Origin: Bradymonadia bacterium
Lineage (GTDB): Bacteria; Myxococcota_A; Bradymonadia; UBA7976; UBA1532
Reading direction: 5' to 3'
DNA: 61,084 nucleotides
NCBI GenBank assembly: GCA_046290225.1
Contig: JBKAGE010000058.1
Location: forward strand, 1-61,084
Below the pieces are notes generated by a model that made no database searches, was not told where the DNA came from, and saw nothing but the letters and a program-made list of their open reading frames with translations. The position numbers were made by a program, and so were the translations under genes. Of the stretch, positions 1 through 61,084 are shown one piece after another. Within the stretch, counting starts at the first letter, position 1. Every line of letters begins with the position of its first letter.

Positions 1-98
1 TTCGCTCGTTTCGTGTTGCTCATGCCTTCAAATTACCCGGGACACCCAGGGGTTTTCCAGGCCCCAAATGTGTCCAACGCCTGGGGGGATACGCATCA
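1..98 (-). mobile_element. Left end of an IS3-family-like insertion sequence, running off the window
   Basis: The minus strand reads (TGA)TGCGTATCCCCCCAGGCGTTGGACAC, which fits the TG-N18-GGACAC pattern of IS3-family terminal repeats. An ATG (MSNTKRA...) follows. The segment matches 25964-26061 in inverted orientation at 97/98 nt. Confidence 0.6.
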
Positions 99-1998
99 AA
101 GCCATCACTGAGAAGGGCTCATCTGCTTCAAAGCCAAGGGTTTCACCAAGAACCACTTGCTCCCCAGAGGCGTCAAAGCTCAAAGCAGGACCGGTAAAGC
201 CGTCGGCGGTCCAGGTTGCACCATCAATTTGGCCTTCAGTGGCGCCCAGGGCATCTGAGGTCAGGATCCCTCCACCCTCGAAGAAGCCCCAGTGGGCATA
301 TGAGTTGACTGGGGGCTCCATCAAGACTCGACTCCGCTGATACATCAGCAGAGATTCCTCAGCTGTCATGACCCGATCTACGATGAGCACATCATCCAGT
401 CGCCCATTGAAGCCATCCATGCCGTCATTACGTGCGCCCAAGTTTGCATTGGCCATGCCGATGATCGAGCCGTCGAGTGAGTCATACCGCACGCTGGTAG
501 AGATGGGGCTGCCATCTACGTACATTTGCACCCCAGCAGCCACGCCACTGCCATCATAGGTCACGACGGCATGATGCCAGGTTCCAGGGGCAATGAAGGG
601 ATCAGCAGAGGTGACCTGAATCAGCCTCTTTTGGGTGCCAGACCCCCATCCATTGCGCGCGGTAAAGCGCAGAAGGTTGAGGGTGTCGAATTCAATGGCC
701 CAACCCTTCTGGTGCCCAGTCGACTCCATACGTGAAGCGAGAATCTGGTAACCATAGGCATTTCGCTTGAACCACAAAGCAATAGAGAATGATTGGTCAT
801 GCTCAAAGGCAAAAGCGTCTCCAAGCCCAATGTAATCGCCACTGCCTCCAAAATGAGCAACACGGCCCCGATAACGATCTATGATTGATTGGGCGCCTTG
901 GTTGGTGCCATCAAAACCATTCTGAGTGACGTCAGAGAAGGTCTCTTGCTCACCACTCAGAGGCCAGTACGCCAAGATATCCTCGTTGTAGGCCTCATCC
1001 CCAGCACAAATGCCATCGCCGTCTTGATCGTCTGTGAAGTCGAGTGGGCAGATGTCACAAAGATCACCTTGTCCATCACAGTCGACATCTTGCTGATTGG
1101 CGTTTTCGGTGCCAATGCAGTTGTCGCATACATCACCAACACCATCACCATCACTGTCCAGCTGGTCTGCGTTGGGGATCTCTCGACAGTTGTCTTGCGT
1201 ATCCAGCACCCCGTCAAAGTCGGTGTCCGTACCTGCTGCGCATACATCACCTACACCATCACCCTCACTGTCTTGTTGCAGAGGGTTTGCAATGAAGGGG
1301 CAATTGTCGCAGAAATCGCCGAAACCATCCCCGTCTGTGTCTGCCTGGAAGCTGTTGAACACGTCAGGGCAGTTGTCGACATCATCAGTGATCCGATCAT
1401 CATCAGAATCCACTGTAGGGTCACACACGTCACCCAGACGATCCCCGTCAACATCGGATTGATCAGCGTTGGCAACAGTGGGGCAGTTGTCGCAGATGTT
1501 GCCAACACCATCACCATCATCGTCTTTTTGCGCTGCGTTTGGCAGGTTTGGGCAGTTGTCAGAAGCTGCTGGAACGCCGTCACCATCATCACCAGGGTGA
1601 GGATCGCATGCGTCACCCAGCCCATCCATATCCTGGTCCGTCTGGGCAGCATTTGCCAAGGCTGGGCAGGTGTCACAGGCATCACCGATGCCGTCTGCGT
1701 CCTGATCTACCTGAAGAGGGTCCCAGTGGTTGGGGCAGAGGTCTACAAGATCACGAACGCCATCTCTGTCCCTGTCATCTGCAGCATCACATGGATCTCC
1801 ACGACCATCTTGAACTGTATCTATTTGTAATGTGTTGTGATGCTGTGGACAGTTGTCCCACTGGTTTGGAATGCCGTCACCATCGGTGTCTGACATACCA
1901 CATACAACTGTTGGTGAACCTATTCCCTGTGATTGGGCATGACTTGTAAACATGCACAACACGGCCGACAGAAAAAATAATATTTGCTTTCTAGGCAT
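28..1998 (-). pseudogene. Secreted thrombospondin type-3 repeat / LamG-domain protein, 3'-truncated by an IS end
   Basis: Signal peptide, many DxDGDGxxDxxDNCP repeats and one full LamG-like domain ([18 protein letters not shown]). A second LamG domain breaks at ~98, and the last ~22 aa are read from the IS end. Confidence 0.75.
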
Positions 1999-2567
1999 TG
2001 TCACACTCCACCCCATAAGCCTACGCCAACAAAATTTTTAGATGGGTGATGGGAAGGTTTCCTACTGCAAGACCCGCCACCCCGCACAGCGGAAGATTAT
2101 CAGGCTGAAGTAGAGAATCAATTCTTTTTGGGGGGGGGGCTGAACTTTTGGTCAGTTTTTGGGCTTATCTGCCTGAAGTATATGGTTAAAATGTGGACAG
2201 GTGAAAAAGTCGGTTGCTTGATTTTCAGCGAGTAAATTCGAAATGCCCTTCAGCCTTCCAAGCGAAGTGATGGAAGCGACTGCCTTGAATATGGTGAAGT
2301 GGAGAGTGACCCAAAACGAGCACTCATGTGCATCGACCATGACCACCAAATCAACACCACAGTCTCTGGGCCGGCCCATTCTGACTGTGACTTGGCTTGT
2401 AGATGCGCCATGCTCTTGAAGGTACGAGCTGGTGCTGTACCTGTGTGCTCATTGGGGCCAAGCGGGCTACGGTGATCGGGTTGGAGTCGGGGACGAGCCG
2501 AGAGCAAAAAACCGGGACCCAAATCGGAACCCGTGCCATGGTGGCCCCTGCTGCCCATGAGCACGGA

Positions 2568-2600
2568 AACAAAAAAGCCCCCGGATTCCGGAGGCTTTTC
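2568..2600 (-). terminator. Rho-independent terminator after tRNA-Gly
   Basis: Minus strand AAAAGCCTCCGG-AAT-CCGGGGGCTTTTTT directly 3' of the tRNA. Confidence 0.8.
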
Positions 2601-2604
2601 GTAG

Positions 2605-2677
2605 AGCGGGAAACGGGACTCGAACCCGCGACTTTCAGCTTGGGAAGCTGACACTCTACCAACTGAGTTATTCCCGC
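2605..2677 (-). tRNA. tRNA-Gly (CCC)
   Basis: GCGGGAA/TTCCCGC acceptor stem, D-loop AGTTGGTA, anticodon arm TCAGC-TTCCCAA-GCTGA and T-loop GGTTCGAGTCC. CCA is not encoded (CTA follows). Confidence 0.95.
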
Positions 2678-2756
2678 TCATGGGCTCAGCGAAGGCAGGT
2701 TCTACTGCCCATCCGCCCAGCTGTCAAGCCCAAACACGCCCTTCACGCCCGCACGC

Positions 2757-4571
2757 TCACGGGCACACGAACGACCCCACCAGCACCTTCACGTCTGTGT
2801 TGCGATCGTTGAGATCCATCGAGCCCTCGTACCAGGACAGCAGGATGCGTTGACCATCGAACGCCAGCACCTGCCCGCCCGCGCGGCGCTCCGGCGGCGT
2901 CAGCACGAACGGATCCTCCAGCAGCGCCCCACCTGCATCCAGGCGGGCCGCGTACAGGCGTTGCCCGCGCTCGCGGAAGTCTTGCCAGACCACCAGGAAC
3001 CCGTCGCCCACCCGCAGCAGCTTCGGTGCCCGGGCGTTCCCTGGGCTCAGCGACACCTCCACGCCATCCATCAGCGGTGCGCCAGCGACATCCAGCAATG
3101 TGAAGAACACCGAATCCGGCATACCCTCGCGGCGGGCCGTCCAGGCGATCCCATACCCGTCAGGCGTCGTCACCAGCGACGGATCAGAGCCCGAGCCCAG
3201 GCGCTGCACCACCCCCAGGGGATCCCCGTTCACCGCGAAGCGGCCCACCAGGAGCGTCGAGACAAAGGGATCATCCGGGGCGTCCACCCCATCACCCCAG
3301 GCGATGAGAAGCTCCCCGTTGCGCTCCACCAGCGTCGGCTGGCGGGCGAAACCCGGCAGATTCGTCAGCGGCACCACCGGCGTCAGCGTGCCCGCCTCGT
3401 CGAAGGAGGCCAGCTGCACCTCGTCGTCTCGGGAGAAGACCATCGTCACCCCTGCCGACGTGGGCACCATACGAGGGAAGCTCGCGCTGCGCAGGTTGTC
3501 CATGGCGATGGGATCACCCTCGACCCGGCCCAGAGACGACACCCACGACAGTGTGTATCGGCTCGCCTGCACCGCCAGCACCGCGAAGCGGTTGTCCACC
3601 AGCGCGATCGACGAGAGCAGGCGATCCACCACCGAGATGGGCTCGCCCTGGGGCAGGCCCGTCGGTGAGAGCAGGCGCAGCCAGGAGGTGCCTTCCGGAC
3701 CGACGTTGTCTTTCCAGCCCAGGGCGAAGCCTGTGGGCGTCACCACCACCTCGGGCAGCCAGGCGGGGCCGGCGCTCACCGTGACGGGGCCCGTCACGAA
3801 GCGATCTTCTACAGGGCACCGATCAGGGCAGACGTCGTCCACTGGTTGCGGCGCGTCACAGTCTGCCCAACGCCCCATGCCGTTGCAGCTCTCCTCTCCG
3901 GCGCCGCAGGGGCTCATACAGGCACGTGTAGCACCGGGCTCACATGACTCGCAGCCCTCATCCACCATGCCATCGCAGTCCTCGTCACCGGCGGCGGCGC
4001 AGTCTTCCTCCACCGGCTCTGGAGCGTTACAGCCCGTCCAGGTGCCATCGGTGCACTGCTCCTCGCCGGCGCCGCACAGCGTCTCACAGATACGGCTGTC
4101 GCCCTCGTCACAACCGATGCAGCCCTCGTCCGTCATGCCGTCGCAGTCATCGTCCTGCTCATCGCCACAGCGCTCGGCAGGGGCTGGCTGTGGGGCTGAG
4201 CAGGTCAGCCACGCGCCCTGCACGCAGCGAATCTCTCCGGCGCCGCAGGCCGTCTCACAGGGCTCCGAGGCGCCCTCGGCGCATTCGTTGTCGAAGCAGG
4301 CGCCGTCGACACAACGACCCTCACAGTCATCATCGCCCTGACATTCGAAAACGCGCCCTGGGCGGCACTCGCCTTCTACACAAAGCAAGTCAGGACCACA
4401 GGCCGTCTCTGGATCCCCCGCACAGGGGCGGGGCAGGCACTGGCCGTCGTCACAGAGCTGGTGCGCTGCACAGGCTGGCTCACAGGGGGCATCCTCGCGG
4501 CCGGCGCAGCTCAGAAGACAGAGCGAGGCAAGGCTGAGCGAGACGAGACTGAGAAGTGTTCCGGTACGCAT
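2757..4571 (-). CDS. Lipoprotein with Cys-rich myxobacterial-type repeats and a C-terminal beta-propeller-like region
   Basis: Lipobox LLSC, repeated C..CG.GEE.C..G.W..C.AP.P and DDDCDGMxDEGC motifs, and repeated beta-rich units. Confidence 0.75.
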   Translation of the reverse strand: MRTGTLLSLVSLSLASLCLLSCAGREDAPCEPACAAHQLCDDGQCLPRPCAGDPETACGPDLLCVEGECRPGRVFECQGDDDCEGRCVDGACFDNECAEGASEPCETACGAGEIRCVQGAWLTCSAPQPAPAERCGDEQDDDCDGMTDEGCIGCDEGDSRICETLCGAGEEQCTDGTWTGCNAPEPVEEDCAAAGDEDCDGMVDEGCESCEPGATRACMSPCGAGEESCNGMGRWADCDAPQPVDDVCPDRCPVEDRFVTGPVTVSAGPAWLPEVVVTPTGFALGWKDNVGPEGTSWLRLLSPTGLPQGEPISVVDRLLSSIALVDNRFAVLAVQASRYTLSWVSSLGRVEGDPIAMDNLRSASFPRMVPTSAGVTMVFSRDDEVQLASFDEAGTLTPVVPLTNLPGFARQPTLVERNGELLIAWGDGVDAPDDPFVSTLLVGRFAVNGDPLGVVQRLGSGSDPSLVTTPDGYGIAWTARREGMPDSVFFTLLDVAGAPLMDGVEVSLSPGNARAPKLLRVGDGFLVVWQDFRERGQRLYAARLDAGGALLEDPFVLTPPERRAGGQVLAFDGQRILLSWYEGSMDLNDRNTDVKVLVGSFVCP

Positions 4572-4578
4572 GTGGGCA

Positions 4579-5847
4579 TCATACGCGTCGAGTGCGGCAG
4601 TACACCATCAAGAGAAAGAGCCAGGAGGCATGGCCGGCACCGCTGGGCTGAGTACAGCCGCCTCCAGAAGTGGGCGCAGCATCAACATCAGCGCCAGCGT
4701 CAGTCATCAGGCCTGCGTCCTGAATCGAGCCTGCATCGGGTAAGACACCCATGTCAGGTTGCGTCAGCGCAGCGCAGCGACGCGACGTCCATGAGTCCTC
4801 AGGGCACGTCACGGGCACGGCCAAGGTGGCGTAGTCGCCTTGAGGTGCCCAGCTCGAGCCTGACTGGGTGCGAGCCACTTGCCAGTCGGCGCCGCTGCAG
4901 CCCCAGAAGCCCGATGTACCCGCCACCAGACAGTAGAGCAGGGTTGGGCTTTCCAGTGTGCTCCAGGTCTCTCCTGCATCCTCAGAGCGCCTCAGGCCCG
5001 AAAAGGCGGTGCTCACCAGCAGAGCACCGTCTGCGGAGATCGCCAGCGCCGTGGGGCGATCGTCGAGGATGGTCAGGGTGCCCGTCCATGTGGCCCCGCC
5101 GTCATCAGATCGAAGCACGTAGCCGTCGGGGAAACGCTCCAACAAGGCGAAGACGCGATCCGGGTTGGCGGGATCGACCGCAGCCACCACCAACGCGCTC
5201 TGAGGGACGCCCCAGAAGGGGCCCAGCAGAGGCTGAGTGGTCCAGGTCATCCCGCCGTCAGCGCTCGTCATCACCCCATCGGCTGACGACACATAGATGC
5301 GGTCAGGCGCGCTCGGCGATCGGGCCAGCCCGGTCACGCGGCCGTTGATCGACAGACCGGCGGCTTGCCAGGTCTCACCGCCATCTGTCGTGCGGAACAC
5401 ATCGTTTGGTCGGCCCAGCGACGTGGTCACGGTGAGCACCTCGCCGGGTCGCTCCGGGTGAGGGGAGAGCACCCCGGGCTGGTGGCCGTCGAGCGGGCCC
5501 GAGGTGATCGACTCGATCTCGCAGCCGTCCGCAGACATCAGGCGCAGGCCACCCGTGGTGCTCACCAGCCATCGGCTGCCGTCTACCTCTGTGGGCGCGG
5601 CGCTCAAGGCGTCCACCACCAGGTTGGGATCATTTGGTGAGAGGGCCTCGGCACACACCCAGCGCCACTGATCCTCGTCGCTGACGAAGACACCCATGTG
5701 ATCCGTGATCCAGGGCAACGACTCGGCGGCATAAGGGGAGAACGAGATGCTGGTGAGCTGAGGCTCGCTGCTGTGGGCCCAGGAGATCACGGGCGCGCTG
5801 GTGAGGGCCCAGGCGAGCAGAAGGGATACGCGCGCCCTCACGATCAC
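4579..5847 (-). CDS. BNR/Asp-box (YCF48-like) beta-propeller protein with MYXO-CTERM-like anchor
   Basis: Signal peptide and several S/T-x-D-G-G-x-T-W Asp boxes. The C-terminus is GGGC, a hydrophobic stretch, then RTRRV. Confidence 0.8.
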   Translation of the reverse strand: MIVRARVSLLLAWALTSAPVISWAHSSEPQLTSISFSPYAAESLPWITDHMGVFVSDEDQWRWVCAEALSPNDPNLVVDALSAAPTEVDGSRWLVSTTGGLRLMSADGCEIESITSGPLDGHQPGVLSPHPERPGEVLTVTTSLGRPNDVFRTTDGGETWQAAGLSINGRVTGLARSPSAPDRIYVSSADGVMTSADGGMTWTTQPLLGPFWGVPQSALVVAAVDPANPDRVFALLERFPDGYVLRSDDGGATWTGTLTILDDRPTALAISADGALLVSTAFSGLRRSEDAGETWSTLESPTLLYCLVAGTSGFWGCSGADWQVARTQSGSSWAPQGDYATLAVPVTCPEDSWTSRRCAALTQPDMGVLPDAGSIQDAGLMTDAGADVDAAPTSGGGCTQPSGAGHASWLFLLMVYCRTRRV

Positions 5848-7700
5848 GGGTTGCCGAAGGTGAAGACCAGGAAACTGCCTGGGAGCTGGTCCACAGGGAA
5901 GATGGCCTGCAGGTGGCCGTTCTCGAACACCGTGTAGGGCATGGGGAGCGTCTCACCGACCCCCTCGCCGCAGGTGATCTCTACCGAGGCGACGCCGGCA
6001 TCATTGTCAACGTCGATGACATCGCCTGCGAGGGAGATCTCGATGGGCGCGTTGAAGCTCATGTCTCGGGTCGTGGTCAGCACCAGCACACCCTGCACGT
6101 CGAGGGCGATCTTGCCCTCGCTGTACTGGACCGCGCCGCCCATGGCGAAGAAGGAGTCGTCGGGCTCGGGATCGAGCTCGCCGGCGCCGATGTCGAAGCT
6201 GGGCAGGGCCAGCTCGGCCTGCACGAGGGGCATCAGGCCTTCCTGGAGCGCGCCGCCCATGGCCTCGGGGATCTCGCCGGCGGTCAAACGGCCGGGGGTG
6301 ACCACCTCGCTGATCCGCCCGGCGCCGTCAGGGGCGCAGGCCCCAGCATCGTAATCGAACTCGTCGACATTGGGCGCTTCGGGATCCTGGTCGCAGCGGT
6401 TGTTGCTTGGAGGCGGGTAGACGTACAGGAAGTTGTAGCACATCTCATCTTCGGTCCAGGGGCCGAAGGTCACCATCTCGTCGCGGTCGTTCTCGAAGAC
6501 ACATCGAGTGGTGACGTGATCGCCGGCGTTGAGGGTCATGCCTGCGGCGTAGAAGAGTTGGGAGTCGAAATCCCAGCCGGTGAGGGTGATCAGGTCTTCT
6601 TCAGTGCCATCTGCGCGGATGATGGTGGACTCGAGGGCGTACCCGATTTCGTGCATGTGGGGCATGGTGGCCAGCACATGGGTCTCCTGCTCAATCTCGC
6701 ACATGCCCTCGGCCTCGCCGCGGCTGTTGGCGGGGACCCGGAAGCCCTCGGGGCCCAGGGCGAGCATCCCGATCTCGAGGCCCTCTGGCGGGCCGTGATA
6801 CACCCGCACACCGCTGATGTCGGCCACGTCGTCGTAGCCGGCGGTGTTGTTGTAGTGAATCTCCAACATGTACCGATGATCCGGGCCGGTGCGCAGGCCG
6901 CCCTCGGGGAACTGCAGGGCCTGCTGCCCCGGAGCCCAGGCGTAGAGGATGGTGTCGAGGTTGCCCTGACAGGGGATCTCCTCGCCGGTGGCGGGGCCGT
7001 TGGGCACTTCGTAGATCACCATGTGGTGCAGCACCCGAGCGTCGTCGATGATGGGCTCCATCCGGCGGATGAAGCGATCGGCCTCGGTGCCCCCGAAGCT
7101 GTAGCAACGGTAGAGATCGTCGGTGCTCTCGCCGATGGTGCCCTCGTCGGCGCGCCACTCCACCGCGGCGGTGCCCTCAGGGGCGGTGCCCGGGTCGGGG
7201 AAGGGGTCCCGGGAGACGTCGAAGCCGCCGGGGGTGGGGCCACCGGGGTTCTCACCGCTGTTCTCGCCGCAGGTGGCCCAGTCGAGCAGGGCGTTCTGCG
7301 CCATGGCGGGGATCATGGGCTGCCCCACGGGAGGCATGTCGCCCATGCGGATGCGGGCGACGAGCCGGTCCACGGGGCGGCTGCCGACGTCACCGGCGAC
7401 GAGTGCGTCATAGTCGAGCAGGCCGTAAGGCGCGCCGAACTGGGGGGTCTCGCCATGGCAGTTGCCACAGTATGTGTCGACGGTGGCCTGATGGGTGCTG
7501 GCGAAGGCCTCGGCGGTGGGCACGCAGGTCTCCTCTGCGCCGCCTGCACCGCCCCCAGCTGCACCTGCGCCAGCTGCGCCGCCAGCGCCTGCCTCGGGGC
7601 CTGTGGTGGCGCCGCTGTCGTCATCGTCACATGCGGTGAGCGCGAGAGGGGTGAGCACCAGGGCCCAGAGGGCGGGGTGCAGAGCAGAGGTGTAGCGCAT
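5844..7700 (-). CDS. Lipoprotein: cytochrome c domain fused to a copper type II (PHM/DBH-like) monooxygenase
   Basis: Lipobox LTAC, heme motif CGNCH with GDMPP, and copper ligand motifs LHHM, EIHYNN, PHMH and DEMC. Confidence 0.8.
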   Translation of the reverse strand: MRYTSALHPALWALVLTPLALTACDDDDSGATTGPEAGAGGAAGAGAAGGGAGGAEETCVPTAEAFASTHQATVDTYCGNCHGETPQFGAPYGLLDYDALVAGDVGSRPVDRLVARIRMGDMPPVGQPMIPAMAQNALLDWATCGENSGENPGGPTPGGFDVSRDPFPDPGTAPEGTAAVEWRADEGTIGESTDDLYRCYSFGGTEADRFIRRMEPIIDDARVLHHMVIYEVPNGPATGEEIPCQGNLDTILYAWAPGQQALQFPEGGLRTGPDHRYMLEIHYNNTAGYDDVADISGVRVYHGPPEGLEIGMLALGPEGFRVPANSRGEAEGMCEIEQETHVLATMPHMHEIGYALESTIIRADGTEEDLITLTGWDFDSQLFYAAGMTLNAGDHVTTRCVFENDRDEMVTFGPWTEDEMCYNFLYVYPPPSNNRCDQDPEAPNVDEFDYDAGACAPDGAGRISEVVTPGRLTAGEIPEAMGGALQEGLMPLVQAELALPSFDIGAGELDPEPDDSFFAMGGAVQYSEGKIALDVQGVLVLTTTRDMSFNAPIEISLAGDVIDVDNDAGVASVEITCGEGVGETLPMPYTVFENGHLQAIFPVDQLPGSFLVFTFGNP

Positions 7701-7813
7701 GGGGCTCCCTGTTCGTCGCATTGCGGGGTGGCGCAATGGTAACGACCGTGGCCGTCTGTTTCATCTACTCCGTCAGAGAAGCGTCAGGGTTCCATCGTGC
7801 GCCGTTGGAATCC

Positions 7814-8326
7814 TCACAGCACGATCGCCCGCTCGTGCTCCGTGATGTGTGTCCGCGGTGGAGGCAAAGTCGACACCCGGCCTGTGGGCTCGAAGCCCAT
7901 GCGTGCATAGAGCGCGATCGCTGGCGCGTTGTGATCCCCCACTTCGAGGACCACCCGCTCGAAGCCCGCCGCACGGGCGCTCTCGATGGCCTGAGCCATC
8001 AGCGCGTCGCCAGCACCATGGCCGCGGGCCGAGGGTCGCACCCAGACGCCGAAGATCGCCCCTGCTCTTGGATCATCCCACGAGGAGGCCACCACTGTGA
8101 TGCCCACATCGGCGCCGTCGAGCACTGCGATGAGCGTCGCCGTCGCTGTGCCGTGCCGGTCACGCCAGAATGACTCGGGCTGGTCGGCTTCTCGGGCCAG
8201 CGTAGAGCCGAAGGCGTCTGGATCGGCGGCGAGGGCGTCGAGGCGCAGTGCTTTGATGCGTTGCCAGTCGTCAGCAGTTGTGACGTGGACCGTACAGTGG
8301 GGCGCTTCAGCGGGGGTCGGGCTCAT
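7814..8326 (-). CDS. GNAT family N-acetyltransferase
   Basis: VWVRPSARGHGAG acetyl-CoA motif and NAPAIALYARMGF. Confidence 0.9.
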   Translation of the reverse strand: MSPTPAEAPHCTVHVTTADDWQRIKALRLDALAADPDAFGSTLAREADQPESFWRDRHGTATATLIAVLDGADVGITVVASSWDDPRAGAIFGVWVRPSARGHGAGDALMAQAIESARAAGFERVVLEVGDHNAPAIALYARMGFEPTGRVSTLPPPRTHITEHERAIVL

Positions 8327-8663
8327 CGTCGGGATCATCCAGCCAGGTCAGGACCGTCATGCATTGATCGCGCAGGTAGGCCTCGAAGTCGGCCATCTGC
8401 GTGCGGTCCACCAGCAAGACATAGCGCAGGCCCGCGGGGTTCTCCACCAGGGCCGTGCGCAGGCCGAAGCGCTTGAGGCGGCCGTTCACTGAGGGGGTGG
8501 CGTAGAAGCCCCATGATTTACGGACCACATCGTACTCTGCCTCGCCGGCGTGGAACGTCACCTGCTCGTCAGGCTCGGGGTGCACATCGTGGGTGTGGGT
8601 CAGCTGGACGATCGCATCGCCTGCGCCCACCTGGAAGCGGCGGTCTCGGGGGATGATCTTCAC
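8307..8663 (-). CDS. Hypothetical protein in the sugar-nucleotide operon
   Basis: 118-aa ORF tightly packed between the cytidylyltransferase and the GNAT, with host-like codon usage. Confidence 0.7.
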   Translation of the reverse strand: MKIIPRDRRFQVGAGDAIVQLTHTHDVHPEPDEQVTFHAGEAEYDVVRKSWGFYATPSVNGRLKRFGLRTALVENPAGLRYVLLVDRTQMADFEAYLRDQCMTVLTWLDDPDDEPDPR

Positions 8664-8670
8664 AGAGGGC

Positions 8671-9444
8671 TCAGGCCGCCTGGCGTTTCTTCAGATTGTA
8701 GGCCCGGGTCAGCTCCGCCACTGTGTCCAGATCGGCACGATCCGTCTCCATGGGCAGCCGCTCCATCACCCAGCGGGTGCGGACGAGATCCTCGGGTGTG
8801 TCCACGGCGAGGCTTACGCCTTTGTAGCGCTCTGCAGGGCAGGAGACGTTGTGGATGCGGAAGCGCAACGGGTGCCGGTAGAAGTGGGCCGTCACGTGCT
8901 CTCGATCAGCGTCGGTGATGTTCGGATCGTCGAGGGCCCTAGCCAGGGCCGCGGTGCTGACGATCTCCACGCTTGCCCCTGCGGGGAAGCTGCGGGGCAT
9001 CACGTTGGTGGTGACGTCGAGATCGAGGGCCTCGTGCAGTTTCAGCAAGGCGCTGGTGAGCTGGGCGTTGAAGAAGGGGCTGTCGCCGCACACCCGCACA
9101 AAGCGCTCGAAGCCGAAGGTGATGGCGCAGTCGAGGCAGCGCCGGGCCACGTCATCGGCGGAGCCGCGGAACACCGGGATGTCTTCTGAGCGGGCGAGGC
9201 AGGCGATGGGCTCGTCGATGCTGCGGGTCGATGTGGCCAGCACGATTTGGGGGGTGGCGCCACCCTCGACCTCGATGTGTTTGACCCGATCGAAGACGTG
9301 ACCCAGCAGCGGCCTGGGCCCGATGGGGGCCAGGGCCTTGCCCGGCAGTCGACGAGAGTCGAGCCGGGCCAGGACGATCACTCCAGTGGTACTCGCTGAA
9401 GCATCGACCGTGTTGTCTTGCAGAGCAGCCTTGCCCTCGGCCAT
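8671..9444 (-). CDS. SpsF-like cytidylyltransferase (CMP-sugar synthetase family)
   Basis: ARLDSRRLPGKAL, FRGSADDV, VRVCGDSPF, REHVT and LAVDTPEDL motifs. Confidence 0.88.
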   Translation of the reverse strand: MAEGKAALQDNTVDASASTTGVIVLARLDSRRLPGKALAPIGPRPLLGHVFDRVKHIEVEGGATPQIVLATSTRSIDEPIACLARSEDIPVFRGSADDVARRCLDCAITFGFERFVRVCGDSPFFNAQLTSALLKLHEALDLDVTTNVMPRSFPAGASVEIVSTAALARALDDPNITDADREHVTAHFYRHPLRFRIHNVSCPAERYKGVSLAVDTPEDLVRTRWVMERLPMETDRADLDTVAELTRAYNLKKRQAA

Positions 9445-9451
9445 ACGCCGA

Positions 9452-10537
9452 TCAGCCTTTCTGAGCCTGCCTCCACCCCTCGATGTACCACTCGCAATAA
9501 CGTCGGTAGCCCTGGCTCAAGGGCCACTGTGGCACGAAGCCCAGCTGGGCTCGGGCACGATCGATCGACAACGTGCCGCGCACCGGGCGGCTGTTGTCCC
9601 AGGGGTGCACTTCAATCTGTACCTCAGGGACGAGATCTTTCACCACCTCGGCCAGGGTTTTGATCGGCTGCGCCGCCCCGTAGGTCAAGTTGAAGATGCC
9701 GTGATCCTCAGGGCCGCGATGCAGCGCCAGGGCCCGAGTGATGCCGTCGGCGAGATCGGCCACGTAGGTGAAGTCGAGACGCCCCTCGCCGCCGCCGTCG
9801 AGGCGCAGGGCCTTGCCGAGCAGCGCGTTCTCGATGAACAGCTGGCTCACCCGGCGGCTGACGCAGCGCTCGCCGTAGAGGGCGCTGGGGCGGATGATGG
9901 TGGTGCCCAGGCCGTACTGATCGCCATAGGTCTGAAGCAACTTCTCGCCCATGAACTTGGCGTTTGCGTAGATGCCCCGAGGCCTCAGCGGAGAGTCCTC
10001 GTTGACCTCGGATCCTTCGAAGTCGCCGTACACCGTGCTCGAGCTCATGAGCATCACCTGGCTCGTGGTGCTGCTGCGTCGGGCGAGCTCGAGGGTGTTG
10101 CGCAAACTGATGAGCTGCAGGTCGAAGCACACGCCAGGGGTCTTCTTGGCCTGCACCGCGCTGCTGATGGCGGCGAGGTGCACCACCTTGGTGGGCTGGA
10201 ACTGATCGAACCGGTCGCTCAGCGGGCGCTCGTAGCAGGCGTCGACGTTCTCCAGGCGCACCCCCGCCTCTCGCAGCAGCTCGAGGCGGCTGAGCAGGCT
10301 GTTCCGGTACATGCGCCGGGCGATGGGGTGACGGGTGTCGTCGAACTCGTTGGTCACCGCGTGGTTCACCCCGAGGTGGTCGACGACCATGACCTCGGCG
10401 CCCTTGCTGCGCAGTGACAGCGCCACATGGTGGCCGATGAACCCGGCGCCGCCGACGAGGAGCACACGCTGCCCCTGCAGGCCCGAGGCGATGTGGGCGT
10501 CGGTGATGGGTGCTTCAGTGGTGTGGGTCGCGCTCAT
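9452..10537 (-). CDS. NAD-dependent epimerase/dehydratase (extended SDR)
   Basis: GGAGFIG, HLAA, SSSTVYG, YANAK (YxxxK) and LDFTYVAD. Confidence 0.92.
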   Translation of the reverse strand: MSATHTTEAPITDAHIASGLQGQRVLLVGGAGFIGHHVALSLRSKGAEVMVVDHLGVNHAVTNEFDDTRHPIARRMYRNSLLSRLELLREAGVRLENVDACYERPLSDRFDQFQPTKVVHLAAISSAVQAKKTPGVCFDLQLISLRNTLELARRSSTTSQVMLMSSSTVYGDFEGSEVNEDSPLRPRGIYANAKFMGEKLLQTYGDQYGLGTTIIRPSALYGERCVSRRVSQLFIENALLGKALRLDGGGEGRLDFTYVADLADGITRALALHRGPEDHGIFNLTYGAAQPIKTLAEVVKDLVPEVQIEVHPWDNSRPVRGTLSIDRARAQLGFVPQWPLSQGYRRYCEWYIEGWRQAQKG

Positions 10538-10667
10538 GATGCATGCCTCCCCGAATGGCTCGCCGGGTGCTCGTCGCTGGGAAACGGCCTGTATAGATGT
10601 GAGACTTGAGAAAAAATAGAAGATCTATCGCGCAAAGGTGCTGACCTTGAGATCACAGGCCTCGACA

Positions 10668-11867
10668 TCACTGACCTCCTTCTGCATGCGCTTCTCGGAT
10701 CGCCGACGCCAGGGCGTGGCCGATCCGCTCCGGATCCCCCTCGGCGAGGTGGGGGGCCACTGGCAATGAGATGGTCTGGGCCGAGATCCATTCAGAAACG
10801 GGGAAATCTCCGGGCTGGTAGCCATAGCGCTCGCGGTAGTAGCTCATCAGCGGGACCGGCCGCGGGTAGTGCAGGCTGCTGCCGATGCCCTTGCCCTTGA
10901 GACGGGCCACGAGATCGTCTCGATCGAGGCCTCCGCGTCGATCGGGATCCCGATCGAGGATGGCGTTGATGCAGTAATGCGAGCTCGCCGAAGGGCCCTT
11001 GATGCGCTCGAAGACCGTGATCTCGGGGATGGTGCTGAGTACCCCCTTGAGCTGTGCATAGTTCCGGGCCCGGATGGCCTGATGCTCGTCGAGGCGGCCG
11101 AGCTGGACCAGCCCCACGGCGGCCTCGACCTCGCTCATACGGTAGTTGTAGCCGAGCACGTTGACGTCATAGACCCCGGGCTTGCCCCGCTTGCCCACGG
11201 GCTTGTCGTAGCCGAAGGCGCGGCGTTGAGTCACCGCCTTCGCCAGCTCGGGATCGTTGGTGGTCACCATGCCCCCCTCGATGCTGGTCATGTGCTTGAC
11301 GGGATAGAACGAGAAGCACCCCGCCTTGGCCAGGGCGCCGGCCTTTCGGGTGCCGTAGGTGGCGTCGATGGCCAGGGCGCAGTCTTCCACGATGAAGGCC
11401 CCCGCCTGATCGGCGATGGCCTGGAGCGCCTCCATCTGGCAGGGTAAACCGAGGTAGTGCACCACCATGATGGCCTTGGTCCGCGGGGTCACCGCCCGGG
11501 CCACCTGCTCCGGATCGATGTTTCCGGTGTCGGGCTCCACGTCGACGAAGACAGGCCTGGCGCCGCAGTACTCCACGGCGTGACCTGTGGCCACGTGGGT
11601 CATGGCGGGCACGATGACCTCGTCACCAGGGCCGACGCCCGAAGACAGCAGCACCAGATGCAAGCCTGCAGTGCACGACGACACCGCGATGGCGTGATCT
11701 ACGCCTACACGCTCGGCCATCTGCGCTTCGAAGGCTTTGGTCGAGGCCCCGTGCACGAGCATGTGCCCCTTCAACACCTGCACCACGGCATCAATCTCTG
11801 GATCGCCGATGATGGGGCGGCCAAAAGGGATCGGGCGGGTGGTCGGATCAAGATCGTTCTGGGCCAT
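10668..11867 (-). CDS. DegT/DnrJ/EryC1/StrS PLP-dependent sugar aminotransferase
   Basis: VSSCTAGLHL, GPGDEVIVP, IVEDCA, FSFYPVKHMTSIEGGM and GYNYRMSE. Confidence 0.93.
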   Translation of the reverse strand: MAQNDLDPTTRPIPFGRPIIGDPEIDAVVQVLKGHMLVHGASTKAFEAQMAERVGVDHAIAVSSCTAGLHLVLLSSGVGPGDEVIVPAMTHVATGHAVEYCGARPVFVDVEPDTGNIDPEQVARAVTPRTKAIMVVHYLGLPCQMEALQAIADQAGAFIVEDCALAIDATYGTRKAGALAKAGCFSFYPVKHMTSIEGGMVTTNDPELAKAVTQRRAFGYDKPVGKRGKPGVYDVNVLGYNYRMSEVEAAVGLVQLGRLDEHQAIRARNYAQLKGVLSTIPEITVFERIKGPSASSHYCINAILDRDPDRRGGLDRDDLVARLKGKGIGSSLHYPRPVPLMSYYRERYGYQPGDFPVSEWISAQTISLPVAPHLAEGDPERIGHALASAIREAHAEGGQ

Positions 11868-12337
11868 GTGGGGCACCTCTTGTCGTTCAAAGCTCAGCGC
11901 TCGGCGCTCAGGCGTACGTCGTCGGGTTCGCGGGGTCGAGGGCAGGGCGCACGACGCCCACAGCCTTCACCACGTCACCGGCGACCGCACGGGCCGGTGG
12001 CCCATGGTCGTTCGCCGGGGTGTCGTCGATCAACTTCCTCTGAGAGGTCCTGACAAAACGGCGGACTACGCTGTCTCATCAAGGCCTCTGATCGGTCACA
12101 ACAGAATGTGGGTCGTAGACCCCGCCAATACACACCTCGACCGCTGTGCGCCCTCACGCTCGGCGGCAGGTGTATGTGCTCTCATCTCTCGTGTCTAATG
12201 GACACCGGCGGTCCAGCCTCTATCTCAAAATCTTCTGCAGAGTTTCGCCGTGCCCCCCCGTCGAACTCTGGTACAACCCCCCTCGAGAGCCTGAAGACCG
12301 CCCCGAGCCGACGATCCATGCCCAGTGGAGCCCCCGC

Positions 12338-13864
12338 GTGAAGCACTTCGCCCTGCCCGTCATTTGTGGTGCCCTCTTTGCCTGTAGCCCCGGCGTGAGC
12401 CCGGAGTCGATGACCGCGCCGAAGATTGTGGGCGATGCCCCGAGCTGTCGGGGCGAGTCCCTCGACCTCAGCCCCGACGGCCGTTGGATCGCGGTGACGT
12501 GTCGCGACTTCTCCGCGTCGATCATCGAGGTGGATCCAGCGAAGCTCGACACGTTGGGCGCCATGACCTCGCTGCCGAAGGTGGGCAGCGGAGAGGGCAT
12601 CCGGTTCCACCCCTCGGGGGCCTTCGCGGCCTTGTCGGCCTATCGTGAGGCGGCCTGCCCACAGGGCAATGCCAACCCTCAATGTCAGAGCCCCTTCGGC
12701 AGCGAGGTGGTCATCTTGGGCTTCCCGCAGAGCGGCGCCCCGGCGAGCCTGAAGCCCGCGGTGATCGATCGCTGGCCCGTGGCACAGGGCGACACGAGCT
12801 GCCTTGCCGGCGAAGACGTCGCTTTCTCTGCCGACGGTCGCCGCCTCGCCGTGATCTGCAATCTGCCCAGTCAGGTCTTCGTCTTCGACGCTGACCCTGC
12901 TTCGGAAGGCTTTGGGCAGGTGCTCCACCGGGTCGACGTACCTGCGGGTGACGGGCGCACCGGTTGGCTCGACGAGGTGGTGATCAACGCCGATGGCAGC
13001 CGCATCTACATCTCCGAGCTCGATGGTGAGCAGGTGAAGTCTGGTGTGGTGCAGGTGGTCGATGGTGCCGCTGGCAAGCTGAAGACGCCGATCAAGGCCC
13101 CCCACATGCTCGTGGGGTTGCACCTCGATCCTTCGGGATCACACCTCGTGAGCACGGCGTGGCAGGTGGGCGCCGCCCGCATCGATCTCGCCAAGCCCGC
13201 TGCAGAGGACGGCATCTTGATGCTGCGCTACGACGGTGGGGGCTTCAGCTACGATCTCACCACAGGCTCGGCCCCTGGAGGTCGCTATGGCTATGCCGTG
13301 ACCCAGTACCCCGCCCGGCTCGATGTGTACGACTTCGACACCCGTAAGCGCGGGAGCGTGGCGTTGCCCGACGTGCGCTCACGACAGCCCACGGCGACGG
13401 TGCCCCGACGCGATGGCCAGCGGCTGTACGTGCAGCACGAGGTGGGCAAGGTCATCATCGTCGATCCGCAGTTGCCGGCTCCGGAGGCCTACGTGGCACA
13501 GTTCACCCTCGATGCACCGTGTCAGGGTGAGGCCAGCCTCTCGTGGTCGGCCCCTGGCGCCACGGCGGTGAAGATCAATGGGGCGGAGCAGAAGCCGGAG
13601 GGCGCTCAGGTGGTCATGAGTGAGAAGACCCGGCGCCATACCCTCGAAGCCACCTTCCCTCAGGGCAAGGTGATCACCTCGACGGTGCAGTGGCGACCTG
13701 AGGCGAAGGTTTACAGTGGTGTGTGTGGGCAGGTGCCCACGCCTGTGGCGCCTGCACCCGCAGAGCCAGTGCCCGCAGAGCCAGTACCCACTGAGCAGCC
13801 CGTCAAGCAGCCTGCTCCAACGCCTCCTGGAGGCGCTGCACCACCCGCGCCCCCGACGCCCTGA
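12338..13864 (+). CDS. YVTN/WD40-like beta-propeller lipoprotein with Pro-rich tail
   Basis: Lipobox LFAC after a GTG start, repeated SPDGR/SADGR/NADGS blade motifs and a PAEPV repeat tail. Confidence 0.75.
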   Translation: MKHFALPVICGALFACSPGVSPESMTAPKIVGDAPSCRGESLDLSPDGRWIAVTCRDFSASIIEVDPAKLDTLGAMTSLPKVGSGEGIRFHPSGAFAALSAYREAACPQGNANPQCQSPFGSEVVILGFPQSGAPASLKPAVIDRWPVAQGDTSCLAGEDVAFSADGRRLAVICNLPSQVFVFDADPASEGFGQVLHRVDVPAGDGRTGWLDEVVINADGSRIYISELDGEQVKSGVVQVVDGAAGKLKTPIKAPHMLVGLHLDPSGSHLVSTAWQVGAARIDLAKPAAEDGILMLRYDGGGFSYDLTTGSAPGGRYGYAVTQYPARLDVYDFDTRKRGSVALPDVRSRQPTATVPRRDGQRLYVQHEVGKVIIVDPQLPAPEAYVAQFTLDAPCQGEASLSWSAPGATAVKINGAEQKPEGAQVVMSEKTRRHTLEATFPQGKVITSTVQWRPEAKVYSGVCGQVPTPVAPAPAEPVPAEPVPTEQPVKQPAPTPPGGAAPPAPPTP

Positions 13865-14921
13865 GCTGGCCCAGGGCCCACAAGGCGTCGAGATCCAGAT
13901 CCTGATCGTTGCGGCGCAGAATGTCGGCCCGATCGGCGACGAAGAGCACCTCGCCGAGGGGTTCGCTGTGCGTGGGGGCCGCGCGGCGGTGGTGGTTGGC
14001 CACTGCCCGGGCGATGTGCGGGCTCAGCTGCCACGACAAACACGCCATACCGCCCAGAGGCTCGTGCAGGGCGCCGAGGATCATGCGCACCCCCTCAGGG
14101 GTCAGCTTCAACTCTCGCCGCATCGAGCGACGCAGCTCAGCCACATGGTCGAAGATCACCAGCTTGCCCACGTCGTGGAGCAGCGCCAGCGTAAAGGCGT
14201 GCTCGGGGTGGGCGTTGAAGGCCGGGGCGATGTAGCGAGCCAGGGGGGCCGCGTGCTGCATGTGATCCCAGAGCGCCTCTGGCATGCCCTGGAATGGGCG
14301 CCCGGGGGTACACAGCAACCCGCCCACCACATGATGCAGGACCACATTGCTCACCCCCGTGCGACCGATGCGAGTCACGGCGTCGGAGATGGAGGAGATG
14401 GGTTGCGTCGTGGCGTAGTAACTCGAGTTCGCGGTCCTCAGAAGCGACTGAGCCAGGGCGGGATCTTTCCTGATTTGTGCCACGAGGGCTTCGGTGTCGC
14501 TCTCGGCATCCTGAGTGAGCGCCAGGGCTTCGCGGGCTGCCTGGGGTAGCTGAGGCACGAGGGCTCGGGGTGGCCGGGCCAGCGCATCGAGAACAGCTGC
14601 GAAGTCGGCGCCGCCTGCTGCCAGGCGCCCCGGGTCGCGCAACCAGTCGAAACATGCGTCGAGGTGAGCCCTCAGGGCCGCGCCCAACGTATCGTCAGTG
14701 GCGTCGATGACCTGAGACGGGATGGGGTGGGTGCTCTCGGCCCCTGGAGGCGGGACAGATGACGATGTCTGCTCAGCAGGTGGCCGAGACATGGGTGACG
14801 TGGTGACCCTGTATGACTCAGACTGCGCTGGAGCGGGCAGAGTCGCCACATCTTCGTCGTCCAGATCGAACCGGTTGCGACCCAGCAAACGGCCCACCAG
14901 GGCCCAGAGCTTGCTCAACAT
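13803..14921 (-). CDS. HDOD domain protein
   Basis: DPALAQSLLRTANSSYY, SISDAVTRIG, ALLHDVGKLV and AVANHH. The GGAG RBS and start overlap the upstream gene. Confidence 0.85.
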   Translation of the reverse strand: MLSKLWALVGRLLGRNRFDLDDEDVATLPAPAQSESYRVTTSPMSRPPAEQTSSSVPPPGAESTHPIPSQVIDATDDTLGAALRAHLDACFDWLRDPGRLAAGGADFAAVLDALARPPRALVPQLPQAAREALALTQDAESDTEALVAQIRKDPALAQSLLRTANSSYYATTQPISSISDAVTRIGRTGVSNVVLHHVVGGLLCTPGRPFQGMPEALWDHMQHAAPLARYIAPAFNAHPEHAFTLALLHDVGKLVIFDHVAELRRSMRRELKLTPEGVRMILGALHEPLGGMACLSWQLSPHIARAVANHHRRAAPTHSEPLGEVLFVADRADILRRNDQDLDLDALWALGQLRASGARVVQRLQEALEQAA

Positions 14922-15724
14922 GTCATCTCCTCGACCACCTGAAGGCGCCAGCCTCGAGCCGAGCAGGCCTGCTGGAGCGCACCGTCGGGGTCTGCATCGA
15001 ACAAGAGGCCACCTGTGAGGGTTGTCCCCCAGGCGGGCGGGGCGTTCAGGGCGTCGCGCCAGAAGCGGGCACGCCCTGTGGTCGCCTGAGGTGACGAGCT
15101 GGAGGCGTCGAGCTGCTCTGCGCCCACCCCGGGGCCCTTCAGGTGCAACTCGCCAGCACCCCACAACGTCGGCAGCACCTCACCGATGGCGCCGAGGGGG
15201 GTCCACCACGGATGCTGGCTGAGCACCCGAATGCCAGGGGCAGGGCACAGGCCAGAACTCAAACGCTCGGCAAAGGCCATCAGCGTCTGCTCGTCGAAGA
15301 CAGAGTTCAGCGTGGGCGCATTGGTCGGTGACACGAAGCCCCAGCGGGCCTCCGCATCGGACAGTGGCGCCTCAGCGTCAGCAACCACCAAAGACAATCC
15401 AGTGTCGGCCACTCGGGCGTGGGGTCTCAGAGCATCGATGAGAGCCTGGTCAGTCTCGGGGGGCAGTGGGATGAAGCACACCCCCGCCCGGAAGCACCCC
15501 ACCATGGCTTGTACCCAGCGGATGCCAGGCGCCATGGGGGCCACGACGCGGTGGCCCGGGCCCAAACCCAGAGCGCGGGCCGACTCACGAAACACCTTGC
15601 CCCCCGTCCACAGCGTGGGCGCCGGGCAGATGTGCTCCGGCTCACCTGCGCGGTGCATCAGGACCATGGGCTCGGGGTGATGGGGCCAGCGGGCGCGAAA
15701 CGTCGCTGGAAGAGGGGAGAGCAT
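14915..15724 (-). CDS. Degenerate AMP-binding (acyl-CoA ligase-like) N-terminal domain protein, directly downstream of pyp
   Basis: LGLGPGHRVV...W..AMVGCFRAGVCFIPL resembles the ANL-family N-terminal region. It is only 269 aa, with no TSGxTGxPK loop and no C-terminal subdomain. Confidence 0.6.
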   Translation of the reverse strand: MLSPLPATFRARWPHHPEPMVLMHRAGEPEHICPAPTLWTGGKVFRESARALGLGPGHRVVAPMAPGIRWVQAMVGCFRAGVCFIPLPPETDQALIDALRPHARVADTGLSLVVADAEAPLSDAEARWGFVSPTNAPTLNSVFDEQTLMAFAERLSSGLCPAPGIRVLSQHPWWTPLGAIGEVLPTLWGAGELHLKGPGVGAEQLDASSSSPQATTGRARFWRDALNAPPAWGTTLTGGLLFDADPDGALQQACSARGWRLQVVEEMTC

Positions 15725-15731
15725 CAGCGAC

Positions 15732-16097
15732 TCACTTCTTGGTGACGAAGACCCAGTTGCTGTTGTCGCTGCCGCGGAACAGGCGGAGCACCACGTTGGT
15801 GGGCTTCATCTTGTAGGTGAAGGTGTAGTTGAACTCGTGGTCCATCTCCCCCTTCGACACACCATTCTTGAAGCGGCCGAAGACCAGGCGGTTGTTGGTG
15901 CAGGGGGCCACCTGGGTGAAGAAGTTCTTCCCCTCAGCGGTGCTGGTGGCAACGCCGGCCATCTCCGACTCCCAGCGGTTGTAGAGCTCCACCGTGCCGT
16001 CGTCGGCGAGCTTCACCACCCCGTGGGGTGTGCTGTCGGCCTGGGAGCGGGTCATGGTGCTGAGGCTGGCGAGGGTGCTGTTGTTCACGAAAGACAT
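15732..16097 (-). CDS. pyp: Photoactive yellow protein
   Basis: 121-aa PAS protein with YNxxE, GKNFFxxVAPCT, YTFxYxM and WVFV. It aligns without gaps to H. halophila PYP over residues 42-100, with Y42, E46, C69 and M100 conserved. Confidence 0.93.
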   Translation of the reverse strand: MSFVNNSTLASLSTMTRSQADSTPHGVVKLADDGTVELYNRWESEMAGVATSTAEGKNFFTQVAPCTNNRLVFGRFKNGVSKGEMDHEFNYTFTYKMKPTNVVLRLFRGSDNSNWVFVTKK

Positions 16098-16172
16098 GGC
16101 GCTTCTCCTGGTGTCGCTCGGGCGACTGTCAGTTTGAGTCTCGAAAGTGGTGCCCCGAGGGGCGATGGTGCT

Positions 16173-16580
16173 TCAGGCAGCCTCGGACACCGGTGCGAGC
16201 AGGAACTCGCCGATGCGGGCAGTGTCTTCGTCGGTGATGAAAGGTGAAATGCGCTCGATCAGCTGGCTGAGCGTGCTCGACCGCATCTGCAACTCCGGAG
16301 AGCACTCGCCGCGACGGAACATCTGATAATTCAGCTGGGTGTTGAGCATCTGCCAGTGGCAGCGCAGTTCGATGTATCGCAGCGCGATGGCGAAGATCAG
16401 CTCCTCGTCGTCATCCACCTCGATGAGATGATCGACGAATTGATCACGCAGCCCGCTCGCCCAGGCATACACGCGCTGGCGGTCTTGGGCTTCAGCATCT
16501 TCCCAGTGATCGAGGGTCTCGTGCCATACCTGCTCCAGGCTCTCTGCCTTGATGGCGGCGATGACCTTGTGGGTGCTCAT
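16173..16580 (-). CDS. Hypothetical helical protein upstream of pyp
   Basis: 135 aa, strong AAGGAG RBS, host-like codon usage, co-oriented with pyp. Confidence 0.75.
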   Translation of the reverse strand: MSTHKVIAAIKAESLEQVWHETLDHWEDAEAQDRQRVYAWASGLRDQFVDHLIEVDDDEELIFAIALRYIELRCHWQMLNTQLNYQMFRRGECSPELQMRSSTLSQLIERISPFITDEDTARIGEFLLAPVSEAA

Positions 16581-16668
16581 GTCACTTCTCCTTCATGGCC
16601 GGACTCTGCATCCGGAAAACCTGTATCCACAGGCAACACACGCCACCTGCAGCTGTGATGTTGTGTAC

Positions 16669-17382
16669 TCAGTCCGCGAAGACCGCGTTGTCCACGATCG
16701 ATTCGAGCACTTTGTGCATGCGCCCCTTGAAGCGCTCCACCGCCGCCCTGGACTTGGCCAGCTCTTCTTCGAGGGCCATCTTCTCGTCGATGAGTGCCAC
16801 CACCTGGGCGTTGAGCGACTCCACCATGAGAGCGCTTTCGTCGCTGCTGCCAGCGGGCGCCGCTGCGACCTTCTCGTCGTAGAGCGCGACCAGCTGAGCC
16901 TCGAGGCTCTCCACTGTGAGCTGCAGCGCGTCGTGACCTTCGCTCTGGTGGTCGTAGAGATCGCAGAGTTGAGCGTTCAAGCTGTCGATGGTGACGAGCA
17001 GATCGTTGCTCTCGGCCGCGTTGTCAGCGCTTTGCTCTGCACGCTCTGCATAGAGGTCGCACAGCTGGGCGTTCAGGTTGTCGATGGTGGCGTGCGCTTG
17101 TGCGAGTGCATCCCCAGGCGCCTCGCCGGCGACCTTCTCGTCGTAGAGCGCCACGAGCTGGGCATTGAGGCCCTCGATGGTCTCCTCGAGGGACTGAATG
17201 GTGTCGGCTCCGCGGGCGATCTTGGCGATGTAGATGTCGTCATGATCAACAGCGTCGAAGAGGCCTGACTGCTCACGCTCCTCGTAGAGGCTGACGAGCT
17301 GTGCCTCCAGGCTGGCCACCATTTCCTGCAGGTCGCCCACTGAGGCGCTCACACCTGTGCGTCCTGAGCTGAGGATGCGCAT
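16669..17382 (-). CDS. Acidic coiled-coil protein with six L-[EN]-A-Q-[LV]-xx-L-[YI]-x-[EH] repeats
   Basis: GAGGGAG RBS and six visible repeats. Two of them share a 23-nt identical DNA segment (16865-16887 and 17129-17151). Confidence 0.78.
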   Translation of the reverse strand: MRILSSGRTGVSASVGDLQEMVASLEAQLVSLYEEREQSGLFDAVDHDDIYIAKIARGADTIQSLEETIEGLNAQLVALYDEKVAGEAPGDALAQAHATIDNLNAQLCDLYAERAEQSADNAAESNDLLVTIDSLNAQLCDLYDHQSEGHDALQLTVESLEAQLVALYDEKVAAAPAGSSDESALMVESLNAQVVALIDEKMALEEELAKSRAAVERFKGRMHKVLESIVDNAVFAD

Positions 17383-17646
17383 GACTGTTCTCCCTCTATC
17401 CGTTGATGGTGGCATGTAAAGCCCGAGCACGCTCCCGCGTCGTGCTGATGTGTTCCACGAGACCTCGAACCGCCACCCTGCTCAGTCTCTGTGTCATGTG
17501 AGATGGTTTCGGACAGGGATGAGTGGGGCTTGAATGGTATTTGTAGAAAAATCAGTTGTTTGCGTATGGCTGCATTCTGGTTTTTGAATGTGTTTCAGGT
17601 GCTCAAGAGAGCTGTGTCATCCGCCGTTGACCGGAACGAAGAGCAG

Positions 17647-19176
17647 ATGAAATACGCGACAGTAAAAAGGGCAGGTCCAGTGATTGATAGAAACCATCAA
17701 ATCAGGTTGTTGGGCGTAGCTCTGGCGCCTCTGGCCCTCGGTGGTGTCGCCTGGATGTCAGGCCATCTCGAGGGGCTGTGGATGCTGCCGGTGTGCCTCA
17801 CCACTGTGTGGTCATTCTACGAGATTCGGGCTCTGAAGAGGGCAGACACGAGAGGCGTGAATGAACAACAAATGACCCTGGTGACCCAAAATGAGTCCGG
17901 TGGAGGGTCGGACAGCGAGTTCATGAATCGTCGGGCGGCCGAAGAGCAATTTGAAGCGCATCGACGGGAGATCCTCCACATGGGCACGTTGCTCGAAGAG
18001 AACGTGCTGGCGTTGGTGGAGCAGGTCGATTTCTCGGCGAACATGGTGGAAGACGCCTCGATCACCACCACCGAGTGCACCGAGGCCTCCAGTGATCAGG
18101 TCGAGGCTGCTCAAACCGCAGCTTCAGATACCCACGAGCACATGGGGCAGATGATCGAGGCCATCCAGTACGTATCGACTTCGATCGTCGACATCACCGC
18201 CGAGGTGGGGCGTTCCGAGGTCATCACCCACGAGGCCGTCGAGGCTGCGCGCAAGACCGATGACATCGTCACGGGTCTCACGGGTGCGGCCGAGCGCATT
18301 GGTGATGTGGTGATCATGATCCAACAGGTGGCGCGGCAGACGAACCTGCTGGCGCTCAATGCCACCATCGAGGCGCAGCGGGCCGGTGAAGCAGGGAAGG
18401 GTTTCACCGTGGTGGCGGAAGAGGTCAAGCGGCTGGCCCACCAGACCGCCGCTGCTGCAGGAGAGATCGCTGCACAAATCGACGAAATGCAGGGGGCCAC
18501 GGGTGAAGCGGTGGGGGCGATTCAGGGCATCAGCGACTTGATCAGGCGCATCGACGAGGTGATGTCTTCGGTGAAGTCCTCTCTTGAGCAGCAAGAGGAG
18601 GCTACAGGGCGCATCAACGGCCACATTCAGCAGACCACCCACGGCAGCACGCGCATCAAGACGCAGGTGGCCGAGATCCAGGCTGCCCTCGACGCCACCA
18701 TGGACAAGGCCGCGGAGAGCCTCTGCGCCACCTCGATTCTCAAGACCTCGTCACAACAACTCAGCCAGGAAGTGAGCAATTTTCTCGGGCATCTGCGCCG
18801 CACTCGGGCGGGCAATCGCCGTCGTCATCCGCGGGCCAATCTTCATATTCCCGTGGAGGCCAGGGTGGGCTCGAAGGCCATCGACAGTCAGGTGGTCGAC
18901 ATCTCCCGCGTGGGCATCGGCCTGGCGCCCGTGCCCGAGCTCACGGTGGGCGAGCGTCTGACCCTGTCGTTGCCCGAGGTGGGTGAAGTGTCGGGGCGCA
19001 TTGTCTGGTGCGGGAAGTCTCGTGTGGGCATCGACTTTTATCGCATTTGCGCCGAGGACAGCATCAACGCGCTGGTGCAGCAGTTCAATGGTGAGTGGGA
19101 GGTCGAAGAGCAGGAAGGCGCCAACATCGACGAGACCGGCCATGTCATCGAGCAGGCTGCAAGCGCTCCGGCGTGA
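17647..19176 (+). CDS. Methyl-accepting chemotaxis protein with C-terminal PilZ domain
   Basis: Two adjacent N-terminal hydrophobic helices, hairpin tip [34 protein letters not shown], and PilZ motifs RRRHPR and DISRVG. Start codon uncertain. Confidence 0.88.
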
Positions 19177-20752
19177 GCTCTGCCCCGGCGCTGAGCATGT
19201 CGATGACCTGCCTGTAAATGCGAGCATCTTCGGCTCGCTTCTCCGGTGAGCGTTTTCTGCACGAGGCCAGCGGCAGCTTCAGCCGCATGTTGTCGGCGAG
19301 CTGATCTGCGTGCCGAGCGAGGAAGGCCCAATAGAGCGGGGTGATGGGGCAGGTTTTCTTGGGATGAAAACGGCAGCCCTCGCAGTAATCACTCATTTTG
19401 TTGATGTAGGCCGCGCCAGAGACATAGGGCTTGGTGGTCATCACGTCGCCTGCGGCGAAGGTGCCCATGCCCAGCACATTGGGCTCCACCACCCAGTCAT
19501 AAGCGTCGGTGTAGGCCACCCAGAACCAGTCGGTGAGCGCTCTCGGTGACACGTCGAGCAAGGTGGCCAGGTTGCTGAGCACCATCAACCGGGTGATGTG
19601 GTGGCTGTAGCCCTCTGTCCATACGCTCTCCACCACAGTGTCGAGGCAAGCGAGGCCTGAGGGCGCACCACTCCAGAAGGCAGGTGGCAGCGGGTGTGCC
19701 GCGCCGAGGTGGCTCGGATCGGCTTTTGGATGATGTCCATCGAGCAGATGGCGAAACCCGTCCGTGGCGCGGTGCACATGGCGTACGAACTCCCGCCAGC
19801 CCAGGATTTGCCGAATGAACCCCTCTTTGCTGCCGAGGGACACATCCATCGCGTGCACATCGTCGATCACACGCTGAGGCAACAGCCGGTGCAGGTTGAG
19901 CAGCATCGAGATCCGGGTGTGGAACAGATTGCGCTCATGGCGTGACATCGCATCTTCGTATGGCCCGAAGTGGGTCATGCACGACTCACGGGCCCACCGC
20001 CACAATGTCTCGGCATCTGCCGCAGTGGCCGGCAACATGCTCAAATCGAGCTGGCCCGGATGATCGGCGAACTGCTGCTCTACGAGATCGCCCACCTCAC
20101 GGGTGATGGTGTCGGGCGCGAAGCGGGGCAGCGCAGGCGCTGGGGGATCTCCCGGCCACACCTTGCGGTTGTCGCCGTCGAAGCTGAAGCGTCCGCCTTC
20201 GGGCTTGCCTCGAGCATCCATCAAGATGCCGGTGCGACGGCGCACTGCCCGATAGAAAGCATCCATGCGCCAGGGCGGCGCTGAGCCCACTGAGCCGGTG
20301 AAGTCTTCCACGGTGGTGAGCCAGCCCTCGTGGGGTCTGATCCGCAGGGCACCTTCATCGACGAGGGGCTGTAGATCCACCCGAAGCTCTCGCTCGGCGG
20401 CCTCCATCATGGTCAGCGTGCCGAGCTCGGCGCACTGCGGTCGCAGCGCCTCGGCATAGTCACCACGAGACACGACGTGGCGCACTGCTACGCCACGGCG
20501 GACCTGCTCCAGGGCAAAGTGCCTCAGGTTGCTCAGCACCAGGGCGAGCTTCTGTTTGTGGTAGGGGCGCCTGGCGGCCTTCGCCGGGCATTCCACGAGC
20601 ACGATGCCGAGGGTTTCCGGAGGATGTCGGGAAAGCGGGCCGAGCTGATCAGTGAGCTGGTCATACGGCACGAAGAGCCAGCGTCGCCCTTGCTGTTCGA
20701 CTGGCTGGTGCTGAGCGAGGGCGGTGGCAAACGTGAGATCATGTGCAGCCAT
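19145..20752 (-). CDS. FeS-type bacterial cryptochrome/(6-4) photolyase (PhrB/CryB-like)
   Basis: [19 protein letters not shown]...[42 protein letters not shown] and [20 protein letters not shown]...CP, giving four Fe-S cysteines with GLACLD. Confidence 0.92.
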
Positions 20753-20889
20753 GACCCCACAGACACTTGGGCGGGCAATGCGTTGTGTGCAGTTCGCTGT
20801 AAGGTTTGCACCTGCTGATCCGTAGAGAGCATCGAACATCCGACACACTGCGGAACAGCACACAGAGAAGAGCACAGAGGAGAGGCATC

Positions 20890-22110
20890 ATGCGCACTGA
20901 GAAGATCGAGTTCACCGGCGCCCTGGGAGAGACGCTCGCGGGTCGTCTGGATCGACCAGAAGGCACGCCGCGGGCATACGCCCTCTTCGCCCACTGCTTC
21001 ACGTGCACAAAAGACATCTTCGCCGCGAGCCGCATTGCCCGCTCGCTCACTGAGCACGGCGTCGCAGTCCTGCGCTTTGATTTCACCGGTTTGGGCTCGA
21101 GCGAGGGAGAGTTTGCCAACACCAATTTCAGCTCCAACGTGGGCGATCTGGTGGCGGCTGCGAACTACATGCGTGAGCATCTTGAGGCCCCAGAGGTCCT
21201 CGTAGGTCACTCCCTCGGGGGGGCAGCGGTGCTCGCTGCGTCACATCAGGTGCCCGAGGTTCGGGCTGTGGCCACGGTGGGGGCGCCGTATGATCCCGGT
21301 CACGTGAGCCACCTGTTCGCCGATCACCTCGAAGACATCGAGCGTGAGGGCGTGGCCGAGGTGACCCTGGCGGGTCGTCCCTTCACGATTCAGAAGCAGT
21401 TCATCGACGACATCCAGAGCCAGAAGCAGGACGCCTGCATCTCCAACCTCAAGCGGGCCCTGCTGGTGTTGCACTCGCCGGTGGACAACATCGTGGGCAT
21501 CGAGAACGCCAGCCTGATCTTTCAGGCGGCGAAGCACCCCAAGAGCTTCATCAGCCTCGATGATGCCGACCACCTTCTGAGCAAAAAAGCCGACGTCGAG
21601 TATGCCGCAGCGGTGATCTCTGCCTGGGCGGCGCGGTTCATCTCCCGCCAAGAGGCGCCGATGCCCGTGCTGTCGCCACAGCCCCACGGCAAGGTGGTCA
21701 TCGAAGAGACCACCAACGGCAAGTTTCAGAACGCCGTGGCCATGGGCCAGCACCGGGCCATCGCCGACGAGCCCCCAGAAGTGGGCGGCGACGACACGGG
21801 CCCGAGCCCCTACGAGTATCTGCTGGCGTCACTCGGCGCATGTACCAGCATGACGCTGCGCATGTACGCCGAGCGCAAGGGCTGGCCTCTGGAGAAGGTG
21901 AGAGTCGCCCTGAGCCATCAGAAGATTCACGCCCGAGACTGCGAGACCTGCGAGACCGAGAAGGGCAAGGTGGATCAGATCGAGCGCACGATCACGATCT
22001 ACGGCGATCTCGACGACGAGCAGCGGGCCCGCCTGATGCAGATCGCCGACATGTGCCCGGTGCACCGCACGTTGCACAGCGAGATCAACGAGATCACCCG
22101 AGAAGGCTGA
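20890..22110 (+). CDS. Bifunctional alpha/beta hydrolase / OsmC family protein
   Basis: AHCFTC, GHSLGG and ADHLL, then OsmC motifs ADEP...GPSPYEYLLASLGACTSMT and CPVHRTL. Confidence 0.93.
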   Translation: MRTEKIEFTGALGETLAGRLDRPEGTPRAYALFAHCFTCTKDIFAASRIARSLTEHGVAVLRFDFTGLGSSEGEFANTNFSSNVGDLVAAANYMREHLEAPEVLVGHSLGGAAVLAASHQVPEVRAVATVGAPYDPGHVSHLFADHLEDIEREGVAEVTLAGRPFTIQKQFIDDIQSQKQDACISNLKRALLVLHSPVDNIVGIENASLIFQAAKHPKSFISLDDADHLLSKKADVEYAAAVISAWAARFISRQEAPMPVLSPQPHGKVVIEETTNGKFQNAVAMGQHRAIADEPPEVGGDDTGPSPYEYLLASLGACTSMTLRMYAERKGWPLEKVRVALSHQKIHARDCETCETEKGKVDQIERTITIYGDLDDEQRARLMQIADMCPVHRTLHSEINEITREG

Positions 22111-22172
22111 GCGCGGGCTGGGCGTGACCTCTAAATTCGAACAGCGTTATATTCGTCCAGTGCCAAGGGGGT

Positions 22173-22355
22173 ATGTGTGCGCTGGTTGCCTTTGTCGAGA
22201 AAAACATCGATCGCAGCAGATCGGCGAAGCGCGAGCTGAACCGTAAGGCGACGAAGGCTGGCGTGAAGCGAGGGATGATCCCCACCTTCGATGTGGGCGG
22301 AGACTTCTTTGTGGGCTTCGATAAGAGCCGGCTGTTGCGTGCTGTCTATCAGTGA
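22173..22355 (+). pseudogene. Glutaredoxin-like C-terminal remnant
   Basis: FVEKNID...IPTFDVGGDFFVGFD matches the C-terminal half of glutaredoxin/NrdH. The CxxC N-terminus is absent. Confidence 0.55.
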
Positions 22356-22527
22356 AAAGCTCTCCCGACGATGCTTGAGGATGTCACCAATCCTCCGCAC
22401 GGGATCACCTGCCCGTGACACACACACCTTCATCCCCCTGATATCTCCGTCGTCTACCTACAAGGTATGCGGATTGCTTAATGCTTTCCCGGCGCGTTGA
22501 GGCGATGTACGCAGACGGGAGACTGGG

Positions 22528-25500
22528 ATGGGTTTTCGAGTGGTGCCCTTCGGGGCTGTGGGCCTGGCCCTCGCACTGAGTGTCTGGGGCTGTGACAGCG
22601 AAGAGGTCGACTTTGGCCCTGGCGGTGCTGGCGGTCAGCCCTCGGCGGGTGGGGTCCCCATGGGTGGCGAACCTGTGGGCGGCATGTCCGAGGGCGGTGC
22701 CGGCGGCGAGCCCATGGGCGGTACAGGTGGTGCCGTGGGCGGTGAAGGCGGGATCCCCGGTGAGCCTGGCACTGGCGGCTTCGCTGGTGGCACAGGCGGT
22801 GAAGACGTCGGCGTACCCCCAGTGGTGGACTGCAGCGCCTTCGAGTATCGGGGTCAGGTCTTCGACTGTGATGCCCTCGATCGTTGTACTGAGCAGGACA
22901 TCCTCTATCGCACCGCATGTTGTCAGTGTGATCCCGAGCTGTGCGCGCCTGATCCTGACTGCTCTGCGCCCGATGACGCCGGCTTGCCACCACCTGAGGT
23001 CGACGGTGGCGCTCCACCGCCTCCAGTGGAGATCGTCGAGAGCTGTATGGAGTGCCACAACGGCTCCGACGACAACGACTACGCAGGCAACGGCATCTTG
23101 AACCCCCATCCGTTCCCCGGGGCTGCGAACATCCTGTGCAGCCACTGCCACGGCGGAAACCCACGGGGCCAGGGGAAGCTCGACAGCCACGTGAACGCCC
23201 CACCGGAGATCGGTGGTCGCGAGCAGTGGATCAACAACCCCAAGTCGTACTTCAACCGCCTCACCCTCAGCGGCCTCGACAAGCTCGAGCCCGCAGAGTG
23301 GCCCACTCATCACGATCCGGACGCCACCTGGAACAACCTCGACTACATCCAGTTCCTCAACCCTGGCGATCTACGCGTGGTGACTCAGGGACGGGGCTGC
23401 GGCGCTGCGGGTTGCCATGGGGAGCAACACGGTGAGTGGGTGGCCCGCTCGGCCATCGGCACCACGGTGGGCTTCTTCTCGTCCACCCGTTTCACTGTGG
23501 GGCTCGAGAACAGCTACCCCGAGCGCCGCGGGCGCCAGAACGACGCCGACACCCTCGCTGATCACGCGCCCCGCGATGTGTCGAACCCTGACTATGACCC
23601 CAACAATCGCCTCATTGGCGAGGTGCCCTCTCTCCGCGAGCAAGAAGAGGTGGCGCAATACGATGGCCCCATGCGGGACAACGCAATCTACGATTCGGAC
23701 ACGCTGCCCAACCACGTGATCAACGAGAACCAGGATCGCGCCCGGCCGAACCGGGTGCGCACCGACAGCCCTCTCGACACCCTCATCACCGAGTCGATCT
23801 CCATCGGCTGCGGTGACTGTCACCTCTACAGTGCCGGGGCCAACAACCGCTACGCCGACTTCCGCTCATCGGGCTGCACGGCCTGCCACATGGAGTACAG
23901 CGCCGACGGCCGCAGCCGCAGCTCCGACCCTCACGTGAATAAGCGCGAGCCCATCAACCCTGACGCCATCGCCGCCCCGGAGCGTCCCCACGTGGAGCGT
24001 CATCAAATCAGGAACGTGGCCAAGGTGCTGCCCAACGGGGCCTTCGTACGGGGCATCAGTGATCGGGCCTGCGTGGGCTGCCACCAGGGCTCAAACCGCA
24101 CGGTGCTGCAATACTGGGGCATTCGCCTCGACCAGAACGCCGACGTGGTGAACGACTTCCAGTACCCGGCGAACCCTCAGAACTTCGCCACCACCGAGAA
24201 CGACACCCGTCTCTACGACCCCGCGGTGAACAACAACACCTTCAACGGCCGCAACTTCAACCAGCACCTGCTCACCGAAGATTACGACGGCGACAACCGC
24301 GACGACACGCCCCCTGACGTGCACTACGCCGCGGGCATGGGCTGTATCGACTGCCACGGCAGCCGCGATCTACATGGTGGCACTGAGGGCGACCCCACAG
24401 GGGGCAAGATCAGGAGCCGCAACGATCAATACTCGATGATCTCGTGCGAGAGCTGCCACGGCACCCTCGAGGGCTACGCCGAGACGGTGGAGTGCTTCAC
24501 CTACGACAATCGCCAGGCCCGCTGCGCGACAGACAAAGCCGGCAACCCGTTGCGCAACGTCACGGTGGGGCCCAACGACACCTACACATTGATCAGCCGC
24601 CTCGACGGCAACCGGCTCTATGTGCCGCAGACCCGTGACGTGGTGGTGCAGAATCAGAACAAGCGCCACCCCATCACCCAGCAGCTCATCTACAGCCCCA
24701 AGGGCTCGTACGCCATGGGCCGCGCCGACGGCAGCGCCCTCACGGGCATCGGCCCTCAGCAGGCCGACCCCCTGAAGTTCACCCCGGGCTTCACCCATAT
24801 GGACAAGCTCGAGTGCGTGAGCTGCCACAGCACCTGGACGAACAACTGCATCGGCTGCCACATCAAGTCGCAGTACAACGCTGATCCGGGTCAGTACTTC
24901 TTCTCGAACATCACCGGCGAGCGAATCTTGCTCAACCTGACCAACGCCGACTTCACGTATCAGTCCCCAGTGATGATGTACCTGGGGGTGAACAGCAACG
25001 GGAAGATCGACCAGGTACAGCCCATGGACAAGCTGTTCTACCGCCACGAGGATCGCAACGGGGTGGAGTCGCAGGTCTTCGCCTTCGGTGATCGCCTCGG
25101 TGAGGGCAACAACCCCTTCAAGTTCGGCGCGAACGCCTTCCCGGCGCTCAGTCACAACCAGACATCGAACCACTCGGTCCGCGGCAAGGTCACCGACACT
25201 GAAGAGGGCCCCCGCTACTGCGTGTCGTGTCACCTGACGCAGAACGCCATCGACACCTTCGGCGACGAGTACGCAGAGTTCCGCGATACGTACTACGCCA
25301 ACGACTTCGCCAACCTGGACTTCGACCTGCTCGCGGAGCACATCGGTCAGAACCCCGGTAACCAGCTCGATTCGCCCTTCTGGGTGCACATGGTGGCGGG
25401 CCTGGGCACGGGCCTGTTCCTCTTCGACGAGACGGGTTGCCCGGTGAACCCCCTGGATCCGAACGCGAACCGCCAGTACTGCCCCGACGGCGCCCCTGCG

Positions 25501-25767
25501 GACAACTTCGACGCCAACGACGTGGTCTACGACACGGATCGCCTGGTGGAGATCAACGGGGCGTCGAACGTCTCGAGCGCCCACCCGATCATGGTGGACA
25601 ACCCACCGGTGCAACGCTTCGGGGCGTCGAACCCCGAGATGAGTGGGCCGCTGCCGGGTCAGATGATCCAGAAGCTGGCTGATCCGAACACGGGCTTGGT
25701 CCTCGACTCGTGGATCGACGCCGACGGCAACGCTCAGGGCGCCGCGGACAACTACATCAATCAGTGA
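22528..25767 (+). CDS. Large multiheme cytochrome c lipoprotein
   Basis: Lipobox VWGC, Gly-rich linker, 10 CxxCH motifs and one CX4CH (CGAAGCH). Confidence 0.88.
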   Translation: MGFRVVPFGAVGLALALSVWGCDSEEVDFGPGGAGGQPSAGGVPMGGEPVGGMSEGGAGGEPMGGTGGAVGGEGGIPGEPGTGGFAGGTGGEDVGVPPVVDCSAFEYRGQVFDCDALDRCTEQDILYRTACCQCDPELCAPDPDCSAPDDAGLPPPEVDGGAPPPPVEIVESCMECHNGSDDNDYAGNGILNPHPFPGAANILCSHCHGGNPRGQGKLDSHVNAPPEIGGREQWINNPKSYFNRLTLSGLDKLEPAEWPTHHDPDATWNNLDYIQFLNPGDLRVVTQGRGCGAAGCHGEQHGEWVARSAIGTTVGFFSSTRFTVGLENSYPERRGRQNDADTLADHAPRDVSNPDYDPNNRLIGEVPSLREQEEVAQYDGPMRDNAIYDSDTLPNHVINENQDRARPNRVRTDSPLDTLITESISIGCGDCHLYSAGANNRYADFRSSGCTACHMEYSADGRSRSSDPHVNKREPINPDAIAAPERPHVERHQIRNVAKVLPNGAFVRGISDRACVGCHQGSNRTVLQYWGIRLDQNADVVNDFQYPANPQNFATTENDTRLYDPAVNNNTFNGRNFNQHLLTEDYDGDNRDDTPPDVHYAAGMGCIDCHGSRDLHGGTEGDPTGGKIRSRNDQYSMISCESCHGTLEGYAETVECFTYDNRQARCATDKAGNPLRNVTVGPNDTYTLISRLDGNRLYVPQTRDVVVQNQNKRHPITQQLIYSPKGSYAMGRADGSALTGIGPQQADPLKFTPGFTHMDKLECVSCHSTWTNNCIGCHIKSQYNADPGQYFFSNITGERILLNLTNADFTYQSPVMMYLGVNSNGKIDQVQPMDKLFYRHEDRNGVESQVFAFGDRLGEGNNPFKFGANAFPALSHNQTSNHSVRGKVTDTEEGPRYCVSCHLTQNAIDTFGDEYAEFRDTYYANDFANLDFDLLAEHIGQNPGNQLDSPFWVHMVAGLGTGLFLFDETGCPVNPLDPNANRQYCPDGAPADNFDANDVVYDTDRLVEINGASNVSSAHPIMVDNPPVQRFGASNPEMSGPLPGQMIQKLADPNTGLVLDSWIDADGNAQGAADNYINQ

Positions 25768-25844
25768 GCTCTGCTCGCTGATACACTGACCCCCGGTCTT
25801 CTGGGAGGATCGCCGCCTCGATCCTCTCATAAGGCCACGCGCTT

Positions 25845-25889
25845 CGCCCTCATGGAGGCCCGCCTGCCTCCATGAGGGCGTTTTTTGTT
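25845..25889 (+). terminator. Rho-independent terminator
   Basis: CGCCCTCATGGAGGC-CCGCCT-GCCTCCATGAGGGCG-TTTTTT. Confidence 0.85.
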
Positions 25890-25963
25890 CCGCGCCTCCG
25901 GCGGCGCCAGCCGCCGTGAGCGTGGTGATTTCACGCACAGCCACAGGCTACAGTGCTTCGCCG

Positions 25964-26061
25964 TGATGCGTATCCCCCCAGGCGTTGGACACATTTGGGG
26001 CCTGGAAAACCCCTGGGTGTCCCGGGTAATTTGAAGGCATGAGCAATACGAAACGAGCGAA
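25964..26061 (+). mobile_element. IS3-like left-end remnant (second copy), with no transposase following
   Basis: 97/98 nt match to the reverse complement of 1-98. The ORF from ATG 26039 stops after 25 codons. Confidence 0.6.
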
Positions 26062-26264
26062 TGAAGGCGAAGGTGTGAGCCGCGGTCGTCCAAGGCTGCG
26101 GACACACAGGCGGTGATCACCGCATACGGTAAGAGTGCCCCCAAGCGAGCTTCCTACGTGACGGACAAGTGGCACGACAACTCCACGTTCCACCGGGTTG
26201 ATCCGGCGGCGCCGACCCCGCCGCCTCCTTCGTTGCCCGGCGCTTGGCTTCCGAGGTGATCCCA

Positions 26265-26687
26265 ATGAATGAAATCGATGAAGCTCTCTCCTTCCCGTTG
26301 ACCGATGAGCCGTCACTGCTGTTCTGGCAGCAGGCCGTTGGTCATGTCGTTGGCGCTCTTTCCCGTAGACTGGCGGCCACGGTTTCCTACGTTGAGCCGC
26401 CAGATGTTGGCCGAGGCTTCTCGGCCGAGGTCCTGATGGAGACGGGCTTTCCTGGCCTTACACTCCAGGGGATAGTCGGCTGCGACCTTGTGGATGGGCA
26501 TCCTCCCTGGATCTCGGCTGTGCTATTTCCGTTCCTCTTAGGCCGCAGGGTCAGCCCTGGAACGGGAGCAGACTTCCTGGCCTACAGGTATTCTGCTGGA
26601 GACGGCGGCTGGCGGGAGGAAGGATGGCGCTGCGACGAACACGGTGAGTACGGCTACTTCCACGAATGGCGGGGACCGGATCGGTAG
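26265..26687 (+). CDS. Hypothetical protein (possible immunity-type protein)
   Basis: 140 aa from MNEIDE with a GAGGTG RBS. It follows the stop of a start-less reading frame and lies inside an IS-end-bounded segment. Confidence 0.55.
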   Translation: MNEIDEALSFPLTDEPSLLFWQQAVGHVVGALSRRLAATVSYVEPPDVGRGFSAEVLMETGFPGLTLQGIVGCDLVDGHPPWISAVLFPFLLGRRVSPGTGADFLAYRYSAGDGGWREEGWRCDEHGEYGYFHEWRGPDR

Positions 26688-26838
26688 CCCGACACCACGG
26701 GTAACACCCCGCCCCCTCGCCAGTAGGTTCCCTGCCAGCCCCAGCCCAGCCGCCAGGAGGACCCCGATGCCCACGCCCAGCCCCGCCCCGACGAGGGCCT
26801 GCTTATACGCCAGGGTCTCGGCCACCAGCCACTGCCTT

Positions 26839-26864
26839 GTATCCCCAAAATTGGTACGCACTCA
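26839..26864 (-). mobile_element. Possible IS3-like terminal repeat facing the end at 25964
   Basis: Minus strand TGAGTGCGTACCAATTTTGGGGATAC (TG-N18-GGATAC), sharing TGCGTA with the left end. Confidence 0.35.
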
Positions 26865-26944
26865 GCCAAGCACCGGGTTGTCAGAGCTGATCCGATCCCC
26901 AATGTTCCCGCAGGTGGGGGCGCGAGGGTGATGGGAGGACGGAG

Positions 26945-28465
26945 ATGCGCGTGACCTTGGCCTCTCTCTCGATCTTGATCCTCGGAGGCTGTGCGGTCGA
27001 CGAGCCTGCCTTCGAGCCGCCGGTACCACAGCTCGCGGAGGGTAAGGCTGACTTCTCCTCTGGTGTGCGTGAAGTGGGCGACCTGCCCCTGGGCGAGGCC
27101 CGCGACGAGGCGCTGCGGTTCGAGTTCGAGTTTCAAGCGTGGCACGTGAAGATCGAGGCCAAGGGGCGGGCGCGATTCTTCTCCGAGTCCGAATCGTTCT
27201 CCACGTCTTTGTTCTTGTTCGGCCCGCGCGTCGAGGGTGAGGCGTGGTCGCTGAACACTCGGGGGATCAGCGAGATCGAGGAGACGCTGGGGGCCGGCGA
27301 GTACGTCATCGTGCTCGGCAGCGCCGATGGGATCTCGAAGGGGCAATACACGATCGGCGCGACGTGCGAGGGGTGCACACCGCCCGGGGACGAGCCACCC
27401 ACAGACGAGCCGACCGTAGATGAGCCGACCGTGGAAGACCCGCCTGTGGGCGCAACGTGCTTCGACGTGGATCTCGAATCTGCCATCGGATCTGGCGTGG
27501 CCACGGGCAGCACCCGTGACGGCGAAGATCGGCTCACCGCCGAGTGCGCCGGTGGCCCTGCGCCCGAAGCCATGGTGCGTTGGGTGGCCCCTGAAGACGG
27601 CTGGTATCGCTTCAGCACGTTCGGGTCGAGCTTTGGCACTGTGCTCTACGTGCTCGACGGCTGTGAGGGCGAGGTCATCGCCTGCAACAACAACGCGCGG
27701 CCAGGCACGTTTCAGTCGCAGCTCGATCACGAGCTCGTCGAAGGCCAAGCCGTCATCATCGGCGTCGACGGGTATTGGGGGCATCAGGGCGACTATCAGC
27801 TGAACATCGAGGCGCTCGACGCAGAGGGTCCTGATGATGGCGGCCTAGCGCTCAGAGATGCGCTGCTCGACGAGGTCCGTGGGCCGCATCGCCACGTGGG
27901 CTACGACAGAGCGCGGGACTTCGTCTTTCGGCAGCTGCACAACGAGGGCGGCGCCGTGGAGTGCGTCTATACCGGTGAGCGTGTGCGCACCCAGTCGGTG
28001 CCTGATCCCGACGTGATGAACATCGAGCACACGTGGCCCCGCAGCCGCGGGGCGGAGCACTCGCCGGCGAACTCTGATTTGCACCACCTGTTCCCGAGCA
28101 TCAGCGAGGCCAATTCGAAGCGGGGCAACCGACCCTTTGGCGAGGTGAGCCAGGTGCACTGGTCCAGTGGCTTTCACGCCGACGACGAGCAAGCGAGCTA
28201 CCTCGGCCGCGACGACTCGAGGCGCATCGTCTTCGAGCCCCCGCTGCGGCACAAAGGCGACGTGGCCCGGGCGCTCTTCTACTTCGCCGTACGCTACGAG
28301 ACGGCCATCGATCACCGCGAAGAGCAGGTGCTGCGTCGCTGGCACAGTCTCGACCCCCCCAACGCCGAGGAGCGTAGCCGCAACGCCCGCGTCGCCGGTG
28401 TGCAGGGCAACCGGAACCCCTTCGTGGATCGCCCCGAGCTCGTGTCGGAGATCGACGACTTCTGA
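26945..28465 (+). CDS. Extracellular endonuclease I family lipoprotein with PPC-like N-terminal domains
   Basis: Lipobox LGGC, NIEHTWPRS, DLHHLFP...NSKRGN, KGDVARALFYFAVRY and QGNRNPFVD. Confidence 0.9.
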   Translation: MRVTLASLSILILGGCAVDEPAFEPPVPQLAEGKADFSSGVREVGDLPLGEARDEALRFEFEFQAWHVKIEAKGRARFFSESESFSTSLFLFGPRVEGEAWSLNTRGISEIEETLGAGEYVIVLGSADGISKGQYTIGATCEGCTPPGDEPPTDEPTVDEPTVEDPPVGATCFDVDLESAIGSGVATGSTRDGEDRLTAECAGGPAPEAMVRWVAPEDGWYRFSTFGSSFGTVLYVLDGCEGEVIACNNNARPGTFQSQLDHELVEGQAVIIGVDGYWGHQGDYQLNIEALDAEGPDDGGLALRDALLDEVRGPHRHVGYDRARDFVFRQLHNEGGAVECVYTGERVRTQSVPDPDVMNIEHTWPRSRGAEHSPANSDLHHLFPSISEANSKRGNRPFGEVSQVHWSSGFHADDEQASYLGRDDSRRIVFEPPLRHKGDVARALFYFAVRYETAIDHREEQVLRRWHSLDPPNAEERSRNARVAGVQGNRNPFVDRPELVSEIDDF

Positions 28466-28522
28466 ACGGATATGGGTGCTGAACACTTGTGCATGCTCGG
28501 TGGCTGATGCAAGGTGGCGGGC

Positions 28523-29536
28523 ATGGCCGAGAACAACCCCCACGACAGCCTCGTGCGTCACGTCATGTCCAAGGCAGATGTGGCCGCTGCTGGCTTGCGA
28601 GCCCTGCTCCCACCCGAGAGCATCAGCGACCTAGACCTGTCCAGCGTGCGGTTGATGGAGGGGACCTTCATCGACGAGGCGTTCCGTGAGAAGCGCACCG
28701 ACCTGCTCTTCGAACTGGCCAGCAATGATGGGGCGCCGGTCTACGCCTACATCCTGGCGGAACATCAAAGCTCTGTAGATCGGGACATGCCCTGGCGGAT
28801 GCACCAGTACATCACTCGCATTTGGGCGCGGTGGAAGGCCGGCCACCCGAACTCGACAGGGCGGTTGCCGAGAGTGATCCCGCTGGTCATCTACCACGGC
28901 GAGCGGCGCTGGACTGGCCCCACGACCTTGCGGGAGATGATGCACGGTGAGGGGCTGGTCAGTGAGAGTCGCTACTTGCCAGGGTTGGAGTTCTTCCTGG
29001 TGGACTTGACGGTGTTATCCGAGGAGGAGGTCATCGCTCGGTCAGCAGGCGCATCGCCATGGTTCTCGCTGTTGCTGCTCAACCTCAAGACGATGGCCTA
29101 CATTCGAGATGTCACCGTGGCGCTGCGCCGGTGGGGCCAACTCTACTTGGACCTCATGCGTCTGCCTGGAGGCTGGGAGAACTCCATTCCGTTCTTCCGC
29201 TATACTCTGCTCACTCACTCCGAGATGCCCGACATCACACTCGTCAGGGCGCTCAAGACCGTGGTCAACGACCTCACAGGAGAGGAGATCATGCCCTACG
29301 CCAATCGCTACCTTGAAGCCCTCGAAGGCCGTGGCGAAGCTCGTGGTGAAGCCCGTGGGCGATCAGAGGCCCGTATCGAAGACACCATGAAGCTGATCAG
29401 CCGCAAGTTCCCTGATGAGGCAGAGTCTGCTCGTGCTTGGGTGGAGCAAGCCACCTCGGAGCAGCTTGATGGGGTCTTTGATCGCATCTTCGAGGCGACC
29501 ACTTTGGCAGATCTGTTGGGTCGGGCCGAGAGCTGA
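28523..29536 (+). CDS. Rpn family recombination-promoting nuclease / putative transposase (YhgA-like)
   Basis: NPHDSL, RTDLLF, YILAEHQS, MPWRMHQY and VIPLVIYHG...W, with a C-terminal GEARGEARG repeat. Confidence 0.9.
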   Translation: MAENNPHDSLVRHVMSKADVAAAGLRALLPPESISDLDLSSVRLMEGTFIDEAFREKRTDLLFELASNDGAPVYAYILAEHQSSVDRDMPWRMHQYITRIWARWKAGHPNSTGRLPRVIPLVIYHGERRWTGPTTLREMMHGEGLVSESRYLPGLEFFLVDLTVLSEEEVIARSAGASPWFSLLLLNLKTMAYIRDVTVALRRWGQLYLDLMRLPGGWENSIPFFRYTLLTHSEMPDITLVRALKTVVNDLTGEEIMPYANRYLEALEGRGEARGEARGRSEARIEDTMKLISRKFPDEAESARAWVEQATSEQLDGVFDRIFEATTLADLLGRAES

Positions 29537-29716
29537 GGCCCCCAGAGGTGCAGGGGGTCTCATCGAGCGCCCATGCCCTGAGAGCCTTCCTTTGGCCCAC
29601 CAGCTTCAGCCCCATTGAAGCCACAATGGGGCCAAGTCAAAACATCACTCCCCGTTAAAGAACGACGACTTCCGACCACGTCTCGGATACTGTGGTGCAC
29701 CCCCTCAGGAGTCGCC

Positions 29717-31318
29717 ATGTATCGCTCGCTGCTGCCCGCCGTGTTGTTGCTGTCTGCTTGTGGTGCCACCCCTGATGGTGGTGTCAAGACACCCGCCACA
29801 GAGCCCCCCCGAGTCAGAGTGTTGCTCACATCGAGTGCAGGCGACGCCATGCGAGAGGTGAGCACGGGGTCGATGGTCGAGCGTGCGAAGGGCGATGACT
29901 CGAAAGGCACCGCCCACATCGTTGTGCATCCGGATCGCAAGCGGCAGGTGTTCCAGGGCGTCGGTGGATCGTTGACCCAGGCCTCGGCGGCGGCCCTCAA
30001 GACCGTGTCGGCGAAAAACCGGCAGGCGATCCTCGAGGCGTACTTCGGCGCTGATGGTGCCCGCCTGGCCTTGAGCCGTACGCACATCGCCAGCTCTGAC
30101 TTCTCCGAGTACAGCTACACCTACGCCCCAGAGGCTGATCCCGAGTTGAAGGGCTTCTCGATCCACGAGGATCGCAAGAACGGCCTGCTTGAGCTGATCA
30201 CCGATGCCCAGAAGATCGCTGGCGCGCGGTTCAAGATGATCGCCTCGCCGTGGACTGCTCCACCCTGGATGAAAGACAGTCAGAAGTTCTTCGAGCCCCC
30301 CAAAGGCCGCGGTGGCAAGCTCTTGCCCGAACACTACGAGACCTTCGCCCGTTACTTCGTGAAGTACATCCAGGCCTACAAGGCCGCCGGCGTCGACATC
30401 TGGGCGGTGACCCCGGTGAACGAGCCCCAGGGCAACAACGGCACCTGGGAGAGCATGGAGATGAGCCCCGAAGAGCAGCGGGAGTTCGTGCGCGTGCTCG
30501 GCCGCACGCTGCGGGCCGCGGGCCTCGACACCCGCATCTTGATCTTCGATCAGAACCGCGGAGAGATGCCCGAGTACACCAAGGTGCTCTTCGGCGACAA
30601 AGAGGTGGCCTCGCTGGTCTATGGCACCGCGGTGCACTGGTACAACAGCACCTTCAAGGTCTACGAAGAGGTCCTCGACGCCGAGCACGCCCGATACCCC
30701 GACAAGGTGATCATCCACAGCGAGGGCACCATCGACAGCGTCTCCGGCAAAGCCTCCTGTGATCAGGCGTGCCCACAGCCGCCGTGTGGCTGTGAAGAGC
30801 TCTATGCGTGGTGGCAGGCCGATGACTGGTACTGGAAGAAGGAGGCCACAGACTGGGGCTGGGACTGGGCCCCGGATCGCCGCGACATCCACCCGAAGTA
30901 TGCGCCGGCCTTTCGCTATGCCCGCGATCTCGTCGTGGGCATGGATCACTGGCTCGCGGGCTGGGTGGACTGGAACATCGTGCTCAACAAGCGGGGCGGT
31001 CCGAACCACGTGGGCAACTTCTGCCTCGCCCCCATCATGGTGGACGGCGAGACCGACACGGTGCACTACACCCCGCTGTTCCACGTGATGAAGCAGGTGT
31101 CACGGCACAGCCGCCCTGGCGGCGTGGTGTTGGAGACAGAGCGCTCGATCCCCAACGGGCTGCACACGGCGTCGATCCAGAACCCCGATGGCACCATCGC
31201 GGTGCATGTCTTCAACGAGAGCGGTGCCGACGTGGATTATGTGCTGCGACTCGGTAAGCACACGCTGACGCTGAAGAGCCCTCGAGCTTCTCTTCAGACG
31301 GTGGTCATTACACCCTGA
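29717..31318 (+). CDS. Glycoside hydrolase family 30 (glucosylceramidase-like) lipoprotein
   Basis: Lipobox LSAC, RTHIASSDFS, ASPWTAPPWMK, TPVNEP (acid/base), HWY, SEG (nucleophile) and WVDWN...GGPNHVGN. Confidence 0.9.
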   Translation: MYRSLLPAVLLLSACGATPDGGVKTPATEPPRVRVLLTSSAGDAMREVSTGSMVERAKGDDSKGTAHIVVHPDRKRQVFQGVGGSLTQASAAALKTVSAKNRQAILEAYFGADGARLALSRTHIASSDFSEYSYTYAPEADPELKGFSIHEDRKNGLLELITDAQKIAGARFKMIASPWTAPPWMKDSQKFFEPPKGRGGKLLPEHYETFARYFVKYIQAYKAAGVDIWAVTPVNEPQGNNGTWESMEMSPEEQREFVRVLGRTLRAAGLDTRILIFDQNRGEMPEYTKVLFGDKEVASLVYGTAVHWYNSTFKVYEEVLDAEHARYPDKVIIHSEGTIDSVSGKASCDQACPQPPCGCEELYAWWQADDWYWKKEATDWGWDWAPDRRDIHPKYAPAFRYARDLVVGMDHWLAGWVDWNIVLNKRGGPNHVGNFCLAPIMVDGETDTVHYTPLFHVMKQVSRHSRPGGVVLETERSIPNGLHTASIQNPDGTIAVHVFNESGADVDYVLRLGKHTLTLKSPRASLQTVVITP

Positions 31319-31404
31319 ACGCACTCTGCGCTCAGATTGAGTGTGGTCCATATGCAGGCCAGCCGATGGGAGTTTCCCCGCCTGGTGCTCTATACTCTGC
31401 AGCC

Positions 31405-32568
31405 ATGAGTGACGCGGTGGACAAGCAGCCTGCAGATGAGGGCGGTCGTACGGACACGCCCAAGAAGAGCAGTGCGCCGCAATCACCCCTCGACCATCTG
31501 CGACAGACCCTCACGCGGTTCGACGCCAAACAGCTCGGTGACGGCAGCTGGTTCATCGAGAAGCTGCGGCGCTTCAACGCGTGGTTCATGGGCCGCAAGA
31601 CCACCAAGTATCATGCCCGCGCCGACGCTTTACGGGCCGAGTATCCCGACCTCGACGACGAGGCCCTCGCCAAGAAAGTCATACAGATTTCCGCCCGGCG
31701 GGCCGCCTGGGTGGGGGGCTGCGCCGGGGCGTTGATCTCTCTGGCAGAGGCCGCCGCCACCAACCTGCCCTTCGGGGTCGCCTTGTTGCTCACCATGGGT
31801 GAGCTCATGTGGCTCGAGCGGCTGCAGTCCACGATGATTTTCAGCATCGCCGGCGCCCACCGCTACAACCTCGACCCACGTCACGCCAGCGATCTGGGCG
31901 TGCTTTACGGCAGCATGCTGCAGGTCAAGGGGGCCACTCGGGTCGCGGCGTACAGCCGCACTCTGGCCATCAAGATTTTTCGCGTCGTGGGCATCAGGTT
32001 CTCCCAGCGGGCGGCGATGAAGGTCGCCGTACCCCTCATCAGCATCGGCGCCGGGGCGGCGCTGAACTACTACATGACCCTCAAGCTCGGGCAGCAGGCT
32101 TCGAAGCGCTTCAGCCACGCCGGTCACCGCGAGCGCTGGCTCGACGAGATGGTGGGCTACGACGACGCCGGCCAGCGGCTGCTGCTCGCCCTGATGATGT
32201 TGATGGCCAGTGCCGATGGCCGTACAAAGCTTCACCGCCGCGAGCGGGATCTCCTCACCCGAGCCCTCGATCGGTACAGCGATGATCCCGAGGTGCGCCA
32301 GACGGTGCTCGTGAGCATGAACACTCCGGAGGACATGCTCCTCGACAGCTTGAAAAAGATAAATGATGAGGCGTTCTATGAGCTGACGCTGGAGCTGATG
32401 GTGCTCATGGCCACCGCCGACGGGAAGGTGAACGCCGCCGAAGAGGCGCTGCTGCTGCGTGTCGCCGAGGCCTGTGGCCTGCCCCTGGAGCTCGGCGAGC
32501 TGACCGCCCGCGCCCGTGCGGTCCGTAAAGAGATGGAGCTCGAGGAGTCCAGTGAAGACGAGGGTTGA
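31405..32568 (+). CDS. EcsC-like domain fused to TerB-like domain(s)
   Basis: EcsC-like segments (KVAVPLISIGAGAALNYY) and two TerB-like M(AS/AT)ADG...E motifs. Confidence 0.65.
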   Translation: MSDAVDKQPADEGGRTDTPKKSSAPQSPLDHLRQTLTRFDAKQLGDGSWFIEKLRRFNAWFMGRKTTKYHARADALRAEYPDLDDEALAKKVIQISARRAAWVGGCAGALISLAEAAATNLPFGVALLLTMGELMWLERLQSTMIFSIAGAHRYNLDPRHASDLGVLYGSMLQVKGATRVAAYSRTLAIKIFRVVGIRFSQRAAMKVAVPLISIGAGAALNYYMTLKLGQQASKRFSHAGHRERWLDEMVGYDDAGQRLLLALMMLMASADGRTKLHRRERDLLTRALDRYSDDPEVRQTVLVSMNTPEDMLLDSLKKINDEAFYELTLELMVLMATADGKVNAAEEALLLRVAEACGLPLELGELTARARAVRKEMELEESSEDEG

Positions 32569-32584
32569 GCGTCAGTCCGCTCGG

Positions 32585-35440
32585 ATGAGCTTGCTCGTGT
32601 GTGTGTGGGTCGTCACCGGCTGCCTCGAGGTGGTGCCTGACGCCACGAGCGAGCCCGACGCTGCAGATGCAATGGCCGTCGGCATCGACGGCATGGCGGG
32701 GAGCGGAGGCGCTGGAGGCATGGCCGGCGGCGCTGGTGGTGAGGGCGGCCTCGAAGAGGACATGGGCGTGCCGGACGACGCGGGGGGTGAGGGCGGCACT
32801 GACGCAGCAACACCCAACGCCGACTTCGACGCTGCGATCGATGATGTGGATGCCGGTGGTGCTGGTGGGATGGGCGGTGAGGGGGGGATGGACACGCCCC
32901 CGACGTTCGAGCCACCCGAGCTCGCCGAGTGGCCGGAGATCGGGGCCTGGCTGTGCCCCAACCGGCCAGCGTCGTGCGAGGGTTGGGTCGAGACTGAAGA
33001 GGGTCCCCGAGGGCCTGCGCTGCAGAACTGCGCTGCTCAGGGCACCCTGACTTTGCCTCATGGCTGTGGGTGTCAGCGATTGCTGTGCCCCGAAGGCTGG
33101 CGCTGGGCCGGCATCACGTGCGTCGCTCCGGAGCGGGCCCTCGAAGATCCACTCACGGTGCCCGGCGCGTTGCTCCAGCCTCTGCGGTGCACCGATCTGG
33201 AGGGGTACCGCAACCACATCGACAGCCCTGCCTGTGTGACCCCGGTGAACCGCTGTGGCCCTGGTGAGATCATCCAAGATGTTTCAGGCAACTGTGAGCC
33301 GCTGATGCCTGCAGACGGCAACGTGTGGCAGGACCCCTCACCGTGCGCCACTTTGCGCAGCGACTGGGCCAACGCTGATGCCCATATTGATTGGGTGCAC
33401 GTCTCCAGCGCCGGTGAGCCCCTCGGGGCGGGTACGCTCGCTGACCCCGTGGGCTCTGTCGCCGAGGCCCTCGAGCGCATCCGTGGGGGCCAGAGCGCCC
33501 GCATCGTTCTCCTCGATGCCCTCGACGAGTCGCCCGTCATCCCTCGAGAAGCCGTCTTCGAAGACATCACGCTCTGTGGCGCGCCGTGCCCTGAGGGTCA
33601 GCCGCTCTGCCAGCAAGAGCGGTGGCCTACCCCCGCCTCCATCGACGTGCTCACCGTGCAGGCCGACTTCCCCTGGCTCGGTTTCCTCGGCATGGACCGT
33701 CTCGTACGCGACGGCGGCAGCAATGGCCCGGGTACTGGGCGGGCGCTGTGGATCAGAGGCGATCTCGAGCAGAGCAGCGCGGCGTCACCCTACATCGACC
33801 TGCGTCACGTCTGGATCGAGGGCGGCCTCACGCTGTCGGCCCCTCAAGATGGCGACGCAGGCGGCGCGGCGATCTTGCACGCAGTCATCGAGGGTGGCGT
33901 CGTCGCGCGGAACGCCGCCCTCGAGTTTGGCCCCAGCACCCTCATCTACGGCCCTGATCGCGATGTACCTGCTGTGATCGCCGAGCGGGGCGCTCAGGTG
34001 CGTATGCGCAACGCCTGGGTGGAGACCCCGGGCTTTGGCATCGTCGCCCGAGATCCCGAGACACAGGTGCTGCTCGATGGTGTGCACATCAACGGCACCG
34101 AGGACTCGAACCACGCCCTCTATGTGTCCAACGGCGCCAGCGTGTCGCTGTATCCTCAGCGCACCGGCGTCGTCCGTGGTGGCCTCTCCATCACGGGCAG
34201 CTTCGCCAACTGGGTGATCAAGGTGGAGCACGCCAGCCTCTGCGCCCAGAACGACCGTGAGGCTCTCATCGACTGCGAGGTGGCCGAGCCCGTGCTCGAG
34301 GGGCAGCTCTCGATCAACGTGGAGCAGGGCCGCTCCATCCTCGTGGGTGAGGGCGGTGACGTGCGTTTGGGTGATGTGGCCATTCGTGGGGGGGAGAGCC
34401 CCTCCATCGAGAGCAGTGGCCGCCTGACCTTGCGGGCGCTGTCCATCGACCGCAGCGTGGCATTGCCCGATGTGGAAGAGCTCGAAGGCGAAGAGTCAGC
34501 GGTGCTGATTCGGGGAGGGCAGAGCCGCATCATCGAGTCGCGCTTCAACGGCCAGACCGCCCGCATCGAGGTGCTGGATCCCGCATCGCTCCAAGCGGAG
34601 GTGTGCCCACACGAGGCCTCACGGGTGCGCTGGCCGGCGAACGATGTCGTCGACCGGGCCCCTGGTGGAGTGTGGGTGCGATCGGGCTGCCTTCACCTGA
34701 CCGAGTCCATCATCGAGCGCGATGGCGCGTGGCTGCGGGTGAGCGGCGGCGCGTACTTGAGAGGGGAGCGCCTGCACCTGCTCGGTGACGACATCGAGCT
34801 GCGCACCAGCGGCGGCGGGCTCGATCTGCTCTGGATCGATGCCCTGGGCGACTTGGAGCTCACGGCCTTCGCCGGCGAGGTGCGGATGGAGGGCTTCCGC
34901 CTGGAGTCGCTCTCGGCAACCATCGGCAACAGCAACGTGCGCTTGCGCCACGGCAGGCTCACCGCCAACGAGGCAGGTGAGCGGGGCATCGGCCTCGGCG
35001 GGCTGCTGGTGATGGAAGATGTGCTGATGACGGGTGCGTCTACCCTGAACACGCCCTTCTGGCACGTCGTGGAGGGGGGCCGCTTGAGCATGGCCCACAG
35101 CGAGATGGAGTTTCTGGGCTTTCAGACGGCGATCCAGGTGGACGCTGGGGGCGAGGCGCTGGTGGAGCACACCCGCATGACGGGTGCTCAGATTCAGCAA
35201 GTGGCTTCTGAGGGCACGCTCATCGTGCGCAACTCGAGGATCACCGGGGAGATGAGCAACATCGGCGGCCGCCCGGTGGGGTTGAGCCTCGCCGGGCCCT
35301 CTGCGCTGACCTGTGTGGCAATACTGGCGCATCACACGGCGCTGGATGTGAGCACTGAGACCTTCTGGGCTGACCGGGTGTGGTTGGAATCACTCGAGGT
35401 GGACTGTGTGGGTGTTGGGTGTGGTGGCTTGGCTGAGTGA
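32585..35440 (+). CDS. Large lipoprotein with Cys-rich region and probable right-handed beta-helix
   Basis: Lipobox VTGC, Gly-rich linker, GAGTLADPVGSVAEAL (pectin-lyase-like N-cap) and repetitive beta-strand C-terminus. Start codon uncertain. Confidence 0.65.
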   Translation: MSLLVCVWVVTGCLEVVPDATSEPDAADAMAVGIDGMAGSGGAGGMAGGAGGEGGLEEDMGVPDDAGGEGGTDAATPNADFDAAIDDVDAGGAGGMGGEGGMDTPPTFEPPELAEWPEIGAWLCPNRPASCEGWVETEEGPRGPALQNCAAQGTLTLPHGCGCQRLLCPEGWRWAGITCVAPERALEDPLTVPGALLQPLRCTDLEGYRNHIDSPACVTPVNRCGPGEIIQDVSGNCEPLMPADGNVWQDPSPCATLRSDWANADAHIDWVHVSSAGEPLGAGTLADPVGSVAEALERIRGGQSARIVLLDALDESPVIPREAVFEDITLCGAPCPEGQPLCQQERWPTPASIDVLTVQADFPWLGFLGMDRLVRDGGSNGPGTGRALWIRGDLEQSSAASPYIDLRHVWIEGGLTLSAPQDGDAGGAAILHAVIEGGVVARNAALEFGPSTLIYGPDRDVPAVIAERGAQVRMRNAWVETPGFGIVARDPETQVLLDGVHINGTEDSNHALYVSNGASVSLYPQRTGVVRGGLSITGSFANWVIKVEHASLCAQNDREALIDCEVAEPVLEGQLSINVEQGRSILVGEGGDVRLGDVAIRGGESPSIESSGRLTLRALSIDRSVALPDVEELEGEESAVLIRGGQSRIIESRFNGQTARIEVLDPASLQAEVCPHEASRVRWPANDVVDRAPGGVWVRSGCLHLTESIIERDGAWLRVSGGAYLRGERLHLLGDDIELRTSGGGLDLLWIDALGDLELTAFAGEVRMEGFRLESLSATIGNSNVRLRHGRLTANEAGERGIGLGGLLVMEDVLMTGASTLNTPFWHVVEGGRLSMAHSEMEFLGFQTAIQVDAGGEALVEHTRMTGAQIQQVASEGTLIVRNSRITGEMSNIGGRPVGLSLAGPSALTCVAILAHHTALDVSTETFWADRVWLESLEVDCVGVGCGGLAE

Positions 35441-35558
35441 TAGATGAATACATGATAGACACAAGGGCGTAGGTTACGACTCTATCAATATTCTCTGGGG
35501 GGCATGGATAGAGTTGTTGAAGATGTCTCTGGAGCGCACACCAAGAGTCCAATTGCGC

Positions 35559-36083
35559 AGAAGCGAGGGTTGGGGTTGAGCCTTTGTAGGCAGTCATCGC
35601 TTCGCTCTGCCTGCGTAGGCGCCGGGCCTTCGGCAGTCCTTCGGACCGCCTCGTCTGGCGCGTACACGTTTGGGCTTCCGCTTGCGCGGACACCCTTCCG
35701 GGTAGGCAGGGTCGCTCAATGCTGACGCATTGTTTGCTCGCTCCCCTGCGTAAAGAGCTTCTTCTGTCTCTTGTTGCTGAACCCCGCCGGGATTCGACCT
35801 ACCGCGAACGTACAAGTTTCTGAACATCAAACACTCGGCGTAAGCCCCAACAGCATTGGGGGTGCCCTCAAAGCCACACCAGAACTGACTTTTTACGCAG
35901 GGGAGCGAGCGAAAAGGGCGAAGCCCTGAGCGACCCTGCCTACCCGGAGGCCTGCTCGCCTCAGCGAGCGTGCCGACGTGTACGCAGCTTCCAGGCGGGC
36001 CGAAGGCCGGCCGACAAAGCTGCCTACGCAGGCAGAGCGAAGCGATGACTGCCTACAAAGGCTCAGCCCCAACCTTCACTTTT
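35559..36083. repeat. Inverted pair of ~195-nt structured REP-like elements (arms 35559-35757 and 35889-36083)
   Basis: Four conserved blocks are shared in inverted orientation (52/53, 10/10, 22/22 and 19/19 nt). They are separated by hairpins that differ in sequence but keep pairing. GTAGGC motifs recur. Confidence 0.9.
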
Positions 36084-36147
36084 ATGTACGGGAAAGATGC
36101 CCCGTTTCACTGGCCATGAAATCCCACTTGCCCATGGCACCACAAAA

Positions 36148-36182
36148 CAATACGCTCTGCTTGAAACAATCAGGCCGTATTG
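36148..36182. promoter_or_regulatory. Putative pair of TetR operator boxes
   Basis: CAATACGCTCTGCTTG and CAATCAGGCCGTATTG form an imperfect inverted pair just upstream of the TetR gene. Confidence 0.5.
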
Positions 36183-36197
36183 CTTTTTGGGGCCCGC

Positions 36198-36872
36198 GTG
36201 ACCGAGCGAACCGAACATCTCCCTCTGCTCCAGACCCCCGCCCCGCCTCAGGGGCGTCAGCAGGAGAAGAGCGCCGAGGCCCGGCGGCGCATCTGCGAGG
36301 CCACCCTCGCATGCCTCGCCGAGTACGGCTACCAGGGCACCAGCACCACCCGCATCGTGCAACAGGCGGGCATCAGCCGTGGGGCCATGCAGCATCATTT
36401 CCCCACCAAGCACGAGGTCATCGTCGCCACCGCTGGCCACCTCATTCGGCAGGTCATCGGCGCTGCGGAGCGCAAAGCCCGGCGGCTACAGGCCGGCCCT
36501 GAAGGTTTCCGCGCCTTCATCGAGTATCTGTGGGCCAGACTCTTCGACACCCAGCAATACGATGCCGTGCTTGAGCTGATGCTCGCTGCCCGGACCGACG
36601 AGGCGTTGCGGGCGCAGTTGCTGCCCACCCTGGCCCAGACCAATACGCTCATCGAGGAGCGACTCTCTGCACTTGCACACGGCGCTGATGGCGAAGATCC
36701 CGCGCTGTTGCTTGCCATGACCCGGTTCATGCTCAGGGGTCTCGCCCTGGAGCTCGAGTCGGGCCCCGAGGCGAGGGCGAGGGCAAAGGCCGTGCTCGAT
36801 CGTTGGATCACCCTGGTGAGCCCCCATCTGAATTTTCACGGCGAGGGGGGTGCCCCCTCGACCCCGACCTGA
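36198..36872 (+). CDS. TetR/AcrR family regulator (AtuR-like by context)
   Basis: N-terminal HTH GYQGTSTTRIVQQAGISRGAMQHHFPTK. First gene of the atu-like cluster. Confidence 0.9.
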   Translation: MTERTEHLPLLQTPAPPQGRQQEKSAEARRRICEATLACLAEYGYQGTSTTRIVQQAGISRGAMQHHFPTKHEVIVATAGHLIRQVIGAAERKARRLQAGPEGFRAFIEYLWARLFDTQQYDAVLELMLAARTDEALRAQLLPTLAQTNTLIEERLSALAHGADGEDPALLLAMTRFMLRGLALELESGPEARARAKAVLDRWITLVSPHLNFHGEGGAPSTPT

Positions 36873-36883
36873 GGAGCGACTGC

Positions 36884-38503
36884 GTGCCGATCATCGAGTC
36901 CAAGGTGATCCCCACCTCCGAGCGATTTGCCCAGAACCGGGCCGAGATGTTGGCCCTCGTCGACGGCTTTCGGGCCCTCGAGGCGAAGGTGCGAGCCAAC
37001 TCGGAGAGCAAGCGGGGCAAGTTCGAGAAGCGGGGCCAACTGCTGCCCCGTGACCGGGTGGCGTTGTTGCTCGACCCTGGGGCGCCGTTCTTGGAGATGT
37101 CCACCCTGGCGGGGCTGGCCATGCACGATGACGACGGCAAAGACGACGTCATGGGCGGAGGCAGCATTGCCGGCCTCGGCTACGTGAGCGGTCGGCGGTG
37201 CATGATCGTGGCCACAGATTCGGCCATCAAGGGTGGCTCCGTGAGCCCCATGGGGCTCAAGAAGGGCTTGCGCATGCAGCAGATCGCCCTGGAGAACAAG
37301 CTGCCCTTCATCACCCTCGCCGAGAGCGCCGGGGCCAACCTGATGTATCAGTCCGAGCTGTTCATCGACGGGGGGCAGAGCTTCGCCAACCAGGCGCGGA
37401 TGTCCGCTGCTGGGGTGCCTCAAGTGACTGTGGTGCACGGATCGAGCACTGCTGGTGGGGCCTATCTGCCCGGGTTGTCGGACTATGTGGTGCTCGTCCG
37501 GGGCAAATCGAAGATCTTCCTCGCGGGGCCGCCACTGTTGAAGGCCGCCACCGGTGAGATCGCCACCGACGAAGAGCTCGGGGGCTCCGCGCTGCACGCC
37601 GAGGTGGCCGGCACGGGTGAGTATGTCGCCGAAGACGACGCCCACGGCGTGCACCTCGCCCGAGAGATCGTGTCGATGCTCAACTGGCCTGGCACCCAAG
37701 CGGCTACACCGAGCTTCAAGCCCCCGCGATACAGCCCCGACACCCTCGCCGGCGCCGTGCCGGTGGACTACCGCAAGCCCTACGACGTGCGCGAGGTCAT
37801 CGCCCGCATCGTCGACGACAGCGCCTTCCTCGACTTCAAGGCCGACTATGGGCCTCAGACCGTGTGCGGCCACGCCCGCATCGAGGGTCGGGCCTGTGGG
37901 ATCATCGGCAACAACGGGCCCATCAACCCTCAGGGGGCCACCAAGGCCGCCCAGTTCATCCAGCTGTGCAGCCAGAGCAACACCCCCCTCGTGTTCTTGA
38001 TGAACACCACCGGCTACATGGTGGGCCGCGACGCCGAGGCCGGGGGCATCGTCAAGCACGGCTCGAAGATGATTCAGGCTGTGGCCAACGCCCCGGTGCC
38101 CCGCATCACCCTGGTCATCGGCGGCTCGTGGGGAGCCGGGAACTACGGCATGTGCGGTCGGGGCTTTGGCCCGCGGTTCATCTTCTCGTGGCCCAACGCC
38201 CGAGTGGGGGTCATGGGCCCGGAGCAGGCAGGGAAGGTGATGCAGATCGTCGCCGCCCAGAAGTTCGCCAAGATGGGCGTGCCTCCGGAGCAGATGACCG
38301 AGATGCTCGACCAGATCAAAGCCGATCTGGTGGGCCGCATGGATCCTGAGACCACGGCTCTCTTCGGCACCGCCCGCCTCTGGGACGACGGCATCATCGA
38401 TCCCAGAGACTCGCGCCGCGTCTTGTCGCTCTGCCTCGCCACCTGCGCCGAGGCCGAGGGCCGCACCCTTCACCCCAACACCTTCGGCGTCGCCCGTCTT
38501 TAA
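36884..38503 (+). CDS. atuC: Geranyl-CoA carboxylase beta subunit (acyl-CoA carboxyltransferase)
   Basis: RGQLLPRDRV, ESAGANL, STAGGAY, IFLAGPPLLKAATGE, KHGSKMIQAV and FGVARL. GTG start with GAGGAG RBS. Confidence 0.82.
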   Translation: MPIIESKVIPTSERFAQNRAEMLALVDGFRALEAKVRANSESKRGKFEKRGQLLPRDRVALLLDPGAPFLEMSTLAGLAMHDDDGKDDVMGGGSIAGLGYVSGRRCMIVATDSAIKGGSVSPMGLKKGLRMQQIALENKLPFITLAESAGANLMYQSELFIDGGQSFANQARMSAAGVPQVTVVHGSSTAGGAYLPGLSDYVVLVRGKSKIFLAGPPLLKAATGEIATDEELGGSALHAEVAGTGEYVAEDDAHGVHLAREIVSMLNWPGTQAATPSFKPPRYSPDTLAGAVPVDYRKPYDVREVIARIVDDSAFLDFKADYGPQTVCGHARIEGRACGIIGNNGPINPQGATKAAQFIQLCSQSNTPLVFLMNTTGYMVGRDAEAGGIVKHGSKMIQAVANAPVPRITLVIGGSWGAGNYGMCGRGFGPRFIFSWPNARVGVMGPEQAGKVMQIVAAQKFAKMGVPPEQMTEMLDQIKADLVGRMDPETTALFGTARLWDDGIIDPRDSRRVLSLCLATCAEAEGRTLHPNTFGVARL

Positions 38504-38513
38504 GGAAGCGCAC

Positions 38514-39692
38514 ATGATCTACACCGACCAGCACAATGAGCTTCGGCGCACCCTCGAGAAGTTCATCGAGAAAGAGATCAACCCCTACGTCGACGCCTGG
38601 GAAGAGGCGCAGATTTTCCCTGCCCACGAGCTGTTCAAGAAGCTCGGCAACCTCGGGTTCCTCGGGGTGACCAAGCCCGAAGAGTACGGCGGCATGGGCC
38701 TCGACTACTCGTACAGCGTGCTCGTGGCCGAGGCCCTCGGGAACATCAACTGCGGCGGTGTACCCATGGCCATCGGGGTACAGACCGACATGGCCACCCC
38801 GGCCCTGGCCAAGCACGGCAGCGACGAGGTGAAGCGCAACTTCCTCGCGCCGTCGATCGCCGGAGACTTCGTGGCCTGCCTTGGGGTGAGCGAGGTGGGC
38901 GCGGGGTCGGACGTGGCCAGCATCAAGACCACCGCCCGCAAAGACGGCGACGACTACATCATCAATGGCGGCAAGATGTGGACCACCAGCGGCACCCAGG
39001 CGGACTGGATGTGCACCCTGGTGAACACCAGCACCGAGGGCGGCCCCTACGGCAACAAGACCCTGGTCTGCGTGCCCATGAAGACCAAGGGCATCACTAT
39101 CGAGCGCAAGCTGCACAAGCTGGGCATGTGGTCCTCGGACACGGCCCAGGTCTTCATGGAAGACGTGCGGGTGCCCCAGCGCTTCGTCATCGGCCACGAG
39201 GGGGCCGGCTTCATGTACCAGATGGAGCAGTTCCAGGAGGAGCGCCTCTGGGGCGCCGCCTCGATGATCCGATCCCTCGAGAAGGCCATCAACGAGACCC
39301 GCAAGTACACCAGCGAGCGCAAGATCTTCGGCCAGAGCGTGCTCGATTTTCAGACGGTGCACTTCCGCCTCGCCGAGCTCGAGACCGAGGTCGAGCTGTT
39401 GCGCTCTCTGGTGTACCGCGCCAGCGAGCTCTACATGCAAGGGGAGAACGTCACGCGCCTCGCCTCGATGGCCAAGCTCAAGGCCGGCCGCCTCGCCCGA
39501 GAGGTCGCCGACAGCTGCCTGCAGTTCTGGGGCGGTATGGGCTACATGTGGGAAACCAACATCAGCCGGCTGTTCCGCGACGCCCGGCTCATCAGCATCG
39601 GCGGTGGTGCTGATGAGGTCATGCTCAGCATCATCTGCAAGATGAGCGGCTCACTCCCGAGCAAAGGCTCACGCAAAAAGAAGAGCAAGTGA
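38514..39692 (+). CDS. atuD: Citronellyl-CoA dehydrogenase-like acyl-CoA dehydrogenase
   Basis: GVPMAIGVQTDMATPAL, SEVGAGSDV, QFQEERL, CLQFWGGMGY and SIGGGADEVML. Confidence 0.82.
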   Translation: MIYTDQHNELRRTLEKFIEKEINPYVDAWEEAQIFPAHELFKKLGNLGFLGVTKPEEYGGMGLDYSYSVLVAEALGNINCGGVPMAIGVQTDMATPALAKHGSDEVKRNFLAPSIAGDFVACLGVSEVGAGSDVASIKTTARKDGDDYIINGGKMWTTSGTQADWMCTLVNTSTEGGPYGNKTLVCVPMKTKGITIERKLHKLGMWSSDTAQVFMEDVRVPQRFVIGHEGAGFMYQMEQFQEERLWGAASMIRSLEKAINETRKYTSERKIFGQSVLDFQTVHFRLAELETEVELLRSLVYRASELYMQGENVTRLASMAKLKAGRLAREVADSCLQFWGGMGYMWETNISRLFRDARLISIGGGADEVMLSIICKMSGSLPSKGSRKKKSK

Positions 39693-40597
39693 TGTCGGAG
39701 ACTGAGCGGACTGACACACCGGCTTCGCAGGTGGCCGCGGCGCGCTACACCACGGTGAGCGTGCGGCTGCTCGATCATGCGCTCTTCGTTACGCTGAACC
39801 GCCCCCGGGTGCGCAACGCCATGAGCCTGGCCATGGTGGACGAGCTCATCGGCATCTTTACGGCCCTCAAGGGTGATCGCTCGATCCGGGCGGTGGTGAT
39901 GCGCGGAGCTGAGGGGCACTTCTGCGCCGGCGGCGACATCAAGGACATGGCCATGGCCCGACAGGCCGAGGCTGTGGACGGCGTTGACCCCATCGCTCGG
40001 GTGAACCGCCGCTTCGGCGACCTGCTCGTCGCCGCTCAGGGCCTCGACCAGGTGCTCGTGGTGGCTCTCGAGGGGTCGGTCCTCGGTGGAGGCTTCGGGC
40101 TCGCCTGTGTCTCTGACGTAGCCATCGCCACCGCTGATGCACGCTTTGGGCTGCCCGAGGTCACTCTGGGGCTGCCTCCAGCGCAGATCGCCCTCTTCGT
40201 GGGGCGGCGTATTGGCCTCGCCCAGACTCGACGCCTCGCCCTCACCGGGGCCCGCTTCAATGGCACCGAGGCCGGGCGATTGGGGCTGGTGCACTACGTC
40301 GAGGCTGACGAAAACGACCTTGAATGGCGGCTGAAGGTGGTCCTCGCCGAGATTCGGCGGTGCGCTCCAGAGGCCCTGGCGGTGACCCGGGCCATGCTCA
40401 ACGATCTCGCTGCGGGATCCGATGTGCGCCCCCTCGATCGCCGCCTCGACGAGGCTGCCGATGCCTTCGCCCAGGCTGTGCGCGGTGACGAGGGCATGGC
40501 GGGCACGCTGGCTTTCATCAGCAAGCAACGGCCGCCATGGAACCCCCCCACAGAAGAGCAGCCCGAAGCAGAGCCGTCTGAAGGAGAGCCCACTTGA
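39689..40597 (+). CDS. atuE: Enoyl-CoA hydratase/isomerase (isohexenylglutaconyl-CoA hydratase-like)
   Basis: TLNRPRVRNAM, FCAGGDIK, LGGGFGLACVSD and FGLPEVTLGLPPAQI. Lies between atuD-like and atuF-like genes. Confidence 0.78.
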   Translation: MMSETERTDTPASQVAAARYTTVSVRLLDHALFVTLNRPRVRNAMSLAMVDELIGIFTALKGDRSIRAVVMRGAEGHFCAGGDIKDMAMARQAEAVDGVDPIARVNRRFGDLLVAAQGLDQVLVVALEGSVLGGGFGLACVSDVAIATADARFGLPEVTLGLPPAQIALFVGRRIGLAQTRRLALTGARFNGTEAGRLGLVHYVEADENDLEWRLKVVLAEIRRCAPEALAVTRAMLNDLAAGSDVRPLDRRLDEAADAFAQAVRGDEGMAGTLAFISKQRPPWNPPTEEQPEAEPSEGEPT

Positions 40598-42564
40598 GCC
40601 TGTATCGACCCTTCGAATCGCTGCTCGTGGCCAACCGCGGGGAGATCGCCTGCAGGGTGCTCCGCACGGCGAAGTCCATGGGCCTGCGTACGGTGGCGGT
40701 CTTCAGCGAAGCCGACGCCGACGCACCACACGTGGCCCTCGCTGATCGGGCGGTGTGCATCGGCCCAGCCCCTGTGGGGGCATCATATCTGAACGTCGAG
40801 GCGATACTCGACGCCGCCCGCCGCAGCGGAGCCGAGGCGATTCACCCCGGGTATGGCTTCTTGTCGGAGAACGCCGACTTCGCCGAGGCCTGTGCCGAGG
40901 CGGGGCTGGTCTTCGTGGGGCCACCGGCAGGGGCGATCAGGGCCATGGGGCTCAAGGGGCCCGCCAAGACGCGGATGATCGCCGCGGGTGTCCCCTGTGT
41001 GCCGGGCTATGAAGGGGGTGAGCAAGATCTCGATGCCCTGGCTGAGCACGCCCTCGAGGTGGGCTTCCCGCTCATGATCAAGGCCTCTGCCGGAGGGGGC
41101 GGCCGCGGCATGCGGCGCCTCGAAGGCCCAGAGGACCTTGCTGATGCTCTCAAGAGTGCCCGATCTGAGGCGGAGAACGCTTTCAGTGACGGTGCCTTGA
41201 TTCTGGAGCGTGCCGTGGACGGCGCCCGTCACATCGAGGTGCAGATCTTCGCCGACACCCAGGGGCAGGCGGTACACCTTTTCGAGCGGGATTGCTCCGT
41301 TCAGCGACGCCATCAGAAGGTGGTGGAAGAGGCGCCCTCACCAGCGGTCTCTGAAGACTTGCGGGCCCGCATGGGGGCCGCCGCCGTGGCCGCAGCGGAG
41401 GCCATTGGCTATGTCGGTGCCGGCACCGTGGAGTGCCTGTTGGCGCCAAGCGGTGAGTTCTACTTCCTCGAGATGAACACTCGACTGCAGGTGGAGCACC
41501 CTGTCACCGAGGCCATCACCGGCCTCGACCTCGTGGCCTGGCAACTCGCTGTGGCAGCCGGTGAGCCTCTGCCGCTGAGTCAGGATGAGATTACCCGAAG
41601 CGGTCACGCCATCGAGGTGCGGCTCTACGCAGAAGATCCGGTGAAGTTCACGCCGCAGACGGGGCGGATCACTCGGTGGTGCCCGCCAGTGGGACCTGGT
41701 GTTCGAGTGGACTCAGGCATCATCGAGGGGCAGAGCGTCACACCGCACTATGACCCCATGATCGCCAAGATCATCACCCACGGTGCCACACGCACCGAGG
41801 CGCGCCGGCGCATGTTGAGGGCCCTGGAGGCCACCACCTTGCACGGACTGATCACCAACCAGGGCTTCTTGCATCAAATCATGGCTCATCCGGCCTTTGT
41901 CGCTGGGGAGGCCAACACCGGCTTCATCGGCGAGCACTTGCCTGAAGAGGCGCGCGGCGTGGCCCCCTCTGCTGAAGCCCGGGCCCTCGCCGCGGCGCTG
42001 CTCTCCGGCGCGCGTCCGGAGGTGGATCACTGGCGGAGCGGCGGCCCCTCGCGGAAGCCGGTGAAGCTGCTCGCCGAGGGGGCTGATACGCCCACGCTCT
42101 GCGCTGTGGAGATTGTAGAACCCGCGCCGCTCACCGTGCGGGTCACCGAGGGAGGAGAGGCTACGACGCTGGTGCTTCAGCCCGCTCAGGCGAGCGAACT
42201 GCGTTACGCCGTCGACGGGGTGTATCGAAAAGGGGCCTGCACCCTCGTCGAAGGTGAGCTCAGCCTCACGCTCGACGGTTTCACCACGCGCTGGTCTCTG
42301 GCCCCCGTGGGTGGTCAGGGCGCCTCAGGCAAGGCTGGCAATCACGTCACGGCCCCCATGGCCGGGGCCATCATCGAAGTACGCGCTGAGGTAGGCCAGA
42401 AAGTCACCGCTGGTGACTTGCTGGTGATCCTCGAGGCCATGAAGATGCAGCACGAGCTGCTGGCCCCTGCAGATGGCGTGGTGCAGGAGATCACCGCCAG
42501 GCCCGGCGATCAAGTGAGCCCAAGACAGGTGCTCGTCGTCCTCGAACTCGACTCTTCAGACTGA
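40594..42564 (+). CDS. atuF: Biotin carboxylase / biotin carrier alpha subunit (geranyl-CoA carboxylase alpha)
   Basis: ANRGEIACR, HPGYGFLSEN, ERDCSVQRRHQK, EMNTRLQVEHPVTE and EAMKM. Confidence 0.82.
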   Translation: MSLYRPFESLLVANRGEIACRVLRTAKSMGLRTVAVFSEADADAPHVALADRAVCIGPAPVGASYLNVEAILDAARRSGAEAIHPGYGFLSENADFAEACAEAGLVFVGPPAGAIRAMGLKGPAKTRMIAAGVPCVPGYEGGEQDLDALAEHALEVGFPLMIKASAGGGGRGMRRLEGPEDLADALKSARSEAENAFSDGALILERAVDGARHIEVQIFADTQGQAVHLFERDCSVQRRHQKVVEEAPSPAVSEDLRARMGAAAVAAAEAIGYVGAGTVECLLAPSGEFYFLEMNTRLQVEHPVTEAITGLDLVAWQLAVAAGEPLPLSQDEITRSGHAIEVRLYAEDPVKFTPQTGRITRWCPPVGPGVRVDSGIIEGQSVTPHYDPMIAKIITHGATRTEARRRMLRALEATTLHGLITNQGFLHQIMAHPAFVAGEANTGFIGEHLPEEARGVAPSAEARALAAALLSGARPEVDHWRSGGPSRKPVKLLAEGADTPTLCAVEIVEPAPLTVRVTEGGEATTLVLQPAQASELRYAVDGVYRKGACTLVEGELSLTLDGFTTRWSLAPVGGQGASGKAGNHVTAPMAGAIIEVRAEVGQKVTAGDLLVILEAMKMQHELLAPADGVVQEITARPGDQVSPRQVLVVLELDSSD

Positions 42565-42602
42565 CAGGCATGCCATGAGAGGCATGTCGTGAGAGGCATC
42601 GT

Positions 42603-43463
42603 ATGAAAGCGGTCATCACTTGCGCCCTCACCGGGGTGCTCACCAACCCCGCCCAGCACCCCGTACCGGTGACGCCGGAGCAGCTCGCCGCCTCGGCCCG
42701 TGAGGCATGGAACGCCGGCGCCAGCATCATGCACGTACACTTCCGGCATCAAGAGCCGGGCATGGGTCATCTGCCCACGTGGGATCCCGACGTGGCTGCT
42801 GCCTGCATCGATGCCATCCGCGAGGCGTGCCCTGGGGTGATCATCAACCAGTCCACTGGGGTGGTGGGCCCCGACATCTCGGGCCCTGCTGCGGTCATGC
42901 GCCGCATCAAGCCGGAGATCGCTGCTTGCAACGCCGGTAGCCTGAACTACCTCAAGACCCGCCGCAGCGGCGATTGGGCCTGGCCGCCCATGGTCTTCGA
43001 CAACCCCGTGGACAAGGTGAAGGCGTTCCTCGAGATCATGTCGGAGACCGGCGCCACTCCGGAGTTCGAGTGCTTCGACGTGGGCATCGTGCGTTCGATC
43101 AACCTCTTCGCTCACAACGGCATGACCGAGCGCCCCGACGTGAACTTCGTGATGGGGGTGGCCTCGGGGATGCCCTCTGATCCCGAGCTGCTGCCGCTGC
43201 TGGTGAAGTACCTCGAGGTGCCGGCGACGTGGCAGGTCACCGCCATCGGGCGTCAGGAGATCTGGCCACTGCACCGCAAGGCCGCGGAGCTGGGTGGCCA
43301 TCTGCGCACAGGTGTGGAAGATACGTTCTACCTGCCCAGCGGAGAGAAGACCTCGGGGAACGGGGCCCTCATCGAGGCGCTGGCCAACGTGGCCCGCGAG
43401 GCAGGCCGCGAGGTGGCTTCGGCAGAGGAAGCCCGCGAGATTCTACATTTAGGTGCTCACTGA
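42603..43463 (+). CDS. Beta-keto acid cleavage enzyme (BKACE / DUF849 / Kce family)
   Basis: ITCALTG, PVTPEQ, AGASIMHVHFR, PEFECFD and GGHLRTGVED. Confidence 0.9.
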   Translation: MKAVITCALTGVLTNPAQHPVPVTPEQLAASAREAWNAGASIMHVHFRHQEPGMGHLPTWDPDVAAACIDAIREACPGVIINQSTGVVGPDISGPAAVMRRIKPEIAACNAGSLNYLKTRRSGDWAWPPMVFDNPVDKVKAFLEIMSETGATPEFECFDVGIVRSINLFAHNGMTERPDVNFVMGVASGMPSDPELLPLLVKYLEVPATWQVTAIGRQEIWPLHRKAAELGGHLRTGVEDTFYLPSGEKTSGNGALIEALANVAREAGREVASAEEAREILHLGAH

Positions 43464-43574
43464 GTCGGAACACCCGACACAAATTCTTCTCCACGAATAA
43501 AAGTGGCTCAATATTTCCGCGTAGTCTCCGTCAACGCCCCACCGGGAGACACACCACATGGAGAGGGAATCCAT

Positions 43575-45359
43575 ATGAGAATGCGAAACACGGCTCGCCT
43601 CGTCGCTTTCACTGCGCTCATCGGGGGTGCGCCCCTTGTCGCCTGTGACAGCGGCGGAGGCAGCAGCAAGAGCGGCCCTGCAGAGCTCGAGACCAGCACC
43701 ATGATTCGAGGCCGGGTTGCCGATCTCGACGGCAACCCCCTCGAAGGGGTCACTGTCACCCTCGGGGGGCAGAGCGTCACCACGGGCGCATCGGGGCGGT
43801 ATGCCCTCGAGACCGCCGCCAGCGAGCGCGTGGCCGTGCAGTTCACCCACACCGGCTATATGCCAAACACGCGCCAGACCCGCATCGTCGATGGCCACCC
43901 CACGGTGATGGACACGACGCTGCGACCTCTCGCTGAGCCGGTCTTGCTCGACGCCACCATGGGGGGGGCGGCCATGGGCATGCGGGGAGCCGGCATCGTG
44001 GCCCCGGCAGGGGCCTTCGTCGACGCCAGCGGTGCCCCCGTCCAGGGCATGATCAACGTCAGGCTCACCGCCATCGATCCCACCATCGAGGCCGAGCTGG
44101 AGAGTGCGCCGGGGGATTTGAGCGGCACTGACGCTGAGGGCGAAGGGGTGCTCCTCGAGTCGTTCGGTATGCTCAATGTCACCCTCGACCAGAATGACCA
44201 AGCGGTGCAGGTGGCTGAGGGGATGCAGGTGGAGATCAGGATTCCTGCCCCTGAGGGCATGGAGAACCCCCCCGCGGAGATGCCTCTCTGGCACTTCAAC
44301 GAAGAGAACGGCCAGTGGGAAGAGGAAGGCTCCATCGCCTATGACGAGGCCGCTGGCGCCTATGTGGGCCAGGTGGGCCACTTCTCTACCTGGAACGCTG
44401 ATCGTCCTGCAGAGGCCACCTGCATCACCGGCCTCGCCGTCGACGAGTTCGAGCGCCCCCTCGCCGGAGGTCGTGTCTCCGCTCGGGGGGTGGATTACAG
44501 CGGGATGTCCAACGCCACCACCCTCGAAGATGGTCGCTTCTACATCGCCGTGCGCAAATCGTCAGATGTCTCCGTGCTCGTGAGCCACCGCGAAGGCGGC
44601 GGTGAGGCCCGGGTGGTCACCTCCGGCGTCGAAGACACCACCGTGCCGCCCACCCCTGGCGACGAGCGCTGCCTCGACGTGGGGGTCTGGACCGTGGAGC
44701 GTGACGTGTATCGTGGCCCCGATGGGGTCTCCGTGGCCTGCAACGACAGCGGCAACCCCCTGACAGGCACCTGCGTCGAGCCGTTCTTCAATGAGTTCAG
44801 CCAGTGCTACCAGCCCGCAGGTGAGTGCGTGGTCTCCAGCGGGGGCACGATTCGGTACAGCAACGGCGCCCGCGTCGAGACCAGCTTCGAACAGTCCGGA
44901 GGCATGTTCACCGGCTACGAGGCACGGTACTACGGCCCAGGTGGCCGCCTGTGTGCCACAGGGGCCAGCGAGGGGGAGCTCGAGGGGGATGACTTCACCT
45001 TCAACATCTCTCTGAACAGCAATGGCCAGACCTACAGGGTGAACACCCGAGACGACGGCGACACCACCATCATCACTTGCCCGAACGGGGACTCAGTCAC
45101 CCTCACCAGCGCTGATCAGGAGCGCCTGGAGGCCTGCACGGGTGGCAATGAGCAGGAAGACAGCTGCACCTTCGAGGACAGCCCTGGCGGCAACCCTGGT
45201 GGCAACCCGGGAGGAAACCCTGGTGGCGTTCCGGGTGGCTGCAGCAACAACAGCGAGTGTGGTGGGGGCGAGGTGTGCTGCACCTTCTCCGAGAGCGGCA
45301 CCACCGTCGGGATCTGCTTTGATGCTCAGGTGTGCGCGCAGATTCAGTCTCAGCAATGA
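43575..45359 (+). CDS. Lipoprotein with carboxypeptidase-regulatory-like beta-sandwich domains and Cys-rich C-terminus
   Basis: Lipobox LVAC, GRVADLDGNPLEGVTV, LWHFNEENGQWEEEG, HFSTWNAD and (PGGN)n linker near 45183-45239. Confidence 0.75.
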   Translation: MRMRNTARLVAFTALIGGAPLVACDSGGGSSKSGPAELETSTMIRGRVADLDGNPLEGVTVTLGGQSVTTGASGRYALETAASERVAVQFTHTGYMPNTRQTRIVDGHPTVMDTTLRPLAEPVLLDATMGGAAMGMRGAGIVAPAGAFVDASGAPVQGMINVRLTAIDPTIEAELESAPGDLSGTDAEGEGVLLESFGMLNVTLDQNDQAVQVAEGMQVEIRIPAPEGMENPPAEMPLWHFNEENGQWEEEGSIAYDEAAGAYVGQVGHFSTWNADRPAEATCITGLAVDEFERPLAGGRVSARGVDYSGMSNATTLEDGRFYIAVRKSSDVSVLVSHREGGGEARVVTSGVEDTTVPPTPGDERCLDVGVWTVERDVYRGPDGVSVACNDSGNPLTGTCVEPFFNEFSQCYQPAGECVVSSGGTIRYSNGARVETSFEQSGGMFTGYEARYYGPGGRLCATGASEGELEGDDFTFNISLNSNGQTYRVNTRDDGDTTIITCPNGDSVTLTSADQERLEACTGGNEQEDSCTFEDSPGGNPGGNPGGNPGGVPGGCSNNSECGGGEVCCTFSESGTTVGICFDAQVCAQIQSQQ

Positions 45360-45374
45360 GCCAGAGCCCTCGGC

Positions 45375-46250
45375 TCACCTTTTGGTGAGCTTCACCCAGA
45401 GGTAGCCCGTGAGCAGCTCTTTGAGGAGGGGCAGCTTCACCACCGGGGGCACCCTCTTCAGGGGCCCGAGGGGGATCAGGGTCATCTTGTAGTTAAAGGG
45501 GCTGCTCTCGAAGTGACGCTCGAAGTCCTTGATGAGCAGCTTGTTCACATACACATCGGGGATGTAGTCGATGTTGTGACGGCTCATGTCCTTCTCGCCG
45601 TTCTCGTCGAGCTCGAAGGGCAAGGGGTCGGTGTACACATCCGACAGGTAAATGCGCCGACAGGCCCGCATGAAGGTCTTCTCCGAGAAGACCACGTGGG
45701 CCCAGGGCACCGGCATCAAGTGCCAGTAGTGGGGCGCGAAGGGGTGGTACCAGCCCCAGGTGCCGATGAGGATCTCACCCCCTGGCCGCAAGATGCGGTG
45801 ACACTCTTCGAGGATGGCGGGCACATTGGAGACGTGCTCGAAGACGTCGAAGCTGTTGATGACGTCGACGCTGGCGTCAGGCAGGGGGATGCCATCCTGA
45901 CCACTGAGCACGAAGCGGACGTGTTCACCGCCGAAGCGCGCGTTGGCGGCATCGACCTCGTGGGGCTTGATGTCGACACCGACGACGCTGCGGGCTCCGC
46001 CTGTGGCATGGAGCCCATAGGCGATCGCGCCAGGGCCCGAGCCCAGGTCGAGCACATCTTTGCCTGCGAAGATGATCCCCTCGCGCTCAGCGGCGGCGAG
46101 GATGCGCTCGAGTTCTTGAGTGCGATAGTCATTGTAGGTGTCTGCTGAGGAGAGCTTCTCGCTGAACTCCTCGGAGACGCTGCCTTTACGCTTCATCATC
46201 TGCCGCGCAATCAAGAACAGCAGGTTTTCAGATATCCGCACTCTGGTCAC
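45375..46250 (-). CDS. Class I SAM-dependent methyltransferase
   Basis: VLDLGSGPG, VGVDI, IPLPDASVDVI, FEHV and RILRPGG. Confidence 0.9.
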   Translation of the reverse strand: MTRVRISENLLFLIARQMMKRKGSVSEEFSEKLSSADTYNDYRTQELERILAAAEREGIIFAGKDVLDLGSGPGAIAYGLHATGGARSVVGVDIKPHEVDAANARFGGEHVRFVLSGQDGIPLPDASVDVINSFDVFEHVSNVPAILEECHRILRPGGEILIGTWGWYHPFAPHYWHLMPVPWAHVVFSEKTFMRACRRIYLSDVYTDPLPFELDENGEKDMSRHNIDYIPDVYVNKLLIKDFERHFESSPFNYKMTLIPLGPLKRVPPVVKLPLLKELLTGYLWVKLTKR

Positions 46251-46336
46251 TCCTCCCCGGTGCGCAGAAGTCAGATATCATCTGATTCGTCGGCAGACTT
46301 CAATGATTCATTCTGTGTCGTGGCTGAAGGGTGGCG

Positions 46337-47248
46337 TCACGCCCCGCGCTGAAACCATTGCCACGAGCGTGAGGCCCAGAACCCCAGATCTCGCGCCCAG
46401 CGCACAGTGTCCTCATCTTGAGCGGGCAGAGTGAGAAGGGCACCCCGGCCCTCACGGGCTGCGAGTCGCATCATGGCGAGGACCAGGCTGCGGCCGATGC
46501 CCCGGCTGCGGAAGGCCGGATCGACGGCGAGGGCGTCGATGCACAGCTGAGGATCTGGATGTTGCCGTCGGTGTGCGGCGACGAGGCCCACTTCGCGGTT
46601 GTCGAGGCGGGCGGAGAGGATCACACCATCAGGCCCGCCGATGGCGCGTGGGAGTGCGGGGTAAAGAGGCGGCCAGACCTTGGCGCCGAAGAGACGTACG
46701 AGATCTGCGCACAGGCCTGCGTACCGTTTGATGGGTGAGATCTCCGCGGTGCGGAACCCCGAGGGCACCTCTTCGAGATCACCGTCCCAGCGCATGTGGA
46801 ACGTGGCGCCGTCGGGCGAAAACCCACGACGCATCAAGAACCGGCTCACCCTGGGGTGACCTGCGTCGCAGCCGGCGAAGCACGGAGCGTCGGTCTCGGC
46901 GGTGAGATGATCGAGCAGGGCAGATCCCACCCCCATACGGCGTCGTCCTGGGGGCACCCTCACCTCGAGCAAGGTGCCGCCACCGCGGCTCACCCGCCAG
47001 CCTACGCCGAGCACATCACCCATGGGCCCACCGGCCCGGATCTGCTCCTCTGGCGTGCTCGCCAGCGCCACGCGTCCTTCACCCTGCTCGAGCCACGTGG
47101 GATCAGTCGGAGGGACGAGTGGATCACGGGCCTCTACGACGGCCAGACAGGCTTGGAGCTGGGCCTGGGGAGCGGCTTTGAGTGGTACGATGTGCACGCC
47201 CTCACGGTAGGGGGCCATTGCCCCTGACAAAAGGGCAACTCTGTGCAC
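46337..47248 (-). CDS. Tandem GNAT acetyltransferase
   Basis: Two acetyl-CoA motifs, VPPGRRRMGVG and VDPAFRSRGIG. Confidence 0.75.
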   Translation of the reverse strand: MHRVALLSGAMAPYREGVHIVPLKAAPQAQLQACLAVVEARDPLVPPTDPTWLEQGEGRVALASTPEEQIRAGGPMGDVLGVGWRVSRGGGTLLEVRVPPGRRRMGVGSALLDHLTAETDAPCFAGCDAGHPRVSRFLMRRGFSPDGATFHMRWDGDLEEVPSGFRTAEISPIKRYAGLCADLVRLFGAKVWPPLYPALPRAIGGPDGVILSARLDNREVGLVAAHRRQHPDPQLCIDALAVDPAFRSRGIGRSLVLAMMRLAAREGRGALLTLPAQDEDTVRWARDLGFWASRSWQWFQRGA

Positions 47249-47275
47249 CGCGGTGTGCAGACCCGACCCCGGCCC

Positions 47276-48208
47276 TCAGAGCCCGTCACACACACCCTCT
47301 TCCGGGGTGATGGCGGTGAGCGTGTCGCCGTCGATGAGGGCCTGCTCTGCGGTGATCAGTTCATCGCAGGTGATGTCGCCATCGCCGTCGAGATCGAGGT
47401 CGAGGGATCCTTGCCCGCCATCCACTCGGAGCAGGGTGAAGGGGTAGGGGTTGGGTCCGATGGTCTGTACGTTCTCGCTCTCGCAGAGGCGATTCGTGGC
47501 GGCGAGTACGTTCTGCTCCACGACCGACCAGAAAGTGCCCTCGATTCGAATGGGGCTCACCGAGGCGCCGCTCAGACGCTGGCGGGTCCGCTGCACAATG
47601 TAGATCTCACAGAGATCGTTGCCCACCACCACCGTCACCCCAGGTTGTCCGTCGCCGTCTTGATCCTGCACACGGGGATCATCGGCAGAGTCGGGGAGCA
47701 CCTCGTCGAAGGTGGTCTCCGCAGGCAGGCCCCAGATGTCCATCAACTCTGTGGTCGTATACGCGCTGGGCCCCTCGTCCGGATCGAGGCGCAGGATGGC
47801 GTCGAGCGTCTGCACCGGCCGGCTCGCGGGGATCGCTGGAGGAATGGTGGTGCGCAGGCCGCCCACAGCAGGGCTGACATCTTGCTTGCACATCTGCAGA
47901 CGCTGCCGCAGCAGCCGCTCGTCGGGTTGTCCACCGATGCCGAGGGTACTGATCTCCACGCGGTAGGTGGTGGAGATGATCTGTTCGACTGAGTTGTTCA
48001 GCGCGCTCAGGCACGAGCGATCGTGCATGTAGAGCAACCACACCCCATCGGGTGCGGTGAGGGCCTCCCCCGTGGCGACGCCGCCGTCCTGGGTCAGGAC
48101 CAGCGCATCTGTCGCAGGCACAGCGTCTCGATCTGGATAGAGGCCGGTCACCTCTGAAGGTTCACAACCCAACACAATCAGGGTCAGCCACGTGACACGC
48201 CAACCCAT
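47276..48208 (-). CDS. Hypothetical lipoprotein
   Basis: Lipobox VLGC and DQDGDGQPGVT / DLDGDGDITC motifs. Starts 3 nt after the FadL-like stop. Confidence 0.7.
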   Translation of the reverse strand: MGWRVTWLTLIVLGCEPSEVTGLYPDRDAVPATDALVLTQDGGVATGEALTAPDGVWLLYMHDRSCLSALNNSVEQIISTTYRVEISTLGIGGQPDERLLRQRLQMCKQDVSPAVGGLRTTIPPAIPASRPVQTLDAILRLDPDEGPSAYTTTELMDIWGLPAETTFDEVLPDSADDPRVQDQDGDGQPGVTVVVGNDLCEIYIVQRTRQRLSGASVSPIRIEGTFWSVVEQNVLAATNRLCESENVQTIGPNPYPFTLLRVDGGQGSLDLDLDGDGDITCDELITAEQALIDGDTLTAITPEEGVCDGL

Positions 48209-48210
48209 GA

Positions 48211-49590
48211 TCAAAACCTCCACCGGGCATCGGCGCCCACGGCCACCATGTACCCACCACTGCTGAACCCGGGCCAGCCGGGGTTGCCGGTCTGCAGCCC
48301 TTGCGTATCCGCAGCGCGGCGCAACGCCGTGTCTTCCGTCTGGTCCGGGACTTCGTCGCATATCACCCCCACGCCAGGGGCGCAGACAGGTGCATCGCCG
48401 AGGGCTTTCTGCGTCTCCCGTGGCCGCAACAGGTGGACCTGCACCCCCACGTCGATCTCGAGCAGCCGCTCGAAGAGGGTGAGCTCTCGGCCCACACCCA
48501 CCGCGAGCACGAGCCGGTCGTTGTCCACGTAGTGAGTGCGCCCGGTCTGGTCGGGTACAGGTGAGCTGTACCAGCCCAGGCCTCCGCGAATGCGTGTGTC
48601 CTCGTCGGTGAGCAGCTCGAGGCCCACCTTTACGTCTACCGTGTCATCGAAGCCCGCGTCTTCGCCTTGTTGGTTTTTGAAGCGACTCCAGCCACTGTAG
48701 ATGCCGTCGATGTTCAGCGTGAGATCGTCAAGGCGGGCGGCGACGGAGAGGGTGCCCTGGGTGGGGGTGCTGTGTACCCTCAGATCGATGGGCTGGCGCA
48801 CAACCTCGCCGGTTTCCGGCAGCTCGATGTCGTTGTAGCCGCTCAGCTCGAAGAAGACCTCGTCTCGGAAGCTGAGCCCCACGTCGAGCCACTCATATGG
48901 GGAGACCAGGATCCCGGCGAGCAGCCCGTAGGCGGCGCTCTGTTCGACCTTGAGGTTCAAGTCGACGTCTGCTGGATCGACGGCGTTGCGGGTGTAGACG
49001 TCACCGATGAGGGTGCTCCGGGGCAGAACGTTCACCCCGACGCCGAAGGTGAACCACGGCGTCATGCGATACGACACCGCGCCGGCGATGACCTCTGAGC
49101 GCAACCGCTCGCCGGTGAGGGTCCATTCGAGCCGGTTGGAGAAGTTCTGCGCCCGCTCGTCGGGATACTCGGTCTGCAAGTGGCCAAAGCCGCTGAAGGG
49201 GGCCATCAGGTTGAGGCCGAGGTGCAGCTTGTCGTTGAGCAGCTGCATGCTCAGGCCCAGAAGGACGCCGCCGTAGGTTTGGGCGTCTTCGGTGTTGCTC
49301 CGCGGGTTGATGCGATCGGCATACCCGGGTGGCTCGTATCCCGTGGGTCGATCAGCGAGCAGAATCCGCCCGCGGTGGAACCCGGTGAGTACACCCACCG
49401 AGAACGCATCTCCACTGCGATCGAGGGCGGCGGGGTTGTACCAGACCGCAGAGGGATCCCGCACGCTGGCGGCGCCAGAGCCTGCGAGGCTGAGCCCCCT
49501 TGCGTTGGCGCCGAAGGTGTCGAAGAGGTTGGCCCGGGACGACATGGGCCAGGAGAGCGATAACACCAGGAGTGAGACGATGCGCATCAT
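48211..49590 (-). CDS. FadL/OmpP1-like outer-membrane transporter
   Basis: Signal peptide, FGANARGLSLAG...DPSAVWYNPAAL hatch motif, amphipathic strands and C-terminal WRF. Confidence 0.82.
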   Translation of the reverse strand: MMRIVSLLVLSLSWPMSSRANLFDTFGANARGLSLAGSGAASVRDPSAVWYNPAALDRSGDAFSVGVLTGFHRGRILLADRPTGYEPPGYADRINPRSNTEDAQTYGGVLLGLSMQLLNDKLHLGLNLMAPFSGFGHLQTEYPDERAQNFSNRLEWTLTGERLRSEVIAGAVSYRMTPWFTFGVGVNVLPRSTLIGDVYTRNAVDPADVDLNLKVEQSAAYGLLAGILVSPYEWLDVGLSFRDEVFFELSGYNDIELPETGEVVRQPIDLRVHSTPTQGTLSVAARLDDLTLNIDGIYSGWSRFKNQQGEDAGFDDTVDVKVGLELLTDEDTRIRGGLGWYSSPVPDQTGRTHYVDNDRLVLAVGVGRELTLFERLLEIDVGVQVHLLRPRETQKALGDAPVCAPGVGVICDEVPDQTEDTALRRAADTQGLQTGNPGWPGFSSGGYMVAVGADARWRF

Positions 49591-49679
49591 GGGTTCGGTC
49601 TAGTCCTTCGAATAGACCAGATCAAGAGCGGGGCTGATGCCCAGCTCGAGTCGGCGGGCATCGTGAAGTGCTCAGTGCA

Positions 49680-50819
49680 TCAATCGATGCCCAGAGACCA
49701 GGTCGACGCCTGGCCCTGCTTGAGGGTGAGGGTCGTGCCATCCCAGTACAGCGCCTTTGAGGCGTCGCTGGCGCTGACGATCTTGTAGCCCCCTCCGGCG
49801 ACCTGTTCGAGTTTCCATTGTTGGGCAGTGTTGCCGCCGACCAGATCTGAGATCCCCAAGACATTCTTGCCTTGAACGGTGAGCACCTTCTTGCTCGTGG
49901 TCTTCCAGCGAATGATCAGGGTGTCGGCCTTCGCCCCTCCGTCGGCCAGGCGTTCGAATCGCCAGGCGTCGTCGGTGACCTTGTGGGCAGGGTTGGGGCT
50001 GACAACGCTGAAGGCGTTGCCGTTCCACGACAGCGCTTTGCTGCCCACAATCAGCCGTGGATACAGTGGCGTGACGATCGATTTTACATAGGTGCTGTTG
50101 GTCAGCGTAGCGCTGGCCACAGCGGTGTTGCGGGTGTGAAAGGTGTATTTCTTCTGGCCACTGTTGCCGGGTCGAATACAGCCCCAAGTGTCGGTGGAAG
50201 CGTCTTTGACGCACTCACCATCATTGAAGGCCCAATGGAGCGTCGGCTGAGCGCTGGTCTCGCCCACGAGCTTGGCGTATCCGACGGTTTGACCACCCAC
50301 CTTGACGTCGTACATCTGCTCGCCAGAGGCAGGCTTGACCTGAAACTGTTGTAACCCTGACTGTCGAGCAGTCTTGTTGGCACCGGTGACTGCCTTGGTG
50401 TACGTGCTCACCTGCCGGTCCGAGACGAGCTGAGGCACATAACCCCTGTTGGGTGCCAGAGCGGTCGCAGCGTCGTCCTTGCCGACTGTGGCGCCGAGTT
50501 GATCGGTGAAGCCGTTCTGGGGCAGCTCGGCCGCGAAGTACTTGCCATTGCCCGGGAGAATGCTGCCCGACATCTGCCGCCACACCTCTTCGTGGAAGCT
50601 GAAGCCGGCGTCGGCGTTGCTGGTGGGGACGATTTTGTGTTCGAAGAAGCTGAAGAGCTTGCCCCGAGAGGACCAGAGCATCTGCCCTTGAGTGAGGAGC
50701 CCATCGTCGGCAGGTACGTAGGTGGGCCCGACGACGATCTGCCCGTGGGCGATGGCGAGCAGACCGAGGCCAGACAAGGCGAGGGGGATCAGGGCGTTGA
50801 GGGGGAGTCGACGTCGCAT
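49680..50819 (-). CDS. Secreted protein with ricin-B-like (QxW) C-terminal region
   Basis: Signal peptide, QQWKLEQVAGGGYKIVS and AWRFE. Its start overlaps the end of the upstream kinase gene. Confidence 0.55.
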   Translation of the reverse strand: MRRRLPLNALIPLALSGLGLLAIAHGQIVVGPTYVPADDGLLTQGQMLWSSRGKLFSFFEHKIVPTSNADAGFSFHEEVWRQMSGSILPGNGKYFAAELPQNGFTDQLGATVGKDDAATALAPNRGYVPQLVSDRQVSTYTKAVTGANKTARQSGLQQFQVKPASGEQMYDVKVGGQTVGYAKLVGETSAQPTLHWAFNDGECVKDASTDTWGCIRPGNSGQKKYTFHTRNTAVASATLTNSTYVKSIVTPLYPRLIVGSKALSWNGNAFSVVSPNPAHKVTDDAWRFERLADGGAKADTLIIRWKTTSKKVLTVQGKNVLGISDLVGGNTAQQWKLEQVAGGGYKIVSASDASKALYWDGTTLTLKQGQASTWSLGID

Positions 50820-53800
50820 GAACTCTCCGGTGACCCGACGAAGCCCGTGAGGGCTTCCAGGGGCGACATGATGCCGTGATGAACGGTGCGCAACCTCTCG
50901 GGCACCAGCTCGACCAGAGAGGCGACGGCATCGTGCCACGAACCCTCGCCGTGGGCTCCTCTTTTGTGTGCGAAGAGCCCCAGCACCTGAATGGCGAGGG
51001 TCAATGGGAGTTGACTGCGTACCTGCTGGACCTTCGCCGAGATCGCATCGGCATCGAGCGGCGGGTCTGAGGAGGCGGCGTACGTCAGGGCCTCGCCGAT
51101 CAGCCCGACGGGCCCTTGCCCGCCGGTGATGTGGAGGATCCGCCGAGAGAGGCGCTCCGCGAGCTCTGCTTCACCGAGCCTGAGGGCGAGCACGCCCTCT
51201 TGTACGAGCATGCCCAGGAGCTGATCAGGGGTGCCCATCTGCTCCGCGGCCTCGATCAGCTCGAGATCGACGCGCCTGGCGAGGCCCTGGCGAATATCGA
51301 CATCCCTCAAAATGTACTCGGCGTACGCTTCGCTCGACGTCAGACGGTGCGCCTCGGCCTCCGCCTTGATCTCCAGCGCGGTGGCACGGGCGTCACCATA
51401 ACGGGCGCTCTCAAGATGGTTGAGCGCGACGTTGATGCGAGAGGGCAGCCGCTCGGTGATCTTGAGTCGTTTCTCTGCGGCCTCCGCGTGATGCGACGCG
51501 GCCTTGGCGTAATCACCGCGCTGATAGGCGGCGATGCCACACCACGTGGCGTAGAGGCCCTGAAGGTGTTGAGGGGCGGTCCGTGCCTGCTCGGCGAGGG
51601 CGGTCAGGCATTCAGAGACATGTTGCGCGCCTTGTCGTGTGGCGAGCCTGAACCGCGCTTCGTGGCGTCGCCACTCCAGCTCCAGGTCGTCGAAGGGCGC
51701 CAGGGCGTCTACGGCGGCCTGGGCGGTGGCTGGATCCTGGCCGGCGACGGCCTCGAAGGTCTCGAGCAGCTGCACGAGCCGCTCGGCTTCGGGGTTGTGG
51801 GTACATCGACCCAGAGCGTCGATGGTGGTGGCCCGAGCCTGTGAGGTCGGTGAGCTCAGGGCGGTGAGCGTGAGCGAGTGCAGCAATGGGCTGAGCTGTG
51901 CATGAGAGAGCGGTGAAGGGCGGCCGGTAGGCGTCAACGCCTCCAGCGCCATGATCTGCACCTGTAGGGCCGACTCTTGATTGCCTGCCTCGAGCAGCCG
52001 GCTCGCCCGGGCGACCCCCTCACGGGCCACGAGGGGCCCGTCGCCGAGGGCGATGGCTTGGCTGAGTCGACCTTCGGCTCCGGGGCTCAGGGCGTCGACC
52101 ACCGTGCGCCGCGCCGAGAGGCGAGTGTTGGGGCTCCACCGCTGCAAAGCCCGAGCTGGGATCCGTGGCTCCACACGGCCGTCCATCAGCGTGTGCACCG
52201 CGCCGAGCTCCGTCAGCGCTTCGATCTCCATCTGCAGTGTCCACAAAGGTACCTGGGTGAAGGCTGCAAGCTCGGCCACCGTGGTGTGGGGCCACGCCAG
52301 ACTGACCCAGGCGAGCCGGTCTTCGAGCCCTGGCTGATTCGACAACGCCTGAAGGGCGGTCTGCGCGCCTTTGGCCTGACGCGCCAGGGGACGCTGATCG
52401 AGCCGTATGAGCGCGTCTCGGCCAATGTGCAGCTGGTCGTCACGCCAGGTGGCGAGGCCGGCGCTCAGCCACGTGATCACTTCGGTGGTGATGTGCCGGG
52501 GCAGACCCCCAGTACGGTTGAAGAGGGTGCGGACCCCATCTTCCACTAGGTGCAACAGCCGATCAGGCCCGGCAAAGAGGGGGCTGAGATCGGCGGCGTC
52601 GAGCGGGCTCAAGATCAGATCTGCAGGGTGGCTCTCGGCCACGACGCGAAACACTGCGCCCTTGTCCCTGATGCGTTGTAGACAGTTCGCTGACCATCGA
52701 TCGAGCTGATCAGCTCGATCGGCGATGAGCACGGTGCCTGCAGCAAGTAGATCTTCGATGAGGGTGTCGACCCGATCGAGCATGGCGTTCAAGCCCGCAG
52801 AGAGCAACGCAGGATCTTCGAGCACTGAGGGGTCGATGATGGGGGTCAGGCTCTCGAGAGGCCCACGGCCGGCGGGCAGCCAGTGCACCACCCGGCCCTG
52901 CGCTTCCAAGCGCTCTGCTGCGCGCTCCAGCGTCCAGGTGAGGCCACAGCCCGAGGGCCCGGAGAGATCCATGGCCTTGCCGCTCAGCCCACCCTGTACG
53001 AGGGCTTCGATGGTTCGACCGTCGCCGAGAGGTGGCAGGGTTTCACCGAGGGCAGCGCCCCGCTGTAGTCGGGCAAGGGTGTCCGCAGCGCTGCGCGGAC
53101 GGTCGTCGGTCTTGATGCTGAGCAGCGCGTCGATGACCTGACACACGTGGAGCGGTACGTGAGGGGCCACGCTGTGCAGTGGCTCAGGTGCCGTGACGAG
53201 TTTGCGCCGCATGAGCAGCTGCATGTCATCGCCCCCCACAGGCGGTCGCCCGGCGAGGTGCTCATACAGCATCACGCCCACTGCGTAGAGATCGGCGAGG
53301 TGGGTGATCTCACCGCCAATGATCTGCTCTGGAGACAGGTAGAGGGGCGTGCCGACGAGCATGCCCTCCCGAGTCACCGTATAGCCACTGCCCATGGGCC
53401 GGGCCACGCCAAAGTCGATGAGGGTGGGCCAGCCCTCGGCGTCGACGAGCACGTTCCCGGGCTTGATGTCGCGGTGTACGAGGCCCGCATCGTGCACACC
53501 GCCGAGGATCTCGAGCAACGCTTGCACGGTGTCGGCGATGGCGTCCCAGCGCCCTGGGTGTACCCCATGCCCTCTAGGGCCAGGGAAGGGGCTGCCCGCC
53601 ACGAGAGACATCACGATGAAGGGGCACCCCTCGTGGATGCCCTCGTCGATCAGCTGCACCACCCCAGGACGCTGCAGGCACTCGAGGGCGGCGATCTCAC
53701 GGGCCATACGCCCTTGCTCAGTGTCGTTGCCCGGAGACATGAGCTTGACCGCCACCAGCTCACCGTCTCGCTGGCGGGCCTGGTACACCACCCCCGAGCC

Positions 53801-53878
53801 GCCGCGACCGAGGATGACGCCGAGGGTGATGCCGTCGCCGATGCGCAGACCAGACCACTGATCGAGGGGGCGGTGCAT
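50789..53878 (-). CDS. Ser/Thr protein kinase with degenerate STAND-like NTPase and helical repeat domains
   Basis: GRGGSGVV, VAVK, HRDIKPGN, DFG and GTPLYLSPE, then GPSGCGLT pseudo-Walker A. ATGA-coupled to the upstream paralog. Confidence 0.85.
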   Translation of the reverse strand: MHRPLDQWSGLRIGDGITLGVILGRGGSGVVYQARQRDGELVAVKLMSPGNDTEQGRMAREIAALECLQRPGVVQLIDEGIHEGCPFIVMSLVAGSPFPGPRGHGVHPGRWDAIADTVQALLEILGGVHDAGLVHRDIKPGNVLVDAEGWPTLIDFGVARPMGSGYTVTREGMLVGTPLYLSPEQIIGGEITHLADLYAVGVMLYEHLAGRPPVGGDDMQLLMRRKLVTAPEPLHSVAPHVPLHVCQVIDALLSIKTDDRPRSAADTLARLQRGAALGETLPPLGDGRTIEALVQGGLSGKAMDLSGPSGCGLTWTLERAAERLEAQGRVVHWLPAGRGPLESLTPIIDPSVLEDPALLSAGLNAMLDRVDTLIEDLLAAGTVLIADRADQLDRWSANCLQRIRDKGAVFRVVAESHPADLILSPLDAADLSPLFAGPDRLLHLVEDGVRTLFNRTGGLPRHITTEVITWLSAGLATWRDDQLHIGRDALIRLDQRPLARQAKGAQTALQALSNQPGLEDRLAWVSLAWPHTTVAELAAFTQVPLWTLQMEIEALTELGAVHTLMDGRVEPRIPARALQRWSPNTRLSARRTVVDALSPGAEGRLSQAIALGDGPLVAREGVARASRLLEAGNQESALQVQIMALEALTPTGRPSPLSHAQLSPLLHSLTLTALSSPTSQARATTIDALGRCTHNPEAERLVQLLETFEAVAGQDPATAQAAVDALAPFDDLELEWRRHEARFRLATRQGAQHVSECLTALAEQARTAPQHLQGLYATWCGIAAYQRGDYAKAASHHAEAAEKRLKITERLPSRINVALNHLESARYGDARATALEIKAEAEAHRLTSSEAYAEYILRDVDIRQGLARRVDLELIEAAEQMGTPDQLLGMLVQEGVLALRLGEAELAERLSRRILHITGGQGPVGLIGEALTYAASSDPPLDADAISAKVQQVRSQLPLTLAIQVLGLFAHKRGAHGEGSWHDAVASLVELVPERLRTVHHGIMSPLEALTGFVGSPESSCDVDSPSTP

Positions 53879-56800
53879 CAAACGCCCTTGGGGTTGCGGC
53901 GCCTGGCGAGGGCGACCCACTGAGGCAGAGGCTCGGGGGCGGCTTCCACGAGCCAGGCCAGGGCCTGACCGTTGATGTGGGCTGTAGGCGTGATGTGCAG
54001 CGGGGTCCCCAGAGCCATGGAGGGGGTGGGCACTGGGCAGAGGTGTTGCGCCAGCGCCTGGCATCGACGCTGCTGCTCCGCCTGATCTGCGTGAGGCTGG
54101 CTGCACAGCAGCAGAGCCTCGGCGAGGTGTTGTAGATGGGGCCGGGGCACTGCACGCCACAGTCGAGCGGCCTGTCGCGCCCACCGCCGCACCCTCGGGT
54201 GCCCTGAGCGCCACGCGAACACTGCCTCTTGGAAGACGATGTGGGCTGCGGTGTCTGCGGCCATGGGATAGGCCTGAGGCAACGACAGAGCCCCTTGTAC
54301 CAGGGCCTCGTCAGGGGCCGTGTCCCGAGGGCTCGAGGCTCGAAGAAGCCACGTGGCCCGTGCCTCCTGCTGCAACCAGCGGGCCTCCTCTGCCACCGCC
54401 CGACATTCGCTGGCGATGCGCTGCACCTCGTCGAACTGCTGCGCTGCGAGGCGGGCCTCGGCGACGATGAGCAGGTGGTTGATCTTCTGAGCGTGCACAT
54501 CACAGGCCTCTGCAGCGCGCTCGAAGGCCTCTGCCGCAGAGGAGATCGCCCCCTGATGCAGTCGCTGCCACCCTTGCCAGGACCACCAGAGCACCGGGCC
54601 ACGGCGTCCGAAGGGCGGCGCACCATCGGCGAGGGATGTCCAGCGCTGAAAGAGCGCCTGAGCGCCGTCGGGCTCGATCAGGAGATCGCGGCGGACCAGA
54701 TGGCTCAAACGATGGACGTCGAGATCACGGCTCAGGTGCTCTGGCAGCTGGTCGAGCTGCTCAAGCACCACCATGGGCAGCGCCACCTCGGTGTGAGGCT
54801 CCTCGGAGATCCAGGTGGGCACAAAGGCCTCGTCCGAGGCTGCGGACAAGTCGTCGGTGTGGGCGTTGAGCCCTGCCATGGGCCCTTGCCCCAGAAAGAC
54901 CTGGGCGGCGTTGAGCAGAGTGAGCAGGGGCCCGAGCTGTGCCCGGGGCAGCTCGCTGCGTTCGACGAGATAGAGCGCCTCCACTGGGGCGCTGGTGAGC
55001 CCCCATTGGCCCGCCTCAAGGGCCGTGAAGGTGAGCTGCTCAAGCAACTGCATCTCGCGAATCGGCCGGGGCGTACCGCTCACCCTGACCTTGCTCAGGG
55101 CTTCCTCGAGGGACCACAGCGCTTCAGGGAACGCCCCTTGCCCTCGCCATTGCGCCGCCGTGAGCAGCGACTCTTCCACCACCGGATCGAGGTGATCAGT
55201 GGTGAGCAGGTGCTCCAGCCGGCCAGGGGTCCCCGGAGGCAACAGGTGGGCGATGCGTCCGTGAGCGCTCTGTCGATCTTCGTGAGACCACTCGTCGAGG
55301 GCTGTGGCAGGCACACAGGGTGCCCATGCCGAGCCGTCACTGCGGATCGCTCCGGCGCGGGTGAGCTCGGCGAGGGACATCGACAGCGCCCAGCGAGGTT
55401 GCCCGGTGAGGGTGGCGAGCCGTTCGGGGGTGGCATAGGGCCACGCGAGCGTGATCCACGCCAGCAGGGTCTCCAGGGTGCCTTGGGCTTCGTCGAGGTA
55501 CGGGCGCCGCCCCGGGCGGATCGCCAGAGGTGGTCGCTGCTTCATACGTTGCAGCCAGCGCCAGTCCACCCAGAGTCGCCGCTCTGCCTCTTCACCGATC
55601 CAGCGGGCCATGCCCGTGCCCACCCAGGCGCCGATCTCCGTCGTCACCGAGCCGGGGTGACCCCGGGTGAGGGTGTACAGCAACGCGGCGCCGTCGGTCT
55701 GCAGATGGAGCAGTCGATCAGGCCCTTCGAAGAGCCGCGCGAGATCCAGCTCGGTGATCGCCGCCGGGGTCAGGCTTTGAGGGGAGAGCACCTCGGGCTG
55801 ATCTGGATCCGCAGGGGGAACGCGCACCCCCCGAAGCACCGGCCAGCGCTTGCGGTGAACCGCGAGCAAGCGCTGAGTCCAGCGATCCAGACGCTGCTCG
55901 TCGTCCACCACGAGGATGGCGGCCCGAGAGGATTGAGCCTCGAGCCAGGCCTGACCCAGCCGCTCCGACGAGGGGGCAGATTCGCCTTCGCCAAGCGTGC
56001 TCAGGCTCTCCAGCGGCTGCTCACCGTCTGGCAGATAGAGCACCTGCTTGCCCGCTTCGACGAGGGCCCCCACCACCTCTTCGATGGTGCGGCTGACACC
56101 AGATCCCTGCACACCGGTGATGTCGATGCTCTCGCCCGACGACACACGGCGCACCGCCTCGTCCACAGTCGCCCGCGAGCCCAGCCACGGCAGTTGACCG
56201 TAATCGAACTCCAAGTCATCGAGGGCGGCGATCACCGCGCCCGCGCTGCGGAAGCGATCGTCAGGTGACTGAGCGAGCATGCGATCGACGATGGCGGCGA
56301 GCTTTGGGTCGATCTGAGGGTGCACATAGCTCAGGGGAGGAGATGGGGTGGTCACGCGCTGTACGAGGACCGCCTCCACATCGTGCCCGGGGAAGGGGGG
56401 CTGACCTGCGAGGGCCTCGTACAGCATCACCCCCACAGCGTAGATGTCGGCGCGGCCGTCGACGCGGCGGGTGGTGCCGTCGGGGGTGTGCATCAGCACC
56501 TGCTCCGGGGCCACATAGCGCGGCGTGCCCAGGATCACGTTCCCCGTGATGGTGCTGCCGAGTACGGCGCCACGGGCCAGGCCGAAGTCGAGGATCACCG
56601 GGTGCCCCTGATCGTCGACGAGCACGTTCCCCGGTTTGAGATCTCGATGGATCACCCCCCGCTCGTGGATCCTGTGCAGGCTCGAGAGCAGGGCTTTGGT
56701 GGTCTCGGCGATTGCGGCCCACCGGTATCGACCATCCGGCGTCGGCGGGCAGCCAGGGAAGGGCTTGCCTTCGATCAGCTCGGTGACGATGAAGGGTCGA

Positions 56801-57111
56801 CGTTGATACACACCCTCGTCGAGGAACCGCACCACCCCCGGCAGCCGCAGCGCGCGCAGGGCCGACAACTCTCGAAGCAGGCGAGCGCCTTTCTCCTCGA
56901 GGGTGCCAAAGAGCCACTTGAGGGCCACCGAAGTGCCATTGAGGGTGTCCCAGGCACGATAGACCACCCCCGAGGTCCCCTGTCCGAGGATGGTGATCGG
57001 CTGATAACGACCACCGATCAGCTCTGCCGTCAGGGTGACTTCGCCGTGCTCATCGTTTGCCTGTGGTGGCGCGCTCCCGATCGCGTCATCCCCCTGGTGA
57101 TCGTCCGCCAA
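53878..57111 (-). CDS. Ser/Thr protein kinase with degenerate STAND-like NTPase and helical repeat domains
   Basis: GQGTSGVV, VALK, HRDLKPGN, DFG and GTPRYVAPE, then GVQGSGVS pseudo-Walker A and ILVVDD. Confidence 0.85.
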   Translation of the reverse strand: MADDHQGDDAIGSAPPQANDEHGEVTLTAELIGGRYQPITILGQGTSGVVYRAWDTLNGTSVALKWLFGTLEEKGARLLRELSALRALRLPGVVRFLDEGVYQRRPFIVTELIEGKPFPGCPPTPDGRYRWAAIAETTKALLSSLHRIHERGVIHRDLKPGNVLVDDQGHPVILDFGLARGAVLGSTITGNVILGTPRYVAPEQVLMHTPDGTTRRVDGRADIYAVGVMLYEALAGQPPFPGHDVEAVLVQRVTTPSPPLSYVHPQIDPKLAAIVDRMLAQSPDDRFRSAGAVIAALDDLEFDYGQLPWLGSRATVDEAVRRVSSGESIDITGVQGSGVSRTIEEVVGALVEAGKQVLYLPDGEQPLESLSTLGEGESAPSSERLGQAWLEAQSSRAAILVVDDEQRLDRWTQRLLAVHRKRWPVLRGVRVPPADPDQPEVLSPQSLTPAAITELDLARLFEGPDRLLHLQTDGAALLYTLTRGHPGSVTTEIGAWVGTGMARWIGEEAERRLWVDWRWLQRMKQRPPLAIRPGRRPYLDEAQGTLETLLAWITLAWPYATPERLATLTGQPRWALSMSLAELTRAGAIRSDGSAWAPCVPATALDEWSHEDRQSAHGRIAHLLPPGTPGRLEHLLTTDHLDPVVEESLLTAAQWRGQGAFPEALWSLEEALSKVRVSGTPRPIREMQLLEQLTFTALEAGQWGLTSAPVEALYLVERSELPRAQLGPLLTLLNAAQVFLGQGPMAGLNAHTDDLSAASDEAFVPTWISEEPHTEVALPMVVLEQLDQLPEHLSRDLDVHRLSHLVRRDLLIEPDGAQALFQRWTSLADGAPPFGRRGPVLWWSWQGWQRLHQGAISSAAEAFERAAEACDVHAQKINHLLIVAEARLAAQQFDEVQRIASECRAVAEEARWLQQEARATWLLRASSPRDTAPDEALVQGALSLPQAYPMAADTAAHIVFQEAVFAWRSGHPRVRRWARQAARLWRAVPRPHLQHLAEALLLCSQPHADQAEQQRRCQALAQHLCPVPTPSMALGTPLHITPTAHINGQALAWLVEAAPEPLPQWVALARRRNPKGV

Positions 57112-57140
57112 CAGTCTCCCCCTGTCGATCGAGCGTGGGC

Positions 57141-57497
57141 TCAGCTGCCTCGGTAAGTGCTGTATCCAAAGGGACTGAGCAGTAGCGGGATGTGGTAGTG
57201 TGCCTCAGGACCCACCCCCTCGGGAACCACGAACTCCACCTGCACCTGCGGATAGAAGACCGGACGGCCTCGACTCGAGAGCCATGGCCCGGTTTCGAAC
57301 TGCATACGCCAGTGCCCCACGAGGCTGGCTCCTGAAGGCAACAGGTCAGTGACTCGGCCGTCAGCATTGGTGACACCCGAGGCCACGACCTCCCATTGGT
57401 CGCCCGCCCGACGAGCGAGGCTCAGCGCCAGCCCTTCAGCGGGGCTGCCTTCAGCAGTGTCGAGAACATGCGTGGTGATGGGGCTTGAAGCTGACAT
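57141..57497 (-). CDS. uraH: 5-hydroxyisourate hydrolase (transthyretin-like)
   Basis: ITTHVLDT, TNADGR, FYP and HYHIPLLLSPFGYSTYRGS. Confidence 0.93.
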   Translation of the reverse strand: MSASSPITTHVLDTAEGSPAEGLALSLARRAGDQWEVVASGVTNADGRVTDLLPSGASLVGHWRMQFETGPWLSSRGRPVFYPQVQVEFVVPEGVGPEAHYHIPLLLSPFGYSTYRGS

Positions 57498-57579
57498 GAG
57501 GCGCCTCTCGTGTTGAAGAGGCCTCAGGGTGGGCTTTTTGACGACGGGGTTCAAACTTTCCCCGTGTGGTGCGGCAGGC

Positions 57580-59148
57580 TCAGCGGCGACGGCGGCGGAT
57601 GCCGAGGGCCAGCAGCCCCAGCAGCCAGAAGCCCTGACCCGAGGTCGTGGCCGAGGTGGAGCAGCCCTCGCTGCTGCCCTGCTGACGCTCCACGATGCGG
57701 TCGACGTCCTGACCGGGCTCTTCCACCTCGCCGGTGATGCCACCCATACCACCCACGGGCATCATGTCTTCCCCGCCAGCGCCACCCTCGGGCTCTTCAG
57801 GATCCTCGGGGTCCTCAGGATCTTCAGGGCCCTCAGGATCTTCAGGGTCCTCGGGATCTTCAGGATCCTCGGGGTCCACCGGGTCTTCGGGGTCTTCAGG
57901 ATCGTCTTCGCGCTCGCCGCCGCAGATGAAGGTCTCGGGGCAGATGCCCTGGCGATCAGCGTTGTCGTTCAGGCAGACGTTGAAGCCCGGCTGCACCTGG
58001 TAGCAGGCGGTGTTGCCGGGGCAGTCGGCGCCGCTCTCGCACTGAACCGTGCAGATGCCGTAGCCCTCGCCGGTGTCGGCACAGAAGCCACCAGGATCAC
58101 ACTGGCTGTCGTTGTCGCAGAGGTTGCACACAGCGCAGTTGCCACCGCGATCGCGATCGTCGGTGTCATCGCAGCGATCGCCGAGGCCGTCGAGATCCGT
58201 GTCCGCCTGCTGGGGGTTCGAGACGTCAGGGCAGTTGTCGAAGCGGTCGCTGATGCCATCACCGTCGGTGTCCATGGGGGGCGGGCTGTTGGCGCCGTTT
58301 ACCCACGGGGGCAACTCGTAACCGCCGCGCTCACCAGCTCGCCGAGCCTGCTCACGGATCCAGTCACCCCAGCCGGAGACGGCGGAGTAGGTTGGGAACG
58401 AGCAGCTCTGACCGCCGCGAGAGAGGGCGCCCAGCACTCGACCATCGGCGTCGATGGCGGGGCCGCCGGAGTCGCCCTGGCACGTGCCGTCGTCGCCGAC
58501 GAACTCGTTGGACTGTACGCCGAACTGTGCGCAGCCCTGCCCCGAGCACAGCACCTCGAGACCGTTCCGAATGCGCCGGGTACCCGAGGAGCCGCCCTCG
58601 CCGAACTGTCCATAGCCGATGGCGGTGAAGCGCTCGCCGCGGGCCACGGCCTCGTCGAGGCGGGGCTCGAGGGGGATGGCCTCGGTGCTGGGGATGTTGC
58701 GGTCGAGGATCAAGATGGCGATGTCTTCACCGCAGATGTCGCCATTCTCTCGAGGCACGATGACTTCAGCCACACCGTAGTACCCGTTCGACCGTCGAGG
58801 CAGGCTGGTCTCGGTGGTGACGAAGACGGTGCCCGGGTTCGAGGCGGCCCCGAAGGTGGCCTGACCGCAGATGACACCCCCTGGAGGCGTGCTGGCGATG
58901 CAGTGCTGCGCGGTGATGACCATGTTCGGCGCCACCAGCGAGCCGGTGCAGGTGCCGAACCCGCCGCCGGCCTGGGTCACGAGGCCCACGACAGCGGTGT
59001 TGTTCGGATCGACCTGGCCATTCTCGATGGCAGAGAGCCGGGTGGCCACCTGCACGTCTTCGCCAGAGCCCATCTGGGGCTCATCGGCACAGCCTGCGAG
59101 CCCGACGGTGAGGGCTACGGCGCCAAGAGAGAGGGGGTGCTTCAACAT
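57580..59148 (-). CDS. Trypsin-like S1 serine protease lipoprotein with TSP3 repeat, acidic linker and MYXO-CTERM-like tail
   Basis: Lipobox LAGC, triad motifs TAQHC, DIAIL and GDSGGP, DTDGDGISDRFDNCP, and GCS...LLGLLALGIRRRR. Confidence 0.88.
   Translation of the reverse strand: MLKHPLSLGAVALTVGLAGCADEPQMGSGEDVQVATRLSAIENGQVDPNNTAVVGLVTQAGGGFGTCTGSLVAPNMVITAQHCIASTPPGGVICGQATFGAASNPGTVFVTTETSLPRRSNGYYGVAEVIVPRENGDICGEDIAILILDRNIPSTEAIPLEPRLDEAVARGERFTAIGYGQFGEGGSSGTRRIRNGLEVLCSGQGCAQFGVQSNEFVGDDGTCQGDSGGPAIDADGRVLGALSRGGQSCSFPTYSAVSGWGDWIREQARRAGERGGYELPPWVNGANSPPPMDTDGDGISDRFDNCPDVSNPQQADTDLDGLGDRCDDTDDRDRGGNCAVCNLCDNDSQCDPGGFCADTGEGYGICTVQCESGADCPGNTACYQVQPGFNVCLNDNADRQGICPETFICGGEREDDPEDPEDPVDPEDPEDPEDPEDPEGPEDPEDPEDPEEPEGGAGGEDMMPVGGMGGITGEVEEPGQDVDRIVERQQGSSEGCSTSATTSGQGFWLLGLLALGIRRRRR
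57786..57909 (-). repeat. 9-bp coding tandem repeat (Glu-Asp-Pro)n
   Basis: About 13 imperfect GA(A/G)GA(T/C)CC(T/C) units within the protease gene. Confidence 0.85.
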
Positions 59149-59386
59149 ACGACCTCGAAGGTGTCGGCGGTGATCGGAACGCGCACTGCGCTAACGGTGA
59201 TTTCGTTGTGCAAGTTCAAAGCCAAGTGCAACGCAGGCCCTCGAAGGCCCACTGAGTAGACTGGCCCACGTCGTGTCATTGGGGAATGAATCCCGTGAAA
59301 ACAGTGGTTTACGTGTGACCGTTCCAATTTCGGACACGATGGCTCCACACTGTGCGCCCAGTGATCGCAACGAGAACGGAGACGAC

Positions 59387-59869
59387 ATGAGCACCCGACC
59401 CTTCACCGTGCTGGGCATTCAACAAATCGCCGTGGGCGCCCTGAGCAAATCGGGCCTGAGGCACCTCTGGGTCGATCTGCTGGGCCTGACCCCCATGGGG
59501 CAGTTCAGCAGCGAGAAAGAGAACGTGGACGAGGACATCGTGCAGGCGGGTCACGGTCCGGCGGCTGTAGAGGTGGACTTGATGCAGCCCCTCGACCCGG
59601 AGAAGCGCCCGAAGGTGCATCAACCGGCGCTGAACCACGTGGGCCTGTGGGTGGATGATCTCCACAGCGCGGTGGACTGGCTCACGGCGCAAGGGGTGCG
59701 CTTCACGCCTGGGGGCATTCGCAAAGGGGCCGGGGGCCACGATGTGTGCTTCATTCACCCGAAGGGGAACGAGGCGTCACCGCAAGGTGGGGAGGGGGTG
59801 CTCATCGAGCTGGTGCAGGCGCCGCAGTCGGTGATCGACTTCGCCCGAACGATGGCCGAGGGCGGCTGA
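59387..59869 (+). CDS. VOC family protein (methylmalonyl-CoA epimerase / glyoxalase-like)
   Basis: [30 protein letters not shown] and [10 protein letters not shown]. Confidence 0.85.
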
Positions 59870-59895
59870 GGGCGTGGGGCTGAGCTGTTGCACGC

Positions 59896-60147
59896 TCAGC
59901 CGTTCTGGCGCTGCTCCGCTTCGGCGAGCCACATGGCCCGCAGGGCTTCGACCTCGCTGAGATCCATGAGCTCGGTGCGATCGATGTCGAACTCGTCGTC
60001 ACCGCGCTCAGACTGCTCGGCCTCGACGCTCACGGCGGGCAGGCCCACGGCGGTGTCGATGCCGTCAGAGGCGACGGCCTCGGCGCCGACGAGGGTGTCG
60101 ACGTCGTCCATGTGCTCGATCTCGGGGGCGCTCTGGTTGATGCTCAC
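59896..60147 (-). CDS. Small acidic hypothetical protein
   Basis: 83 aa, AGGAG RBS before the GTG, host-like codon usage. Confidence 0.55.
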   Translation of the reverse strand: MSINQSAPEIEHMDDVDTLVGAEAVASDGIDTAVGLPAVSVEAEQSERGDDEFDIDRTELMDLSEVEALRAMWLAEAEQRQNG

Positions 60148-60308
60148 GGTTCACTCCTGGCGAGATGCTCGCAATGGAGTGTGGCACTGGTGGTGGTGGG
60201 CGTCTAATTTGGCTGCGCCAACTCGACTCTGTGAGTGCATATTGTGCATGGGGACTCCGCGCACTACACAGTGCTATAACGCTGTATGGTCATTGGCAAT
60301 CGATGAGA

Positions 60309-60392
60309 GATGAGATGGGCCGAGGCCAGCCACTCGAGTAAACGCGGGGGGTCCGGGGGCGCAGCCCCTGGCATACCTCGGCCCATTTCATC
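60309..60392. repeat. Hairpin element (17-bp terminal inverted repeat with internal GCA-loop hairpin)
   Basis: GATGAGATGGGCCGAGG / CCTCGGCCCATTTCATC (16/17) enclosing CCGGGGGC-GCA-GCCCCTGG. Confidence 0.7.
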
Positions 60393-60401
60393 AAACAGCC
60401 C

Positions 60402-61052
60402 CAATACACCTACAACGCCAAAGGCCTGCGCGTGGGTGCAGAGCCGAGAATCGCCGGTGCTGTAGAGTCACGTGACAACTCACGGCCGCTGCAGCGAAAC
60501 GTGTGGTCTGGGAATCAGGTGTTGCGTCACACGGTGGGCGAAGGGGCGACGGAAGAGTCAGTGGACCACACCCCGGCCATGGGCCGTACGCTCAAGATGG
60601 GCGAGCACGAGCTGGCTCACGATGTGCGGGGTACGCCGATTTTCTCCATGAGCTCTGCGAACGCGATGCCGGTGTTCAGATTGCGGGATGTATGGGGTAT
60701 GCCCCGAGGCCCGCAGGTGGGCTTTGCGGATGGGCGGAATTACTCAGTGGGTTACACCAACCACATGGAGGATGAGTCGGGGCTGACTTATATGCAGGCT
60801 CGGTACTACCGGCCAGAGCTGGGTGGCTTCTTGTCGCGGGACCCAGTGTATCATGCTGGGCAAGGGGCTGGGGTGTATGTGGATGGCAACCCTGCGATGA
60901 TGATTGACCCTGATGGAAGGCTGCCAATCGATATTCCTCTCTTTGAGTTGATCCGTGCTACTAAAGACAGTATCCAGCCAGTGGGACCTACCTTCCGCAC
61001 CCTTCTTGAAGGCCATAAACGGATTTCACTTCAGGGGGTAGAAGACCGATGA
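60402..61052 (+). pseudogene. Orphan Rhs core fragment with short C-terminal extension
   Basis: The frame begins mid-YD repeat (QYTYNAKGLRV) and contains SGLTYMQARYYRPELGGFLSRDP and NPAMMIDPDGR, followed by 43 aa. Confidence 0.8.
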
Positions 61053-61084
61053 TTTGCTCATGTAGCTCTTTGAAATTCAGCAGT

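Follow-up and report, generated by a model that had tools for sequence, protein, structure and literature searches.

A conserved PYP module with two unnamed, likely partner families in a Bradymonadia bacterium

The locus

The window (the whole stretch of DNA that was analysed, 61,084 nt from a Bradymonadia bacterium) contains a run of five minus-strand genes, one of which encodes a PYP, followed across a divergent spacer by a chemoreceptor gene and a photolyase gene. The features are as follows.

13803..14921, minus strand: HDOD protein, 372 aa (PF08668, 126.6 bits)
14915..15724, minus strand: ligase-like protein, 269 aa, remnant of the pyp-linked p-coumarate-CoA ligase family (weak AMP-binding match)
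15732..16097, minus strand: PYP, clade-B type, 121 aa (TIGR02373 match, residue alignment)
16173..16580, minus strand: h, a 135-aa all-helical domain (AF2 model, conservation over 289 domains)
16669..17382, minus strand: rep, an acidic helical repeat protein, 237 aa from ATG
17383..17646, no strand: divergent spacer, 264 nt, 52% GC
17647..19176, plus strand: MCP-PilZ chemoreceptor (Pfam MCPsignal and PilZ)
19145..20752, minus strand: FeS-type bacterial cryptochrome/(6-4) photolyase of the PhrB/CryB class (PF04244)

All seven open reading frames that the initial annotation had placed in one blue-light locus are present in the window. From rep to HDOD the intergenic gaps are 88, 75, 7 and -7 nt, and a GGAG-type ribosome site precedes four of the five minus-strand starts, the exception being that of the ligase-like gene. 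The photolyase gene overlaps the 3' end of the MCP-PilZ gene by 32 nt, as had been noted, and the spacer described as AT-rich is relatively so, since its GC content is 52% and that of the genome 64%. A search of this spacer for the sigma-70 consensus gave 0 matches, where 1.0 would be expected by chance. The host genome, which is 99.4% complete, contains 20 MYXO-CTERM matches and looks myxobacterial, in agreement with the earlier description, and encodes flagellins, PilT and CheA. The conserved system is the five-gene pyp unit only and not all seven genes.

The PYP and its two unnamed neighbours

Tyr39, Glu43 and Cys66 of the PYP align with Tyr42, Glu46 and Cys69 of the Halorhodospira halophila protein, so that all three residues are kept. 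The match to TIGR02373 (E=5.6e-29) scores 100.8 bits, below the cut-off of 143.05, but this does not count against membership because the clade-B PYPs of a published compilation also score under that cut-off (PMC9664959 Data Set S3). The protein is 62-65% identical to Gemmatimonadales PYPs whose neighbourhood fits the clade-B row of the same data set, and in a tree built without named reference sequences a long branch parts the window and Gemmatimonadales PYPs from five alphaproteobacterial PYPs. By sequence, then, the PYP is assigned to clade B, a label that comes via neighbourhoods matching Data Set S3 (PMC9664959). The GC3 of the gene is 0.94. An intact clade-B PYP was not found in 27 genomes of the same family, which is consistent with acquisition of the gene, and a search of plasmids returned distant PYPs only.

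The repeat protein contains six copies of a LEAQLxxLYxE-type motif, [SGN]L[EN]AQ[LV]xxL[YI]x[EH][RKQ], and is strongly acidic (46 acidic residues against 15 basic). It has 36 homologues besides itself and no Pfam family above cut-off. The h family comprises 237 representatives at 50% identity; its model is all-helical with a pLDDT of 95.8 (AF2), and Trp76, Asn80 and Tyr85 are near-invariant across 289 domains. The fold is a helical bundle whose best structural match by VIA-align has a Z score of 8.5 that is generic for such bundles. Foldseek gave no match to h at E<=0.001, a PDB sequence search returned designed or chance helical proteins only, and Atlas searches with either h or rep led to no named family that could be used. 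The possibility that h is an Hpt (CheA P1) domain was rejected on sequence grounds, there being no Hpt Pfam match and no column of the 289 domains with more than 18% histidine.

Evidence that both families belong with PYP came from neighbourhood searches. In support of the earlier proposal, both unknown families recur next to pyp in several phyla. With PYP as query, rep or h was present in 78 of 80 metagenome loci, a count biased upward because these were the best 80 of 499 and the PYP alignment used (A4) was built from rep-linked loci. Collapsing the 80 loci at 90% PYP identity gave 40 groups, among which rep was found in 37, in each case within 600 nt of pyp, and h in 28. Twenty groups retained 4 kb on both sides, and here rep, h and the ligase family were each found in 19, a lyase in 17, a pseudo-CheA in 15 and HDOD in 5. 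In the reverse direction, with rep as query, pyp lay directly next to rep at 19 of 22 genome loci, and of the three remaining loci two end at a contig edge. Whole-genome surveys covered 763 genomes (301+301+161, with some 13 candidates scored per genome); h occurred in eight, all with a high-scoring PYP (>190 bits) within about 1 kb, or in five of five when the three centre genomes are set aside, related genomes not being independent in such counts. Another 43 surveyed genomes, whose PYP-like matches were all weaker (<=141 bits), had no h. In a test of specificity against 92,180 host ORFs, the profile of rep and that of h each matched a single one.

The association has exceptions: rep is present with no h match in G1064/L034, h is present with no rep within 15 kb in G426, and L073 has neither. 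Rhodobacteraceae gas-vesicle pyp loci have been listed with hypothetical proteins of 209 aa and 134 aa (PMC12826048 supplement 2). A search of 361 alphaproteobacterial genomes yielded none of these loci, and at the eight other PYP-like loci in that set no credible rep or h match lay within 1.5 kb.

Natural fusions give further indications of function. Of 19 long PYP proteins, 7 carry the rep motif on the N-terminal side of PYP, and h is fused to the rep profile in seven proteins, one of which (P0070) is likely a frameshifted read. A CheA-like tail follows h in 9 of 149 representatives, and in P0180 and P0124 h is appended to an intact CheA. An AF2 model of a natural fusion of rep and PYP reached a pTM of 0.66, with a pLDDT of 64-71 in the repeat hairpin, and was uninformative on docking; predictions of an h-PYP complex (scores of 0.02, 0.39 and 0.04 against a mark of 0.32) gave no answer and are not counted as evidence. 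Taken together, rep is likely a multivalent scaffold and h is likely a docking or adapter domain on the PYP side, each the representative of an unnamed family.

The HDOD protein is 38-46% identical to HDODs of full-length pyp loci, as against 25-30% to its host paralogues. Its proposed partnership holds in part: it accompanies the two unnamed genes in some lineages but is found in only 7 of the 40 groups. We regard it as an accessory member of the module and a candidate output.

The chemoreceptor and photolyase

The MCP-PilZ protein passes the Pfam cut-offs for both MCPsignal and PilZ. It has two short hydrophobic segments and a C-terminal PilZ domain with RRHPR and DISRVG (RxxxR, DxSxxG), and no sensor domain was detected in it. 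It scores 225 bits against host paralogues and at most 97 against any pyp-linked MCP, and a paralogue of the same architecture lies elsewhere in the genome (G000:C82) with no pyp-module gene within 14 kb. The photolyase is similar to PhrB over its full length (E=7.6e-78); its four cluster cysteines and HH motif align with 8ijy, and DNA-repair-type motifs are kept. Photolyase genes occur in 18 of 40 related genomes that do not have this PYP, and at 19 other photolyase loci no MCP or module gene was found within about 1.5 kb. Across the 40 groups PilZ and photolyase were each found in none. Membership of these two genes in the system, as first proposed, was therefore rejected on the basis of these counts and of the unlinked MCP paralogue; both are likely bystanders that are neighbours by chance. 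The accompanying claim of a coupling to c-di-GMP is unsupported.

A pseudo-CheA in relatives

A different link to chemosensory arrays was found in related loci. The h-fused CheA-like proteins of relatives match CheW, HATPase_c and H-kinase_dim, that is, they have homology to P3-P4-P5, and in the pseudo-CheA of pyp loci h stands where Hpt would be. A profile of the tails of 42 such proteins matches the real CheA of the host (E=4.7e-10). The N-box and the G2 box, the ATP-binding motifs of CheA, are each kept in 0 of the 42, and the lid region is deleted. Judged on these motifs, the pseudo-CheA of relatives is catalytically dead. It is found in 17 of 40 groups, as against 7 of 40 for an MCP. The array connection put forward for this locus thus survives via the h-domain pseudo-CheA of relatives and not via the MCP of the window, and it does not apply to the host as such because the pseudo-CheA is absent from the host genome.

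Chromophore supply

The ligase-like protein has neither the TSGTTG loop, the phosphate loop of ANL-family ligases, nor the C-terminal half, its 269 aa comparing with about 460-530 aa in full-length relatives, of which L073, L022 and L098 show the loop. Its AMP-binding match of 24.5 bits is below the cut-off of 29.9. An active enzyme was rejected on these grounds. Similar short ligases are found in L029, L034, L018/L020, the L001-group and G160. No TAL was found in the 99.4% complete host genome, where the only aromatic lyase is HutH (over the hutH cut-off, with SH and E motifs, and adjoining hutU); the only aromatic lyase of G160 is likewise HutH, with no TAL. Most full-length pyp-linked lyases carry the His-Leu (HL) selectivity motif. 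That the host has neither a TAL nor an intact pyp-linked ligase had been missed in the initial annotation. The supply of p-coumarate chromophore in the host appears doubtful, since only a truncated ligase is left and HutH is the sole aromatic lyase, and for the latter reason holo-PYP may not form in the host or in G160.

Interpretation

The reading that we prefer, to which we give roughly even odds, is that of a conserved PYP module in which h and rep are likely dedicated partners, present in the window as a reduced copy with HDOD as its most likely output. From the gene content, the co-occurrence, the fusions and the loss of catalytic motifs we infer the binding steps, the light dependence and the output. 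Light-activated PYP would bind h via the conserved Trp/Asn/Tyr face, and rep would gather several PYP-h complexes. In most relatives h sits on the dead CheA, which has dimerisation, vestigial ATPase and CheW-like domains and would relay the signal to the chemoreceptor array. The host copy, probably acquired horizontally, would be a reduced one that has a truncated ligase and neither the dead CheA nor TAL. Its PYP would thus depend on scavenged p-coumarate, activated by a general CoA ligase, and the HDOD protein inherited along with the module would most likely receive the output. A more far-reaching version, which we offer tentatively, is that h is a domain dedicated to PYP docking, which stands in for the phosphoacceptor domain of the dead CheA and plugs a soluble photoreceptor into arrays without an MCP of its own, with rep clustering the complexes; a sub-lineage that includes the host, having given up chromophore synthesis and using scavenged p-coumarate, would then sense a chemical together with light.

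The same losses could be read to mean that the host module is no light sensor. Apo-PYP and its partners might sense or capture acids resembling p-coumarate from outside the cell, with prey or plant material as conceivable sources. Alternatively, the copy might be decaying after transfer. The missing TAL and pseudo-CheA, the ligase without P-loop and C-terminal half, and the missing TAL of G160 would all fit. However, the five ORFs are all open, the GC3 of pyp is high and the Cys/Tyr/Glu residues are retained, and intact copies of the short ligase are found in several lineages which are not monophyletic on the PYP tree. Moreover, TAL is present in just 5% of pyp operons (PMC12826048) and the specificity of lyases is not reliably readable from sequence (PMC3992019), and we consider this explanation unlikely. 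Somewhat less probable again is that rep and h serve the maturation or stability of PYP, acting in chromophore loading or in holding the unfolded signalling state, and are not signal carriers. In the long-flank groups ligase and lyase do accompany them at almost the frequency of pyp itself (rep 19, h 19, ligase 19 and lyase 17 of 20), but operons of the H. halophila type form holo-PYP with pCL and TAL alone (PMC12826048), and the fusion of h to CheA-like proteins, even to an intact CheA, points to signalling.

We give least credence to the original model, in which all seven genes form one locus and PYP signals to the divergent MCP-PilZ and c-di-GMP with the aid of the cryptochrome. An MCP with no detected sensor domain does resemble that of a published clade-B model (PMC9664959), it shares the 264-nt divergent spacer, and the host has flagellins, PilT and CheA. 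Groups 4, 6, 16 and 20, which have no pseudo-CheA, carry an in-cluster MCP in the same orientation, so that an MCP may substitute for the pseudo-CheA. Against this stand the absence of PilZ and photolyase from all 40 groups, the closer similarity of the window MCP to its host paralogues than to pyp-linked MCPs, the unlinked paralogue of the same architecture, and the repair-type photolyase found in relatives without this PYP.

The preferred reading, of a conserved module with h and rep as partners, makes the question of PYP output a testable one, as two small soluble unnamed families track one PYP branch and cultured carriers in published tables allow direct pull-down and knockout tests. Feeding signals into chemosensory arrays by way of a pseudo-CheA whose input domain is not an Hpt would be a novel mechanism, and a PYP-h pair that is compact and light-dependent could serve as an optogenetic switch.

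Comparison with known systems

The photolyase shows full-length similarity, including the cluster cysteines, to the FeS-BCP (6-4) photolyases PhrB and CryB (PDB 4dja, 3zxs), with no evident difference; these have no pyp link elsewhere. The window MCP resembles Tlp1 of Azospirillum brasilense in having a C-terminal c-di-GMP-binding PilZ domain on a chemoreceptor, an architecture that is known and common (PMC3604760); Tlp1 has no PYP link. Like the pyp-pcl-tal operon of H. halophila (PMC12826048), the window has a single-domain PYP with the Tyr42/Glu46/Cys69 set followed by a ligase-family gene, but differs in that only a ligase remnant is left, the genome has no TAL and pyp comes after genes of two further families. 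In Leptospira a clade-B PYP has been proposed to feed an array in trans via a sensor-less chemoreceptor (PMC9664959), and the window likewise has an MCP with no detected sensor domain; in the loci studied here, however, the recurrent array component is the h-domain pseudo-CheA (17/40) and not an MCP (7/40).

The clade-B pyp loci of Gemmatimonas phototrophica (WP_026849937) and Sphaerotilus natans contain the same set, namely an unnamed gene, pyp, an unnamed gene, HDOD, a CheW-like hypothetical and a lyase or ligase, with the genes listed as 'None' or hypothetical (PMC9664959 Data Set S3; PMC12826048 supplement 2). The rep homologue P0036 is a 185-aa protein of G. phototrophica. The window differs in having no CheW-like gene or lyase and in the order rep-h-pyp. 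The set, which the initial annotation did not recognise as a described system, had thus already been listed in these two supplementary tables, with the genes unnamed and not treated as families or partners. The signalling partners of PYP are an acknowledged gap, with one partner, Rc PBP, described (PMC9664959; PMC12826048). Rc PBP (RCAP_rcc01067) is a precedent for the small product of an adjacent gene binding PYP in a light-dependent manner, and is set apart from h by its description as a 142-aa protein with predicted beta-sheets, h being modelled as all-helical. PYP, rep and h likely constitute an undescribed partner module across several phyla, with rep and h as long-sought signalling partners.

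The photoactive yellow protein locus

All seven open reading frames that the initial annotation had assigned to a blue-light locus were found where it had placed them. Five follow one another on the minus strand in the order rep (237 aa), h (135 aa), photoactive yellow protein (PYP), ligase-like and HDOD, with intergenic gaps of 88, 75, 7 and -7 nt. A spacer of 264 nt, with a GC content of 52% against 64% for the genome, separates rep from a divergent MCP-PilZ gene, which is convergent with an FeS photolyase gene and overlaps it by 32 nt. Module genes and neighbours include:

8671-11876, minus: sugar-nucleotide genes (DegT aminotransferase, epimerase, cytidylyltransferase)
12146-13864, plus: beta-propeller protein whose 3' end overlaps that of HDOD over 62 nt; in the tests made, it has no relation to the module
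14915-15724, minus: short ligase-like protein
16173-16580, minus: h
16669-17382, minus: rep
20890-22110, plus: fusion of an alpha/beta hydrolase with OsmC, oriented divergently to the photolyase gene, which lacks this neighbour at 19 related loci
22528-25767, plus: multiheme cytochrome-like protein of 1079 aa with numerous CxxCH motifs and a weak Cytochrom_c3_2 match

HDOD, MCPsignal, PilZ and DPRP scored above the Pfam cut-off and the ligase and PAS matches below it; rep gave weak coiled-coil matches only and h matched nothing in Pfam. The three chromophore residues are kept in the PYP.

The host genome (8.6 Mb, 99.4% complete) contains 20 MYXO-CTERM matches, eight flagellin-family matches, PilT and CheA/CheW genes. 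Two of its contigs (C75 and C78) encode MYXO-CTERM proteins and type IV pilus ATPases which, with the flagellin-family matches, point to a flagellated myxobacterium-like organism. It contains one h, one rep and one pyp, the rep and h profiles finding a single ORF each among 92,180 host ORFs. No close match to the PYP was found in 27 genomes of the same family (two weak matches lie inside long ORFs), and the module was therefore probably acquired sideways. The HDOD protein is 38-46% identical to HDODs at other pyp loci against 25-30% to host paralogues, and on these identities it is taken to have arrived together with the module.

Conservation of the module

A search with a rep alignment retrieved 22 genome loci, from Gemmatimonadota, Betaproteobacteria, Alphaproteobacteria, Planctomycetota and Oligoflexia, in which pyp was directly adjacent in 19, h present in 19 and HDOD in 11. 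The three loci without pyp (L008, L014 and L016, two of which end at a contig edge, L016 simply lacking the gene) were excluded from later grouping. With a PYP alignment, the 80 best matches among 499 metagenome loci contained rep in 68, h in 67 and one or both in 78; this alignment was derived from rep-linked loci, which biases the locus counts. Collapsing 99 pyp-bearing loci, many of them short, at 90% PYP identity gave 40 groups, with rep in 37, h in 28, the ligase family in 21, a lyase in 20, an h-pseudo-CheA in 17, HDOD in 7 and any MCP in 7. Restricting the count to the 20 groups whose flanks reach 4 kb or more on both sides gave 19 each for rep, h and the ligase, 17 for the lyase, 15 for pseudo-CheA, 6 for MCP and 5 for HDOD. 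One ORF (L098:3561-6152), after pyp and h, fuses a CoA ligase to an aromatic lyase. At an alphaproteobacterial locus (L117, G934:C4:65427-68795) three related unnamed genes with a common ITLRRxGxxPxxFxG-like start flank pyp; these are possibly PBP-like, PBP being treated in bioRxiv 2021.06.01.446672 (accessible portion).

Whole-genome surveys provide a less biased test of co-occurrence. A match to h was found in 2/301 genomes of the host's phylum, 5/301 Gemmatimonadota and 1/161 Planctomycetota, and all eight carry a PYP scoring above 190 bits within approximately 1 kb of it (5/5 when the three survey centres are excluded). In 43 genomes whose PYP-like matches were all weaker, h was absent. 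Since one genome (G1064) has a high-scoring PYP and rep with no h match, and another (G426) has PYP and h with no rep in 15 kb, neither partner is obligatory beside PYP.

The h domain and pseudo-CheA

The h family comprises 237 representatives at 50% identity and is predicted to form an all-helical bundle (pLDDT 95.8). Trp76, Asn80 and Tyr85 are near-invariant and no conserved His was found in h. Nine of 149 representatives combine h with a CheA-like tail; h mostly takes the N-terminal place that Hpt usually occupies, and such fusions are also encoded within pyp loci. A profile built from 42 of these tails matches the true CheA of the host; the N-box and G2 box are absent from all 42, and the host genome contains no pseudo-CheA. 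Two proteins (P0180 and P0124) have h attached to larger CheA-like proteins, P0180 retaining its own Hpt and kinase motifs with h at the C-terminus. Three proteins encoded directly after pyp (L092:1424-2851, L102:7417-8814 and L091:7407-8834) have three tandem h domains each, and some pyp loci hold up to four h-containing genes.

Function of the module

We infer that activated PYP would bind h, that rep would cluster the PYP-h complexes and that, in full modules, h-pseudo-CheA would relay the signal into a chemosensory array; in the host, HDOD would receive the output and PYP would depend on scavenged chromophore. We give this reading a probability of about 0.5. The acidic rep has six helical motifs, their number differing among homologues. 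Of 19 long PYP proteins, 7 have a rep motif fused N-terminal of PYP, and seven h-containing proteins match the rep profile, one of these being a likely frameshifted read. These fusions link rep, h and PYP functionally and leave the binding pairs unspecified. That rep and h are instead maturation factors seems improbable. Among the long proteins, P0192 (989 aa) has at least 10 repeat motifs and a Cys-bearing PYP at its end, and P0189 (689 aa) combines two PYP-like domains, one of them without the Cys, with a repeat motif.

An unlikely, if somewhat better, alternative is that the host copy senses a chemical or is decaying. Its ligase belongs to the pyp-linked family and lacks the phosphate loop and C-terminal half, as do similar short forms in several other lineages. 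Such remnants (here and at L029, L034, L018 and L140) adjoin pyp at lyase-less loci and share an IC.APSLW.GG start. Most full-length pyp-linked lyases have a His-Leu motif, which we take to be the TAL signature, whereas the sole aromatic lyase of the host is HutH, adjoining HutU; another short-ligase carrier (G160) likewise has HutH only. Lyase specificity is not reliably readable from sequence (PMC3992019, accessible text). Least probable is the full seven-gene system of the initial annotation, in which the divergent MCP-PilZ and a cryptochrome belong to the locus and PYP is coupled to a chemosensory array and c-di-GMP. In its favour, four pyp-locus groups without pseudo-CheA have a co-oriented MCP inside the cluster and no sensor domain was detected in the window MCP, so that this MCP could be a substitute anchor, although the cases are few and the MCPs are not orthologues. 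The c-di-GMP component finds no support: PilZ occurs in 0/40 groups and the closest relatives of the MCP-PilZ are host paralogues, one of identical architecture with no module gene nearby. The cryptochrome fares no better, being a typical PhrB/CryB-class photolyase that is present in 18/40 relatives, with no MCP or module gene in the flanks of approximately 1.5 kb there, and in 0/40 pyp-locus groups.

Comparison with known systems

The clade-B PYP partner module is real and conserved, apparently undescribed, and present in the host in reduced form. No description of the rep family, h family or pseudo-CheA was found in the openly accessible literature searched. In the accessible parts of PMC12826048, GGDEF/EAL, kinases, pCL, TAL and BLUF are named as recurrent pyp operon members and the G. 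phototrophica genes are given as hypothetical. Sensor-less chemoreceptors have been proposed for clade-B PYP, and Data Set S3 of the same study lists these genes as 'None', HDOD or CheW (PMC9664959, as far as accessible). The window MCP-PilZ has the architecture already known from Tlp1 (PMC3604760, available portion).
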